The notes under the pieces were generated by a model. The model searched no databases. It worked only from the letters and a program-made list of their open reading frames with translations, and was not told where the DNA came from. This document shows, in pieces, positions 1 to 64,000 of a DNA stretch of 64,000 bases. The stretch spans positions 6,407 through 70,406 of the forward strand of contig CAIUPP010000109.1 in the NCBI GenBank assembly GCA_903901045.1, written 5' to 3'. This stretch comes from an uncultured Planctomycetota bacterium (GTDB lineage: Bacteria; Planctomycetota; Brocadiia; CAIUPP01). Position 1 is the first letter of the stretch; the number at the start of each line of letters is the position of its first letter. Both the position numbers and the translations under genes were made by a program.

Positions 1-150
1 CTGTTTTGCTCTGTTGAAACCATCCTGTTTCGCTTGTCAAACCGCGAAGCGGCCGTCGGACTCTAGCCCACGGCGAGCGAAGCGAGTCGTGGGCTACTAT
101 CCGTCACCCCCTGCGGGGGTTCGCAGAATGATTTCAACAGAGCAAAACAG
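1..150. mobile_element. MITE-like element with 19-bp terminal inverted repeats and an internal REP-like palindrome
   Basis: CTGTTTTGCTCTGTTGAAA (1-19) is the exact reverse complement of TTTCAACAGAGCAAAACAG (132-150). The interior has AGCCCACGGC...GTCGTGGGCT and ACCCCCTGCGGGGGT hairpins. It may extend past the window edge. Confidence 0.5.
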
Positions 151-204
151 CTTCTACTGATTGCTGAATGCCCCGGGCGCGAGGCGATTCAAATCGCCGT
201 TCGT

Positions 205-1092
205 TCACCGCTCCGGGTCGGGGAAGTAGGTGTGGAAGAAGCCGGGCTGGCCTAACTCGAAACGCGCTTCCAGGATGTCCCTTTCGGTGATCGGCCCCAG
301 CTTGTCCAGGCGGTCCGTCTCCTTCGGCGAACGGCACGCGGAGCATTGCAGGCGGCGCAGTTTGTCGGTGACGCGGTCGCCGAATTCCTCCGGATCGGAC
401 TCCAGGGACTGCTCGTAGGCCTCGCAGGCCTCCTCGGTTTCGCCGCGCATTTCGTGGACCATGCCGATCCACCAGTAGAGCTGGGCGTCGAACATTTCAT
501 CCCCGAGGCCGCCGCGGAACGCCTGGATGGACTCGCGGAATGCGCGGTCGAGCGCGCGGGGGTTGTGGACGACCAACTCTCCGTCGCGCGCGCCCGGCTC
601 GGTGAAACGCTGCAGCGCGGAGGAGTAGAGGTTGTACCCGAGGGCGAAGTGCACCAGCGGGTGATGGCAGCCCATGCGCATGGCGTGGCGCACCAGATGG
701 ATCACTTCCTGCGTGCGGCCGAGATGATAGCTGCATTCCGCCAGCAGGAGGTCGCGCGCGACGGTCTGGCAGCCGTCGATGACCTCCATCCGGTCGAGCG
801 ACCGGCTCAAGCGGTCGAGCAGGAAATGGGATTCCTTTCCGGCGCGGGCGACCTCGTCAATGTCGCTGCCGCCATTTTCGTCCAGCCGCTCGACGGATTC
901 GTGCCGCCGGCACTCGACGCGCAGGAAGAGATGGAACGCCTGCCCCAGCCGCGTTTCACTGGCGTCCACTTCGGACATCATGCCGTTGAGGAAGCGGTAG
1001 AAGGCCCGGGAGAATGGGGAGACGGTGGACATCTGCTCCACCCGCCGGAGGGTGGCGTCCAACGTCTCTTCCTTTTTCGGATAGTAGTTCAT
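205..1092 (-). CDS. Hypothetical protein with tetratricopeptide-like repeats
   Basis: 295-aa ORF with GAAAGGA just before ATG. Helical TPR-like segments include VHFALGYNLY and LYWWIGMVHEMRGETEEACEAYEQSLESDP. Confidence 0.7.
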   Translation of the reverse strand: MNYYPKKEETLDATLRRVEQMSTVSPFSRAFYRFLNGMMSEVDASETRLGQAFHLFLRVECRRHESVERLDENGGSDIDEVARAGKESHFLLDRLSRSLDRMEVIDGCQTVARDLLLAECSYHLGRTQEVIHLVRHAMRMGCHHPLVHFALGYNLYSSALQRFTEPGARDGELVVHNPRALDRAFRESIQAFRGGLGDEMFDAQLYWWIGMVHEMRGETEEACEAYEQSLESDPEEFGDRVTDKLRRLQCSACRSPKETDRLDKLGPITERDILEARFELGQPGFFHTYFPDPER

Positions 1093-1255
1093 CCTTTCTC
1101 CCCATGCTCTCTATATTCATTATTGGGTCGCGCTACGCCACTGTCAAGGAAATGGCACAATAATTGACAAGCACGGAGGGGCGACTTATAATGCTTCGCA
1201 ACGTACGGTCCCACAATCAGATACAACGAACCGCGACAGCGGAAGAAGGTCTTAA

Positions 1256-3040
1256 GTGGCATCAAGAAAACGAGATAAACACGCCGGCCGCCGCTCCAGC
1301 CTGAAGACAAAAGGGCTCTTTGTCGAGGAATCCGCCGCGAAAGCGACAGAAGCGGCTCCCGCGAAGGGGGCCGCCGGGAAGGGCGCCGAGGCAAAGCCGG
1401 CGAAGAAGTCCGCCGCGCCCGAGGCAGGGGCCAAGCATGCTCCGCCTGCGCGAGAGGTGAAGCGTGAAGCCGCCGTGCCCGTGCGCCGCCGCACGGCGGA
1501 GCAGATGGCGACGATGCAGCGGGAAATCTCGGTGAGCGAGTTCTTCACCAAGAACCGCCATCTCCTGGGTTTCGACAATCCGCGCAAGGCGCTGCTGACG
1601 GCGGTCAAGGAAGCGGTGGACAATTCGCTCGACGCGTGCGAGGAGGCGGGGATCCTCCCCGAGGTGCGCGTCATCATCCGGCCGGTCGAAGGGGCCGAGG
1701 ACCGGTTCAGCATTTGCGTGGAGGACAACGGGCCGGGGATTGTCTCGGCGCAGGTGCCGCGCATTTTCGGCAAGCTGCTCTACGGGTCGAAATTCCACCG
1801 GATGAAGATGTCGCGCGGACAGCAGGGGATCGGCATCAGCGCCGCGGCGATGTACGGGCAACTCACCACCGGGAAGCCGACGCACGTTGTGAGCCGCACG
1901 GGGGCGGGCAAGAAGGCGTTCCAGTGCGACTTGCTTCTGGATACGCGCAAGAACGAGCCGCAGGTGGTCAGCGAGGGTGAGGCGGAGTGGGACCGTCCGC
2001 ACGGCACGTCGGTGACGATGGAGATGGAGGCGCGCTACACCCGCGGGCGGCAGTCGGTGGAGGAGTACCTCCAGCAGGTCAGCATCGCCAACCCGCACGC
2101 CACGGTGCATTTCGATCCGCCGGAAGGGGATCCGCTGGACCTGCCGCGCACGACGAACGAGCTTCCCCCCGAGGCGCGCGAGATCAAGCCGCACCCGCTC
2201 GGCATCGAACTGGGGATGCTGATCGGGATGCTCCAGACCAGCCGGGCGCGGAATCTGGCGAGCTTCCTGCACAGCGATTTCTCGCGCGTGAGCAGCGCGG
2301 TGGCGAAGGATATCTGCAAGCGCGCGGGGTTGCCGGAGGGGGCCAAGCCGTCGCGCATCGCGCGGCAGGAGGCGGACCAGCTTTTCCGCGCGCTGCAGGA
2401 GACGAAGCTGATGAAGCCGCCGGTGGACTGCATTGTCCCCATCGGCCAGGAGTTGCTGCTGAAGGGGCTGAAGCGCGGGGTCGAGGCGGAGTTCTACCAC
2501 ACCGTCACGCGCCCCCCGTGCGTCTATCGCGGCAACCCGTTCCAGATCGAAGTCGGCATCGCGTACGGAGGGGAACTGAAGGCGGACGAGCCGTGCCGGG
2601 TACTGCGCTTCGCCAACCGGGTGCCGCTGCTCTACCAGCAATCCGCCTGCGCCGTCACGCGCGCCGTGGGCACCACCGCGTGGCGCAACTACGGCATCCA
2701 GCAGTCCGCGGGGCAGCTCCCCGTGGGCCCCATCGCCATCGTGGTGCATATGGCGAGCGTGTGGGTGCCGTTCACCTCCGAGAGCAAGGAGGCGGTCGCG
2801 CACTACCCTGAGATCCTCAAGGAGATCAAGCTGGCGCTCCAGGAGTGCGGGCGGCGGCTGGGGCAGTTCGTCCGCCACCGCCGCCGCGAGGCGGACGCCG
2901 AGCGCAAGCGGCAGTACATCACCAAGTACATCCCCCACATCGGCATCGCGCTGCGGGAAATCCTCGACCTGAACGACAAACAGGTGGAGGAGGTGACGAG
3001 GAAGCTGGAAGAATTGCTGGAGAAGAGCAGGAAGATGTGA
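1256..3040 (+). CDS. top6B: DNA topoisomerase VI subunit B
   Basis: GHKL ATPase motifs EAVDNSLDA, DNGPG and SRGQQGIG. Top6B signatures QREISVSEFF..NRHLLGF, RFANRVPLLYQ and VPFTSESKEA. The N-terminal ~80 aa are an Ala/Lys-rich extension. Confidence 0.95.
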   Translation: MASRKRDKHAGRRSSLKTKGLFVEESAAKATEAAPAKGAAGKGAEAKPAKKSAAPEAGAKHAPPAREVKREAAVPVRRRTAEQMATMQREISVSEFFTKNRHLLGFDNPRKALLTAVKEAVDNSLDACEEAGILPEVRVIIRPVEGAEDRFSICVEDNGPGIVSAQVPRIFGKLLYGSKFHRMKMSRGQQGIGISAAAMYGQLTTGKPTHVVSRTGAGKKAFQCDLLLDTRKNEPQVVSEGEAEWDRPHGTSVTMEMEARYTRGRQSVEEYLQQVSIANPHATVHFDPPEGDPLDLPRTTNELPPEAREIKPHPLGIELGMLIGMLQTSRARNLASFLHSDFSRVSSAVAKDICKRAGLPEGAKPSRIARQEADQLFRALQETKLMKPPVDCIVPIGQELLLKGLKRGVEAEFYHTVTRPPCVYRGNPFQIEVGIAYGGELKADEPCRVLRFANRVPLLYQQSACAVTRAVGTTAWRNYGIQQSAGQLPVGPIAIVVHMASVWVPFTSESKEAVAHYPEILKEIKLALQECGRRLGQFVRHRRREADAERKRQYITKYIPHIGIALREILDLNDKQVEEVTRKLEELLEKSRKM

Positions 3041-3045
3041 ACGGC

Positions 3046-3094
3046 GAGTGCAGAGTGCAGAGTACAGAGTACAGAGTACAGAGTACAGAGTGAA
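3046..3094 (+). repeat. Heptamer tandem array (GAGTRCA)n
   Basis: GAGTGCA x2, GAGTACA x4 and GAGTGAA directly after the top6B stop, with GTGAACGGC at both ends. Confidence 0.9.
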
Positions 3095-3127
3095 CGGCAC
3101 TCGTGATAACGGAGTCTATTAGTAACC

Positions 3128-3180
3128 GTCATTGCGAGGCCGACCCTGAGCGCAGTCGAAGGGGAAGGCCGTGGCAATCT
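3128..3180 (+). repeat. REP-like element GTCATTGCGAGG...GTGGCAATCT
   Basis: An inverted counterpart lies at 4095-4146, and further copies lie at about 7929-7979 and 8133-8184. Confidence 0.7.
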
Positions 3181-3297
3181 TCATGTTGTCCGTTGCCGTT
3201 GGCGTTGGCGTGGTGGGGCACGGCAGGGCAACTGGCACAAGTTTGAACCGTCTGCGGACTTGGTGGCTCGCCTCCTCGACGCGCTGCCTTGATGCGT

Positions 3298-3864
3298 TCA
3301 GACCGTGCGAAGTATTTCGCCAGGCGCCAAGCCTTCTGGGGTCTTCCCTTCGTCGAAGCTTGCGAACGCATTGCCCACGGCCAAAGAGGGAATTCTGAGG
3401 GCACGCGCCAAGGCGGCATGCCTCTCCGCGGCAAACACGTAACCATCATCGTCATAGGAAGACTTTCGCAGGATGGCCTCTACAGCTTGCACATCGGTAG
3501 CGCCAAAGGCAGCGCAGAGCTTCTTGGCGTCACCCCCAGAGGGCGGCGATGGTTCGGCTGCTGGATCAAAATATCCGGGTGAGGAATCATATTCATCGAC
3601 CAACTTGCCATCCAAGTAAAGCTGATACCAGAGAATGTCATCGTCGTGATTCAGGAGAGCTAAGACGGGGCAGGACAGTTGATGCGAAAGATCGGCGGCA
3701 AGAGATGCCATCACTTCCTGATCCTGCCCGTCTGACTGCTGATCAAATACCACCGCGCACCCGTCTTGCGCGGGTCCAACAACCGCCGAACGTCCCGCCA
3801 GCACAGCGGCTATCGCCTGCGTACTCACATGCTTCAACGTGTAGTTTGAATAGAAGCCACCCAT
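3298..3864 (-). CDS. Hypothetical protein
   Basis: The protein-like part of the 296-aa ORF begins at MGGFYSNYTLK (ATG 3864) and contains an acidic LLNHDDDILWYQLYLDG motif. The upstream part runs through a REP and is probably non-coding. Confidence 0.7.
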   Translation of the reverse strand: MGGFYSNYTLKHVSTQAIAAVLAGRSAVVGPAQDGCAVVFDQQSDGQDQEVMASLAADLSHQLSCPVLALLNHDDDILWYQLYLDGKLVDEYDSSPGYFDPAAEPSPPSGGDAKKLCAAFGATDVQAVEAILRKSSYDDDGYVFAAERHAALARALRIPSLAVGNAFASFDEGKTPEGLAPGEILRTV

Positions 3865-4094
3865 GATGAAATCTCCTGGCATCCGATATTCTGGGGACGA
3901 CTCAGTGGCCCCGGAACCGCGTTTGGCAATCCGGTTGCCTCCCCTGCAGGTTTGAACCGCATCGCTCAACCGAGCGGATTGTAACTCATTGGCAGGCAGC
4001 AAGAAAGCCCCGCGCCTGATCTGCACGAGGGTCATCTGCAAGAATGCTCGGGGCGGCGAGATTTGAACGGCAAACGTCTTAACGAAGAACTGGA

Positions 4095-4146
4095 AGATTG
4101 CCGCGTCGTTCCATCCCGCAGGCGGGACGGAACTCCTCGCAATGAC
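4095..4146 (-). repeat. REP-like element AGATTGCCGCGTCG...CTCCTCGCAATGAC
   Basis: Inverted partner of 3128-3180, with an internal TCCCGCAGGCGGGA hairpin. Confidence 0.7.
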
Positions 4147-4267
4147 CACGTATTGATCACTGGCGCAGCGCATTTTCCGGCTGGGCAACCGCTCCCGTCT
4201 TGAAACCCCACCCCCTGCGGGCTATCATGTGTGCAGTCCCAGGTACCGTTTTTGCTGAGGCAGTTCG

Positions 4268-4567
4268 ATGACGCCGCAGGTTGCCATCCCGCATGCCAGG
4301 ATTGCCGCGTTTTGCCGGAAGCACCATATCCGGCGATTGGCTCTTTTCGGCTCCGTGCTGCGCGCTGATTTCATGCCTCAGAGCGATGTGGATGTGCTGG
4401 TGGAGTTCGCGTCGGGTCACACGCCGGGCCTTTCGTTCTTCGCCATGGAACGGGAGTTGTCCGAAATCCTTGGCCGGAAAGTGGACTTGAACACGCCGCA
4501 GTTCATGAGCGCCTACTATCGCGACGAGGCGCTGAGCGCGGCGGAGGTCCTCTATGACGCGCCATGA
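4268..4567 (+). CDS. Minimal nucleotidyltransferase (MNT / MntA-type antitoxin)
   Basis: 99 aa with LALFGSVLRADFMPQSDVDVLVEF (GS...DxD motif) and ELSEILGRKVDL, typical of MNT. Confidence 0.9.
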   Translation: MTPQVAIPHARIAAFCRKHHIRRLALFGSVLRADFMPQSDVDVLVEFASGHTPGLSFFAMERELSEILGRKVDLNTPQFMSAYYRDEALSAAEVLYDAP

Positions 4568-4622
4568 TCCGAACATCAGTGTGCGGGGGCCAAAGGCAGA
4601 AAGATGGATGCAATGGGTCTGA
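4554..4622 (+). pseudogene. Probable truncated 5' remnant of a HEPN (DUF86) toxin gene
   Basis: An ATG overlapping the MNT 3' end reads MTRHDPNISVR..., which resembles DUF86 N-termini. It stops after 22 aa, where the caspase gene begins. Confidence 0.45.
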
Positions 4623-5677
4623 GTGTAATGGCCATCGGTGTGTCCGATTACGATCACCTTACCAACCTCCAGGGGCCAATTCGTGACTTGGACTTGATAG
4701 AGGGTCTCTTATGCGATAATCCGTTGACGGCCCTCATACCTAAAGCTAGGTTCCACCGTTTCCAGAACCCTACTTCTGGAGACGTTAGGCAGGCCATCAC
4801 GCAATTTGTGGTAGATCGATCCGCCGAGCGAGATGTGCTCGTATTCTATTTTTCCGGGCATGGTAGCCCGATATCCTTCAATGACTTCGCATTCTGCCTA
4901 AGAGACACACGTTCTTACCCAGACAAGAGAGTTCTGCCTTCATCAGCCTTACGTCTTTCGGACCTACTTGAAACGCTCTCTGTCATGAACGTCATACCCA
5001 TCATAGTTGCCGATACATGTTTCAGTGGGCATATAGGCCCTTCCACCATCACTGCTCACCAGACAGTTGAAATAGTTCGGGCGAGCAGTGCCGCATCTTG
5101 TGCGGGAAGCTACTGTCTGGCATGCGCTTGTTCAGCAAACGAAACAGCAAAATCAAGAGCGGCCGGTGTTTTCACGGAAGCCCTAGTCGCGACCGCTGCA
5201 AGAGGACTTGCGGATAAGATAGGGAAGCGAAAAAGGCAACTATCGCTTCAAGACTTGTTTGCCCAGATAGACCTGCGCGTATCTAATCTTGACGTTGATA
5301 TGAATGCTCGGTTTTACGTAGGGCCAACGTTGCCGCACGTTGATTTTGTGAAAAACGCCGCTTACGCACCGCGTGTGGAAACACTCACGCCATACCTGGT
5401 GGAACTCCTCCGTTGGATAATGAGCAAGGGCGGGTGTGCCTCCACCGATAGTATACGTAAACACACGGCTGGTTCTTATGGCAATCATAGTAAGCTCAGT
5501 TACCCACAATGGCGACTTCTCAAAGACGGCAAGACTCGTCAAGAGAGGATTATTACCAAACGGGGCCGGCGTTTTCTTCGCAATGAGTTGACGGTACCGA
5601 ATAGAATCTGTCAGCAGGCTAATGGCAGTTGGCGACCGGCAAGAGACGCGAGGCGTGTTCACGCGAGAGATATATGA
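4604..5677 (+). CDS. Caspase-family (peptidase C14) protein with a basic C-terminal winged-helix-like domain
   Basis: AIGVSDY, catalytic His motif FYFSGHG and Cys motif ADTCFSG. The C-terminus contains YGNHSKLSYPQWRLL...ITKRGRRFL. Visibly lower GC than the flanks. Confidence 0.85.
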   Translation: MDAMGLSVMAIGVSDYDHLTNLQGPIRDLDLIEGLLCDNPLTALIPKARFHRFQNPTSGDVRQAITQFVVDRSAERDVLVFYFSGHGSPISFNDFAFCLRDTRSYPDKRVLPSSALRLSDLLETLSVMNVIPIIVADTCFSGHIGPSTITAHQTVEIVRASSAASCAGSYCLACACSANETAKSRAAGVFTEALVATAARGLADKIGKRKRQLSLQDLFAQIDLRVSNLDVDMNARFYVGPTLPHVDFVKNAAYAPRVETLTPYLVELLRWIMSKGGCASTDSIRKHTAGSYGNHSKLSYPQWRLLKDGKTRQERIITKRGRRFLRNELTVPNRICQQANGSWRPARDARRVHARDI

Positions 5678-6522
5678 CCGCAAGAAATACGGTGTTCTTT
5701 GCCGAGAATTTGGAGATTCTTCGGCAACTCAAACCTGCCTCCGTAGATTTGATCTACATCGATCCGCCATTTAACACCGGTGGGCCGCAGAGGCGCACAC
5801 GCCTGACGACCGTACAAGATGCCAATGGCGATCGGACGGGGTTCGGTGGTAGGCGATACCGCACGAGACGCGTGGGAGACATTTCCTTCGCCGATAAGTT
5901 CGTCGCGTACATTATTGGCTTCTTGGAGCCGCGTCTCGTGGAGGCGCACCGCGTTCTTGCGCCGCACGGCTCGCTCTATCTGCACCTGGACTACCGCGAG
6001 GTGCATCACGCGAAGGTGCTAATGGACGGTATTTTCGGGCGGGACAATTTTCTGAACGAAATCATTTGGGCGTACGACTACGGCGCGCGGCAACGTGACC
6101 GGTGGCCGACCAAACATGACAACATTCTCTTCTACGTGAAGGACCGCAATCGGTACACCTGGAATCTGGAGGCGGTGGACCGGATTGCTTACATGGCACC
6201 GGCTCTGGTGGGGCCGGAGAAGGCGGCGCGCGGCAAGCTGCCGACGGATACCTGGTGGCATACGATCGTGAGCCCCACGGGCAAGGAGAAGACCGGCTAC
6301 CCAACGCAGAAGCCGCTGGGGATTATCCGCCGGATGATCCTGGCTTCCTCGAATCCCGGCGACCTGGTGCTGGATTTCTTCGCCGGGAGCGGCACGACGG
6401 GGGTGGCGGCGCATGAACTCGGAAGGCGGTTCATCCTGGTCGACAACAACCCGGAGGCGTTCGCGGTGATGAAGAAACGGTTGAAGGGGACGGGGGCGAG
6501 GTTTGTAACGACGAACGGATGA
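5674..6522 (+). CDS. Site-specific N6-adenine/N4-cytosine DNA methyltransferase (beta-class motif order)
   Basis: Motif IV IYIDPPF lies N-terminal to YPTQKP and motif I VLDFFAGSGTT. ATG 5674 overlaps the caspase TGA (ATGA). Confidence 0.92.
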   Translation: MTARNTVFFAENLEILRQLKPASVDLIYIDPPFNTGGPQRRTRLTTVQDANGDRTGFGGRRYRTRRVGDISFADKFVAYIIGFLEPRLVEAHRVLAPHGSLYLHLDYREVHHAKVLMDGIFGRDNFLNEIIWAYDYGARQRDRWPTKHDNILFYVKDRNRYTWNLEAVDRIAYMAPALVGPEKAARGKLPTDTWWHTIVSPTGKEKTGYPTQKPLGIIRRMILASSNPGDLVLDFFAGSGTTGVAAHELGRRFILVDNNPEAFAVMKKRLKGTGARFVTTNG

Positions 6523-6588
6523 TTGGCGATTGACGAATTGCGATTTGGCGGAGCAATCCGGCGCGGGCTCGTGGTTCGCGACGGGTTA

Positions 6589-6613
6589 AGGGCGCAGCAT
6601 GCTGCGCCCCTAC
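6589..6613 (-). repeat. GTAG-type REP palindrome (GTAGGGGCGCAGCATGCTGCGCCCT)
   Basis: The same sequence recurs at 14892-14915, 18674-18698, 26594-26618, 41808-41832 and 41991-42015. Confidence 0.9.
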
Positions 6614-6634
6614 AATACGGGGTGAGGTGCGCTG

Positions 6635-7801
6635 CTACATGGTGAAACCGATCCCCGCGAGCTTCTTCGCCAGGGAGGGCGTTCCGCCGACCAGCCGCAC
6701 GCGCGTGTTCCGGAATTCGCGGCGGATGGGGTACTCCTTGCGCAGTCGGTCGAACCAGGGGGCGCGTTCCGCCTCCGGCATGTCGAGCAATTTCCGCAGG
6801 GCGGCGTCGTCGCGCTCGATGGGGTAGATGCGCTGCACCGCTTCGCGCAGCACGGTCTCTTCGTCGCGCCCGGCGGCCTGAAGCGTCATCTCCGCCGTCT
6901 CGGGGGGGGGCATTGCCGCGAGGGCGTCCCAGGCCGGCTTTACACCCAGGAATTTGCTGGCGGCCTCGTGGAGCATCCGCGTGCCGTTGACTTTCCCGTC
7001 GAAAGAGTACCCCGCGATGTGCGGCGTGCCGAGGGCGGCGCGCTTCAGCAGCGCGGCGTTCAGCGCGGGCTCCCCCTCCCAGACGTCCAGCACCGCGTCG
7101 GCCAGGCGCCCCTCCTCCAGCGCGCGCAGGAGCGCGGCGTTGTCGGCGACGGCGCCGCGCGAGGAGTTCAAGAGCACGGCGCCCTTCTTCATGCGGCCCA
7201 GGAAGGCGGCATCCGCCAGATGCCAGGTGGGATCGGTCCCCTTCTTCTCGAACGGGACGTGCAGCGTGACGAAATCGCAGCCGAGGATTTCCTCCAGCGG
7301 ACTGTACTGCGCGCCGGCGGCCTGCCCAGATCCCGCCGAAGAGGCGGCGCGCAGCAGCGGGGGGTCGTTGAGGAGCAGGCGCATTCCGAGCGCCCGGGTT
7401 TTTGCGGCGACGCGGCTGCCGACGTTCCCAACCCCCACGATGCCGATGCTGCGCCCGGCAAGCGTCCAGCCGTGGCGCGCGGCGAGCGTGAGGAGCGCGG
7501 CGACGATGTACTCCCCGACGGAGTTGGCGTTGGAGCCGGGGGCGGCGGCGAAGGTGATGCCCGCGCGCTGCAGCCAGGGGAGGTCCACGTGATCGGTGCC
7601 GATGGTGGCGGTGCCGACGAAGCGCACGCGGCTCCCTTCCAGGAGCGCGGCGTCCACCTTGGTTACGGAGCGCACCATGAGCAGGTCGGCGTCGCGCACG
7701 GCGGCGGCGTCCATTTTGCGGCCCGAGACGAGGCGCACTTCGCCCAGGGGGCCGAAGGCCTCTTTCGCGTACGGGATGTTTTCGTCGGCGACGATTTGCA
7801 T
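6635..7801 (-). CDS. pdxB: Erythronate-4-phosphate dehydrogenase
   Basis: MQIVADENIPY, VRSVTKVD, TATIGTDH, GVGNVG, LDVWEGEP, TPHIAGYSFDGK and a C-terminal FDRLRKEYPIRREF. GGAG RBS upstream. Confidence 0.92.
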   Translation of the reverse strand: MQIVADENIPYAKEAFGPLGEVRLVSGRKMDAAAVRDADLLMVRSVTKVDAALLEGSRVRFVGTATIGTDHVDLPWLQRAGITFAAAPGSNANSVGEYIVAALLTLAARHGWTLAGRSIGIVGVGNVGSRVAAKTRALGMRLLLNDPPLLRAASSAGSGQAAGAQYSPLEEILGCDFVTLHVPFEKKGTDPTWHLADAAFLGRMKKGAVLLNSSRGAVADNAALLRALEEGRLADAVLDVWEGEPALNAALLKRAALGTPHIAGYSFDGKVNGTRMLHEAASKFLGVKPAWDALAAMPPPETAEMTLQAAGRDEETVLREAVQRIYPIERDDAALRKLLDMPEAERAPWFDRLRKEYPIRREFRNTRVRLVGGTPSLAKKLAGIGFTM

Positions 7802-7817
7802 GTCTGCTCCGTAACTT

Positions 7818-8341
7818 GTCCGGGAAAGGGGGTCAGGCATCTTTTCGCGACGGCGAAAAGCAGCCAGACCCCTTTCCCTCAGTTATCCGTTGGCGTGCCG
7901 TCGAGGGAACGGCCAACGACTATCAGGAAGATTGCCACGTCGTTCCCCCGCTTCCGCGGGGGAACTCCTCGCAATGACGGCGCATTGGATGGACGGCACG
8001 CCCGCCGCAGCCATGGGTCGTCCAGGAAAGGGGGTCAGGCATCTTTTCGCAACGGCGAAAAGCAGCCAGACCCCGTTTCCTTCAGTTATCCGCTGTCGTT
8101 GACGGCAAGAGAACGGCCTACGACTATCAGGAAGATTGCCACGTCGTTCCCCCGCTTCCGCGGGGGGAACTCCTCGCAATGACGGCCAATGGATGGGCGG
8201 CACGTCCGCCGCACCCATGGGTCGTCCGGGAAGTGGGGTCAGGCATCTTTTCGCGACGGCGAAAAGCAGCCAGACCCCCTTTCCCTCAGCTATCCGACCC
8301 CGTTTCCTTCAGCTATTCGACCCCGTTTCCCTCAGTTATCC
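7818..8341. repeat. BIME-like tandem array of a ~203-bp unit (starts 7818, 8020, 8224) built from two palindrome types
   Basis: GGAAAGGGGGTCAGGCATCTTTTCGC..GCGAAAAGCAGCCAGACCCCTTTCC occurs three times and GATTGCCACGTCG..CTCCTCGCAATGAC twice, followed by short ACCCCGTTTCCYTCAGYTATYCG repeats. Confidence 0.9.
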
Positions 8342-9166
8342 GATCACGTTTCCCTGGGGATGAGTACTCAGCCCTTTCAGCGCTTTCACTCGCTTCTTGC
8401 TGGCGCGGTAGAGCTCGGGGTCCACTTTCTTGCGCAGGACGGACTTTTCGCAGCGGCGCGGGTCGAGCTGGTGGTCGAGGTGCGAGACGAAAATCTTCCC
8501 CCAGACGCTGATGCCGCGGCAACCGTAGTTGCGCAGCCGGTTGCGCAGGTCGGAGTCGGACTGCCCAAGGTTTTCGTACGCTTCGTCGAATCCATCCACT
8601 GCCAGCAGCGAGGCGCGGTCCACCGAGAAATTGCCCCCTTTCACCTTGGGGCGGTCTTTGCGGTTGAGCAGCAGGTAGAAGGCGGAGCAGAGGTCGACCC
8701 AGCGGAACATCATGCGGCGCGACCGGGTCATGAAGCGTTCGTGCGCGCGGGCCGCGACCCCTTCGGGGGTCTGGAGGCGCGCGTCCTCCAGGCGGATGCG
8801 GGCATAGCCGGCGGCGACGAAGCTCCCGGGGCGCAGCGCGCGCTTGTGCAGGCGGACGAAGTTGAGGAAGGGTATGCAGTCGCCGTCGATGAAGATCAAC
8901 TGGTCGCCGGCGGATTTGCGGATCGCCGCGTTCAGTATCTGCGCCTTGCGGAAGCCCTTGTGCTCCTGCGTGACGAACTCCACCTTGAAGGGGGCCGTCT
9001 TGCTGAATGCGCGGACCAGTTCCAGCGTGTCGAGATCGGAGCCGTCGTCGGCGATGATCAGTTCGAAGTCCAGATCGTCCTGCGCGGCCAACCCCGCGAG
9101 GACGAGCCGAAGGGTGTTCGGCTGGTTGAAAGAGGAGACGATGACGGAGGTCCGGCAGCCGAGCAT
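8336..9166 (-). CDS. Glycosyltransferase family 2
   Basis: SVIVSSFNQP, IIADDGS, IFIDGDCIP (DxD) and GGNFSV...VDGFDEAY..GQSDSDL. Likely start is ATG 9166. Confidence 0.9.
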   Translation of the reverse strand: MLGCRTSVIVSSFNQPNTLRLVLAGLAAQDDLDFELIIADDGSDLDTLELVRAFSKTAPFKVEFVTQEHKGFRKAQILNAAIRKSAGDQLIFIDGDCIPFLNFVRLHKRALRPGSFVAAGYARIRLEDARLQTPEGVAARAHERFMTRSRRMMFRWVDLCSAFYLLLNRKDRPKVKGGNFSVDRASLLAVDGFDEAYENLGQSDSDLRNRLRNYGCRGISVWGKIFVSHLDHQLDPRRCEKSVLRKKVDPELYRASKKRVKALKGLSTHPQGNVIG

Positions 9167-9375
9167 GCGCACACTCCCAGGGATCAAGCCCGCCTGTGCG
9201 GGCGGAATGACGGCATCCGCATGGCGCAAGAAAACCAAAGCGCCACGCGCACAAGGACGATTGCGAAATACTACAGTAGATTGACGGGGCGTGGAAGTCA
9301 AGAAAGCCGGGGGCCCGCGGTTCACTTACGCGCGGAGGTCCGTCGCAATGACGGCGGGCGGACGCCCGGAAAAGC

Positions 9376-9414
9376 AAGCGGCGCTCACAGGCCCGTGCCT
9401 GGGAGCGCCGCTTG
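9376..9414 (-). terminator. Putative intrinsic terminator hairpin after the large repeat-protein gene
   Basis: CAAGCGGCGCTC...GAGCGCCGCTTG stem, with a T-rich run following on the minus strand. Confidence 0.5.
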
Positions 9415-9438
9415 TGCGCTTACGTTACGAACGGCTGC

Positions 9439-12400
9439 TTACATATGGCCGACCAGCACGCCCGCCTTGAAGGTCTGAACCTGGAAGCCGGGGCCCGCGT
9501 CGGGGTCGAGGAGGATGTAGTCGTTGGCGGCGGTGCCCTGAATGCGCAGGGAGGAAGCCGAACCGACTGAGCCGACGACATACGCGCCGGCCGGGAAGGT
9601 TCCCGCGGCCAGCTTGGAGACGCCGATCGCCGCCGCCGAATTCACGTCGGCGTCAACGATGGAGCCATTCACGATCTTGGCGGAAGTCACGGAGTCGTCG
9701 GCGAGCTTGGCCGAGGTCACCGCGCCGTCAATGATCTTGACGTTGGTGACCGCATCGGCGGCGATCTTGGCCGCGATGACGGCATTGTCGGCCAGCTTGG
9801 TGCTGTCCACAGCCGCGTTGGCGATCTTGGCGGTGGTGACGTTGAGGTTCACGATGCTGCCGGTCGTGACGGAGTCGGTGGCCAACTTGCCGGCCGTTAC
9901 GTTCGCGTCGAGGATCTTGGCGGTGGTCACTGCGCCGTCGATGATTTTGGCGGTGGTGACCGCGTCGCTGGCGATCTTCGGTGCGGTGACCGCGTCGGTG
10001 GCCAGCTTGGGCGTGGTGACCGAGCCGTCGGCCAGGTCGCCGGTGGCAATCGCGCCATCCGCGATCTTGGCGGAGGTGACGGCATCGTCGGCCAGCTTGG
10101 GCGTGGTGACTGCGCCATCGATGATCTTGACGGTGGTGACCGCGTCGGCAACGATCTTGGCGGAAGTGACCGCGTCGTCGGCCAGCTTGGTGCTATCCAC
10201 GGCGCTGTTGGCCAGCTTGCCCGTGGTGACGTTGAGGTTGACGATCTTAACGGTGGTGACGGCGTCTGTAGCGAGCTTGTCGACCGTCACGTTCGCATCG
10301 AGGATCTTGGCGGTGGTCACTGCGCCGTCGATGATCTTGGCGGTGGTGACCGCGTCGCTGGCGATCTTCAATGCGGTGACCGCGTCGGTGGCCAGTTTGG
10401 CAGTCGTCACGGAGCCGTCAGCCAGGTCCCCGGTGGCAATCGTGCCATCGAGAATCTTGGCGGAGGTCACGGCGCCGTCGGTAATGTCCACTGTGGCGAC
10501 GGCATTGACGGCCAGCTTGACGCCGGTCACGGAGCCGTCGGCCAGGTCGGCGGTGGCAATCGTGCCATCGAGTATCTTGCCGGAGGTCACGGCGCCATTG
10601 ACGATGTCGGCCGTGGTCACGGAGTTGAAGGCCAGCTTCTCGTTGGTGACGGAACCATCGGCCAGGTCGGCGGTGGCAATCGTGCCGTCGAGGATCTTGG
10701 CGGAGGTTACGGCGCCGTCGGCAATGTCGGCCGTAGCCACGGCGTTGACGGCCAGCTTGGCGGCGGTCACGGAGCCGTTGGCCAGGTCGGCGGTGGCAAT
10801 CGTGCCATCGAGAATCTTGGCGGAGGTGACGGCGTCGTCGGCCAGCTTGGGCGTGGTGACCGCGCCATCGGCCAGGTCGGCGGCGATGAGCGTGCCGTCG
10901 AGGACCTTGTCGGTGGTCACGGCGTCGGCGGCCAGCTTGGTGTTATCCACCGCGCCGTTGGCCAGCTTGTCCGTGGTGACGTTGGCGTTGACGATCTTGT
11001 CGGTCGTCACGGAGTCGGTGGCGAGCTTGGCGGCGAGGATGGAGGCGTCGCCGATGCGGGCGGCGGGAAGGATGCCGGCGTTGAGGTTAGAGGCATCCTG
11101 GTAGAACGCTCCGTGCTGCCCATCGAGCAGGTCGGCGTCGAGGTCGGTCATGAGGCCGCCGCCGTTGAGGGCGATCTCGCCGCTGTCGGTGCCGACGTGA
11201 TAGCCGTCCACCATGTCGGCGTCAATCAAGCTGCCGGTGCCGCCGGCGGGCTGCCAGCCGGGCAGGCCGGTCCAGGTCAGGACCATGCCTTCCTCGGCGC
11301 CCATCTGGTTGATGTCGGCCCCAAGGAGCGTGCCGTCGAGGACCTTGTCGGTGGTGACGGCGTCGGCGGCCAGCTTGGCGTTGGTCACCGCGCTGTTGAG
11401 GATCTTGACGGTGGTCACCGAATCCGCGCCGAGGTCGGCGGCCTGGATGGTGCCGTCGATGATCTTGTCGGTCGAGATGCAGTTCGAGGCGAGCTTGCTG
11501 TTGGTGACCTGGAGGCCGCCGATGTCGGCGGTGGCGATGGTGCCATCGACGATCTTGGCGGAGGTGACGGAGCTATCGGCCAGGTCCGCGGTGATGATGG
11601 TGCCGTCGAGAATCTTGGCGGAGGTGACCGCGTCGCTGGCGATCTTGACCGTCGTGACGGCGTTGTCGGCGAGCTTGGGAGTGGTGACGGAGCCGTCGGC
11701 CAGGTCGCCGGTGGCAATCGTGCCATCGAGGATCTTGGCGGAGGTGACGGAGTTGTCGGCGAGAATCGGGGTGGTGACCGCGCCGTCGGCGAGGTCGTCC
11801 GAGATGATCGTCTGGTCGAGGATCTTTTCGGTCGTCACGGAATCGTCGGCCAGCTTGGTGTTGTCCACGGAGCCGTTGGCCAGCTTGTCGGTGGTGACGG
11901 CTTCGTCATCCAGCTTGGCCGTGGTGACCGCTTCATCGGCGATCTTCGGGGTGGTGACTGCGCCATCGGCCAGGTCCACGGTGGCGACCGTGCCGTCGAC
12001 GATCATGGCGGAGGTGATGCTGTCGGCCTGAGCTTCGTTGACGAAGCGGGCGTCGGCCTGTACGCGGGTGAGGAGGTCGTCGTCGGAGTTGTTGTTCAGG
12101 TAGCCTTCCGCGGTGAGGTCGGCGTAGGCGGAGTAGCGATCGGTGGAGAGCGTGCCGGTCGCGTTGGCCAGGTCGAGATAGAAGGCGCCATGCTGGCCGT
12201 CGAGGAGGTCGGCGTCGAGGCCGGAGCCTGCGCCGTCATTCGCGGAGGTCCAGGCGAGGCCGCCGTCGATGAGGAAGTCGGCGCCGTCGAGGACGAAGCG
12301 GACGCCGCCGCTGGCGCGCACGGCGAATTCGTCGCGCGCCTCGGAGGAGAACTCCGCATCCTGCGAGTCGGCCCAAACGAAGGCGCCGTCATCCGCCGCC

Positions 12401-13830
12401 GTGGCGTTGTGGCCGGCCGCAAAGCTGTAGTCGCCGTTGGCGGTGTTGGTGTCGCCGCCGGGGACGGTGGAAGCGAGGCCGGTGGCGTAGTTGTCGCTGC
12501 CGCCGCCGATGGTGGACTGCTCGCCGGTGGCGTAGTTGAATTCGCCGCCCGCGACGGTGGCGTAATCATCGCCTGCCACGTTGCTCAGGCCGCCGCCGAC
12601 GGTGCCGAAGAAGCCGTCCACGCTGTTTTCGGCGCCGCTGGAGCCGCCGCCGGCGATGGTGCCGCCCCACCAGGGGAAGGAGACGGAGTTGCCGGAGAAG
12701 CCGCCGACGAGGTTCGGGCTGACTTGGCTGGGCTCATAGCGCATCACGCGCTCGTTGTTCACGCGGAACTCGAGCGCGGCGTTGTCCAGGGTGCCCAGGA
12801 AGTTCACCTTGGGGGAGCTTCCGGTGTTTCCGATGGTCGTCCAGTAGCGCGCGTCGCCCTGGGCGATGGTGAGCAGGTCGCCGGGGGCGCTGGCGTCGAG
12901 GTAGCCTTCGGCGCTCAGATCGGCGTAGGCGGAGAAGAAGTCCGTGCCGAGCGTGCCGGCGTCGATGTGGCTCGCGTTCCGGTACCACTCGCTGTCATGG
13001 CCGTCCAGGAGGTCGGCGTTCAGATTGACGTTCAGGATGCCGTTGTTCAGAGGCACCTGGCCGTCGGCGTTGCCGGCGTGCTGGCCGTCGAGCAGGTCGG
13101 CATTGAGGGTGACGTTGAGAATGCCGTTGTTGAGCGCGACATTCCCGGCGGCGTTGCCGGCGTCGGCGCCATCGACCTGGTCTGCGTTCAGGTTCTCAAC
13201 CATCGTTGTGGAGGAGATGATGAAGGGGGCGCCGGAGGTGACGGCAATGATGGCCTGGCCGCCCACGTAGAGGCGGTTCGGGGTGTAGACGCCGAAGCCG
13301 TTGGCGCTGTTCACGGAGCCGTAGAGGCCGTAGGTGGTTCCGGTCATGGCAGTGGCGTAGCCGGCCACGGCCTTGGCGGAGGTGTTGGAGGTGTGAGCTG
13401 CCAGCGGCTGCGAGTCGGTCGAGTTAATCCGGAAGAAATAGGCGCCAGCCCAGTTGGGCGAATCCACGTTGTCGCCGCTCTTCTTGATGTACTTCGGGCT
13501 GGCCGTAAGCCCCATGGCCGGCTGGCTGGTGGCCGCTTTGAGGTCCAGCGGGACGAAATTGACGGCGTAGGTGTTGGCGGCGGGAGCGGCGTCGTCCACT
13601 TGCAGGGTGAAGTTGCCCTTCTTGAGGACGATGGCGGCGAAGCCTTCATAGAGGCTGTCGCCGGAGACTTTGTCGGTCACTTGCACCAGCCCGGTGTACG
13701 TCCCGTCGGGACGGGCTTTGCCCTTGGCGTCGGTCAGGGTTCCGGAAATCGTCCCGGCGAAGAGATTGGTCGCCGTAAGGACGAAAACCAATGCGGCTAC
13801 TGCCCACACGGCTTTCCTGAAGGTTAACAT
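9439..13830 (-). CDS. Large secreted or surface repeat protein (fibre/adhesin-like)
   Basis: Signal peptide, several (L)NADLLDG motifs, a Hep_Hag/YadA-head-like segment (TIGGGSDNYATG repeats) and two long arrays of a 10-aa K[LI]ADGAVT[ST]x repeat. GGAGG RBS. Confidence 0.85.
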   Translation of the reverse strand: MLTFRKAVWAVAALVFVLTATNLFAGTISGTLTDAKGKARPDGTYTGLVQVTDKVSGDSLYEGFAAIVLKKGNFTLQVDDAAPAANTYAVNFVPLDLKAATSQPAMGLTASPKYIKKSGDNVDSPNWAGAYFFRINSTDSQPLAAHTSNTSAKAVAGYATAMTGTTYGLYGSVNSANGFGVYTPNRLYVGGQAIIAVTSGAPFIISSTTMVENLNADQVDGADAGNAAGNVALNNGILNVTLNADLLDGQHAGNADGQVPLNNGILNVNLNADLLDGHDSEWYRNASHIDAGTLGTDFFSAYADLSAEGYLDASAPGDLLTIAQGDARYWTTIGNTGSSPKVNFLGTLDNAALEFRVNNERVMRYEPSQVSPNLVGGFSGNSVSFPWWGGTIAGGGSSGAENSVDGFFGTVGGGLSNVAGDDYATVAGGEFNYATGEQSTIGGGSDNYATGLASTVPGGDTNTANGDYSFAAGHNATAADDGAFVWADSQDAEFSSEARDEFAVRASGGVRFVLDGADFLIDGGLAWTSANDGAGSGLDADLLDGQHGAFYLDLANATGTLSTDRYSAYADLTAEGYLNNNSDDDLLTRVQADARFVNEAQADSITSAMIVDGTVATVDLADGAVTTPKIADEAVTTAKLDDEAVTTDKLANGSVDNTKLADDSVTTEKILDQTIISDDLADGAVTTPILADNSVTSAKILDGTIATGDLADGSVTTPKLADNAVTTVKIASDAVTSAKILDGTIITADLADSSVTSAKIVDGTIATADIGGLQVTNSKLASNCISTDKIIDGTIQAADLGADSVTTVKILNSAVTNAKLAADAVTTDKVLDGTLLGADINQMGAEEGMVLTWTGLPGWQPAGGTGSLIDADMVDGYHVGTDSGEIALNGGGLMTDLDADLLDGQHGAFYQDASNLNAGILPAARIGDASILAAKLATDSVTTDKIVNANVTTDKLANGAVDNTKLAADAVTTDKVLDGTLIAADLADGAVTTPKLADDAVTSAKILDGTIATADLANGSVTAAKLAVNAVATADIADGAVTSAKILDGTIATADLADGSVTNEKLAFNSVTTADIVNGAVTSGKILDGTIATADLADGSVTGVKLAVNAVATVDITDGAVTSAKILDGTIATGDLADGSVTTAKLATDAVTALKIASDAVTTAKIIDGAVTTAKILDANVTVDKLATDAVTTVKIVNLNVTTGKLANSAVDSTKLADDAVTSAKIVADAVTTVKIIDGAVTTPKLADDAVTSAKIADGAIATGDLADGSVTTPKLATDAVTAPKIASDAVTTAKIIDGAVTTAKILDANVTAGKLATDSVTTGSIVNLNVTTAKIANAAVDSTKLADNAVIAAKIAADAVTNVKIIDGAVTSAKLADDSVTSAKIVNGSIVDADVNSAAAIGVSKLAAGTFPAGAYVVGSVGSASSLRIQGTAANDYILLDPDAGPGFQVQTFKAGVLVGHM

Positions 13831-13929
13831 TTGCAGCCTCCCAAATCCTAAGCGGAAAACGAAGAAATGTGCGCGGTCATGTGTTATGAAGCCTGCGAAG
13901 GCGGCGAGAGCCGAACGGCTATCGCCGCG

Positions 13930-14427
13930 TTACCTATCCTTTGAGGTGGCCTGTTTCCCGGAGAAGGTCATGGTGCTGGCGTAATCATCAGCGGGAGGCG
14001 TGTCGTAGACGTTCATGGAGCCTGAGAGCTTCATCTTGCCGGCCTCACCCCGGAGGACCGCAATGCCGCAGCGCGCGGTGCTGGAGTTGATCGCGGCGTC
14101 GTCGCTGGAGGCCTGGCCCCAGACCAGCACGCCGTTGCCGTAGGTGGCGAGGAAATCGTGCTCGCCGTCGGTGCCTCTCTCATGGATGTTGACAAGTCCG
14201 GTGGAGTCCTCGACGGTGATAACCCATTCCCATGAGCCGCGATAGCTGTAGGGGAGTCCGCCTTCCAGCGTGGCGCGCGTGCAGTGCGTCTTGATCAAGA
14301 GCTTGGCGCCATCGAGATCGTAGAGAGCGGGAGTGATATCGGCCATTGCCGCAACGCTGCCGACAAGAACCAGTACCAGTGCGGCGCAGAACGCTCGAAG
14401 CCTGCCATTTCCCGGTGTCATCAACAT
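13930..14427 (-). CDS. Secreted hypothetical protein
   Basis: GAAGGAG RBS before ATG 14427 and a signal-peptide-like RLRAFCAALVLVLVGSVAAMA. Co-oriented and upstream of the repeat protein. Confidence 0.7.
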   Translation of the reverse strand: MLMTPGNGRLRAFCAALVLVLVGSVAAMADITPALYDLDGAKLLIKTHCTRATLEGGLPYSYRGSWEWVITVEDSTGLVNIHERGTDGEHDFLATYGNGVLVWGQASSDDAAINSSTARCGIAVLRGEAGKMKLSGSMNVYDTPPADDYASTMTFSGKQATSKDR

Positions 14428-14678
14428 CGTTTTCTCCTTCGCGCGTTGTGCGCAAAATGGATTTCCCTGAAATGCGCCATTCCGTGAGAACACGTGTAGC
14501 CTTTTTAGCCACTTGAGAGGGAAATGTCAATATAAATTTGAGCAGTAAAGACTTGTAGATAGGAGGGTTACGCCGATCGGCTGCGCGACTCGAAGAATGG
14601 CGGTCAAGGGGGGGGCGGGGCGGTTCGCCGCGGTTCGGACGTTAAAGGAGTGTGCCCAATGGGGGCGAGGAGGAACAG

Positions 14679-14774
14679 GAAGCCCGGAGGCGCGAGAACA
14701 ACTGCGCCGCCGGGCTTTCGCTATGGGTAGCGGTGATAGGATTCGAACCTATAGACACGCGGATTATGATTCCG
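14679..14774 (-). repeat. Degenerate duplicate of the tRNA-Met 3' half plus its downstream hairpin (att-like site)
   Basis: GGTAGCGGTGATAGGATTCGAACCTAT(A)GACACGCGGATTATGATTCCG matches 16589-16636 with one inserted base. The AAGCCCGG...CCGGGCTTTCGC flank is also shared. Confidence 0.88.
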
Positions 14775-15333
14775 GCCTGGTCAAAGCTGCCGGAACCTGC
14801 TCGCACGGCCGGCTAGAGCACTTTAGGCTTTCATGGCTACGGTGTGTGATAGCGGCGAGGAGCGCTAGACTCGGCAGGCCGGTCGCCCGATGGGCGCAGC
14901 ATGCTGCGCCCCTACACAGCGACGCAGGCATGGAACGTTGAGACGCTCCAGGGTTCGCAATGCGGCAGAAGTTGAATAAGACGGATGATGAAATGTGAAG
15001 GGGAAACCGCAGAGGCCCCAGCGGTTCCCCCTTGCGATCCTCCTCCACTTCCCCCCGGCAGGCCGCAACGGCGCGGCTGCCACCTCCACGACTACAGCCG
15101 AACACTTGCCTTTTGCTGATGCGCTGCGCAGTGCAAGCCGTTGCCGTGTGCCACAACAAACTCTTGACATTTTCCCTATCACAAGAGATATTACTATATG
15201 GTATGTTGTCTCGCACTCTTGTGGCAGCGTTCGTTCCTATCCGCATTCGGCTCAGGGAGAGAACCTGGGGCAAGCTTCCCGGAGCGTAGCGCACGGGTAG
15301 TTAGCAAGGTCACTTGATTGAGCAGGAGAAGCC

Positions 15334-16260
15334 GTGTCCAATCAACCCGCCGCACGACCCGGGGTAGAGGATGGGCCTTATGCCCTCCCACCAGACACGG
15401 GCGGGAAACATGAGACCATTCTCGACGCCTTACCCGCCTTAATCTTCTACAAGGACCGCGACAATCGTTTCCTCCATGTCAACGCGGCATTTGCTACTGG
15501 CCTCGGACTCTCTAAGGAGCAGATTGAAGGCAAGACGTGCTCCGAACTGTGGCCCAACGAATCCGAAGACTACTGGCGGGATGACCGCGAGGTCATTGCT
15601 ACCGGAACGCCCAAGAGAGGCATCATCGAGTGGGTGCCGACGCCCGAGGGAACGAAATGGTTCCGGACAGATAAGGTTCCATATAAGGACGCCAAGGGGG
15701 ACATTCTGGGGGTGATTGGCTTGTCCATTGACATCACCGATCCCAAGCGGGCGGAAGATGCGGCACAAGTCCTAGCCCTGACGGACGAGTTAACGGGCCT
15801 CAACAACCGTCGGGGATTCATGACCCTCGCGGAGCAACAGATCAGGATTGCAAAGCGGACGCTGATGCCCCTGCACTTGCTTTACGCCGACATGGATGGA
15901 CTGAAGACGCTGAACGACCTCATGGGGCACCATGTCGGCGACCAGATGATCCAGGACGCAGCACGCATGCTTCGAACCACGTTCCGCGAGTCAGACATTG
16001 TTGCCCGCATCGGTGGGGATGAATTCGTGGTTCTAATGGTTCAGACGGACGGCCACACGCCGGAAGAGTTTGCGCAGCGTCTTAAGGAGAATATCTTGTT
16101 TCATAACAAGAGCGCGGCGAGGGCGCAGCTTTCCATGAGCGTCGGCGTGGTTCGTTACAATCCGAGAGAGCCCTCTTCCATCGAGGAACTGCTAAGACTC
16201 GGGGATGCGGCCATGTACGAGGAAAAGCGGGCCAAGAATCCCCTGCGCCACACCAACTAA
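15334..16260 (+). CDS. PAS-domain diguanylate cyclase
   Basis: PAS/PAC region (IFYKDRDNRFLHVN...DITD), then TDELTGLNNRR, I-site RESD and intact RIGGDEF. AGGAG RBS before GTG. Confidence 0.93.
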   Translation: MSNQPAARPGVEDGPYALPPDTGGKHETILDALPALIFYKDRDNRFLHVNAAFATGLGLSKEQIEGKTCSELWPNESEDYWRDDREVIATGTPKRGIIEWVPTPEGTKWFRTDKVPYKDAKGDILGVIGLSIDITDPKRAEDAAQVLALTDELTGLNNRRGFMTLAEQQIRIAKRTLMPLHLLYADMDGLKTLNDLMGHHVGDQMIQDAARMLRTTFRESDIVARIGGDEFVVLMVQTDGHTPEEFAQRLKENILFHNKSAARAQLSMSVGVVRYNPREPSSIEELLRLGDAAMYEEKRAKNPLRHTN

Positions 16261-16587
16261 TCGCTACGTTCCCTCAATCAACTTGGCCACAGGGCCTTCC
16301 AGTTCCTGAACACTGCGTGTAAAACGTTCTAACTCCGTCCTGCCCCCGCTGCCATTTGCAGGATAAGAAAATGGGCTGTTGCGCAGGAGAGGGCGCCGGT
16401 TGGGAAGCGATGTGGGCTGACAACGGAGTAGCAATTCGCTTACGGGGCTTCCGATCAATTGACCGTGGAACTGACTGCCGGAACCGTCCGCTTTCAGCCG
16501 CCGGGAAGGCGCGGGATTCTGGGGTGCGCGGGATGCGAAGAAGCCCGGAAGCACAGGGATCAACCTGCATTTCCGGGCTTTCGCAAC

Positions 16588-16664
16588 TGGTAGCGGTGAT
16601 AGGATTCGAACCTATGACACGCGGATTATGATTCCGCTGCTCTGGCCAACTGAGCTACACCGCC
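16588..16664 (-). tRNA. tRNA-Met (CAT), elongator-like
   Basis: GGCGGTGTAGCTCAGTTGGCCAGAGCAGCGGAATCATAATCCGCGTGTCATAGGTTCGAATCCTATCACCGCTACCA folds as a cloverleaf with a CAT anticodon and encoded CCA. Confidence 0.95.
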
Positions 16665-16893
16665 ATGCATGGGTAGAAACACAAATTATCAGCCCGGCCA
16701 GCGTCTGTCAAGCGACGGCGACAACGACGGGCTAACCGCCAAGAACGCCAAGAGCGCCAAGAACGACGGAGCAAGGTGACAACAGCGACGGCTTGAATCA
16801 CGCGGAGTGCCTTGAACGATTGCGAAGGCGCGCAGGCTGCTGCCGCAATTCTTCTCCTTCCGCTGCTCCTGGCGTCCCGGGCGGTCGAGAGCC

Positions 16894-17829
16894 TCACTTT
16901 GCGATGAGTGTTCCTTCCGCCCCGCCCAGCAGGGCGGTTTCGATGCGCCCGGGGAGCAGGCCGGAGAGGATGCGCACTTCGAGGCGGGGATGCCGCCGGG
17001 CCATGCGCGCGAGATGGTTCAGTTTCGCGGCCATGCCGCCGGTCACGTCGCAGTCGGCGGAGGCTCCGAGCGCTTTGAGGACTGCGCGCCGGTTCGAGGC
17101 GTCCACTCGCGCGAGGATCGGGGGATGGGGGCGGGCGCGCGGGTCGCCCAGGTAGACTCCCGGCACGTCGCAGCCCAGGAGGATGCGGCGCGGGCTCAAT
17201 CGGCCGACGAGATACTGGAACAATTCCTCGGTGCTCAGGATGGTGAACCCCAGCGCGCGATCGAGGATGCAGTCGCCGTGGATCATGGGCACTTGACCGG
17301 ATTCGAGCAGGGCGCGAATGATCGTGATATCCCACCGGCGGACGCGCCCGCGCTCGGCGATGACGGTGGCGCAGGGGCTGACCAGGGTGGGGCGGAAGCC
17401 CTCCTCGTCGAACGCTTCGAGGACGCGGCGGCTCATTTCGATCATGCCGCGCCGCGTCGCGGCGAACCCCTCCCACCCGCCGCCGCCGGGCAGCCCCTCG
17501 CGCGTCCGGTACTTCTTCGCCGGGAAGTGTCCGAAGGAGCCGCCTCCATGCCCGATGAGCAGCCGCAGGCCGGGCCGCCGGTCGAGCGCACGGCGAATTT
17601 CCCGCCCGAGGCGGCGGACGACGTCGCTGCGGAAGGAGCCGCGCCGGGCTTTGTCGGTCAGGAGCGATCCGCCGAGTTTGAGGAAGATGAGTTCGGGCCG
17701 ATGGTGGCGCGGACTATCCAGTCCGCGTCCCCCGCCGCAGGCGGGGGAGGGGAAGCGGGAAGAACGCACAATGATCGCGGGTTGGATAACCCGCGCCACT
17801 TTGCCTGCTGCGACGCGTCGCGCGGTCAT
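16894..17829 (-). CDS. Isopentenyl phosphate kinase (amino-acid-kinase fold)
   Basis: LKLGGSLLTDK, GHGGGSFGH (IPK His), PMIHGD, ILSTE and DVTGGMAAKL. ATG 17829 overlaps the mvaD stop; the exact start is uncertain. Confidence 0.88.
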   Translation of the reverse strand: MTARRVAAGKVARVIQPAIIVRSSRFPSPACGGGRGLDSPRHHRPELIFLKLGGSLLTDKARRGSFRSDVVRRLGREIRRALDRRPGLRLLIGHGGGSFGHFPAKKYRTREGLPGGGGWEGFAATRRGMIEMSRRVLEAFDEEGFRPTLVSPCATVIAERGRVRRWDITIIRALLESGQVPMIHGDCILDRALGFTILSTEELFQYLVGRLSPRRILLGCDVPGVYLGDPRARPHPPILARVDASNRRAVLKALGASADCDVTGGMAAKLNHLARMARRHPRLEVRILSGLLPGRIETALLGGAEGTLIAK

Positions 17830-18884
17830 CTTGTCCCCTCCACGCGGATGCCCGGTCCCGGTTGCGCGATGATGAACTCCGCAGCGAGTTCGTCGCGAAC
17901 CATGGATGTGACTGCGTCCAGCCCGCTGTCCAGGCAGAGGATATGGACGTTCGGCCCTGCGTCGATGGTGAAGAACGCCTCGATGCCGCGGCGGCGCAGG
18001 GCATGGACGGCGTTGATCGCGCGGATGGTCCGCTCGGTCCAGTAAAAGAGCGGCGGGCGGGAGGTCATCATCACGGCGTGCATGGAGAGGGCGTCCTCCT
18101 CGGAGGCGGAGCCGAGCATCGAGAGGTCGCGGCGGCGGATGGCGTCGCGCACTTGCTGAGCGCGCGCGGGGATGGCGCGCAGGCGGCCCTCGAACAGTTC
18201 GCTGGTGGCGGCGAGTTTGTGGCCGTCGGCGGAGGAGGTGGTCTTCTCCTCGCTGGAGAGAATGGCGACCACGTCGCGCAGTTCCGGCCAAGAGTTCTCG
18301 TCGGCGAGTTGCACCGCGTGGCATGCCTGGTGCGTGTCCCCCGGCAGCAGTTCCACGAAGCCGCCCATGATGGAGCGCGCGGCGGAGCCGGAGCCGAGGC
18401 GGGCCAGTCGGGAGAGTTCCGCTGCGTCGGGGTGTTTGCCCAGCGCGGCCGCTGCGGCGGCGGCGAGCGCGGCGAATCCGCTGGCGGAGGAGGCGATGCC
18501 GCAACCGGTGGGGAAGCTGTTTTCCGAGATTACGCGCAGTCGCTGGGAGTTTCCGGCCCAGCGGCGCATGGCGTCCAGGAAGTTCACCGTTCGCGCGAGC
18601 GCCTTCTCGCCGGGGACGCGTCCGCCGATCAGCACCTCATCGTCAGCGGCGGATTGCGCCGTGCGTGCGCGCGAGGGCGCAGCATGCTGCGCCCCTACGA
18701 CGGCCTGCGGTTCCTGTGGGCCTGCGGGGATTGGTTCGACGGTGGTGGTGGTCACGCAGGAATTCAGGGTCATGGAGATGCTGGGGTTGAGCGGGAGGTT
18801 CAGGTCGCCGGGGCGGTTCCCCCAGTATTTGATGAAGGCGATGTTGGCGCAGGCGCGCGCGGTGATGGAGTGGGGGGCGCTCAT
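17826..18884 (-). CDS. mvaD: Mevalonate (di)phosphate decarboxylase, probably acting on mevalonate-5-phosphate
   Basis: NIAFIKYWG, PLNPSISMTL, NSFPTGCGIASSASGFAAL, RLGSGSAARS and FTIDAGPNVH. Confidence 0.92.
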   Translation of the reverse strand: MSAPHSITARACANIAFIKYWGNRPGDLNLPLNPSISMTLNSCVTTTTVEPIPAGPQEPQAVVGAQHAAPSRARTAQSAADDEVLIGGRVPGEKALARTVNFLDAMRRWAGNSQRLRVISENSFPTGCGIASSASGFAALAAAAAAALGKHPDAAELSRLARLGSGSAARSIMGGFVELLPGDTHQACHAVQLADENSWPELRDVVAILSSEEKTTSSADGHKLAATSELFEGRLRAIPARAQQVRDAIRRRDLSMLGSASEEDALSMHAVMMTSRPPLFYWTERTIRAINAVHALRRRGIEAFFTIDAGPNVHILCLDSGLDAVTSMVRDELAAEFIIAQPGPGIRVEGTR

Positions 18885-19829
18885 TCAACCTCCGCCGAGG
18901 GTGGTGGAGTAGATTTCCTGCGCGCCGGCCAGGCGCAGTTCGGCGCTGAGGCGTTCCTCGTCGGTGGCGCTGCCGAGCAGTGCGATCATGGCGCCGCCGC
19001 GCCCCGCGCCGGTCATCTTGGCGCCGAGTCCCCCCTTTTCGACCGCCGCCTCAACGAGCCGGTCGAGGTCGGAGGAGGAGACCCCCAGTTCGCGCAGGAT
19101 TCCGTGCGAGTGGTTCATGCAGACCCCGAGCTCCTGCGCGGAGCCGCCGCGGATGATCTCGCGCATGACGCTGGCCATCGACCCGAGCTCCCACAGGTAG
19201 GAGTCCACGCGCGCCGGTTCGCGGTCGCGCAGCGCCTTCACGTCGTTCACCACCTTGTAGGTGGGGGAGGGGATGCCGGTGTCGGCGATGAGGAAGCGGA
19301 AGGTTTCGGAGCCGACGGCGATGGTCTGCGGCGGCTTGCCGCGGACGAAGTAGATCGGCTCGTTGCGCGCGACGACGGCGCTGTCCACGCCGCTGGGGTT
19401 GCCGTGGAATTCGCGCTCCGCTTCCAGCGCGAGCTCCGACACCTGGTCGGGGGTGAGGGTGCGCCCGAGCGCGGCGCAGATTCCTTTGACGATGGCGACC
19501 GAGACCGCCGCGCCGCTGCCCATTCCATGCCCGATGGGGATGGTGGACTGGATGACCAGCCGCACCCCCTGCGACCCCTCGCCGAAAAGCTCGAGGACGG
19601 AGTTCGCGAGGCGCAGGAGCGGGGCGATTGCGTCGGCGTGGTCTCCTTTCGCCTCCGGTCCCTGAAGGTCGGGGGCGAGCAGTTCCATTCCGCCGTGGCG
19701 CGTGAGTTCCACTTCCACTCGCGCCTGCACTCCGCGCACGGGGATGGCGATGGCGGGATGGCCGTAAACGACGGCGTGTTCGCCGATGAGCAGTACTTTC
19801 CCCGGCGCTTCGCCGATGGCGTGCGTCAT
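18885..19829 (-). CDS. mvk: Mevalonate kinase
   Basis: PGKVLLIGEHAVVYG, PIGHGMGSGAA, HGNPSGVD and KMTGAGRGG. AGGAG RBS before ATG 19829. Confidence 0.93.
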   Translation of the reverse strand: MTHAIGEAPGKVLLIGEHAVVYGHPAIAIPVRGVQARVEVELTRHGGMELLAPDLQGPEAKGDHADAIAPLLRLANSVLELFGEGSQGVRLVIQSTIPIGHGMGSGAAVSVAIVKGICAALGRTLTPDQVSELALEAEREFHGNPSGVDSAVVARNEPIYFVRGKPPQTIAVGSETFRFLIADTGIPSPTYKVVNDVKALRDREPARVDSYLWELGSMASVMREIIRGGSAQELGVCMNHSHGILRELGVSSSDLDRLVEAAVEKGGLGAKMTGAGRGGAMIALLGSATDEERLSAELRLAGAQEIYSTTLGGG

Positions 19830-19942
19830 GAGCGCTCCTGTGAAAATGGGACGGGCCGACAAGGCGATTCTATAAATGAGGCGGGACAAAAGCAACGCGG
19901 GTGACGGCGACGGGGGCGCGGTGCGCACGGCGCAGCTGGGAT

Positions 19943-20331
19943 TTCACCGCAGAGACGCGGAGTGCGCGGAGGACGACGGAAAAGGGTAACGAACAACGGC
20001 GGGGATCACGCAAAGACGCAAAGGCGCAAAGAACGGCGCAGGAGGGGGACGACGGCAACGACGGAAACGGCGGCGGGGGGGGTACGACGGCGACGGCTTT
20101 CACCACGGAGGGCCACGGAGAACGGTGGAGGAGGGTGACGAACAGCGACGGGGATCACGCAAAGACGCAAAGGCGCAAAGAACGGCAAGCCGGGGCTAAC
20201 AACGGGAAGGATGTCGTCGTTTCCGTTGCTATGAATGGCCGTCCTCTGTGCCCTTCGTGCCCTCTGTGGTGAAATCCGTCGTTGCCGTTACCCTCCGCCG
20301 CCGTTCTTTGCGCCTTTGCGTCTTTGCGTGA
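19943..20331. repeat. Cluster of nested short repeats between mvk and serA
   Basis: CACGCAAAGACGCAAAGGCGCAAAGAACGGC at 20007 and 20156, with an inverted copy at about 20300-20330. TTCACCRCRGAG-type units have an inverted CTCTGTGGTGAA. Confidence 0.85.
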
Positions 20332-20413
20332 GCCCCGTTGTCGTCCGCCGAGGCTAGACAAGCCCGCTCTCTTTCCTTATGATATGGCCACTTGTTCAAC
20401 GGAGGTATATCCC

Positions 20414-21988
20414 ATGGCGAAAGTGCTTGTGGCGGATGCGTTGTCCGACGTGGGCGTGGCGCTGCTGAAGGGCGCGGGGCTGGAGGTCGATGTCAATACC
20501 GGTCGCACCGAGGATGAGCTGGTGAAGCTCATCGGATCGTACGATGCGCTGGTGGTGCGCAGTGCGCCGAAGGTGACGGCGCGCATTATCGAGGCGGGGA
20601 CACAACTCAAGGTGATCGGCCGCGCCGGCGTCGGCGTGGATAATGTGGATGTGGCGGCCGCGTCGCGTCGCGGGGTGATCGTGATGAACACGCCGCTGGG
20701 GAATGTGACCAGCGCGGCGGAACACGCCGTGGCGATGCTGATGGCCCTGGCGCGCAATATCCCCGGGGCGGACGCTTCCATGAAGGCGGGGAAGTGGGAT
20801 AAGAAGAGCTTCACCGGCGTCGAGGTGAGCGAGAAGACGCTGGGGATCGTCGGTATGGGCAAGGTGGGGCAGATCGTCGCCAAGGCGGGGATCGGCCTGA
20901 ATATGAAGGTGCTGGCGTACGACCCGTTCCTGCCGGAGCGGCGCGCGCGCGAGCTGGGCGTGGAGCCGGCCACGCTGGATGACGTGCTGGCCAAGAGCGA
21001 TTTCATCACGATCCACACTCCGCTGACCGACCAGACGCGCGGCCTCTTGAACGAGGCGGCGCTGGCGAAGATCAAGAAGGGGGCGCGGCTGGTGAATTGC
21101 GCGCGCGGCGGCATTGTGGACGAGGTGGCGCTGGTGAAGGCGCTGGAGGAAGGGCGTCTGGCCGGCGCGGCGGTGGACGTGTTCGGCACGGAGCCTCTCC
21201 CGGCGGACAGCCCGCTGCGTAAGGCGCCGCATCTGATCCTGACTCCGCACCTGGGCGCCAGCACCGAGGAGGCGCAGACCAAGGTGGCCGAGGCGATCGC
21301 GCAGCAGATCGTGGCGTACTTCAAGGAGGGGAAGATCCAGTACGCGGTGAACCTGAGCGTGACGCTGACGCGCGAGATGGAGCCGTTCGCCGAACTGGCG
21401 CGCGCGCTGGGCAAGCTGCTCTCGCAGATGCTGCCGAATCCGCCGCAGAAGCTGGTCACCGCCGCCGAGGGGCGCATCGCCACGGAGGATACGCACGCCC
21501 TCTCCGTCTTCGCGCTCCAGGGGCTGCTGGCCAGCTGGCATGACCGGCTCAACGTGGTCAACGCGCCGCTGGTGGCGGAGGAGCGCGGCATTGCGATCGT
21601 CGAGCAGAAGGCCTTCGAGTCGCGCGATTACGCGAACCTCGTGCGCCTGACCGTCGAGACCGCCAAGACCACGCACACGGTGGCCGGCACGGTCTTCGAG
21701 GGGCGCGAGGTGCGCATTACGGAGATCGACGGTTTCAGCGTGGACCTGAAGCCGGAAGGGACGATGCTGGTGTTGTTCTACGCCGACCGCCCGGGCATGG
21801 TGGGCAAGTTCGGGACGATCCTGGGGGATGCTAAGATCAACATCGCCGGGATGGATGTCGGGCGCAAGGAGAAGCGCGGCCGCGCTTGCATCGCGCTGTC
21901 GGTGGATGATCCGGTTCCGGCCGACGTGGTTGAAAAGATGCGGGCCTGCACGGGCACCGGCGAGACGTATCTTGTAAGCTTTGCGTGA
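20414..21988 (+). CDS. serA: D-3-phosphoglycerate dehydrogenase
   Basis: GRAGVGVDNVD, NCARGGIVDE, TPHLGASTEEAQ and a C-terminal ACT domain (DRPGMVG...INIAGM). GGAGG RBS. Confidence 0.95.
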   Translation: MAKVLVADALSDVGVALLKGAGLEVDVNTGRTEDELVKLIGSYDALVVRSAPKVTARIIEAGTQLKVIGRAGVGVDNVDVAAASRRGVIVMNTPLGNVTSAAEHAVAMLMALARNIPGADASMKAGKWDKKSFTGVEVSEKTLGIVGMGKVGQIVAKAGIGLNMKVLAYDPFLPERRARELGVEPATLDDVLAKSDFITIHTPLTDQTRGLLNEAALAKIKKGARLVNCARGGIVDEVALVKALEEGRLAGAAVDVFGTEPLPADSPLRKAPHLILTPHLGASTEEAQTKVAEAIAQQIVAYFKEGKIQYAVNLSVTLTREMEPFAELARALGKLLSQMLPNPPQKLVTAAEGRIATEDTHALSVFALQGLLASWHDRLNVVNAPLVAEERGIAIVEQKAFESRDYANLVRLTVETAKTTHTVAGTVFEGREVRITEIDGFSVDLKPEGTMLVLFYADRPGMVGKFGTILGDAKINIAGMDVGRKEKRGRACIALSVDDPVPADVVEKMRACTGTGETYLVSFA

Positions 21989-22021
21989 CGGCGGGTGCGT
22001 GACAGGAAAGCTGCGAAAGTC

Positions 22022-22086
22022 GGGACACAATACTTTCCAAAGGAAAGTTTTGTGTCCCGATTTTCGCAAGAAAGTATTGTGTCCCC
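22022..22086. repeat. REP-like palindrome GGGACACAATACTT...AAGTATTGTGTCCC
   Basis: Inverted arms with a duplicated right arm, downstream of serA. Confidence 0.7.
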
Positions 22087-22194
22087 ACTTTCGTTCGACG
22101 CATCTATCGGCGGCTATTCGGGTTATCGAGAGCGCGCAGACTCGCTGAATTTTGGCAGTTGAAAATCGGCCCGAAAAAGATTTAGTATGAGGAA

Positions 22195-22450
22195 GTGAGA
22201 TTTCGGCTCGCCGCCAGAACCAGCGGCGGGCAGGGGTCGCGCAGTCGTGCGCGACTGGCAAAAGGTCCGACCCCGCCGGGGGTGGTTCGCCGGCGGAACA
22301 GGTCGGGAGCCTTTTGAGAAAGGAGGTGGTCCAGCAGATGTGCCATAGACCTAGGAGGCCGCTGACGTAAGCCGGCCGACGGGCCCGCGATGTCAGCGGC
22401 CCTCAAACTGACGGCCCGCTCCTCGTGATGAGGAGCGGGCCGTTTTGTTT
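22195..22450 (+). ncRNA. Putative structured small RNA or 10-codon sORF transcript with extended complementarity to the 16S rRNA 3' end
   Basis: TTGAAA-18 bp-TAGTAT promoter (22159-22188), consecutive hairpins, AGAAAGGAGGTGGTCCAGC (22317-22335), ORF MCHRPRRPLT (22338-22370) and a terminator. Confidence 0.55.
22411..22450 (+). terminator. Rho-independent terminator
   Basis: ACGGCCCGCTCCTC-GTGAT-GAGGAGCGGGCCGT followed by TTTGTTT. Confidence 0.85.
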
Positions 22451-22472
22451 AGTGATCAACGGAAACGGCCTT

Positions 22473-22557
22473 CCACAGATTACACAGATGAACACCGATT
22501 ACAGAGACATGGCACAGCGCCGTCAACCTAATCGGTGTTCATCTGTGCAATCTGTGG
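22473..22557. repeat. Inverted repeat pair CCACAGATTACACAGATGAACACCGATT / AATCGGTGTTCATCTGTGCAATCTGTGG
   Basis: Near-perfect 28-bp inverted arms just beyond the icd stop. Confidence 0.85.
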
Positions 22558-22571
22558 ACCGTCCGTTCGTT

Positions 22572-23774
22572 CTATGTTAACCGCTTTGCCACGGCCTCGA
22601 TGAACCCCTCCGTCGTCACCCAGCTCTCGCGCGGCGGGTCGGCGGTTTCATGCGTCAGCCGCGCCAGGTCGCGCGTCATCGTCCCCTCGGTGATGGCGTC
22701 CAGCACCGCTTTCTCCAGCCGGTCGGCGAACGCGCACAACTCCGGCGTGGCGTCCAGTTGCCCGCGTTTGCGCAGCGCGCCGCTCCAGGCGAAGATCGTC
22801 GCCACCGAATTCGTGCTCGTGGGCTTGCCGGCCACGTGATCCTTGTAATGGCGCGCCACGGTTCCGTGCGCCGCTTCGAACTCGTAGCAGCCGTCCGGGC
22901 TCACCAGTTCGCTGGTCATCATCCCCAGCGACCCGAACCCCGCCGCCACCATGTCGCTCTGGACGTCGCCATCGTAGTTCATCAGCGCCCAGATGATCCC
23001 TCCCTCGTGCTTCATCATCTGCGCCACGGCGTCGTCGATGAGCAGGTAGCGGTAGTGGATTCCCGCCTGCGCCATCTCGGCGGCGTGCGCGGCGGTTTCC
23101 TCCGCGAAGATGTTCTTGAAGAAAGTATGGTAGGTCTTGCTGATCGTGTCCTTGGAGGAGAACCACAGATCGATCTTCTGGTCCAGCGCGTAGCGGATGC
23201 AGGCGCGGGCGAAGGAGCGGACGGACTTCTCCGTGTTGTGAATTCCCATCACCACGCCGGGCCCCTTGAACTCGTGGATCGTCCGGCGTTCCGGCGCGCC
23301 GGAGGCGGGGGTGTACACCAGCTCCACCTTGCCGGGCCCGGGGACGGCCAACTCCGTGGCTTTGTAGATATCGCCGTAGGCGTGGCGGCCGATCACGATG
23401 GGCTTCTTCCAACTGCGCACCGCCACGGGGATCCCCTTCGCCAGGATCGGCTTGCGGAAGACGGTGCCATCCAGTTCGCTGCGGATCGTGCCGTTCGGGC
23501 TGACCCAGGCTTTCTTGAGGTGGTATTCCTGCACCTGCGCGATGCTGGGGGTGATGGTGGCGCACTTCACGCCCACCTTGTGGCGCTTGATCGCCAGCGC
23601 GGCGTCGTGCGTGACCTTGTCCTCGGTCTGGTCGCGGTGTCCCAGCCCCAGGTCGTAGTATTCCAGGGGGATATCCACGAAGGGGGCGATCAACTTTTCC
23701 TTCACCAGCTTCCAGATGACGCGCGTCATCTGGTCGCCATCCATCTCGACCAGCGGGTTCTTTGCCTTGATCAT
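22572..23774 (-). CDS. icd: NADP-dependent isocitrate dehydrogenase (eukaryote-like subfamily II)
   Basis: [46 protein letters not shown] and EAAHGTV. Confidence 0.93.
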
Positions 23775-24116
23775 CAGAGTCTCTCCAGAGCAGTAAGGAA
23801 GGCCCAACGCTCCAAATATAAGGGAAATGGGCGGGAAGGGCAAGGAGAGTGCAGAATGCAGAGTGCAGAGTGCAGAACAACGGCAACCCCTGCGTGCGCA
23901 GCGACCAACGTGTTTGCCGTTTCCGTGAGCCTGTAACTTCGTCCCTCGTGCCCTTTGGGGCCTTTGTGGTGAAAGCCGTTCTCGTTTCGTTGCTCTTTAT
24001 CGTCGTTCTCCGCGTTCTCTGCGTCTCCGCGGTGAGCCTCGCCGTCACGTTCTCGCCCTCCGCGTTTGATTTCATTGGCGCGCGCCGAATATAATCCCTC
24101 ATTGCGCGTGCGATGG

Positions 24117-24202
24117 GCCGGAGTGGCGGAATGGCAGACGCACGGGTTTCAAAAACCCGCGGGCTTACGCCCATGGGGGTTCGACTCCCCCCTCCGGCAC
24201 CA
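24117..24202 (+). tRNA. tRNA-Leu (CAA)
   Basis: GCCGGAG acceptor stem, CGGGT-TTCAAAA-ACCCG anticodon arm, long variable arm, GGTTCGACTCC and CCA. Confidence 0.95.
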
Positions 24203-24257
24203 TGATGGCGCGCGTGGAGATGTTTCCCTCCGGACAGTTCTTATGGGAGAAGGCGCC

Positions 24258-24551
24258 ATGTGGAACTTCCTGACGTTCCGTAAGCTGATCACGCCGATAT
24301 TCCTCCAGATCATCATGTGGATCGGCGTGGTGACCACCCTCACCATCGGCATCGTCTGGTTCGTTCAGGGCATCTGCAACGATTACGCCGGCGGCCTGCA
24401 GGTGCTCGAGGGGCTCTTCATGATCATCATGGGGCCGCTGCTCTGCCGCGTCTGGGCGGAGAAGACCACCATCCTGTTCCGCATGTATGACAAAACCTGC
24501 GGCGAGACCTCGTGCGGGAAGCCCCCCGCCGAGAAGCCGCCGAGCGCGTAG
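24258..24551 (+). CDS. DUF4282-like small membrane protein
   Basis: NFLTFRKLITP N-terminus, two hydrophobic helices and GPLLCRVWAE..ILFR. Confidence 0.75.
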   Translation: MWNFLTFRKLITPIFLQIIMWIGVVTTLTIGIVWFVQGICNDYAGGLQVLEGLFMIIMGPLLCRVWAEKTTILFRMYDKTCGETSCGKPPAEKPPSA

Positions 24552-24558
24552 GCGTATA

Positions 24559-24680
24559 TGGAGTGCGGCGGCGATGACGCCGCTTTGGCTTGTGACGCGG
24601 CTTGATTGCGCCCGGGAAGTGATGAGCCGGGAGTGGTGCGCCTTCCGCAGCCAAAGCGCCGCCGTTGGCGGCGCACTCCA
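24559..24680. repeat. REP doublet TGGAGTGCG...GCTTTGG / CCAAAGC...CGCACTCCA
   Basis: Inverted pair of GC-rich palindromes. Confidence 0.75.
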
Positions 24681-24762
24681 AGACCCGCGGGACGGCGCAA
24701 TCTGACAGGCCGTTATGCCCAGAACCGGTTTCGCAGCTCAGGTTGAGATAGAGGAGACCCCC

Positions 24763-26478
24763 ATGCCCAGGAGCATTCGCCTTTCCCAGTCCGACGCGCT
24801 GCCCCGCTCGACGATGACCTTCGGCGTTTTCGCCACCTGCGACCCGCGCGTGGACAAGGCCTCGCGCGATCGCGCGCGGAACATTGTGGAGCTCGTGGCC
24901 GACGTGGTCGCGCGCGACGTCAAGCTCCCGGATGGCCGCCCTGCGCGGGTCGTCTGGAGCCCGGTCCTCGTGGATGGCGAGCGCCAGGCCGACATCGTCG
25001 CCGGGCAATTCCGCGCCGCCGGGGTGGACGCGCTCATCTGCGCGCCGGACACCTGGGCCTTTCCGCAACTCGGACTGATCTCCCTGCTCCAGCAATTCCC
25101 GAAGGACACGCCGCTCAACCTCACTTGCGGCAACAGCGGCCCGAAGCCCGGCGTCGTCTTCACGCACGCCGCCGGCGGCGCGATCAGCCAGTACGGGCGG
25201 CTGGTGCACATCAACGTCGGCAACTGGCCCGACGTCGGCCCGAAGCCGAAGATGTCCAAGACCACCGCCACCGCGCTGGTGGACTGGTGCTACGCGGCGC
25301 TCACCGCGCAGTCGCTCAAGGGGCGGCGCGTGGTCGTCTGGGGGCACGACTCCATGGGCATGGAAACCGCCCTTGCGCATGTCATCCCCACCCGCAACAG
25401 CTTCGGCATCGAGATCACCCGGCTGGACATGAAGCTGCTCTCCGACATGCTCGCCAAGAAGTCGTACAAGGCCTCCGAGCTTCGCGCCCTGCGCGGCTGG
25501 ATCGACCGCAAGTTCGGCAAGCGGCTCATCCTGCGCGGCAAGGCCGATAGCGAGCGCTTCAACCAGAGTCTGGCGATGTACCTCATCACGCGCGACCTTA
25601 TGGCGGAGCTCAACGCCGTCGGCGGCGGGTTCATGAGCCAGCTCGAATGGGGCTCCGACCGGCGCGGCCTGCCGCTGCCGGTGGCGGACGTGATGGAGTC
25701 GCTCTTCAACTCCACCTTCGACCACAACGGCCGCAAGCCCCCCACGCCGTACGCCACCGAGGCGGACTTGCAGGGGCTGCTCACCATGCTCCCCTTCACC
25801 TGGCTGACGGGGGGCAACCCGCCGCTGTTCATGGATTTCCGCAAGGTCTGGGAAGCGTGGGAGATCAAGGAGCTCGCCGCGCGCCTGAAGCTCTCCGGCC
25901 TCGACGGCAGCGCGCTCTGGGAGCGCAAAGGCTTCGTGGATGGCGATAACTCCGGCAGCGCGGCCTTCGACTGGGCGGCGAAACCGGGCGCGGCCGTGGA
26001 TGAAATTCTCTCCAACATCGCGCTTCCCCCGGCGGACGCGGGCTACTTCCCCGGCCTGGGGAACTCCGTCACCTTCGTTTCCCCCGGCGGCATCGAAGGG
26101 ATCGCCGCGCGTCTGGCCTACTCCGCGGCGAACGGCATGTTCTCGATGATCTGGGACGAAGCGGTGACCGTGGACCTGCCCGCGAAGCTCGCCGCCGCGG
26201 TGTGCAACACCTCCAACGTCACCTGGCCGCACACCTTCGTCGTGCCGAAGTATGCTACGATGACGGAGTACAAGCAGTACGCCCCGGCCAACCATTTCCA
26301 CATGACGTGGGGCCTTCCCCCCGCGCGCCTGCAATATTGGATGGACTTGGCCAATGTCCTCTCCGCCACCCCCTGGGCCGCGCGCCCGAGTTTCATCGAA
26401 GGGGTGGACCGCCCGACGCCGCTGCTGCACATCCTCAACGGCGGCGAGGCGGCGGCGAAGATGGGACGGCGGTCGTAG
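24763..26478 (+). CDS. L-fucose/D-arabinose isomerase family protein
   Basis: GPKPGVVF, DSMGM, QLEWGSD, FNSTFDHNGRK, ATEAD, DFRKVW, TWPHTF and ANHFH match FucI-like motifs. GAGGAG RBS. Confidence 0.8.
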   Translation: MPRSIRLSQSDALPRSTMTFGVFATCDPRVDKASRDRARNIVELVADVVARDVKLPDGRPARVVWSPVLVDGERQADIVAGQFRAAGVDALICAPDTWAFPQLGLISLLQQFPKDTPLNLTCGNSGPKPGVVFTHAAGGAISQYGRLVHINVGNWPDVGPKPKMSKTTATALVDWCYAALTAQSLKGRRVVVWGHDSMGMETALAHVIPTRNSFGIEITRLDMKLLSDMLAKKSYKASELRALRGWIDRKFGKRLILRGKADSERFNQSLAMYLITRDLMAELNAVGGGFMSQLEWGSDRRGLPLPVADVMESLFNSTFDHNGRKPPTPYATEADLQGLLTMLPFTWLTGGNPPLFMDFRKVWEAWEIKELAARLKLSGLDGSALWERKGFVDGDNSGSAAFDWAAKPGAAVDEILSNIALPPADAGYFPGLGNSVTFVSPGGIEGIAARLAYSAANGMFSMIWDEAVTVDLPAKLAAAVCNTSNVTWPHTFVVPKYATMTEYKQYAPANHFHMTWGLPPARLQYWMDLANVLSATPWAARPSFIEGVDRPTPLLHILNGGEAAAKMGRRS

Positions 26479-26674
26479 GCGGGACTATTCACCGCAGAGG
26501 CGCAGAGGGCGCAGAGAACGGCGGAAGAGGAAACCGTGTGGCGCGGGTTATAAAACCCGCGGACATAGTTCGTTCTTTCCGCTTCTCGGCGTGAGGGCGC
26601 AGCATGCTGCGCCCCTACAATGCTCCAAATGGTCAGCGCGCGACGGGACCGCGGGGGCAAGGCATGCCTTGCCC

Positions 26675-27943
26675 CTACAACGTCTCGCGCGTGCGTTCCG
26701 CACGCGATGCGCCGTCGCCAGAGGCCGTGACCGGCAACGCGCAACTGGCGCTGATGGAGGGGACTTTCCACGCCACCAGCAGCCCGGTCAGCAGCAGCAC
26801 CACGGAGCAGAACGCGAAGGGGGGCCAGAAGGCGTTCGCGCCCGCGGCCAGGTGGCCGCCGATGAGCGGCCCGAGGAAGAAGGCCATCCCCGCCATGCAG
26901 GAGGTGGTGCCGAACGCCCGCCCGATGTGCCGTTCCGGCGTAATCTCGCGGATGATCGCGTTCGCGCTCGGCAGCATGCCCGCCATCGCCAGGCCGAACA
27001 TGATCCGCAGGATATAAAGCTGAGTGATGTTCTGCGCCAGCGGCTGCGGGAACGCCAGCACGGAGGCGCACAACGCGCTGGTCACGAGCATCCGCTTGTG
27101 CCCCCACCGGTCCGACAGCCGCCCGAAGAACCACGTCCCGAGGCAGGCGACCATTCCGGTGATCGACTCTATTTTTCCGGTGATCGGCGTGGCCTCCCGG
27201 ATGGTCGTCTGGGTCAGGTGGCGCACGAACTGCGGGAAGATCGGGTTCGGCGTGTTGTTCGCGAAATGGATCTGAAAGATCGCCAGGACCGCCACCGCGA
27301 AACCGGCCACGCCGAAAAGCTCCACATAACCGCCCGCCTTCTTCGCGGGGTCGTGCGCGATGGGGAGGAACTCCTCCTCGGCGTAAACCTTCACCAGCAT
27401 GCCGCTGATGAGCAAGAGGGTGGCCGCCACAAAGAAGGTGACGCGGAACCCCAGGTGCGCCGCGGTGTATCCTCCGGCGAACGGTCCGACGGAAATGCCC
27501 CCGAACACGGCGGCCTGCATCAGCCCGATCACCCGCCCCGTGCGCTCGCGCGGCGTTACGCTGGCCACCAGCGCCAGGCTGGCGGCGACCGTCCCGGTCA
27601 GCGCCCCCTGCAGCAGCCGCAGCACCAGCAATTGCCAGACGTTGTGCGCGCACCCCATCAGCGCGACGACCAGGGCCCCGCCGAACAGCGAGCGCATCAG
27701 CATCGGCTTGCGCCCGTACCGGTCCGACAGGATGCCCCACACCGGCGCGCAAATCGCCATGGAGAAGCCGACGGCGGACATCAAAATGCCCGACCAGCGC
27801 GCCGTGACGGCGAACTCATCCGGCAGCCCCAGGTCGGTGGTGAGGTAGTAGGGGAGGAACGGCAGGACGAACGAGAATCCCATCATCGCCAGGAACTGCG
27901 CGGCGAAGCAGGCGTGGAATGTCTTTTCCCAGGAGGGACGCAT
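26675..27943 (-). CDS. MFS transporter (MdtG/DHA1-like)
   Basis: About 12 hydrophobic segments, WGILSDRYGRKPM, LRLLQG and GRLSDRWGHK. Confidence 0.9.
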   Translation of the reverse strand: MRPSWEKTFHACFAAQFLAMMGFSFVLPFLPYYLTTDLGLPDEFAVTARWSGILMSAVGFSMAICAPVWGILSDRYGRKPMLMRSLFGGALVVALMGCAHNVWQLLVLRLLQGALTGTVAASLALVASVTPRERTGRVIGLMQAAVFGGISVGPFAGGYTAAHLGFRVTFFVAATLLLISGMLVKVYAEEEFLPIAHDPAKKAGGYVELFGVAGFAVAVLAIFQIHFANNTPNPIFPQFVRHLTQTTIREATPITGKIESITGMVACLGTWFFGRLSDRWGHKRMLVTSALCASVLAFPQPLAQNITQLYILRIMFGLAMAGMLPSANAIIREITPERHIGRAFGTTSCMAGMAFFLGPLIGGHLAAGANAFWPPFAFCSVVLLLTGLLVAWKVPSISASCALPVTASGDGASRAERTRETL

Positions 27944-28046
27944 GGAGCCTTCAATTCCAACAGGTCACCGGCGCGGCGGCACACCGCGCCTGAAACAACC
28001 AATTATAGGCGTAGAGCGGGAGCGCGGCAAATGCAGTTGACGGACT

Positions 28047-28210
28047 CAACGTTCAACGTTCGACGTCCAACGTCCAACGTTCGACGTCCAACGTCCAACG
28101 TCCAACGTCCAACGTCCAACGTCCAATGAACGACCGACAACGGAACGGCACTGCACGCGGGACGCCGTAGCCGTTAGTTGGACGTTGGACGTCGAATGTT
28201 GAACGTTGAA
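28047..28210. repeat. Heptamer array (CRACGTY)x11 with a shorter inverted array
   Basis: 28047-28123 is tandem CAACGTT/CGACGTC/CAACGTC. 28177-28210 carries the reverse-complement units. Confidence 0.9.
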
Positions 28211-28230
28211 TCCGGTTCGTTTCCTCTGAT

Positions 28231-28297
28231 TTGACCCGCCGCCCGCACATTCCTACAATGCCGTAGGATTTCCGAAACCACCCTACAGAACGGAAGA
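28231..28297 (+). promoter_or_regulatory. Sigma70-like promoter of the activator gene overlapped by a CCTAC-N6-GTAGG palindrome
   Basis: TTGACC (28231-36), 17 bp, TACAAT (28254-59). CCTACAATGCCGTAGG at 28252-28267 and a weaker copy at 28282. Confidence 0.65.
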
Positions 28298-28303
28298 TGC
28301 CCC

Positions 28304-29863
28304 ATGGCCGACAGCCGCACCGCCCCGATCAAGCGGGAAGTGAAAGAGCTGACGCTCCTGTTCGAGATCAGCCAGACGCTGGACCGCAGCCTGGACCTGC
28401 GCAGCGTTCTCCAGCCGGTGCTGGAGGCGATGGCGCGCCACATGGGGATGATGCGCGGCACTCTCACGCTGCTGAACCGCGATACGGGGGAGATTTTCAT
28501 CGAGGCCGCGCACGGGCTCTCCGAGCATGAGCGCCGGCGCGGCATTTACCGCCCCGGCGAAGGGGTCACCGGCATGGTCATCAAAAGCGGCAAGCCGGTG
28601 GTCGTGCCGCGCATCTCGAAGGAGCCGATGTTCCTCAACCGCACCGGCGCGCGCAAGGAGCTCTCCAAGGAGGAGATTTCCTTCATCTGCGTCCCGATCA
28701 AGCTGGGCAACGAGGTGTTCGGCGCGCTCAGCGCCGACCGCCTGTTTCGCGACGAGGTCTCCTGCCACGAGGATGTGCGGCTGCTCTCCATCATCGCCTC
28801 CATGATTGCGCAGGCTGTGCGGCTGCGCCAGTCGGCGATGGAGGAGCGTCAACGGTTGATGGAGGAGAATACGCGGCTCCAGGAGGAGTTGCAGAACCGT
28901 TTCCGCCCCTCCAACATCATCGGCAATTCGCGGGCGATGCAGGCGGTCTACGACCTGATCGCCAACGTCTGCCGCAGCGACACCACGGCGCTGGTCACGG
29001 GGGAGAGCGGCGTCGGCAAGGAACTGGTCGCGCACGCCATCCACTACAACAGCCACCGCGCCAGCAAGCCCTTCGTCAAAGTGAACTGCGCGGCGCTGCC
29101 GGAAACGCTCATCGAAAGCGAGCTCTTCGGCCACGAGATGGGGGCCTTCACTGGCGCGGTGCGCGAGCGCAAGGGGCGCTTCGAACTGGCCTCCGGCGGC
29201 ACGATCTTCCTCGATGAGATCGGCGATTTCTCCCCCTCCACGCAGATCAAGTTGCTGCGCGTCCTCCAGGAGCGCGAGTTCGAGCGCGTGGGAGGCTCTC
29301 GCACCATCAAGACCGATGTGCGCATCATCGCCGCCACCAACCGCGATCTGAACGCGCTCATCCAGGAGTCCAAGTTCCGCCAGGACCTGTACTACCGGCT
29401 GAACGTCTTCTCCATCCACGTCCCGCCGCTGCGCGAGCGCAAGACGGACATTCCCCTGCTGGCGGACTACTTCGTCGAGCGCTACAGCAAGCTCAACCAT
29501 AAGAAGATTCAGCGCATCAGCACTCCGGCCATCGACATGCTGATGAGCTACCACTGGCCCGGCAACGTGCGCGAACTGGAGAACTGCATGGAGCGCGCCG
29601 TGCTGCTCAGCGAGGACGAGGTGATCCACGGCCACCACCTCCCCCCGACGCTCCAGACCGCCGAGGCGACCGGCACCACCCACAACGGCACGCTGCAGGA
29701 GGAGCTGGACAAGGTGGAGCGCGAGCTGATTCTGGACGCGCTGAAGTCCTCGCGCGGCAACATGGCCAAAGCGGCGCGGCAGTTGGGCCTCACCGAGCGC
29801 GTCATGGGGCTGCGCGTCGCGCGGCATCAGGTGGATTATCGCCGTTTCCGCGCCGCGCGATAG
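28304..29863 (+). CDS. NifA-like sigma54-dependent activator (GAF-AAA+-Fis HTH)
   Basis: GAF region ([16 protein letters not shown]), Walker [31 protein letters not shown] and a C-terminal [11 protein letters not shown]. Confidence 0.92.
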
Positions 29864-30037
29864 CGCCGACGTGTGTGACGGCGGGCCGATCCGTACCCCG
29901 GCGTGGGTTTTCAATATAAACCATACCACCGCGTAGGAAAGCCTCAGCCTCGTTTCGTCCCTTCCTCTTCCTCCCATGCGCATTGTCGCCGCGCTGCTGC
30001 GGCAATTGAGGCAGTGCGCCGCCGCCTTCTCGTCCTT

Positions 30038-30052
30038 TGGCACGACGCTTGC
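30038..30052 (+). promoter_or_regulatory. Sigma54 (-24/-12) promoter upstream of amtB
   Basis: TGGCACGACGCTTGC matches the consensus TGGCAC-N5-TTGC. Confidence 0.85.
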
Positions 30053-30183
30053 TTACCTGCGGGGCGTGTTCAGCTATCGCCGAACGCGCTTGATTGGGAT
30101 ACACCCCGACTTCACAATGGACCGAGTGGGCTCCCGGGGTGCGGGTTCGCGCGGCTGACGTGCCCGGAAGGACAGGCGAATTC

Positions 30184-31518
<1,335 letters not shown>

Positions 31519-31523
31519 GAAAC

Positions 31524-31865
31524 ATGAAACTCATCGTCGCCATCATTCAGCCGCACCGCCTCGACGCGGTCAAAGAGGCGCTCTATGCCGCTGAGGTGAA
31601 CCTCATCACCGTATCGGAGGTGCTGGGCCACGGGCGTCAGAAGGGGGTCACGCAGATCTACCGCGGCGCCAGGGAATCCGGCAACCTCCTGCGCAAGATC
31701 CGGCTGGAGATCGCCGTCAACGAGGACTTCGTTCAGCCGACGATCGATGCGATTGTCACAGGCGCGCGCACGGGTGAAACCGGGGACGGGAAGATATTCG
31801 TTATGGACCTTGTCAACTGCGTGCGCATCCGAACTGGCGAAAGCGGCGGGGTGGCCATAGGCTGA
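31524..31865 (+). CDS. glnK: P-II nitrogen regulator (GlnK-like by linkage to amtB)
   Basis: MKLIVAIIQP, GHGRQKG, YRG and TGETGDGKIFV..VRIRTGE. Confidence 0.9.
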   Translation: MKLIVAIIQPHRLDAVKEALYAAEVNLITVSEVLGHGRQKGVTQIYRGARESGNLLRKIRLEIAVNEDFVQPTIDAIVTGARTGETGDGKIFVMDLVNCVRIRTGESGGVAIG

Positions 31866-31990
31866 AACTACCTCCGCGTGGGAAAGATGGGGAAAAACCT
31901 ACGCGTGGGTAGGAAATGCGGCTTGCGAGACAACACCCCGTACGAGCGTAACCATAGTTGCAATATGATGTTACGCGTTTCCGATGGTTT

Positions 31991-32005
31991 CGGCACGCCG
32001 TTTGT
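31991..32005 (+). promoter_or_regulatory. Probable sigma54 promoter upstream of glnA
   Basis: CGGCACGCCGTTTGT resembles TGGCAC-N5-TTGC, with paired palindromes about 80-125 bp upstream. Confidence 0.55.
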
Positions 32006-32091
32006 TATAGAAATCCAGACGGTCCAGGCGCGTAGCTTGGGCCTGCCGCGGGCGGCTGGGCCGCCGCGGCGCTTTATTTGGGAGAATGGTG

Positions 32092-33504
32092 ATGAACGCC
32101 AAAGAGTTTCTGGCCTACTTCAAGAAGAGCAAGGCGGAGATGCTGGACCTCAAGTTTGTCGACCTGCTCGGCACCTGGCAGCACTGCTCCTATCCGATCG
32201 ACGTGGTGGATGAGAAGATGTTCACCGAAGGGGTCGGCTTCGACGGCTCCTCGATTCGCGGCTGGCAGGGGATTCATATCTCCGACATGCTTGCCATCCC
32301 CGACCCCTCCACCGGCTGCATGGACCCCTTCTTCGCGCAGCCGACGGTCAGCATCATCGCCGACATCTACGATCCGGTGACGCACAAGAAGTACTCGCGC
32401 GACCCGCGCCACGTCGCCATGAAGGCGGAGGCGCACCTGAAGAAGACCGGTCTGGCGGACACCTGCTTCATCGGGCCGGAGCTGGAGTTCTTCATCTTCG
32501 ACGAAGTCCGCTTCGAGCAGAACCAGCATACCGGGATGTACCAGATCGACTCCGTCGAGGGGGCCTGGAACAGCGGACGCTTCGAGGAGCCGAACCTGGG
32601 ATACAAACCGAGCTTCAAGGGAGGCTACTTCCCCGTCAGCCCCACCGACACCTACCACGACCTGCGCGGCGAGATGGTCGCCGAGATGCGCAAGGTGGGC
32701 ATCATCGTCGAAGCGCACCACCATGAAGTGGCGACCGCGGGGCAGAGCGAAATCGACATGAAGTACCGCAACCTCCTGCGCATGGGGGACCAGGTGATGT
32801 GGTTCAAGTACATTTGCAAGAACGTCGCCAAGCGCCACGGTAAGACGGTGACCTTCATGCCCAAGCCGATTTTCGAGGACAACGGCAGCGGCATGCACAC
32901 GCACCTGTCGCTCTGGAAGGACGGCAAGCCGCTCTTCGCCGGAAAGAAGTACGCCGGGCTGAGCGACATGGCGTTGCACGCCATCGCCGGCATCCTGAAG
33001 CACGCGCCGGCCATCCTGGCGCTGGCCGCGCCGACCACCAACTCGTACCGCCGCCTCGTGCCCGGCTTCGAGGCGCCCGTCAACCTCTGCATGTCCGCGC
33101 GCAACCGCTCGGCCTCCGTGCGCATCCCCATGTACAGCGCCAATCCGAAGGCCAAGCGCCTGGAATTCCGCTGCCCCGACCCGAGCTGCAATCCATACCT
33201 CACCTTCCCGGCGATCCTCATGGCCGCCCTGGACGGCATCGAAAAGAAGATGGACCCGGGCAAGCCGCTGGACCGCGATATCTACGAGATGACCGTCGCG
33301 GAACTGACCGGCACGCCCAAGACCCCCGGCTCGCTCGAAGAGGCCATCGGGGCGCTCGAAAAGGATCACGACTTCCTGCTCAAGGGGGGCGTTTTCACCC
33401 CGGACGTGATCGAGGCCTGGGGCAGTTGGAAGAAGAGCCGGGAACTCGATCCGATGCACATGCGTCCGCACCCGTACGAGTTCCACCTGTACTACGACAG
33501 CTAA
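32092..33504 (+). CDS. glnA: Glutamine synthetase type I
   Basis: [49 protein letters not shown] and EFRCPDP, plus an adenylylation-site-like DIYEM. Confidence 0.97.
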
Positions 33505-33638
33505 GAAGCATAGAATCAGCGAACTGATGGACGCAAGCGCGCTCCGTCGCAGTGGACAAGGCAGTCTTCTCCTCTGCGGCGGGGCTTGCGTGAGCGTCCT
33601 CCTTGTCAGCACATCCTGGAGTTTCGATAGGACAGGCC

Positions 33639-36600
33639 ATGCCAGAGGAACCTGACCAGCGGCGATGCGATCGGTCCGGCCGGCCGTTGCCGACGGGGCT
33701 GTATCATCCCGCTCAGGATCACGACAGTTGCGGCGTCGGCTTCGTCGCCTATCTGGAGGGGAAGCCGCGCCACAGCATCGTCGAGCAGGGGGTGCGCGTC
33801 CTCATGAACCTGGAGCACCGCGGCGCGCTCGGGGGCGACAAGTCCACCGGCGACGGCGCGGGTCTGCTCATCCAGATTCCCGACGACTTCCTCCGCCGCG
33901 AGTGCAAAGGGGCGCGCATCCAGCTTCCGGCCATGGGGGAATACGCCGTCGGCATGGTCTTTCTGCCCACCGACGCCGCGCTGGCGTCGGCGTGCGTCGA
34001 GGCGGTCGAGCGCGCGGCGCGTGCGGAAGGGGTGGAACTGCTGGGCTGGCGCAAAGTGCCGGTGGACGCGCGCACGCTCGGGGAGCTCGCCCGCTCCACT
34101 CAGCCGGAGATCAGGCAGTTGTTCCTCGGTCGCGGGAGCATTCCCGCCGAGGCGTTCGAGCGCAAACTTTACCTCCTCCGCCGCGCGGCCGAGAAGACGG
34201 TTGGCGCGCTGCATGCGGACGCCAGCCAGTTCCACATCCCCAGCCTTTCCAGCCGCACCCTCGCGTACAAGGGGATGCTCACCGCCACCCAGCTTCCGGA
34301 GTTCTATCCGGACCTGCGCGACCCGGCGCTGGCCAGCGCTTTCGCCATCGTGCATCAGCGATACAGCACCAACACGTTTCCGATGTGGCGGCTGGCGCAG
34401 CCCTTCCGCATGCTTGCGCACAACGGCGAGATCAACACCCTGCGCGGCAACATCAACCGCATGCGCGCGCGCGAGCCGCTGCTGGCCTCTCCGCTCTTCG
34501 GCCCGGACCTTGAGAAGCTCAAGCCGATCCTCCAGGAGGAGGGAAGCGACTCCGCCATTCTGGACAACCTGCTGGAACTGCTTGTCGCGGGGGGGCGCAG
34601 CCTGCCGCACGCCATGATGATGCTCGTCCCCGAGGCGTGGGGGGGGAAGTACATGATGGCCGAGGACAAGCGCGCCTTTTACGAGTACCATGCCGCCATC
34701 ATGGAGCCGTGGGACGGCCCGGCGGCCCTCGTGTTCACCGACGGCCGCTACATCGGCGCGACGCTCGACCGCAACGGCCTGCGCCCCGCGCGCTACACCG
34801 TCACCCGCGACGGCCTGGTGGTCATGGCCAGCGAGACCGGGGTGCTGGACATTCCCGGCGACAAGATCCTCAGCCGGGGACGCCTTCAGCCCGGGCGCAT
34901 GTTCCTGGTGGACCTGGAGCAGCACCGCATCATCCCCGACAGCGAAATCAAGGCCAAAGTCTCGCGCCAGCGCCCGTACCGTCACTGGGTCAAGGACAAC
35001 CGGATCGAACTGCGCGGCCTGCTGGCCCCCAGCCACATCCCCTCCGAGGACCCGGAGGTGCTGCTGCGCAAGCAGCACGCCTTCGGCTATACGGAAGAGG
35101 AACTGAAGATGGTCATCGCCCCCATGGCCATCCGCGGCCAGGAGGCCATCGGCTCCATGGGGAACGATGCGGCGCTGGCGGTCCTCTCCGAGCGCCCTCA
35201 GATCCTCTTCAATTACTTCAAGCAACTTTTCGCGCAGGTGACCAATCCGCCCATCGACCCGCTGCGCGAGGAGCTGGTGATGTCCCTCATGAGCTTCGTC
35301 GGCCGCGAGCGCAACCTGCTGGTCGAGACCCCCGAGCATTGCCGGCAGCTCAAGCTGCACCATCCCATCCTCACCCCGGAGGACATGCTGCGGCTGCGCA
35401 GCACCCGCCGGCCCGAGGTGGTCGCGCGCGACCTGGATATGCTCTTCCCTGCGAACGGCGGGGGCAAGGAGTTGGGCGAGGCGCTCGAGGAAATGTTCGA
35501 GCGCGCCGAGAAGCAGATCGCCGAAGGCGCCACGCTCCTGGTGCTGACCGACCACCACATGGATGAGCGGCACGCGGCGATCCCCGCGCTGCTGGCGGTC
35601 TCCGGCCTGCACCACCACCTCATCCGCAAAGGGCTGCGCACCTCCGCGGGCATCATCGTCGAGACCGGCGAAGCGCGCGAGGTCATCCACTTCGCCATGC
35701 TCCTGGCCTTCGGCGCCAACGCCATCTGCCCGCACGTCGCCTTCTCCACCGTCCGCGAGCTGACGGAGATGGGGATGATCGAGACGGCCGCCACGCACGA
35801 CGACGCGATGGACGCCTACATCACCGCCGTCAAGAAGGGGCTGCTCAAGACCTTCAGCCGCATGGGCATCTCCACCATCCGCAGCTTCGTCGGCTCGCAG
35901 ATTTTCGAGGCGGTCGGCCTCGGGCCGGAACTGATCGAGAAGTACTTCAGCACCACCGTGAGCCGCATCGGCGGCATCGGGCTGGAGGAGATCGCCGGCG
36001 AAGTGCGCGCCCGCCACGCCAGGGGCTTCCCCCCCTCGGGCCGGCCCGCGCGCCTGCTCGACGTGGGCGGAACCTATCACGCGCGCCAGGGCGGAGAGAA
36101 GCACCTCTGGTCCCCCGACGCCATCGGCATGCTGCAGCAATCCGTGCGCATGAACGACGAGCGCCTCTTCAAGGACTACGTGCGGCTGATGAACGACCAG
36201 TCGCGCGCGCACGTCACGCTGCGCAGCCTTTTCCAGTTCAGGGCGCGCAGCCCCGTGCCGCTCGACCAGGTCGAGTCCGTGGAGAAGATTCTCCCGCGAT
36301 TCGCCTCCGCCGCCATGTCCTTCGGCTCGATCAGCAAGGAGGCGCACGAGGCCATTGCGATCGCCATGAACCGCTGCGGCGCGCGAAGCAACAGCGGGGA
36401 AGGCGGGGAGGACCCCGCGCGGTACGTTCGCCTGCCCAACGGCGACAACCTCTGCTCGCGCGTCAAGCAGGTGGCCTCGGGGCGTTTCGGCGTCACCACC
36501 GACTACCTCATCCACGCCGACGAATTGCAGATCAAAATCTCGCAGGGGGCGAAGCCCGGCGAGGGAGGGCAGCTCCCCGGCGACAAGGTCAGCGCGGAAA

Positions 36601-38219
36601 TCGCCCGCGTCCGCCACACGACCCCCGGCGTCACCCTCATCAGCCCGCCGCCGCATCACGATATTTACTCCATCGAGGACATCGCCCAACTCATTTACGA
36701 CCTGAAGTCCGCCAACCCGAAGGCCCGCATCAGCGTCAAGCTCGTCAGCGAGGTGGGGGTGGGGACGGTCGCCGCGGGGGTCGCCAAGGCCAAGGCGGAC
36801 ATGGTGCTTATCGCCGGGCACGACGGCGGCACGGGGGCCTCGCCGCTGACGGCGATCAAGCACACCGGTCTTCCCTGGGAGCTCGGGGTGGCCGAGGCGC
36901 AGCAGACGCTCATCGCCAACCGCCTGCGCGAGCGCATCCGCCTTCAGACCGACGGCCAGCTTCGCACCGGGCGCGACCTGGCCATCGCCGCGCTCATGGG
37001 GGCCGAGGAGTTCGGCTTCGGCACTCCGCTGCTGGTCACGCTGGGCTGCGTCATGCTGCGCAAGTGCCACATGAACAGCTGCTCGGTGGGGGTCGGCACT
37101 CAGGACCCGGCGTTGCGCGCGCGCTTCGCCGGCAAGCCGGAATACGTCGAGCGCTTCCTGCGATTCGTGGCGCAGGACTTCCGCGAGCAGATGGCCGCGC
37201 TGGGCTTCCGCAGCGTGGATGAGATGGTCGGCCACGTCGAGGTGATCGATCCCACCCCGGCGCAGGCGCATGCCAAGACGCGCCACCTGGACTTCACCGC
37301 GCTGCTGAAACCGGCCGAGCCGCTGAACGGCGGCGCGCGCCGCTGCGTCCGTGCGCAGGAGCATGAAGTGGGGCGCTCGATGAACGCCGAACTGCTCCGC
37401 CTGGCCGAGCCCGCCCTGGAACGGCGCGAGCCGGTGGAAGTGAACCTGCCGATCCACAACGTGGACCGCACCGTCGGGGCGACCCTCAGCGGCGAAATCA
37501 TCCGGCGCTTCGGCAGCCGCGGGCTGCCGGTCGATACGGTGAAACTGAACTTCAAGGGCTCCGCCGGCCAGAGCCTTGGCGCTTTCCTCGCGCCGGGGAT
37601 CACGATCCGCGTCGAAGGGGACGCGAACGACTACCTGGCCAAAGGGCTCTCGGGCGGGCGCATCATCCTGGTCCCGCCGGCCGAGGCCGCCTTCGTCGCG
37701 CATGAGAACGTCATCGTCGGCAACGTCGTCCTGTACGGCGCGACCGGCGGCGAAGTGTTCATCGCGGGGGTGGCGGGGGAGCGCTTCGCCATCCGCAACA
37801 GCGGCGCATCGGCCGTCGTCGAGGGCGTCGGCGATCACGGTTGCGAGTATATGACCGGCGGCGTGGTGGTCGTGCTCGGCCCGACCGGTTACAACTTCGC
37901 CGCGGGGATGAGCGGGGGCATCGCGTACGTCTACAACGAGGCCGGTTTCTTCGACACCCGCGCCAACCTGGACATGGTGGACCTGGAGAGCGTCTGGTCC
38001 GAGCAGGACCGCGCGCGTCTGCGCGGACTCATCGAGGAGCACCAGCGCGCCACCGGCAGCCTGCGCGCGCGCAACATTCTGGAGAACTGGGACGCCAGCC
38101 TCCCGCTCTTCGTGAAGGTGATGCCCATCGACTACCGCAAGTCGCTCGAACGCATGAAGATGGGGGAGGACCGCGACAAGGAAACCGTCTCGGCCACCGA
38201 GGAGGTGTATCATGGGTAG
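33639..38219 (+). CDS. gltB: Glutamate synthase large subunit
   Basis: HDSCGVGF, HQRYSTNT, HNGEINT, EPWDGPA, QGAKPGEGGQLPG, CVMLRKCH and the C-terminal GXGXG domain. Confidence 0.97.
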   Translation: MPEEPDQRRCDRSGRPLPTGLYHPAQDHDSCGVGFVAYLEGKPRHSIVEQGVRVLMNLEHRGALGGDKSTGDGAGLLIQIPDDFLRRECKGARIQLPAMGEYAVGMVFLPTDAALASACVEAVERAARAEGVELLGWRKVPVDARTLGELARSTQPEIRQLFLGRGSIPAEAFERKLYLLRRAAEKTVGALHADASQFHIPSLSSRTLAYKGMLTATQLPEFYPDLRDPALASAFAIVHQRYSTNTFPMWRLAQPFRMLAHNGEINTLRGNINRMRAREPLLASPLFGPDLEKLKPILQEEGSDSAILDNLLELLVAGGRSLPHAMMMLVPEAWGGKYMMAEDKRAFYEYHAAIMEPWDGPAALVFTDGRYIGATLDRNGLRPARYTVTRDGLVVMASETGVLDIPGDKILSRGRLQPGRMFLVDLEQHRIIPDSEIKAKVSRQRPYRHWVKDNRIELRGLLAPSHIPSEDPEVLLRKQHAFGYTEEELKMVIAPMAIRGQEAIGSMGNDAALAVLSERPQILFNYFKQLFAQVTNPPIDPLREELVMSLMSFVGRERNLLVETPEHCRQLKLHHPILTPEDMLRLRSTRRPEVVARDLDMLFPANGGGKELGEALEEMFERAEKQIAEGATLLVLTDHHMDERHAAIPALLAVSGLHHHLIRKGLRTSAGIIVETGEAREVIHFAMLLAFGANAICPHVAFSTVRELTEMGMIETAATHDDAMDAYITAVKKGLLKTFSRMGISTIRSFVGSQIFEAVGLGPELIEKYFSTTVSRIGGIGLEEIAGEVRARHARGFPPSGRPARLLDVGGTYHARQGGEKHLWSPDAIGMLQQSVRMNDERLFKDYVRLMNDQSRAHVTLRSLFQFRARSPVPLDQVESVEKILPRFASAAMSFGSISKEAHEAIAIAMNRCGARSNSGEGGEDPARYVRLPNGDNLCSRVKQVASGRFGVTTDYLIHADELQIKISQGAKPGEGGQLPGDKVSAEIARVRHTTPGVTLISPPPHHDIYSIEDIAQLIYDLKSANPKARISVKLVSEVGVGTVAAGVAKAKADMVLIAGHDGGTGASPLTAIKHTGLPWELGVAEAQQTLIANRLRERIRLQTDGQLRTGRDLAIAALMGAEEFGFGTPLLVTLGCVMLRKCHMNSCSVGVGTQDPALRARFAGKPEYVERFLRFVAQDFREQMAALGFRSVDEMVGHVEVIDPTPAQAHAKTRHLDFTALLKPAEPLNGGARRCVRAQEHEVGRSMNAELLRLAEPALERREPVEVNLPIHNVDRTVGATLSGEIIRRFGSRGLPVDTVKLNFKGSAGQSLGAFLAPGITIRVEGDANDYLAKGLSGGRIILVPPAEAAFVAHENVIVGNVVLYGATGGEVFIAGVAGERFAIRNSGASAVVEGVGDHGCEYMTGGVVVVLGPTGYNFAAGMSGGIAYVYNEAGFFDTRANLDMVDLESVWSEQDRARLRGLIEEHQRATGSLRARNILENWDASLPLFVKVMPIDYRKSLERMKMGEDRDKETVSATEEVYHG

Positions 38220-39642
38220 CCCCACCGGCTTCATCAAGCACGCGCGCGAAGAGGCGCCCAAGCGCCCGGTTTCCGAGCGCGTCAAGGACTTCGCCGAGGT
38301 CGAGCAGCCGCTCTCCGAGGAGCGCCTGGAGACCCAGGCGGCGCGCTGCATGGACTGCGGCATTCCGTATTGCCACATGGTCGGCTGCCCCGTGCGCAAC
38401 CTCGTCCCGGATTTCAACGACATGATCTACCGCCACCAATGGCGGCGCGCGCTGGAACTGCTGCACTCGCGGAACAACCTGCCGGAGATCACCGGCCGCA
38501 TCTGCCCCGCGCTCTGCGAGGCCTCCTGCACCCTCTCCATCAACCAGAAAGCAGTCACCATCCGCCAGATCGAACTTCAGATCGTCGAACGCGGCTGGAA
38601 GGAAGGCTGGATTCAGCCGGAGCCGGCCGCCGTCAAGAGCGGCAAACGCGTGGCCGTCATCGGCTCCGGCCCCGCGGGGCTCGTGGCCGCGCAGCAGATC
38701 GCGCGCGCCGGGCACGACGTCGTCGTCTTCGAGCGCGACGAACATCCCGGCGGCATCCTGCGTTACGGCATCCCGGACTTCAAGCTGGAAAAGCGGTTCA
38801 TCGACCGTCGGCTCGACCAGATGCGGGGCGAGGGCGTCGTGTTCGAGACGGGGGTCGAGGCGGGGGTGGACATCAGCGCGCGCTACCTGTTGCGCAGCTT
38901 CGACGCCGTCCTGATCGCCATCGGCGCGCGCGCGCCGCGCGACCTGAAGATTCCCGGCCGCGATCTCAAGGGAGTCCACCAGGCGATGGAGTTCCTCACC
39001 CAGCAGAACCGCATCAACGAAGGGGTGGCCGTCCCCGAGGATCGGCGCATCAGCGCTGCCGGAAAGAACATCGTGGTCGTCGGCGGCGGGGACACCGGCG
39101 CGGATTGCATCGGCGTCTGCCGACGGCAGGGTGCGGCGGAGATTCAGCAGATCGAACTGCTCCCGCAGCCTCCCGCCGGGCGCGAGGCGGACAACCCCTG
39201 GCCCACCTGGCCGCGCATTCTGCGCACCTCCTCCTCGCACGAGGAAGGCTGCGCGCGGCTCTGGAGCATCGGCGCGAAGGAGTTCGTGGGCGACGCGCAG
39301 GGGCGGCTCAAGAAACTGCGCTGCGTGCGGCTCGACTGGAGCGCGCCCGACGCCTCGGGTCGCGCCACGTTCAAGGAAATCCCCGGCTCCGAATTCGAGA
39401 TCAAGGCCGAACTGGCGCTCCTGGCGATGGGGTTCGTTCACCCCGAGCATGGCCCGCTGGTGCAGGACCTGGCCCTCGCCCTGGACGAGCGCGGCAACAT
39501 CAAAGTCACCCCGCGCCTCGCCACCTCCACCGAAGGCGTCTTCGCCTGCGGCGACGCCGTCATGGGCGCCTCCCTCGTCGTGCGCGCCATCGACATGGGG
39601 CGCACCGCGGCGGAAGCGGTCAACGCCCACCTGGCGCGATAA
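38212..39642 (+). CDS. gltD: Glutamate synthase small subunit
   Basis: QAARCMDCGIPYCH, GRICPALCE, GSGPAG and GGGDTGADC. Overlaps the gltB 3' end. Confidence 0.96.
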   Translation: MGSPTGFIKHAREEAPKRPVSERVKDFAEVEQPLSEERLETQAARCMDCGIPYCHMVGCPVRNLVPDFNDMIYRHQWRRALELLHSRNNLPEITGRICPALCEASCTLSINQKAVTIRQIELQIVERGWKEGWIQPEPAAVKSGKRVAVIGSGPAGLVAAQQIARAGHDVVVFERDEHPGGILRYGIPDFKLEKRFIDRRLDQMRGEGVVFETGVEAGVDISARYLLRSFDAVLIAIGARAPRDLKIPGRDLKGVHQAMEFLTQQNRINEGVAVPEDRRISAAGKNIVVVGGGDTGADCIGVCRRQGAAEIQQIELLPQPPAGREADNPWPTWPRILRTSSSHEEGCARLWSIGAKEFVGDAQGRLKKLRCVRLDWSAPDASGRATFKEIPGSEFEIKAELALLAMGFVHPEHGPLVQDLALALDERGNIKVTPRLATSTEGVFACGDAVMGASLVVRAIDMGRTAAEAVNAHLAR

Positions 39643-39847
39643 CCTTTCCCCTCCCCTCCGACCACCGGCATGGATATCCGACTGTGCCCGGGATATCCCG
39701 GGCCAAACCACCTTCGGATATTGACAGAGCAATGGGGGGATGGTAGAAGACGCGCATAGTAAAGATGGCGCGAGGGGAGCTTTCGGAATTAGATCGTGTT
39801 CCCAGGTATCCCTAGATACCAGATATCTATTCCCATTGGAGGCCCAG

Positions 39848-41557
39848 ATGAGTAAGCTCCGGCACAAACCGCAGATTACGGCAAACCAGATTGGCATCGG
39901 CTCCATATTGAAAAACTTCTGGTTGAAAGTACCACCGCACCAGCGAGAGTATAGATGGACTGACTCGCACGTGCTGACATTGTTCGAGGACTTGCATCAC
40001 GCCTTAACCTCCGACGACCAAGAGTATTTTCTTGGAACAATCGTTACGATCCCGGACGCAGACGGCGCGCTTGAAGTTATAGACGGACAACAGCGCCTCG
40101 CGACTGTCGCAATTCTGCTGTCTCGAATTCGCTGGTATTTTCAACAGACAGATGCGAAGCTTGCGCCTACGGTAATCCCCTTCTTGTATGAGTATAATCG
40201 CCAACAGAAGGAGGACGTTGTTAAGCTAAGACTAAACCTCATAGACAATCACTTTTTTGCAAGTATGTTGATCGCCAATTCGCTGCCGACCGCCCTTCCT
40301 AGAACTGCGCCGGTTTCCAATAAACGCCTGCAAAGCGCTTTCGTCGCCGCCGAAGACTATGTCAATAAGATCGTAGCTCCATGCCCCGTGAACGCTCGCA
40401 GCGATGCCCTCGACAAGTGGATAGACTTCATCGAAAATGGTGCGGAAGTAATTCTTCTTCGCGCCCCGACCGAGGCGAACGCTTACAAGATGTTCGAGAC
40501 TCTCAATGCTAGAGGACTGGGAACTACACAGGCAGACCTTGTTAAGAACTACCTTTTCGGCCAAGCCGGGAACCGTTGCCCTGAAGCACAAGCGGCATGG
40601 AGCTCCATGACGGGCGGACTAGCCTTGCTTCAAGGCGACGATGACGAGAAAGATGACGTTACTGTGGTCTTTCTGCGATGCGCATTAATGGCAATCCACG
40701 GTTTAGTGCGCAAAGACGAAGTCTACAAAGTGGTTCAGTCAATTGCCAAAGGCCCCCAGAGCGTTATTACACTCTCAAAGAATCTGGAAGAACTGGCGGC
40801 CATATATGTGGCTACGTTTTACCAAGATCACGAGAAGTGGGCCAAGTCCCCCGACGTTACACGGCACGCAATACAGACAATAAACGATTTTGATATCAAG
40901 CCATTCCGTCCGGTCTTGTTGTCTGTGGCTGGGAAATTTGCTCCTGCCGAATCCACAAAAGCATTTCAAATGTTCGTTGCGCTTGGCGTTCGTTTACTGA
41001 TCGCAGCGAGCACCCGTACCGGGATGATCGAAGAAACACTTGGGAAGGCTGCCAATAAGATATTCAAAGGTGAGATTACGACGGCAAGAGGGCTTGCAGG
41101 AGAAATTGCCAGTATTATCCCCTCTGATACGCAATTCAGGCAAGCGTTTGAGCGGTATACGGCATCAAAGGCGCAATTCGCAAGATATTACCTTCGGGCA
41201 ATGGAATTTGCTGCACAACCACGTGCGAATCCGTGGTACGTTGAAAATGCAGACAAAGAGAAAATGACCCTTGAACATGTGCTGCCCAAAGAACCCGGCA
41301 ACAACTGGCCCAAGTTCACGCCCCAAGAAGCCGATCTCTACTGTAATTGGCTTGGCAACATGTGTCTATTGCCCAAGGAGGCAAATAACGACCTCAGGAG
41401 CGCAGACCAAAAGAAGAAATGGGCGGTCTACAAGGAAGCTCCTTACGCTTTAACCCGAGAGATCGCATCCGTTTCCGATTGGACGCCCCAGACGCTTGAG
41501 GAACGACAAAAGGCGCTGGCAAAATTGGCGGTGAAGACGTGGCCTTCACGACCGTAA
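39848..41557 (+). CDS. DUF262-DUF1524 protein (GmrSD-like modification-dependent restriction family)
   Basis: VPPHQREYRW, IDGQQRL, FETLNARG..DLVKN and C-terminal HNH-like TLEHVLP...LGNMCLL...N. Lower GC than the flanks. Confidence 0.88.
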   Translation: MSKLRHKPQITANQIGIGSILKNFWLKVPPHQREYRWTDSHVLTLFEDLHHALTSDDQEYFLGTIVTIPDADGALEVIDGQQRLATVAILLSRIRWYFQQTDAKLAPTVIPFLYEYNRQQKEDVVKLRLNLIDNHFFASMLIANSLPTALPRTAPVSNKRLQSAFVAAEDYVNKIVAPCPVNARSDALDKWIDFIENGAEVILLRAPTEANAYKMFETLNARGLGTTQADLVKNYLFGQAGNRCPEAQAAWSSMTGGLALLQGDDDEKDDVTVVFLRCALMAIHGLVRKDEVYKVVQSIAKGPQSVITLSKNLEELAAIYVATFYQDHEKWAKSPDVTRHAIQTINDFDIKPFRPVLLSVAGKFAPAESTKAFQMFVALGVRLLIAASTRTGMIEETLGKAANKIFKGEITTARGLAGEIASIIPSDTQFRQAFERYTASKAQFARYYLRAMEFAAQPRANPWYVENADKEKMTLEHVLPKEPGNNWPKFTPQEADLYCNWLGNMCLLPKEANNDLRSADQKKKWAVYKEAPYALTREIASVSDWTPQTLEERQKALAKLAVKTWPSRP

Positions 41558-41579
41558 CCGTGAAAATAATAGGGACAGC

Positions 41580-41733
41580 GGGGCTGTTGAAAAAGTCATG
41601 ATCGGCTATCCCTCATTGCGGTGCGCAGTCGGAAGTCTATGTGGCACGAGCACCCTCGCCTGTGTCCTCCCAGCCGAGGGCTCAGGTGGCAGAGTACTGC
41701 CACCGCGCGGGGTCACACTTTTTCAACAGCCCC
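41580..41733. mobile_element. MITE-like element with 17-bp terminal inverted repeats
   Basis: GGGGCTGTTGAAAAAGT / ACTTTTTCAACAGCCCC, with no convincing internal gene. Confidence 0.55.
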
Positions 41734-41807
41734 ACAGTCATCTATTTCCCATTTCCGCAGAGTGCAGGAGTGGCGCGCAAGCGCGGCCGGGAGTTCAGAA
41801 TGAAACG

Positions 41808-42170
41808 AGGGCGCAGCATGCTGCGCCCCTACAAGGCAAGCGGCTGAGGGGCAGAATAAAATACTGAGGGTTTGGGGCAGGAGTGACGAGGGGAATCAGG
41901 AATTCATGTCGCACGAATCGTGATATAGGTGGAGGGACGGTTTTTCGAGTGCAGAATGTAGAGTGCAGAGTACTGAGTGTAGAGTGACGTAGGGCGCAGC
42001 GTGCTGCGCCCCTACAAGGCAAACGGCTGAGGGGCAGAATAAAATATTGAGGGTTCGAGGCAGGAGTGACAAGGGGTTTCGCGATTTCATGGTATACGAA
42101 CCCTGATATAGGTGGAGGGACAGTTTTTCGAGTGTAGAGTGTAGAGTGCAGAGTACTGAGTGTAGAGTGA
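41808..42170. repeat. Tandem duplication of a ~183-bp composite unit (REP + unique part + heptamer array)
   Basis: Copies start at 41808 and 41991. They share GGCTGAGGGGCAGAATAAAATA, TGATATAGGTGGAGGGAC and GTAGAGTGCAGAGTACTGAGTGTAGAGTGA. Confidence 0.9.
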
Positions 42171-42970
42171 ACGGCGAACAACGAGGAGACGCGGAGTGCA
42201 CAAATGGGGAAGAATGCGGACGGCGAGAACTGAGACGAAGGAGCGGGCCGGTTTGTCGCCCATTTCCTGACATAGGTGAGGGAGCATGTGAGTGCGGAGT
42301 GAACGGCGAGAACTGAGAACTGAAGACTGAAAACTGAGAGATAGGGTGCATCGCACCGGAGATAACGCTCCCAGGCCGCTGCAGCGGCTGGGGGGGCGAT
42401 TACATATGACGCAAGCGCGCCGGGCGGTGCGCACTGCGTACCTGGGATGGCGCGATATGAAGAGCGTGCTGAGGACAGCCCGCTCCACCAAGGTTTATTG
42501 GAGGGGATGGCGAACGGCAGTTGCCTGTTTCTTGTCGTGCCCGGCGTACCGTCGCACTGGCGCACCCGTCTCACCCGCGCACCCGTCGCACCCCCGCCAC
42601 AGGATCGGCGGGCAAGTGTCGCACCCGAATGTCGTGTCCCACGGGACACGGAACAGGCAATTGCCGGCGTATGTGCCGGAAGCGCAGGGGGACAGTCCGT
42701 CCGTCATGCACGGGGGAGGCTGGCCCCGTTGTCCTGCGCGCGGCGTGGGGCGTTGCAGGTGAAGTTGACTTTCCTCCACCGGCAGGGCACAGTATAACTC
42801 TTGGAGTGAGCAGGGGGTTTGGCTGCTTTTCGGACGCTGGAAAAGTCGCCCGACCCCTTTCCCTTGAACGACGCAACTTCTACCGGCGCCCCGGCAGGAC
42901 CGCAGACAGTGAACAGTGACGACGCAAGCCTGAGAGCACTCCCCCGCGCTAGCCGAAAGGGGGGCTGCGC

Positions 42971-43822
42971 ATGATCTGGGTGCTCCTGTGCGTCCTGGCG
43001 GGCACGGCGTTCGGTCACATCATGCGCAGCGCGCAACTGCGGCAGTGCGCCATGTCGTGGGTGGGCGCGTGGAACTACCTGGTCGCCGCCGGATCGTGCT
43101 GGCTCTGGTGGGCGCTGCAAAGCGGCCGCCACCTGGGTTGGGAGGCCGCGATCCTGGGCAGCCTCTCGGGCTTCGCGCTGGTCACCGCGTACTTCCTTAT
43201 GAACCCCGCCATCCGCGCGGCGGGCGTGGGCGTCACGCAATCCATTCAGTGGTTAGGGATCAGTCTTCCGATAGCCGCCTCCATTCTCATCTGGCGGGAA
43301 ATACCCACGGCGGTGCAGGCGCTGGGCTTGCTGCTTGCGCTGATCGCCCTCCCGCTGCTCGCTTGCGGCCACGGCGCGCCGGGCGCATCTAAGCACCGCT
43401 GGAAGCTGCTCATTCTGGCGGGGCTGTTCCTGCTGGAAGGACTGGTCAGTCTGGCCATGAAGTTCTACAGCCGGCAAGCCGCGCCCGGCTCCGAATCCAC
43501 GCTGGCCTTCCTCTGTTTTCTCTTCAGCGGCGCGGCCGCGGGAAACGTTCTCATAGCGGCGCGTCAGGCGCGGGCGGGTCTTCGCGATATCACGCATGGT
43601 GTGAGCATGGGCATCTCGAACGTCCTATGCAATTTTGCGTTTCTGCAGGCATTGGCTTTGCTCCCCGGCACCATCGTCTTTCCCACCATCTCCGCCGGAA
43701 GCATCGTCATGACAGCCACCGTCGGCGCGCTCTTGTGGCGGGAGCGGTACTACGGGCGCTCGCTCGCGGGCCTCATCCTGGCCGCCATAGCGCTGATCCT
43801 CATCAACCTGCCGCCGCTGTGA
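42971..43822 (+). CDS. DMT/EamA-family membrane transporter
   Basis: About 10 hydrophobic helices in two repeats, ending in ILIWRE and LLWRE. Confidence 0.8.
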   Translation: MIWVLLCVLAGTAFGHIMRSAQLRQCAMSWVGAWNYLVAAGSCWLWWALQSGRHLGWEAAILGSLSGFALVTAYFLMNPAIRAAGVGVTQSIQWLGISLPIAASILIWREIPTAVQALGLLLALIALPLLACGHGAPGASKHRWKLLILAGLFLLEGLVSLAMKFYSRQAAPGSESTLAFLCFLFSGAAAGNVLIAARQARAGLRDITHGVSMGISNVLCNFAFLQALALLPGTIVFPTISAGSIVMTATVGALLWRERYYGRSLAGLILAAIALILINLPPL

Positions 43823-43930
43823 CGTTGAAGGGGCGCGCTCCGGGAGAGGCAGAGGCTCCCTGGCGCCATGCCCTGTAATGCTCTGGCCGCGCCTGCGCTT
43901 GAGCGCGATCCGAGACGATCTGCGGGCGGT

Positions 43931-43959
43931 TTGGCGTTGGGGCCGATGTAGGGTATAAT
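43931..43959 (+). promoter_or_regulatory. Sigma70 promoter of tmRNA
   Basis: TTGGCG-17 bp-TATAAT. Confidence 0.7.
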
Positions 43960-43984
43960 GAATGCAGTCACCACTCGAAATGCC

Positions 43985-44349
43985 GGGGGCGATAGGATTC
44001 GACCGGGCAGATTGAGGTGGAAGTGGCGTGCCGAGGTTGTCAGGCGGCCTCGTTAAACACCTGGCAAAAACAACATAAGTGCCGACACACACTACTCTCT
44101 CGCAGCTTAATTGACTGCGACGCTCGTCTGGTTCAGCCTGCGGGACCGGAACGGGCGACCACAGCAGGCTGGTCTCGACCCTCGTTGCCTGGCGGGGAAG
44201 AGGCGAGAGTGTCAGTTGGGCTCGGGTCCAAAAGGAGTCCTGTCCACCGGAAGCCTGAGGATCTAGAAAAAATAAAAGATGGACTATGCACGTAGAGGCT
44301 TCCACTGAAATGCTTCGGGACGGGGGTTCGATTCCCCCCGCCTCCACCA
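43985..44349 (+). ncRNA. ssrA: Transfer-messenger RNA; tag ADTHYSLAA (44081-44110)
   Basis: 5' GGGGGCG..GGATTCGAC, 3' GGGTTCGATTCCCCCCGCCTCCACCA, and a tag frame ending LAA-stop. Confidence 0.95.
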
Positions 44350-44358
44350 AACGCATGA

Positions 44359-44400
44359 AGACCGGTACGGGACTGAGAGAGTCCTATGCCGGTCTTTTTG
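44359..44400 (+). terminator. Intrinsic terminator after tmRNA
   Basis: AGACCGG-TACGGGACT..AGTCCTATG-CCGGTCT followed by TTTT. Confidence 0.7.
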
Positions 44401-44784
44401 TGCCATAAGTGGCCACGCTTCAGTGACTTTGTACGGATTAGAATTGTGAAAAGGCAAGTATGGGACGGGGGCTCTAGGGATGGTCGGACAGCGGAAGTAG
44501 GGGCCCGGAACATTACAGGAGCATTAAAAGTCAGGCAGCCGAGCGGCGTGTCTAGTAGCATTTCCGGTGACTGAGCGCCCACTTGAGCCCTTCTAGTGAT
44601 TCATGTCGGGTAGGAAGCACAGAGCTGCCGCCACTCTGGCGGCGGTACCTCTTTACTTCGCTCCTGCCTGGACTCCTCTGATCCAGCTATCCTCCCCAGT
44701 CTCCACCTCCCAATAGCCACCTCTTCATGCGCCTGTCCGCGCCAGGCGGCTCCTGCGCCGCATGGCGCGGACAACGGACGCCTT

Positions 44785-46701
44785 CTACTTGTCCGATTCT
44801 GTCAGCGCGATATCGTCCACGAGCAGGTCCGCCGTGTCCTTTTGTGCGTAGTTGGCCAAGATCAAAATTTGGACGTACTTGGTCCCGGGCCAAAAGTGGT
44901 CCATCGGGATGCCGCTCTTGACGACGCCCTTGATCGTGGCGCTGGCGCTGGCCCAATTTGTGTTGACGCCGTTTCCGGAGAGCACGTTATAGATGTGGAC
45001 AGCCCCGGCCATGTGCAGGCGGATTTTGGTCCCGGCAGCGTACTCCTGGCCGCACGCCTCCTTGAGTTGCACCTCCCAGTACTGGCCCTTGTTCTCCACC
45101 TTGAGAACGCCCATGTTGCTGAGGCGGCGATTGGGCAGGTCGACGTAGTTGCCCGAAGCATCCACGTCAAAGGCGATGTAAGCCCAAGGCGTCACCTGCC
45201 ATTTCCCGCCGTCGGCGATCTTCACAGTCGTGTCGCTGCGCTTCGTGTCCGCGAAGAGGGTCGTTTCCGTTCCGGCGATGGGATTAACGAACTGCGGCTC
45301 AATCCATTGCTTCTGGGCGTCAAACGGCGTATAGCCGAAGTAGACGGTGCTCGGTTCTTTGCCGGCGGACCGGAACCATCCCGTGAGCGTGTAGATCTTG
45401 TCCGGATTTATCGGGACCATTTCCACGCTCTGGACAATCGCATCGCCCTTGCGCTCGAAACAGAACTTTCCCGCGTGAACGCCTTCGGCGACTGCCTTGT
45501 CGAAACCTTTCCAGTTCTCCAGCGTGCCGTTTTCGGCGTCTCCGTTCTTGACCAGTCCCGCCGGCTTCTGATCGTCCGCCGGAACGCTCGTCGCATTTTT
45601 CTCTACGAGTTCCCCCAGACTGATCGGGCTGGTCGCATCCAGGTAGCTCCCCACGCCATAAACTGAGGCTACGCCGGAGGGGCGCTTCTTCTCAAACAGG
45701 ACATGATCCACGGTGCACTTATCCGTCGTCATCTTGATGACGCCTCTCGTGTAACCATAGCCCTCAAAACCGGTCAAGATTTCCCAAGTCAAGCGTTTGC
45801 CCACCGCGGTAGCGGGGACCTGGAAGGTCTGCACCAGCGTCAGATTGGGGTCCTTCCCCTCGCCGGTCAGCTTGATCGTTGCGCCCGCCTCGGCAGCCTT
45901 CACGTCGAAGGACACGGTGTACCATCCGGCGATGATGGGGCGGACGGTCTGGTCGCCCTGCCACAGGTTCTCGACGCGCACGCCGGCCCCTGCAACGGGT
46001 TGGGGCGCGGAGATGTTGTCGCCCAGCTTGAGTTCGTCGCGGATCGTCTGAGCGAGGATGGTCGCAATCAAGCGGTAACCGCTCTTTGTCGGGTGCAGCA
46101 GGATGAGGGGCTCCCAGTTGCGGATGGACCGGATGGGCTTTTCATACTCCACCCAAACGACTTTGCCGTCGGGAAAGAGAGGGCTGATCTGCGGGCGCAG
46201 GAGGGTGTTCACCACGCTGTTCGTCTGGTCGCGGAAAGGGTTGTCGGTCTGGCAGGGCAGAATGCTGCCGAGAAAGACCTTCTTCACGCTGGGCTTTGTC
46301 AGCAGCCCCCGCACGATCTGGATAATCCGGTCGGCGCGGGCCTGGGCCACCACCTGCTGCTCGGCGGGGGTCTTGCCGTCAGGGTCGTTGGTGCCGATCA
46401 GCAGGCTGTAGTACGGGCAGTCGGGAATCTCCGGCAAACGCTGGAGCACGGCCAAAGTGCCATTGCCCCCCTCGCCGGCGTGGCTGTAGCCCAGCAGGGC
46501 AGAATGGGTGCCGACGAAGGCCAGGGGTGGAATCTCCTCCAGAAGATAGGCCCGCCAGAAGTCGCCCGCGGGGGGAGCCCAGGTGATGCTGTCGCCGATC
46601 ATGCACAAGGGCACCTGCGGGGGGAACGTTGCGGTCTGAGCCTGAACCGGCGCGGCGGCGACGATAAGTGCAAGGAGCGACATGACGGCGAGCTTAAGCA
46701 T
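44785..46701 (-). CDS. Secreted SGNH/GDSL hydrolase with a C-terminal carbohydrate-binding-like domain
   Basis: Signal peptide, IGDSIT, IGTND and LHPTKSGY. The C-terminal region has KNGDAENG...YTLTGWFRS. Confidence 0.8.
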   Translation of the reverse strand: MLKLAVMSLLALIVAAAPVQAQTATFPPQVPLCMIGDSITWAPPAGDFWRAYLLEEIPPLAFVGTHSALLGYSHAGEGGNGTLAVLQRLPEIPDCPYYSLLIGTNDPDGKTPAEQQVVAQARADRIIQIVRGLLTKPSVKKVFLGSILPCQTDNPFRDQTNSVVNTLLRPQISPLFPDGKVVWVEYEKPIRSIRNWEPLILLHPTKSGYRLIATILAQTIRDELKLGDNISAPQPVAGAGVRVENLWQGDQTVRPIIAGWYTVSFDVKAAEAGATIKLTGEGKDPNLTLVQTFQVPATAVGKRLTWEILTGFEGYGYTRGVIKMTTDKCTVDHVLFEKKRPSGVASVYGVGSYLDATSPISLGELVEKNATSVPADDQKPAGLVKNGDAENGTLENWKGFDKAVAEGVHAGKFCFERKGDAIVQSVEMVPINPDKIYTLTGWFRSAGKEPSTVYFGYTPFDAQKQWIEPQFVNPIAGTETTLFADTKRSDTTVKIADGGKWQVTPWAYIAFDVDASGNYVDLPNRRLSNMGVLKVENKGQYWEVQLKEACGQEYAAGTKIRLHMAGAVHIYNVLSGNGVNTNWASASATIKGVVKSGIPMDHFWPGTKYVQILILANYAQKDTADLLVDDIALTESDK

Positions 46702-46849
46702 GGATTACCTCCTGTATTCGTTGATCACTCCCGAGGTCGCGAGCAGGTTCTGCTGCCATCGCTCCTTGGGAGTGTTCTCGGTGATTCCCACGATGCGCCG
46801 GTTGGCGCCGGCGGCGGCTTCGATCAACTCGCGCGCGGTCCGCTGCTCC

Positions 46850-49777
46850 TCAATCAAGGAGGACCATCCGATAGGTTCTGGCTGGAACCGCCAACTTAAC
46901 GCCTTGATCGGAAATCGGCAATAATGATTCGTCCATGGGATTCCGGGCCTTCAGCGGTGCGCCCAGCCCCAGACGTTTTGCGTCCGCCTTGAGGCTCAAT
47001 TGCGCGTCCACCGTGCCGGTATTGTAAACCACCAGCAATGCGGCGCCGGACCTCTGATACACGCTCACGATGACGTCCTTGTTGTCCGTCGTGACGCCGT
47101 TGGGCTCCCAGTAGGGCAGGAACTTGGCCTCGGCGGCGCCGAACTTGTCCATCGCTTTCCACGCGGCGAAAACGGCGTCGGAATTGCACCAGGTGGGCCA
47201 CGGCGCGATGTCGTGAGTGAGCATCAGCCCCATCAGGCGCTCCGCCGGAAGCGCTTGGAGCCGTTCCGGACCAGTGAACTCCGTCAGGAAGAAGGGCACC
47301 ACACCCCATTGGCGGCCCGTGTGCTCCGCGCGCCATTTGTCGAGCGGAATCACGTTGAGATAGTCCTCCTTCGGGTTTCGCGCGCCCTGGTATTGCTCGC
47401 CGTCGAGCATGCTGTCGGCGAAAGCATCTATCGGGATGATGACGCCGGCCGACATGTGGACGATGATGTGCGGGTCCGGCCGGCGGTCCTGCAAAAGCTC
47501 GCGCACCCGCCGCAGAATTTCCCGGTAGTCCCGGATCAGGTACGTCCCGTGCAGGTCTCCGTTCTCGTCCCGCCAAGCGCAGCCATGGTTTTCCTTGCAC
47601 TCATAGCACAGCCAGCAGTCCACGTAAATGCCATCCACCTGGAATTCATCCACGAACTTTGCGATCTTCCACGCGATGAAGTCACGCCATGCCGCGCTGT
47701 GCGGGCACGCTCCATAGGTGGCGCCGCCCATCGCCATGACGTCGCCGGCGGTGCAGCACCGGCCATGATCGATCCAGTCCCCGCTGTAATAGGGCCACTC
47801 CGGCGCGCCGGCGGAAAAGAAGTTCAAGTTCACATAAGGCACCACGCGGACATTCTTCGCATGGAGGTCCTTCACCAGGGCGCGGAACTTCTCCGGGTCC
47901 GACGGCCACGGATAGCCGTAGTAGCTGAGATGGTCGTTGGACCAGACGAGGCGGATATTGCCCATGCCCAGCGTTTCCATGTCATTGAGCGCGCCGTTTG
48001 GCCGCCACTTGCGCGCCTCCGCCGGACGCGGCTTGACGGGCGTCGCCTGCAGGCCGAAGCTGAACTTGAGCGGCGTCTTGATCAACGTGGACTGATTCAC
48101 GATGGAGATGCGCATGTCCGCAATCTCGCCGTCGCGCACGATAAACTGCCGCGGCTTGGCGGGCGCGCTCGACCATCCCTGCATGGATTCAGCGAACCAC
48201 CCCAGCCCGCGGTCGTTGTCGCCCACCCACAGGAAGGGCTGGAAAGCCACCGACTCATATCCCTTCGCCGGCAGGGTGCCGGCGTTGTCGTCGTCCCAGT
48301 CGCCATTCGTGTGATGGAGATACATGGCCACGGCGGCGCGCACGGGGATGTGGATTGTGACTTCGGTCAGCGACACGGGCGCTTTGGGGGTCAGGGTCAC
48401 TTCCGTCCAGAGCATCCCGTCATATTCGATCGTGGTCTCGGTCGTCAGCCCGATCTCCGGCGCGTCGGCCGAGCCGGCGATCTGCGACCGGGTGGCGGTG
48501 CAACCCAGGACCTTTCCCGCGAGCTTCTGGAAGGCGACTTCCCCCTTGCCCGTTGAAACGCTCACGCGGATGGGTGCGGCCAGAATCGGCTGGCCCGCGC
48601 TCTCAATCTGGGCCGGAAAGGGGCCCGCCCCCATGACGTACTTCCTCCCCCAGCATTCGACGTCGTTGCCGTTCGCGTGCATGGCCGTGAACGGCGCCAG
48701 CACGCGGTCTTCCATGCCGATCCTGTTTCCGATCCACGGCGCATCGGCCGGCTTCGCGAAGGGCAGTTCGACGCTCGCCCTTTCCTTCCCCGCGGCGTCC
48801 AGAACCCTCGCCTTGATTACGACAGCGCCGACCGGCACTTTGCTGATGTTCACGTTGACGCTGCAAACGCCTTCTTTAAAGCTCTCCACCTTGGCGCCGG
48901 CCACCGAGTTGGCGCCGCTGAGCACGTCCACGACCGCCACGACGCCCGGTTCGTTCTCGCCGACGAAGCCCGTGGCATCCACGATCACCGTCCACTCCCC
49001 TTTGGCTGGATGGGGCTGAATCTCCATGCGCGCCTTAGGCTGGAACGTCAGCGGCTTGTCCTGGGCCGCCAGCGCGACCTGATCGTCCGGCAGCGCAAAG
49101 CGGTAGATCTTCACGCCCTGGAGGAGCGTGTGGCTCGTGTGCGGCTTGCTCCACGGCGCGTCGCCGATGGCAAAGTAGCCGGTCAGAGCCTGCGGCAGCG
49201 GCGGCGCCTCGATCTGTTTCTTCAAGACGCCATCGACGTAGAACGCCAGCCGAGTGCGCTCCCACACTCCGGCGAGGTGGTGCCACTGCCCGTCGGTCAA
49301 CGGCGTGCAGTCCGGCCATTGGGCGAAGGCATAAGTGTGCGTGTGGTCCACGCCCGAAAGAAAGCTCGCACCGCCGGTCCAGAACTTGTAGAGCAACAGC
49401 CAGCCGGGGCCTTCTGTCTCGAAGAAAACGTGGTAGGCCTGCTCGTCCTTGGGCCAGTCCACCGCCTTCATCCACATCTCGATCGTGCCCTGACTCATGG
49501 CCATGTGGCCGTTCACGGCGTACTTCACGAGTGCGCCGTCACCGCCGCAGATGAGCGCCTGCCCGGTCCGTCCCGGAGCGTAGGCCACTTTGCCCTCCAC
49601 GGACAGCGGTTTCACCGCTCCGTGCGCGTCGGTCGCATCAAGGGACCCGTTGAAACTCGCCTCGAACAAGGTGGATAGCGGTGCGCTGAGAGCGTTGGTC
49701 GAAGCCAGCCCCAAGAGCATGCTGGCCACTGCCAGGAAGAACGGCCACCGGGACGGGTAAACGAGAGGACGGGACAT
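46850..49777 (-). CDS. Secreted LamG-domain glycoside-hydrolase-like protein (DUF6067-like), paralog A
   Basis: Signal peptide, LamG (GTIEMW, DGQWHHLAGVW..FYVDG), IEYDGMLW, FGLQATPVKP, DGIYVD and DSMLDGEQ. Confidence 0.8.
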   Translation of the reverse strand: MSRPLVYPSRWPFFLAVASMLLGLASTNALSAPLSTLFEASFNGSLDATDAHGAVKPLSVEGKVAYAPGRTGQALICGGDGALVKYAVNGHMAMSQGTIEMWMKAVDWPKDEQAYHVFFETEGPGWLLLYKFWTGGASFLSGVDHTHTYAFAQWPDCTPLTDGQWHHLAGVWERTRLAFYVDGVLKKQIEAPPLPQALTGYFAIGDAPWSKPHTSHTLLQGVKIYRFALPDDQVALAAQDKPLTFQPKARMEIQPHPAKGEWTVIVDATGFVGENEPGVVAVVDVLSGANSVAGAKVESFKEGVCSVNVNISKVPVGAVVIKARVLDAAGKERASVELPFAKPADAPWIGNRIGMEDRVLAPFTAMHANGNDVECWGRKYVMGAGPFPAQIESAGQPILAAPIRVSVSTGKGEVAFQKLAGKVLGCTATRSQIAGSADAPEIGLTTETTIEYDGMLWTEVTLTPKAPVSLTEVTIHIPVRAAVAMYLHHTNGDWDDDNAGTLPAKGYESVAFQPFLWVGDNDRGLGWFAESMQGWSSAPAKPRQFIVRDGEIADMRISIVNQSTLIKTPLKFSFGLQATPVKPRPAEARKWRPNGALNDMETLGMGNIRLVWSNDHLSYYGYPWPSDPEKFRALVKDLHAKNVRVVPYVNLNFFSAGAPEWPYYSGDWIDHGRCCTAGDVMAMGGATYGACPHSAAWRDFIAWKIAKFVDEFQVDGIYVDCWLCYECKENHGCAWRDENGDLHGTYLIRDYREILRRVRELLQDRRPDPHIIVHMSAGVIIPIDAFADSMLDGEQYQGARNPKEDYLNVIPLDKWRAEHTGRQWGVVPFFLTEFTGPERLQALPAERLMGLMLTHDIAPWPTWCNSDAVFAAWKAMDKFGAAEAKFLPYWEPNGVTTDNKDVIVSVYQRSGAALLVVYNTGTVDAQLSLKADAKRLGLGAPLKARNPMDESLLPISDQGVKLAVPARTYRMVLLD

Positions 49778-50164
49778 GACGGTTCGCTCCTCCTGAAGAT
49801 TACAGCATGTTTCATAACTGCCACAATGGCAGGGCGCGCAATTGTTAACCTATTGCATCTAAGCAAGCTACAGCATACGCATTTCGACCAAAATCAGTTA
49901 TGAAACAGCTTCTTGTTGCTCTCACGCGATCTCTCCGCCTCCATCGAGGCGGAACGTACACCGATCTCCAGCCGAGTCGGATTATCCAGAACGTCGTCGT
50001 CCGGTTGAAGGGCATTTCGACGCCTGCCCCGGCGCTTTGCAGAACGGAAGAATATTCGGGCGGCACGGGATGCCCCACCGGATCTTGCGCCCAGGCGCCT
50101 GACAAAACGCAGTCGGCGCTGGAGTTCTTCCCCCAGCGCCGATAGCGTGTGTAAAAATGAGGGT

Positions 50165-51541
50165 TCAATACGTCAGCTTGTTCTCCGCTCCGACGTCAAT
50201 TCCAGCAGTCGTGTCGAACGAATGCCAGACCCAGATCGGGCCGCGGAACGAAAAGGCTGACTCATCATTGTATACCGTCACACCGTTTATCGTCGTAGAT
50301 GCCGTCAGACTGTCCAGATAGGGATTGAAGGTACCCCACGTCGGGACCTGGAGGAAGAACGCAGTGATATTATTATTGTCCAGATTGTAGTAAGTGGAAT
50401 TGTCATTCGCGTTGCTGACGCGCGGCGCCCACATGACCTGCTGCTGGGGATCGCCGTACCACTTGGCGCTCCAGTCACCATAGAGCACGTTGTAGCCGTC
50501 ACGGTGAGCATAGAAGCCGTAGCCGGGGGAGTTGCTGCTGGGGAGGACGGAGGAGCCCGAGCCGGGGTTCAGCGACGCGTCATAGACTCCGGTCAGGGCG
50601 CGGCTGAAGGTGTCCGACACAATCGCGTGGCCCCCCAACTGCTTGGACGTCTTGAACTGCGGTTCGCCCACGTTCTGCGGCACGTGCGGTATGGAAGTCA
50701 ACAGGGCATAGCGCGTACGCGCCGGAGTCACACCGCTGTAAGGAGTCGGATTATTGTAGGCGTAGCCACCCGTAGAAAAGTTTCCTAATGACCCGATGCA
50801 GCTCGCCTGCAGGCGGTAGCTATAGGAAGACTGCATGACTTTTGCGAGGCTGTAGTAGGAGGAGGCGTTGGCTTCCCAGTTGGGCAGCCAGCCGTAGTTG
50901 CCGTGGACAACGGCGTCCGGCGACGTTCCGCCGACCGTCCGAAGATCCGTGACGCTGATGGCGGCGCCATTGGTCTTCGAGAGGTTGAACTCCTGGTCCG
51001 CCGGCATGTTGTTGGCGCTGGGGCAGAAGAACGCGCGGCAGTCCGACACATAGTTGGAAGAGGCCAGGTAGCCCATGCCGACCGGGTTCATCACGGTCTT
51101 GCCCGCCGCATTGGCGCCGGCCCCTACGGCCGCATTCCATCCGCTGAAGATGGTGCGGTAACAGGTCACCGGGCTCAGCCAGGTGCCGTAGAAGGTAAAG
51201 GTGGGATTCGCGGTGTCCGAGATGGTTTGCACGACCGAGTTGGTTCTCGCGTCTGAGGACACGCCATGGTCCACGAAAGCGCCGCCGCTGCTCCCGTTGA
51301 TCGCATACGGCGATTGGCCCCAGGCGTTCCAGTTGGGGAAATATCCGGCGTAGTCGGAAGTGTAGGACTCGAACCCTTTGCTGAACTGGTTGAGATTGTT
51401 CATGCAATTCGTACGGCGCGCCTTTTCCCTCGCCGCGGCCAGCGCTGGCAGGAGCATCCCGGCTAGAATGGCGATGATCGCGATCACGACTAGCAGCTCA
51501 ATCAGCGTAAACGCCTGCCGCCATATTAGGTTCGTTTTCAC
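50165..51541 (-). CDS. Prepilin-type N-terminal cleavage/methylation protein (DUF1559-like, H-X9-DG-like motif)
   Basis: [46 protein letters not shown] and [12 protein letters not shown]. Confidence 0.9.
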
Positions 51542-51917
51542 ATCCAGACCCTTTCCTGATTGCAGACAAAACTCACCAAGAACCCTGCCGCTTCAGCGCT
51601 TGCGTCCCTTTCCTGCCGAACCCAGGATCACGCTGACGGCGCGAAATCATCTTCGGCCGTCGGTGACAAGTCTCCGTCGCTAACGGAGCGCGGCCCATTC
51701 TCTCTGCAATACTACACAACGGAATTCGGGTTGTCAAGGAAATTTACGCGCAAGCGTTAGCGTGTTCTTTTGGCTCCGCGGTCCCCGAACGGCGCCGCGG
51801 GATTCCCGGCCTGGCGCGTCAATGTAAGCCGGCCAAGTGAAGCGGGCATGCCCCTCCCCGCGTGTTTCGTGCGACGTTTTTCTTGACAAATGCACTCCCA
51901 CAGAGTTAGGTTATGTT

Positions 51918-51933
51918 GAGAAAACGATTGCTC
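51918..51933. promoter_or_regulatory. Candidate LacI-type operator (second copy at 53268-53283)
   Basis: GAGAAAACGATTGCTC and GAGTAAACGATTGCGT each lie just downstream of a TTGACA-based promoter (51883, 53231). Confidence 0.55.
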
Positions 51934-51997
51934 TGTTCTTATATTGTCACGGTGGAAGTTGGCGCACGGCCTTTGGTAAGACGAGGTAACAGAACTC

Positions 51998-53053
51998 ATG
52001 CGCGAGTGCCGAGCTAATCTGAAAGACCTCGCCAGCGAGGCCAACGTGACGGTGGGGACGGTCTCCAAAGCCCTGCGGAATCTTCCCGGGGTTGGCCCCG
52101 GCATGCGCAAGAAAATTCTGGCGCTTGCGAGGAAACACCGGTATGTGCCCAACGCGATGGCCCGGGCGTTGAACTCCGGAAAGACGGGGTTGATCGGACT
52201 CGTGACCCCTTCGGAGATGCATGGGACCGTTCCGTTTGAGTCGTTCCCCCTCATGCAAGCCCTCGCTGAACAGCATGGCAAGCGGATCATCCACCTCCCG
52301 TTCGAGAGCGGCGACTTCATGGCCCTCGCCAAGATCGGCTATGAACAGCAGTGGGAGGGAATGCTTCTGTCCATCAACCAGAATATGATTCCCTTCAACC
52401 CCCGGAAGTTCCACAAGGCCATCCGAATTCCGGTGGTCGGGGTGGACCTCTTGCCGGACTGGGATAAGGACATGGATACGGTATCGTATGACCGGGGGCA
52501 CGGAGTGCGGCTGATTCTGGACCATGCGGCTCAGCGCGGCGCGCGCACCGTGGGGCTGATTGCGCCGAACGACGCCGGCCATCCCCACCCGCCCAAGTTC
52601 GCCAATCTCAGGAATGAGCTGCATGCGCGAGGGATGGAATTGGTCTTCAGCGAGCAGATCGACATCGACGTTGCCCCGGTGCTCTTCAGGTCAGCCTATC
52701 AGACGATGGAACGGGTGCTGGCCAGCGGGCGCCGCGCGGACCTTGTGATGGGCGGCACCGACCCCGTGGCGCTGGGCGTTCTGAACTGCCTCAAGGACCA
52801 CGGCTGCCGGGTCCCGCACGATGTCTCGGTGACCGGTTACGACAACACGAATGAATCTCAGTACGCAGTCCCCACGATGACGACCGTTCAGCGCCCGATC
52901 AACGAGATGATTCATCTGGCCTGGAGCATCCTGCGCCAGCGTCTCTCCGGCACAGCCGGAAACGCGCAGCACGCGATCCTGCAGCCGGCGCTGGTGATTC
53001 GAGGATCCACCGATCGGCCGGCCGATTCACAGAGCGCGAGCGAAGGGGCGTAA
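51998..53053 (+). CDS. LacI-family transcriptional regulator
   Basis: NLKDLASEANVTVGTVSKAL, YVPNAMARAL, VPHDVSVTGYDN and LVIRGST. Confidence 0.92.
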   Translation: MRECRANLKDLASEANVTVGTVSKALRNLPGVGPGMRKKILALARKHRYVPNAMARALNSGKTGLIGLVTPSEMHGTVPFESFPLMQALAEQHGKRIIHLPFESGDFMALAKIGYEQQWEGMLLSINQNMIPFNPRKFHKAIRIPVVGVDLLPDWDKDMDTVSYDRGHGVRLILDHAAQRGARTVGLIAPNDAGHPHPPKFANLRNELHARGMELVFSEQIDIDVAPVLFRSAYQTMERVLASGRRADLVMGGTDPVALGVLNCLKDHGCRVPHDVSVTGYDNTNESQYAVPTMTTVQRPINEMIHLAWSILRQRLSGTAGNAQHAILQPALVIRGSTDRPADSQSASEGA

Positions 53054-53496
53054 AGTCCTGAACGAATGTCGCGCGGCGTGGAAGGCCATTTAGCCGGGTG
53101 ACGCCGGTCGCACTGGGTTTCACCCACCTTGCGCGGCGCAAAATGATGCCCCGGCGGGCCGCGCCATGGGGCCATCCTGCCCAGCTTCTGCTCCATCAGC
53201 CGCAGTAGGGCGCGCGCAACAGCCTTTTTCTTGACAAGCCTACTTTCGGAGAGTATGATTCGTTGGAGAGTAAACGATTGCGTGATTCTTTCGTTTGCCG
53301 TGGTGTTGATGGAGACAAAACGCCCCCGAAGCAGCCCCGGCGTTTGATCCGAAAACCGGACTGCCTCGTTCCCGACTCAACCCGCCGGCTTCCTGTGTCG
53401 GCTTGTTCCATTCGTGGAAGGATGTTCTGAAAAAATGGCCCACGATGGTCGTGGACCGCGGACGCACCAGGAATTTCCGATCTGGGAGCCACACGC

Positions 53497-54660
53497 ATGA
53501 GGAAACATCGCGTCGCCGTTGTGGGATGTGGGTCATTGGCGCAAGGGGTCCATCTGCCGAACGCGCAGCGGAATCCTCGCATAGAGCTCGTCGCGACCTG
53601 CGATATCAACGCCCAGGCAGCCGAGAACTGTCGCGTCCGATTCGGTGCGCAGCGGGCCGAGACGGATTGGCGCAAGTTGGTCGTCGCCCCGGACATCGAT
53701 CTCTTCATCCTGGCCACTCGCCAGACCCTTCGCGGCGAGTTCATCGCCCCCGCGCTCGAAAACGGCAAGCCCGTCTACACGGAGAAGCCGCTGTCGCCGG
53801 ATTTGGACGACATGCTCCGCATCCTGCGCGCCGTGCGCAAGAGCGGCCTGCCGGTGTGCGTCGGCCACAATCGCCGGTCGAGCCCCGCCATGATCGAATT
53901 CAAACGGCTTCTGGACAAAGCCGTCTCCGGCGTTCCCTCCATTCCCCCCACCGTGAACCGCATGGGGGATCGGCAGCGCCTCCCCGAGGAGAAGCAGATG
54001 CAGCTCCTGATGCGCATCAACGACGACGCCCGCAGTTGGAAATCCTGGGCTTTCTGCGAGAAGGAAAGCATCCTCTTCGCGGAGATAGTGCATTTCATCG
54101 ACCTGGCGCTGTGGATGAACAGGAGCCACCCGGTCCGCGCGTTCGTGGAAGGATCGAACCGCGGCAACTTCACGATCATCCTGCGTTTCGCGGACGGCTC
54201 CATGACCACGCTGCAGCACAGCCTGGTCGGACACTTCGATTATCCCAAGGAGCTGTTCGAGGCCACCGTCAACAACATCACCGTGGCGATGGACCAGTAC
54301 TTCGAGATTCGTCAGTGCGGCATGGCCGACGAAGCGGCCGTGAAGCAGATGCCCTACGCCGCCGGATGCGAGTGGGCCACGAAGACGGGGATGACCGGTT
54401 ACATGCAGTGCGTCGCCGAGGAACGGCAGCGCGCCAAGGCCAAAGGGGACGCGCCGCGCTGGCTCAACGTGAACAAAGGGCATTACGATCATCTGGACCG
54501 ATTCCTGGATCATATTGAGGGTCGCGGTCCCAATCCGTGCGATGTGGAGAGCGCCGTACCGGTCAATCGCCTGGCGCTGAAGCTGCTCGATTCGGCGCGC
54601 CTCGGACTGCCCGTCGCCGTTCAGCCCGAAGACTGGCATCTCCCTCAGCTTGAGGCGTAA
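53497..54660 (+). CDS. Gfo/Idh/MocA-family oxidoreductase
   Basis: VAVVGCG, YTEKP, VGHNRR and HFIDL. Confidence 0.88.
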   Translation: MRKHRVAVVGCGSLAQGVHLPNAQRNPRIELVATCDINAQAAENCRVRFGAQRAETDWRKLVVAPDIDLFILATRQTLRGEFIAPALENGKPVYTEKPLSPDLDDMLRILRAVRKSGLPVCVGHNRRSSPAMIEFKRLLDKAVSGVPSIPPTVNRMGDRQRLPEEKQMQLLMRINDDARSWKSWAFCEKESILFAEIVHFIDLALWMNRSHPVRAFVEGSNRGNFTIILRFADGSMTTLQHSLVGHFDYPKELFEATVNNITVAMDQYFEIRQCGMADEAAVKQMPYAAGCEWATKTGMTGYMQCVAEERQRAKAKGDAPRWLNVNKGHYDHLDRFLDHIEGRGPNPCDVESAVPVNRLALKLLDSARLGLPVAVQPEDWHLPQLEA

Positions 54661-54768
54661 TCTCGTGATTCGCGGACTCAATTCAGTGGAACGCCGGGCA
54701 GGTGCGGCATGTCGCCTATCCGTGGCCTTGTTCTCATGGGAGCCCCTTCCGGGAGAGGAGTAGATTTG

Positions 54769-57687
54769 ATGCGAATCTTGCATGACGCTTTCCGCTCGTC
54801 GACCTTCGTCCTGTCGCTCGCGCTGTTCTTCGGACTCGTCTCGGTCGCATCGGCCGATGAGCCGTTGGTCCTGTTCGAAGCGAGCTTCGATTGCAGTATG
54901 GACGGCACGGACGCCCACGGCGTGGTCAAGCCGCTGTCGGTGGAAGGAAAAGCGGCCTATGACCAGGGGCGAACCGCCCAGGCGCTTGTCTGCGGCGGTG
55001 ATGGTGCGCTCGTCAAGTTCCCTGTAGCGGGCCACATCCTCGCCAGCCAGGGCACGATCGAGATGTGGATGAGAGCCCCGGACTGGCCGAAGGAGGAGCA
55101 GGCCTATCACATCTTCTTCGAGACGGAAGGCCCCGGCCGCATCACGCTCTACAAGTTTTGGACGGGCGGCGCGCTCATTCTCTCCGGCAAGAACTATGGC
55201 GATTTCAGTTGCGCGAAATGGGAGGACTGTACCCCGATCGCCGACGGGAAATGGCATCACCTTGCCGGAACGTGGGACCACAGCCGGCTGGCGTTCTACG
55301 TGGACGGGCAGTTGAAGATGAGCGTGGACAAGCCGATTCTGCCCGATGCGCTCGGCGAATCATTCACCGTCGGCGACGCCCCGTGGACCAAGCCGCACAC
55401 CAGCCACACACTGATCCAGAACGTTAAGGTGTATCGCGTCGCGCTGCCGGCCGACCAGGTCGCCCGGCTGGCGCAAGGCAGGCCGGTGACCTTCTCCAAC
55501 GAGGCTCGCCTGGACATTGAGCCCCGTCCGGCCAAAGGGGAGTGGAGGGTCAGCCTGGATGCCAGCGGTCCGCTCGGCCAGAGCGCGACCGGCAGCACGG
55601 CGGTCGTGGAAGTTATCAGCGGCGGCAAGGCCGTTGTCAGCCAGAAAATCGAGAGCTTCAAGGAAGGCATTGGCGTCGCCGTACTGCCGATTGCGAAGAT
55701 TCCCGTCGGCGACGTCCTGGTCAAAGCCCGGGTTCTCGACGCCGCGGGCAAGGAGTTGGCGAGTCCGCAACTCCCGTTCAAGCGGCCTGAGGATGCGCCG
55801 TGGGCCGGCAACAAGATCGGGATGGATGATCGGGTGCTGGCGCCGTACACACCCATGCACGTGGCCGACGGCAATGCGGTCGAGTGCTGGGGACGGAAGT
55901 ACGTCCTGGGCGGCACGGGACTTCCAACTCAAATTGAGACCGCGGGGCAACCGGTGCTTGCCGCGCCGGTCAACATCAGCGTAACCACGGCCCAGGGGGA
56001 TGTCGCATTCCAGAAGGTCTCGGAGAAGATCGTCAGTTCTTCGGCCACCCGGGTGAAGGCCGTGGGATCGGCGGAATCCGCCGCGGTCACCCTGTCCATG
56101 GAAACCACCATCGAGTATGACGGCATGCTCTGGACGGATGTAACACTCACCCCGACCGCTCCGACGACGCTGACGGGTGTGACCATCCGCGTGCCTGTCC
56201 GGTCCGCGAACGCCCTGTACGTGCATCATGCCAACGGCCACTGGCAGGATGACGGCGCGGGCAACCTGCCGGCCGATGGATATCAGTCGCTGGTGTTCCA
56301 GCCGCTCATGTGGCTCGGCGATAATGAGCGCGGACTGGCCTGGTTCACCGAATCCAACCAGACTTGGTCGAACGCCCCCGGCCAGCCGATGTATCGCATT
56401 GTGAGGACCGGCGACGCGGCGGAAATGCAGATTTACATCGTCAACCGTTCCACGCTGATCAAGACTCCTTTGAAGTTCTCGTTCGGCCTGCAAGCCACGC
56501 CCGTCCAACCCCGCCCGGCCAACGCCCGAAGCTGGCGGATGGGGGGGGCCTATGACAATATGGACGACCTGGGCATGGGCAACATTCAGATTGTGTGGGC
56601 CTATCACATGATCGCCTATGGCTATCCGCAGCCGAAAGACCCGGCGAAATTCCGCGCGATGGTGGCGGATCTCCATGCGAAAAACATCCGGGTGGTGCCC
56701 TACGTGAACCTGAACTACTTCTCCGAGGGGGCACCGGAGTTTGCGTACTACAGCCCGGACTGGATTGACCGCAGCCGGAACGTAAGCGGCGGAGACGTTG
56801 GGGAAATGGGCCACACCACGTATGGGGCTTGCCCGGGCAGCGCCGCGTGGCGCGATTTCGTTTCCTGGAAGATCGCCAAGTTTGTGGAAGAGTACCAGGT
56901 GGACGGTCTCTACGTGGACTGCTGGATGCCCTTCCAGACCTGCGACGAAGATTACGGCGGCTCCTGGCGCGATGAATTTGGCGGCCTGCACACCGTGTAC
57001 CAGGTCCGGGCCTACCGCGAAATCCTCCGGCGCGTGCGCGAACTCCTCCAGGACCGCCGGCCCAACGTGCACATCATGGCCCACATGTCGCAATGCATCG
57101 TCATCCCCACGCTTTCCTTCGCCGACAGCATGCTCGATGGCGAGCAATACCAAGGGCCCCTCTGCCCGAAGGACGATTACCTGAACGTGATCCCGTTGGA
57201 CAAATGGCGGGCCGAGCATATGGGCCGCCAGTGGGGCCTCGTTCCCTTCTTCCTGTGTGAGTTCCTGCCCGCGGATCGCACCGATCTGGCGGTTGGTCGG
57301 CTAATGGGACTTCTGCTCGCGCACGATATCACCCCCAGTCCCTTGTGGTGCAAGTCCAGCGTCGTCTTCAACGCCTGGAAAACGCTCGACAAGTTCGGCG
57401 CCGTCGACGCCGACTTCCTTCCGTACTGGACGCCGAACGGCGTGACGACGGACAACAAAGACTTCATTGCGAGCGTCTACAAGAAGCCCGGCAAGGCGCT
57501 GCTGGTGGTTGTGAACAGCGGGAATGCCGATGGGCAGGTGAGCATCAAAGTGGACGCGAAGCAGTTGGGCCTCGCCGCCAACGCCTCCGCCAAAGACGCG
57601 TATGATGATTCGCCGGTTCCCGTGGCGGAGCAGAGCTTCAAGCTGAGCATCCCGCGTCACGGCCACAAGCTGTTGGTGCTGCAATAA
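54769..57687 (+). CDS. Secreted LamG-domain glycoside-hydrolase-like protein (DUF6067-like), paralog B
   Basis: Collinear with 46850-49777, sharing QALxCGGDGALVK, STLIKTPLKFSFGLQATPV, DLHAKNxRVVPYVNLN and DYLNVIPLDKWRAEH. GAGGAG RBS. Confidence 0.8.
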   Translation: MRILHDAFRSSTFVLSLALFFGLVSVASADEPLVLFEASFDCSMDGTDAHGVVKPLSVEGKAAYDQGRTAQALVCGGDGALVKFPVAGHILASQGTIEMWMRAPDWPKEEQAYHIFFETEGPGRITLYKFWTGGALILSGKNYGDFSCAKWEDCTPIADGKWHHLAGTWDHSRLAFYVDGQLKMSVDKPILPDALGESFTVGDAPWTKPHTSHTLIQNVKVYRVALPADQVARLAQGRPVTFSNEARLDIEPRPAKGEWRVSLDASGPLGQSATGSTAVVEVISGGKAVVSQKIESFKEGIGVAVLPIAKIPVGDVLVKARVLDAAGKELASPQLPFKRPEDAPWAGNKIGMDDRVLAPYTPMHVADGNAVECWGRKYVLGGTGLPTQIETAGQPVLAAPVNISVTTAQGDVAFQKVSEKIVSSSATRVKAVGSAESAAVTLSMETTIEYDGMLWTDVTLTPTAPTTLTGVTIRVPVRSANALYVHHANGHWQDDGAGNLPADGYQSLVFQPLMWLGDNERGLAWFTESNQTWSNAPGQPMYRIVRTGDAAEMQIYIVNRSTLIKTPLKFSFGLQATPVQPRPANARSWRMGGAYDNMDDLGMGNIQIVWAYHMIAYGYPQPKDPAKFRAMVADLHAKNIRVVPYVNLNYFSEGAPEFAYYSPDWIDRSRNVSGGDVGEMGHTTYGACPGSAAWRDFVSWKIAKFVEEYQVDGLYVDCWMPFQTCDEDYGGSWRDEFGGLHTVYQVRAYREILRRVRELLQDRRPNVHIMAHMSQCIVIPTLSFADSMLDGEQYQGPLCPKDDYLNVIPLDKWRAEHMGRQWGLVPFFLCEFLPADRTDLAVGRLMGLLLAHDITPSPLWCKSSVVFNAWKTLDKFGAVDADFLPYWTPNGVTTDNKDFIASVYKKPGKALLVVVNSGNADGQVSIKVDAKQLGLAANASAKDAYDDSPVPVAEQSFKLSIPRHGHKLLVLQ

Positions 57688-57785
57688 CAGAAGGGCGCGG
57701 CGCGATTGGCGGGCGCATGGCTCCGACAGGGGGCCATGCGCTCCGTGCGCTGACGGAGAAGCACCCTGAAAGGATGAGGCGTCGG

Positions 57786-58487
57786 ATGCTGAAGTGCGTC
57801 GAAAAGCTCAAAGCCGGCCAGCACATCACGATCGTGGCCCTGGGGGACTCGGTTACGGAAATCACTTTCCATACCCGGGGGCATATGAATTGGGTGGGCT
57901 TGCTGTCCGAGGCGATCTTTGAGGCCTATGGCGCCGGCGTCTGCACCATGATCAACTCCGGCAAGTGCGGCACGACGGCCTGCGACGCGCTGAAACGGCT
58001 CGACCGCGACGTGCTGCGCTTCCAGCCCGATCTCGTGATCATCTCCTTCGGCCTGAACGACGCATACGGCGGGTTGGAAGCCCTGCCTGTCTTTCGTCAA
58101 GGAATCAGCGAACTCGTCCGGAGAATCCGGGAGCACAACGGCGCCGAAATCCTGATCCGAACGCCCAACCCGATCGTCACGGCGCACGGCCTTCCACTTC
58201 CGCCGGAGCAGCCGCAGGTGGGGAGGCCGTGGAATTCCTCCAAGCACCCGGTCAAGGAGTACGCGGCGGCTTTGCGTGAACTGGCCGGAGAACTCGCGTG
58301 TTCGGTGGTGGATCACTACTCCCTGTGGGAGAATTCGGAGCAGCCGTTCAAGCAATCGGTGGCGAACCCGCAGGGATTGTGGCCGCGAATGTCGGATGCC
58401 CTCCATCCGGGTCCGCTGGGACACCGGATGTTCTTCCGTGAGCTCGCGCCGCTCTTCCAGGTCGCGCCTCGTTTTCCCTGGGAATAG
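57786..58487 (+). CDS. SGNH/GDSL hydrolase
   Basis: ALGDSVT, NSGKCG, FGLND and DALHP. The start is uncertain because the ORF opens at 57717. Confidence 0.85.
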   Translation: MLKCVEKLKAGQHITIVALGDSVTEITFHTRGHMNWVGLLSEAIFEAYGAGVCTMINSGKCGTTACDALKRLDRDVLRFQPDLVIISFGLNDAYGGLEALPVFRQGISELVRRIREHNGAEILIRTPNPIVTAHGLPLPPEQPQVGRPWNSSKHPVKEYAAALRELAGELACSVVDHYSLWENSEQPFKQSVANPQGLWPRMSDALHPGPLGHRMFFRELAPLFQVAPRFPWE

Positions 58488-58588
58488 AAAGGCCGTGGGC
58501 TGCCGCTCAACGCACTTCGTCGAGCCGCGTCGACGGCTCTTTCGGCCGTGACCTCTGCGCCTCGCGGCGCTGGAATGTTGGAGCACCC

Positions 58589-59824
58589 ATGAAGAAGAAA
58601 CGCTTTGCCATCGTCGGCACGTCGAACCGCGCCCTGCACATGTTCGCCCTTCCGATCTCCGGCAGCTTCAGCGTCGGCAGCGAGCTCGCCGCCCTCTGCG
58701 ACCCTTCGCAGGTCCACATGGACCTGTTCAACAAGGCGCTGCCGCGGCCCGTGGCCACCTTCCGCGATTTCGATCAGATGGTTCGCGAGGTCGCGTTCGA
58801 CACGCTCATCGTCGTCACGCAGGACTGTTTCCACCACGAGTACATCATCCGGGGCCTCAAGGCCGGCAAGGACGTGATCACCGAGAAGCCGATGACCATC
58901 GACGACGCCAAGGTCCGCGCCATCCTTCGCGCCGAGAAACAGACCGGGCGCAAGGTCACCGTCACGTTCAATTACCGCTTCACGCCCGCGGCGACCCTCA
59001 TCCGGCAACTCCTCGCGGACGGCGCCATCGGCGAGGTGGTCACGGTGGACATGCACTGGCCTCTGGATTACCGGCACGGCGCGGACTATTTCCGCCGGTG
59101 GCACGCCCGGCGCGCCAACTCCGGCGGACTGCAGGTCCACAAGTCCACGCACCACTTCGACGCCATCAACTGGTGGCTCCAGGATGAGCCGGTCGCCGTC
59201 ACCGCGCAGGGCAGCCTGGCGTTTTACGGCAAGAACGGTCCGTTCCGCCATAAGCGCTGCCGCGGCTGCCCGCATCGCGGCAAGTGCCAGTTCTATTGGG
59301 ACATCACCGCCGATAAGTACATGGCGGACTTCTACGTCAATGCCGAGCAGGAAACCGGCTACATCCGCGATGGCTGCGTCTTCGATAACGAGATCGACAT
59401 CGAAGACAACTACTCGCTCATGGTGAGCTACAAGCGCGGCGCGCGGCTGTCGTATTCGCTTCAGGCGTGGTCGCAGTGGGAAGGGTACCGGGTGGAGTTC
59501 CAGGGCAAGAAAGGCCGGCTGGAGTACCTCGAAGTCCATGGCCCATCGGAAAAATGGGTCGAGCCGCGCCAGCGGACGATCAACCTCATGCTCAACGACG
59601 GCTCGCGCGCGTCGTTTGTCCCGCCCGAAGCGCAGGGCGGGCACAACGGCGGCGACGACCGGCTTCTCAAAATGGTCCTCGAACCGGGCCAGCCCGATCC
59701 GCTCGGACATCAGGCCGGAACGCTCGCCGCGGCGCACAGCGTCCTCATGGGCGTCGCCGCAACCCGCTCCATGCAGAATCACAACGCATGGGTGAAGATT
59801 GCCGATCTGCTGAAAGGCGCGTAA
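58589..59824 (+). CDS. Gfo/Idh/MocA-family oxidoreductase
   Basis: ITEKPM, TFNYRF, HGADYFRRWH, HKSTHHFD and GGHNGGD. Confidence 0.9.
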   Translation: MKKKRFAIVGTSNRALHMFALPISGSFSVGSELAALCDPSQVHMDLFNKALPRPVATFRDFDQMVREVAFDTLIVVTQDCFHHEYIIRGLKAGKDVITEKPMTIDDAKVRAILRAEKQTGRKVTVTFNYRFTPAATLIRQLLADGAIGEVVTVDMHWPLDYRHGADYFRRWHARRANSGGLQVHKSTHHFDAINWWLQDEPVAVTAQGSLAFYGKNGPFRHKRCRGCPHRGKCQFYWDITADKYMADFYVNAEQETGYIRDGCVFDNEIDIEDNYSLMVSYKRGARLSYSLQAWSQWEGYRVEFQGKKGRLEYLEVHGPSEKWVEPRQRTINLMLNDGSRASFVPPEAQGGHNGGDDRLLKMVLEPGQPDPLGHQAGTLAAAHSVLMGVAATRSMQNHNAWVKIADLLKGA

Positions 59825-59999
59825 CGTCGTCCGCTTCCTATCGGCGTGTTGCAGGAGGCTCAGGCGCGCATCGGGGAGTTCGTCGCCGCTGAACTGACGG
59901 CGTACGTGCAGAGCCCGCCGCTGAAAGGCGAAGTCACCCGCGAGCGGCTTGCGATCATGAAGGGAGCGTCCAGGTTTTTGACCAGGAAAGGCACTTGCC

Positions 60000-60806
60000 A
60001 TGGCGGCACCGACCATTCAAGACATTCTGAATTGGCTTTCGTCGCTCGCCAGAGGACATTATCCGGAAGACTGCCTCTATGAGGGCAAGCCGGAGAATGC
60101 GGCGACCGGCGTGCTCTTCTGCTGGATGGCCAACGCCGGCGCGCGCCAGGCGGCCCTGGACAGCGGCGTCAATGTGCTGGTGTCCCACGAGGCGCCGTAC
60201 TACGTAACCCGGAACGTTGATCCGGGCTGTCCTCCGCCGGAGGAATGGCAGGTCAATCAGAACATCAAGCAGTACTATGCCTCCCATGGAGTGGCCATCA
60301 TCCGGTCCCATCGCACGCTTGATGCCTACTGCATCCCGCGCCTCTTTGCCGAGCATCTCGGCTTTCCGGCCCCGGCGGTGCGGGAAGGCTACGAGGGCTA
60401 CGATTTCACGCTCGTGTACGATCTCCCGCGCCAGTCCTTCAGCGCCCTGACCGCGCAGCTTGGGAAAAAGATGCAGCTGGCGACGGTCCGCGCCAGCGCG
60501 TGCGATCCGGCCAAGCCCGTGAGCCGCGTCGGCATCGGCTGGGGCGGCGTGAGCCTCTCCACCAATCTGCAATACATGGAAAAGCTCAGGCGTCACGGGG
60601 TGGAGGTGGTCCTCGGCGGCGAGGTGGATGAGTACGCGCTGGAATATTATCGCGAATCGGGAATGGAATGGATTGAACTGGGGCATTATGCCAGTGAAAT
60701 CATCGGTCTGGCGGCGACCGCGACCGACCTGGCGCGGCGCTTCCCGCAATTGAAGGTGGAATGCTATCGAGACGCGGCTCGTCGCATGGCGCATTACGCG
60801 CTCTGA
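60000..60806 (+). CDS. NIF3-like dinuclear metal-centre protein
   Basis: VSHEAPYY, IRSHRTLD and ELGHYASE. Confidence 0.8.
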   Translation: MAAPTIQDILNWLSSLARGHYPEDCLYEGKPENAATGVLFCWMANAGARQAALDSGVNVLVSHEAPYYVTRNVDPGCPPPEEWQVNQNIKQYYASHGVAIIRSHRTLDAYCIPRLFAEHLGFPAPAVREGYEGYDFTLVYDLPRQSFSALTAQLGKKMQLATVRASACDPAKPVSRVGIGWGGVSLSTNLQYMEKLRRHGVEVVLGGEVDEYALEYYRESGMEWIELGHYASEIIGLAATATDLARRFPQLKVECYRDAARRMAHYAL

Positions 60807-60866
60807 TCCGTCGCCCGCAGCGTGGCGCGGATCAAGAACTTCGTGCTTACACAGGAGTGATGTTTC

Positions 60867-61922
60867 ATGAAGACGATGACGCCCCGGCAACGCGTGCTGG
60901 CCGCCCTTCGGCACGAGCCGACCGATCAGGTCCCCTTCACCATCTACGAGTGCAAAATCCCGCAGTGTGCCGTCGAGCGGCAATTGCGCAACGAGGGGCT
61001 CTGCATTGTCAACCGCCGCATCCCGGTCACTCAGGTGGTCCTGCCTCACTGCGTCACCGAGTCGCTCACGTATGACGAGAGCGGCCACACCCGCACGCGC
61101 ACCGTCATTCGCACCCCCTGCGGGGAATTGTCCTTCGTCACCCAGGCGGCCGGCTTCACGAGCTGGCTCATCGAACGGCTCTTCAAAGGGCCGGAGGACT
61201 ACCGGCGCATCCGGTGCATGATCCGGGATGAAGTGGTCACAGCCGCGTACGAAGGGTTTGCGGAGGCGGAGAAGTGGATGGGCCAGGACATCATCCTGCG
61301 CGCGGGCGTCGGCGGAAGCCCCCTGCATCAGATCATGATCCACTGGATGGGCGTCGAGGTCTTCTCTGAAGAGTGGATCGAGCGCCGCGACGAAATCCTC
61401 GCGCTTGAGAAGGCCCTGCGCGACAACTTGCGGAAGGTCTACCCCATCCTCGCCGCCGCGCCGATCACCCACGCCAACTTCGGCGGCAACGAAGTGCCCG
61501 AGGTCATGGGCCCGCCGCGATACCGTGAGTTCTGCCTCCCCCTTTTCGACGAGTGCGCGCAGGAGTTCCACAGGAAGGGCAAACTGCTCGGTTCGCACAT
61601 GGATGGCAACAACAAAGCCTGGGCGGCGGACGTGGCGAAATCGGGGCTGGACTACGTCGAGGCGTTCACCCCCTGGCCGGACACGGACATGACCCTGGAA
61701 GAGGCCCTCAAGGCGTGGCCGGACAAGGTGCTCTGGATCAACTTCCCCTCCTCCGTGCATCTGTCCAGCATCGACGTGATCAAGCGGACCACGCGCGAGC
61801 TGATCGAGGCGGCCGCAGGCACCCATCGCCTGATTCTCGGCATCACCGAAGACATCCCCGCCGACCGCTGGCAGGGGAACCTCCTGGCGATCTCTGAGGT
61901 GATCAACGAAATGGCCCGATGA
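60867..61922 (+). CDS. Uroporphyrinogen decarboxylase / methylcobamide methyltransferase superfamily protein
   Basis: MTPRQRVLAALRHEPTDQVPF, IRTPCGEL, SHMDGN and a C-terminal ILGITEDIP. Confidence 0.75.
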   Translation: MKTMTPRQRVLAALRHEPTDQVPFTIYECKIPQCAVERQLRNEGLCIVNRRIPVTQVVLPHCVTESLTYDESGHTRTRTVIRTPCGELSFVTQAAGFTSWLIERLFKGPEDYRRIRCMIRDEVVTAAYEGFAEAEKWMGQDIILRAGVGGSPLHQIMIHWMGVEVFSEEWIERRDEILALEKALRDNLRKVYPILAAAPITHANFGGNEVPEVMGPPRYREFCLPLFDECAQEFHRKGKLLGSHMDGNNKAWAADVAKSGLDYVEAFTPWPDTDMTLEEALKAWPDKVLWINFPSSVHLSSIDVIKRTTRELIEAAAGTHRLILGITEDIPADRWQGNLLAISEVINEMAR

Positions 61923-61935
61923 GAAGACGTCGCTC

Positions 61936-62373
61936 TCATGGAGACGGCTCGATCAGTTCTCCCAGGTGTTGACGATAGCGGACGGTTCCTGCGGTTTGCG
62001 GCATGAAGTTCGGATCGAGAACCCGGTTCCTAATTCCGACTCCGCGATGCGGGCGTTGCATGTGATAATGGCGCAGCCAGACGACCACAATGTGGTCCAG
62101 TTGCCGCAGCGAAAAGATCATGAAGTGGTTCAGGCGCTCATGTCCGAACTTCCCGATGAACGTCTCCACGAAGGCGTTGGCCTGGGGCGCGCCAATTGGA
62201 ATCTGGTTGGGTCGCACCCCCAGGTCCTTCCAGAATTGCCTGAAGTGCAGGCTGAACTTCGTGTCATGGTCGATGATCGGCATAGCGGGCTTGACGCGGA
62301 TCTCCTCCATCCACATCGACGCACAGCGTCCCTTGGCGGTCAGTCGTGCGATTAGCCGGCATCGGGCTTTCAA
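61936..62373 (-). pseudogene. Degraded integrase-core (rve) transposase fragment
   Basis: IIDHDTKF, PQANAFVETFI..ERLNHF and HYHMQRPHRG resemble DDE integrase cores. The N-terminal portion is missing. Confidence 0.75.
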
Positions 62374-62682
62374 ATAGCAAGCGGCGACAACCCAAAAGTT
62401 GCCCGTAACGTTAAGAATTTCCGATTACACGTGCGTTCCCTCCACCAGTGAAGAGAAGGCCGGGATCGGTAAGAAACCCACCGATTCCGGCCTTTTCGCT
62501 TTGTCCCTCAGCCTCTTTCGCGTTCCGCTCTTCCGTCAGATGTCCAGCACCGGACGCTGCCCGGACAACTGGCGTTTGTGGCGGAAACCCGTCCGGCAAT
62601 CAACACCCCCACCCTCTATGCCAGTCGCCTTGTCTGGTCGTCACGCGTCCCCACGTATGCATTCATGGTGAGATTAGATAGT

Positions 62683-63966
62683 TCAGGACAGCAGGGCCGT
62701 TACCTCCTCCTTGAATCGCCGTTCAAATTCATCTGTACACCAGCAGAACGACGTGGGCTCATATCCGCCTTCCTCGAAGTGCCGCGCAAGAGGAAGATAA
62801 AGGAAACTGTCGCCGCAGTTGCCGGCGACGGCAAGGAACTGATCAGGGATTGCGCTCTGAGCGAAGAGCTGGTACTCAACGAAGGGCTCCCCAGGCAGGA
62901 ACAGAACCCGTGAGTTCCCCAACGTCAGAAGCGTGAGGGTATAGTTGAGATTCCCCGGGTACTCGATGCACGTCAAGAGCGCAGCGGCAGTGAGCTTGTC
63001 GACGCTCGTGAAGCGTTCGCCGGCACATGCGGCGCGCAACGCATCCTTGTTCAGGGGCTTGGCAGGGAACGGAAAGGAAGAGACGCGCCAATTCACGGGA
63101 TCCACAGGCTCCCAGATCATGGAGTCGAGGTTGCGTCCGATGCCATCGGCCAGTCGTTTGCCGAACGTGAGCAGATTGCTCTCCAAGTCGTGGACCGATG
63201 AGTACTTTCCTGCAGTGACGTTGCCGCCTGCGCCGGTGAAGAAGGCATGGAGGCCCGCGGGGTGTTCGGCAAGCAAGCGCATAGCCTCACCGGGGGCGTC
63301 GCCGCTATACAAACGACGCCCACTGGCCACCTGGGGATGCGTGGCATAAAAAGTCATGGACCCGAGAAGATTGGCCGCGGAGTCCCGAAACGCCACGCTC
63401 CGCAGCATCGGGTCAATGGTTCCGACCGGCGCGCGGCGAAGCTCCTCCTCTTCACACCGGCTCCACCGCATGCCCTTGACCTTGCCGTCCGGTCCAAGAA
63501 TACGGCGGTTCGAGGCATAACCATTCAAGCGAGTCTCACTGTGCCCGACAGCCGCCACACTGTGCATGTTGGCCAGGCAGGTGCGCGCGGCTTCGGCGCA
63601 GCGGCCGGTTACGCTTCTCCACCACGCCCTTGGATGTGTCTCCACATGGAGAATGGCATCGAGTTCAAAATCGATAAGCGGCGCATCGTGCTGATGGACG
63701 CAGTGGAGGACCACTTGATGGGGGGCAATCTCCACGGCCCTGGCCAGTGCGCCGACCAGCAGATCGTGCGCGCTGTTCATGAGGCCGGTGTAATCCAAAC
63801 TTGCGACGACGTACCGCGTATCGTTGGCCGCCAGGACGAACCCTCGAAGCCACAGGGGGTCTCTCACGCCGGTGGCCGTCGTGTTATCGATCCCGAAGCC
63901 GATCTTCCCCCCGGCCGGAGGGGTGCAGTCCACCTTGAACGTTCCCAGTTGCAGCATGTGCATCAT
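62683..63966 (-). CDS. Neutral-ceramidase-like metallohydrolase, hypothetical
   Basis: VDCTPP, RDPLWLRGFVL, HCVHQHDAP, FYATHP, FFTGAGGNV, LPGEPFVEYQL and YLP..EGGYE. Confidence 0.7.
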   Translation of the reverse strand: MMHMLQLGTFKVDCTPPAGGKIGFGIDNTTATGVRDPLWLRGFVLAANDTRYVVASLDYTGLMNSAHDLLVGALARAVEIAPHQVVLHCVHQHDAPLIDFELDAILHVETHPRAWWRSVTGRCAEAARTCLANMHSVAAVGHSETRLNGYASNRRILGPDGKVKGMRWSRCEEEELRRAPVGTIDPMLRSVAFRDSAANLLGSMTFYATHPQVASGRRLYSGDAPGEAMRLLAEHPAGLHAFFTGAGGNVTAGKYSSVHDLESNLLTFGKRLADGIGRNLDSMIWEPVDPVNWRVSSFPFPAKPLNKDALRAACAGERFTSVDKLTAAALLTCIEYPGNLNYTLTLLTLGNSRVLFLPGEPFVEYQLFAQSAIPDQFLAVAGNCGDSFLYLPLARHFEEGGYEPTSFCWCTDEFERRFKEEVTALLS

Positions 63967-64000
63967 CTTTCGTTCGCAGTAACGGCTTATTCAGTTGCGG

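Follow-up and report, generated by a model that had tools for sequence, protein, structure and literature searches.

What is encoded between a D-3-phosphoglycerate dehydrogenase gene and a convergent gene of the isocitrate/isopropylmalate dehydrogenase family, where 19 nucleotides complementary to the 3' tail of the 16S rRNA stand in front of a tiny open reading frame? The question is raised by positions 22159-22450 of the window, by which we mean the whole 64,000-nucleotide stretch of Planctomycetota DNA that was analysed. An initial annotation, made from the sequence alone, had described there a promoter, three hairpins, the 19-mer, an ATG with a 10-codon ORF, a later hairpin and a terminator, and all of these features were recovered in the same places (Table 1). 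The locus is a real, conserved gene for a small structured RNA that was missed by annotation; the gene for the presumed stand-alone structured transcript proposed at the outset is conserved in relatives.

A small structured RNA gene missed by annotation

Table 1 Features of the locus and its flanking genes (positions in the window)
Feature	Position	Strand	Basis or detail
D-3-phosphoglycerate dehydrogenase gene, upstream	20282-21985	+	
Sigma-70-like promoter (predicted), TTGAAA-18-TAGTAT	22159-22188	+	sole site in 21900-22700; 0.2 expected from shuffles
Hairpin P1, GCTCGCCGC / GCGGCGGGC	22206-22231; arms 22206-14/22223-31	+	inverted-repeat search and folding
Hairpin P2, GGTCGCGCA-GTCG-TGCGCGAC	22235-22256	+	inverted-repeat search (arms GTCGCGCA/TGCGCGAC at 22236-43/22248-55) and folding
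Long hairpin P3, CAAAAGG...CCGCCGG / CCGGCGG...CCTTTTG	22259-22316; outer arms CAAAAGG/CCTTTTG 22259-65/22310-16; inner arms CCGCCGG/CCGGCGG 22273-79/22290-96	+	inverted-repeat search and folding
19-nt complement of the 16S tail (extended Shine-Dalgarno, SD), AGAAAGGAGGTGGTCCAGC	22317-22335	+	pattern scan
17-mer GAAAGGAGGTGGTCCAG, invariant part of the 19-mer	22318-22334	+	20 loci of the Planctomycetota type
Weak hairpin GGUC.../...GACC over most of the extended SD, start codon in the loop region	22321-22352	+	folding
Small ORF (sORF) of 10 codons, ATG...TAA, MCHRPRRPLT	22338-22370	+	translation
Second SD-like box, AGGAGG	22353-58	+	start of helix P4
Helix P4, GAGGCCGCUGAC / GUCAGCGG-C-CCUC	22355-22404	+	inverted-repeat search (core arms GGCCGCTGAC/GTCAGCGGCC at 22357-66/22392-401); has inside it the stop codon as well as a further hairpin, 22371-22388
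Intrinsic terminator (predicted), 16-pair stem then T run	22410-22450; stem region 22410-22444	+	terminator scan and inverted repeats
Isocitrate/isopropylmalate dehydrogenase family gene, downstream, convergent	22572-23840	-	

Transcription would start near 22195, and we infer a stand-alone transcript of about 255 nt that covers roughly 22195-22450. TATAAT-like boxes are found in the relatives at an equal distance 5' of the first hairpin (alignment A2). Folding of 22195-22450 (256 nt) gave a minimum free energy of -156.7 kcal/mol; dinucleotide shuffles came to -113.1 +/- 4.7 (z = -9.2), and none of 200 was as good. In addition, contigs 85-99% similar to the element were found in four metatranscriptome runs from four studies, and two of them (in X1 and X3) link the 5' domain to the region of the 17-mer. 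Along the 421-nt query (22100-22520) the contigs fall only within 22157-22445, and the gap outside carries no weight. These are assembled contigs of relatives, devoid of strand, ends or level and possibly including DNA, and the shares of words in the RNA libraries were small (0.05-0.15); as such they would fit a discrete transcript with the 5' domain as part of it.

By blastn the element was found in the three other genomes of the family and in one of the two genomes of family f6, whereas the 35 genomes searched from five other families in this class gave no match. With R1, a covariance model built for the element core from alignment A3, it was detected in 5 of the 132 genomes of the class, the same five as with blastn. 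Scanning metagenome contigs for CTTTTG-N1-2-GAAAGGAGGTGGTCCAG added 11 more loci. R1 matches all 20 of the sources searched, among them four distant members, one of which is Kolteria novifilia (L073), and the 17-mer is invariant in 20 of 20 loci of the Planctomycetota type (16 distinct sequences). The element of one genome of the class (G011) agrees at 257 of 257 bases with that of a record titled Planctomycetota MAG (L124).

The minimum free energy structure of the window was projected onto the 20-sequence alignment (16 distinct rows). This alignment was fitted to a related model, so the structure figures are somewhat favoured; 79.1% of the cells were paired, against 36-44% with the partners slid by one to three columns, and the covariation score was 0.224 against 0.04-0.08 in the slid versions, with none of 500 shuffles matching the observed values. 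In P2, double-sided changes were found at four of nine pairs (89.9% of cells paired), and its sequence is kept across the Planctomycetota members, also in the distant L048 (G155), L053 and L073. The outer stem of P3 has four of seven pairs changed on both sides (77% paired), with weaker inner helices (48-63%), and P4 has nine of twelve (83.9% paired; 97-100% in helices 12-13). The hairpin that occludes the SD (helices 7-10) is paired in 73-94% of cells with no double-sided changes, which is to be expected with one strand invariant, and this measure is neutral for it. P1 lies outside R1 and the covariation figures therefore exclude it; its position holds a hairpin of other sequence in G001, G002, G003 and G011. 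Covariation thus backs P2, P3 and P4, and the conservation check suggested by the initial annotation came out in its favour, with both element and sORF kept in relatives. As a side observation, RNAalifold suggested an alternative pairing in which AAAAGG/CCUUUU would exchange with CCUUUU/GAAAGG; pairs with the invariant motif cannot covary.

Complementarity to the 16S rRNA tail and the rreB/rreR genes

Over both strands of the 64-kb window the 19-mer is the sole match with up to three mismatches to the complement of the 16S tail (0.01 expected), and in the own genome the motif pattern (up to one mismatch) gave no match besides the element itself. The 16S gene of the own assembly (154 contigs, 94% complete) breaks off near model position 1178 of 1533, where its contig ends. 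Two relatives, G002 from the same family and G011 from the same class, each have the element as well as a readable 16S end, and in both the gene ends (Rfam model position 1533) in ...CCTGCGGCTGGATCACCTCCTTTCTAGGG. Against this tail, GCUGGAUCACCUCCUUUCU, 19 of 19 positions of the 19-mer pair, with one G.U, and the complementarity claimed in the initial annotation holds for these relatives. Like the anatomy and the conservation of the element, it is shown by the present analysis. The GATCC version of the pattern led, in four of four further loci of the class, to 16S ends. A remnant or antisense copy of the 16S gene was considered and rejected: true 16S ends go on with CCGCA... (L068, L078, L083) and the element does not.

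The computed energy of the 19-bp duplex is -36.1 kcal/mol; the GGAGGU core alone reaches -10.2 and the competing local hairpin (22317-56) -8.8. The first four bases, AGAA (22317-20), are unpaired with p >= 0.96 in the ensemble of the whole transcript, and CCUUUU, the 3' strand of P3, adjoins the complementary region. A typical SD duplex has 4-9 bp. As in ordinary SD-led genes and in dual-function sRNAs, the pairing of SD and anti-SD would place the start codon, and there is a short ORF on a small RNA; unlike ordinary SD-led genes, the element matches the whole free 16S tail over 17-19 nt, with a sequence that is invariant across phyla. The best explanation of the motif would be that it pairs with the complete single-stranded 3' tail of the 16S rRNA. 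To our knowledge, the rre RNAs are the sole natural transcripts reported to pair with this whole free tail.

The rreB and rreR genes code for small stand-alone mRNAs with a 17-nt complement of the 16S 3' end and a sORF of 14 or 18 codons (Hahn et al., RNA Biol 2017, PMC5711450; all statements on these genes refer to the accessible part of that paper). In Bradyrhizobium japonicum, rreB is a 165-nt mRNA with a 14-codon sORF, and its perfect 17-nt complement takes in the GTG's first base. The RNA occurs chiefly in the fraction of the ribosomes and sediments together with 30S subunits, a binding for which the 5' extension of the SD is required. Translation is weak and suppressed by both the extension and the GTG; changing the start codon to a stop stabilises the RNA, indicating that its decay is start-codon-dependent. 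Overexpression of rreB left growth unaffected, ribosomes far exceed the RNA in number, and the RreB and RreR peptides are unstructured (PMC5711450). In the same source rre genes are reported from alpha-proteobacteria only; its main text makes no mention of Rfam, CC2171, Actinobacteria or Planctomycetes, and in the later literature on rre genes nothing relevant was found.

The Afipia broomeae locus in the legend of Figure 2 of PMC5711450 could be identified as one of our loci (L096), and its architecture is like that of the window element: along with the 17-mer it has a hairpin that occludes, a GAGGCCGC helix enclosing the stop codon, and a terminator. Furthermore, the 14-codon loci (including Afipia broomeae) match rreB and the 18-codon loci of Rhodobacteraceae match rreR. 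Among the hallmarks of rre genes is a complementarity of at least 16 nt to the 16S 3' end that spans the SD, and in the element this comes to 19 nt, one pair being G.U, when the tails of G002 and G011 are taken. Another is a sORF at the complementary region; the ATG of the window lies 2 nt after the 19-mer, whereas the GTG of rreB overlaps the region, so that the exact overlap is not kept. A further hallmark is a stand-alone small transcript with a promoter and terminator of its own, for which the window has predicted sites. Common to both are also a tiny ORF directly behind the 17-nt complement, a complement whose few first bases are unpaired with the remainder in a hairpin, and a helix started by GAGG round the stop codon (PMC5711450). 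On the other hand, the window belongs to Planctomycetota, its duplex has one G.U, its ORF has 10 codons instead of 14 or 18 and codes for an unrelated peptide, and about 120 nt of additional 5' structure (P1-P3) bring it to about 255 nt against the 165 nt of rreB, the RNA on which the experiments were done.

We consider it quite probable that the element is an rre-type small mRNA from a new phylum with an extra conserved 5' domain of three hairpins. It is not categorically new, as the kind has been in print since 2017 (PMC5711450). The initial annotation had treated it as undescribed. In Rfam, a scan of the window at gathering thresholds gave no match at the locus. The scores for two families with related features were far below threshold, with 27.8 bits against 75 for CC2171 (RF01867), where only the 17-mer and the terminator align, and 18.4 against 45 for Ms_IGR-5 (RF02471); the element is a member of neither, and a whole-genome search with Ms_IGR-5 gave no match at E <= 1. 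The microRNA-like Rfam matches that appeared in E-value scans lie on flanking palindromes and were discarded as chance.

The small ORF and a possible mode of action

The ATG (22338) lies 11 nt 3' of the GGAGG. A 10-codon ORF was present in 16 of the 16 loci that keep RPRRPL, namely the window, three family relatives (L005-L007), 11 metagenome loci (L172-L182) and one duplicate. Within these loci the start is ATG or GTG, 1-3 nt after the 17-mer, and the stop TAA, TAG or TGA. Codons 4-9 show synonymous changes only (CCT/CCC/CCA and AGG/CGG), and codons 2, 3 and 10 are variable (MCY-, MLY-, MLS-, -PLA). In G011 there is a GTG that overlaps the complementary region. The distant Planctomycetota members have ORFs of 10-13 codons with unrelated peptides (MSYHDRRWLSP, MQSGRRGFTP, MSSDCIGGLRF and MEYCCMNERGGTA).

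The synonymous pattern within the clade could point to the peptide as the product, that is, to an mRNA for a functional Arg/Pro-rich peptide of 10 residues, M-x-x-RPRRPL-x, which could for example act on the ribosome, with the super-SD setting its level only. The ORF is also kept in presence and length across phyla among the matches listed, and in Acidimicrobiia its length differs by whole AGT codons (L111, L112, L130). We find this explanation unlikely, given that the peptides of other Planctomycetota are unrelated and that the conserved GAGG box is not read in the same frame in all lineages. Codons 6-9 overlap both the second SD-like box and P4's 5' strand, because of which constraints on peptide and on RNA are inseparable here and their conservation can be accounted for by the RNA. 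RreB and RreR are unstructured, and growth was normal in a strain in which RreB should be overproduced (PMC5711450, accessible part). For the stalling or toxic Arg/Pro peptide that the initial annotation had offered as one option we found no evidence, the peptides being completely different between lineages.

Under the rre-type reading, the likely mechanism, by analogy with rreB, is the tethering of 30S subunits. The super-SD of 17-19 nt would pair with the entire single-stranded tail of the 16S rRNA and hold the 30S subunit before the 10-codon ORF. The unpaired AGAA would act as a toehold, from which the growing duplex with the 16S tail would displace the weak hairpin that covers SD and start codon. 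The ribosome would thereby be set on the ATG, and translation would follow, probably with low efficiency owing to the excessive length of the SD duplex; it would pass the second SD-like box, then P4's 5' strand, and stop at the TAA just inside this helix. As a consequence of this passage the RNA fold would be remodelled and its lifetime probably altered, so that ribosome engagement would probably govern decay. As the start lies 11 nt past the GGAGG and 2 nt past the paired region, the efficiency of initiation may be lower still than in rreB; should all 19 bp form, very little spacer to the P site would be left and initiation may be poor or absent. The binding of 30S subunits had already been suggested in the initial annotation and is experimentally demonstrated for the counterpart rreB (PMC5711450, accessible part), from which we transfer it, together with weak translation and ribosome-dependent decay, to the element as presumable properties.

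The same plan in other phyla and in two Rfam families

We also scanned one genome per prokaryotic species for exact copies of GAAAGGAGGTGGTCCAG, which gave at least 120 stretches, with 80 loci among the matches listed. By our estimate about 70 chance matches are expected for a 17-mer in the DNA scanned, and it is therefore the content of the matches that is decisive. Among those listed, true 16S genes account for four matches (one each in L068 and L083, two in L078), and in nearly all the remaining ones a short ORF is present whose start codon lies no more than a few bases away. The combination of ATG, GTG, TTG or CTG at -1 to +7 with an ORF of 9-23 codons was found in 72 of the 74 distinct loci listed against 673 of 3700 shuffles (18%), a contrast that does not amount to a probability because the loci are mutually related.

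This frequency of well-placed starts bears on the idea that the RNA is not translated at all and serves to titrate 30S subunits, or to protect or mask the 3' tail of the 16S rRNA, for instance in hibernating or immature subunits, the ORF being incidental. A 19-bp duplex at -36.1 kcal/mol would suit such a role; nevertheless we judge it improbable, in view of those 72 loci and of what is described for rreB, where the replacement of the start codon altered stability, indicating that initiation matters, and where overexpression did not slow growth, with ribosomes greatly outnumbering the RNA (PMC5711450, accessible part). The same two observations on overexpression and numbers speak against the sequestration of 30S subunits that the initial annotation had contemplated.

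The two SD-like boxes of the element (22322-26 and 22353-58) could also be read as a decoy or sponge for C/U-rich sRNAs with anti-SD-like seeds, and the element as a whole as a cis-acting leader of a neighbour gene, as might be suggested by the metallo-beta-lactamase-fold gene that follows it on the same strand in L052 and L070. Both are very improbable to us. The invariant 17-mer matches the 16S tail far past the CCUCC core, in phyla without a known common sRNA, and in the window the element is followed by a strong terminator and a convergent gene. Besides, Pfam searches of 60 ORFs flanking the element in the window and in 20 loci of other lineages revealed no common neighbour gene; according to the accessible part of PMC5711450 rre genes are likewise without a conserved neighbourhood outside close relatives.

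The titles of the listed records cover Micromonospora and other Actinomycetota, Acidimicrobiia, Bryobacteraceae and other Acidobacteriota, Planctomycetota, Rhodobacteraceae, Caulobacteraceae, Methylobacterium, Afipia, MAGs labelled as Deltaproteobacteria, Binatia, Rokubacteria, Gemmatimonadota and Sumerlaeota. When 18 diverse 17-mer loci were compared with Rfam at gathering thresholds, five were members of Ms_IGR-5 (L052, L061, L066, L118 and L070, 51.6-110.9 bits; four Actinomycetota and one Acidobacteriota) and one, from Methylobacterium (L051, 99.1 bits), of CC2171. The other 12 had no match at the motif, including both Planctomycetota loci and Afipia. CC2171 was first found in Caulobacter with no function assigned and was seen as a sRNA by Northern blot in M. 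extorquens (available part of bioRxiv 10.1101/2022.01.24.477521), and Ms_IGR-5 is listed as RNA-seq-validated in S. lividans (Table 2 in the available part of PMC8079986). The consensus of CC2171 has GAAAGGAGGUGAUCCAG first and then GUG, with the terminator at the end as in the window element. The Ms_IGR-5 loci have a plan in common with the window, consisting of an extended SD, a short ORF, a GAGGUGGCUG box and a terminator, and differ in the 3' domain, where GAAUCC and a CAGCCACC that pairs back to the GAGGUGGCUG box are found and the window has the short helix P4 instead.

As far as the sequences go, the link between the branches is the invariant 17-mer and the shared plan, not a profile score. 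Of 34 non-16S loci of other phyla, R1 matched only L117 (E 0.0068) and L069 (E 0.66) over the motif, and a MAFFT alignment with three rreB loci was convincing over the 17-mer region only. Since R1 and the Rfam models fail across branches, the resemblance may go back to common descent with rreB or, instead, to convergence on the conserved 16S tail.

A broader proposal, which we put forward only tentatively and hold to be somewhat doubtful, is that small mRNAs with a super-SD form one ancient class that would absorb Ms_IGR-5 and CC2171 and act as a ribosome-operated switch reporting free 30S subunits or anti-SD tails. As conceived here, its plan would comprise a toehold, a hairpin occluding the SD, an ORF of 10-22 codons and a second SD-like box that is the 5' strand of a helix which contains the stop codon, and by title it would extend over at least nine phylum-level groups (Actinomycetota, Acidobacteriota, Planctomycetota, Pseudomonadota, MAGs labelled as Deltaproteobacteria, Candidatus Binatia, Rokubacteria, Gemmatimonadota and Sumerlaeota). 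The span of such a class over many phyla and the inclusion of two orphan Rfam families may be new; in the literature covered, with most subscription journals outside its scope, no work was found that extends rre genes beyond the alpha-proteobacteria or ties them to Rfam families. The presence of the same design in Planctomycetota and many other phyla implies selection well beyond the alpha-proteobacteria, and two families without a function would thereby be tied to an experimentally tested mechanism of ribosome binding. This opens the question to models with RNA-seq and ribosome profiling such as Streptomyces, Mycobacterium smegmatis and Caulobacter, and provides a simple annotation signature for a gene overlooked by ORF finders and Rfam.

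Many lineages have in common a box, GAGGTGGCTG, two codons 5' of the stop, with peptides ending in ...EVA-x-x. In Actinomycetota this box pairs with a downstream CAGCCACC that has GAAUCC just before it, and compensating changes were found there, for example GGTGGCTGCT/AGCAGTCACC (examples from 59 of 83 sequences). P4 of the window sits where this box helix of the Actinomycetota sits.

Palindromes flanking the element and other RNA genes

The putative small mRNA element is flanked on both sides by long palindromes (see table below). The upstream one has a partial third arm that reaches approximately position 22095 and gives 47 matches in its own genome, most of them at ~98% identity across the 40 nt, and is thus a REP-like dispersed repeat. 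Copies related to the downstream palindrome were found on three other contigs of the same genome (C87, C134 and C71), and it is this palindrome that accounts for the chance microRNA-like matches to Rfam. The tmRNA and the two tRNA genes of the window are unrelated to the element.

Palindromes and other RNA genes in the window
Feature	Coordinates	Strand	Score	Sequence or location
40-nt palindrome	22019-22058			CGGGACACAATACTTTCC/GGAAAGTTTTGTGTCCCG; directly 3' of the serA-like gene
Second long palindrome	22471-22558			Between the element's terminator and the convergent gene
tmRNA gene	43985-44349	+	178.4 bits	
tRNA gene	16591-16664	-		
tRNA gene	24117-24199	+		

The 16S tail and its copies within the elements

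The assembly has a single 16S gene (contig C26, 72880-74076), which is truncated by the contig end, and for this reason the organism's own anti-SD tail is absent from the assembled genome. Some of the loci found elsewhere carry internal copies of the 16S-tail sequence in the element itself: L053 and L073 (GGAUCACC, downstream), L067 and L112 (GCUGGACCACCU and GCUGGACCGCCU) and L048 of genome G155 (CCCUCCACCUCC, upstream). These copies could pair with the extended SD of their own element. The element of the window has no internal mimic of this kind.

Neighboring genes and the sORF stop in other loci

In the Rhodobacteraceae locus L057 the gene 3' of the element (1928-2389, +) codes for a 154-aa RF-1-domain protein, a possible ArfB-like ribosome rescue factor. 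A metallo-beta-lactamase-fold gene follows the element on the same strand in L052 (6474-7526) and L070 (1996-3237, +). One and two loci, respectively, are too few to associate either gene with the element.

Among the matches listed, the Actinomycetota, Acidobacteriota and Deltaproteobacteria-labelled members almost always end the sORF with TAG, and their SD-like GAGGTGG box is located 8 nt 5' of this stop (L052, L054-L056, L061, L066, L069, L097, L099, L105, L107 and others). The distance resembles that between an SD and the P-site codon, a spacing at which a ribosome terminating at the sORF stop could pair again with the box.
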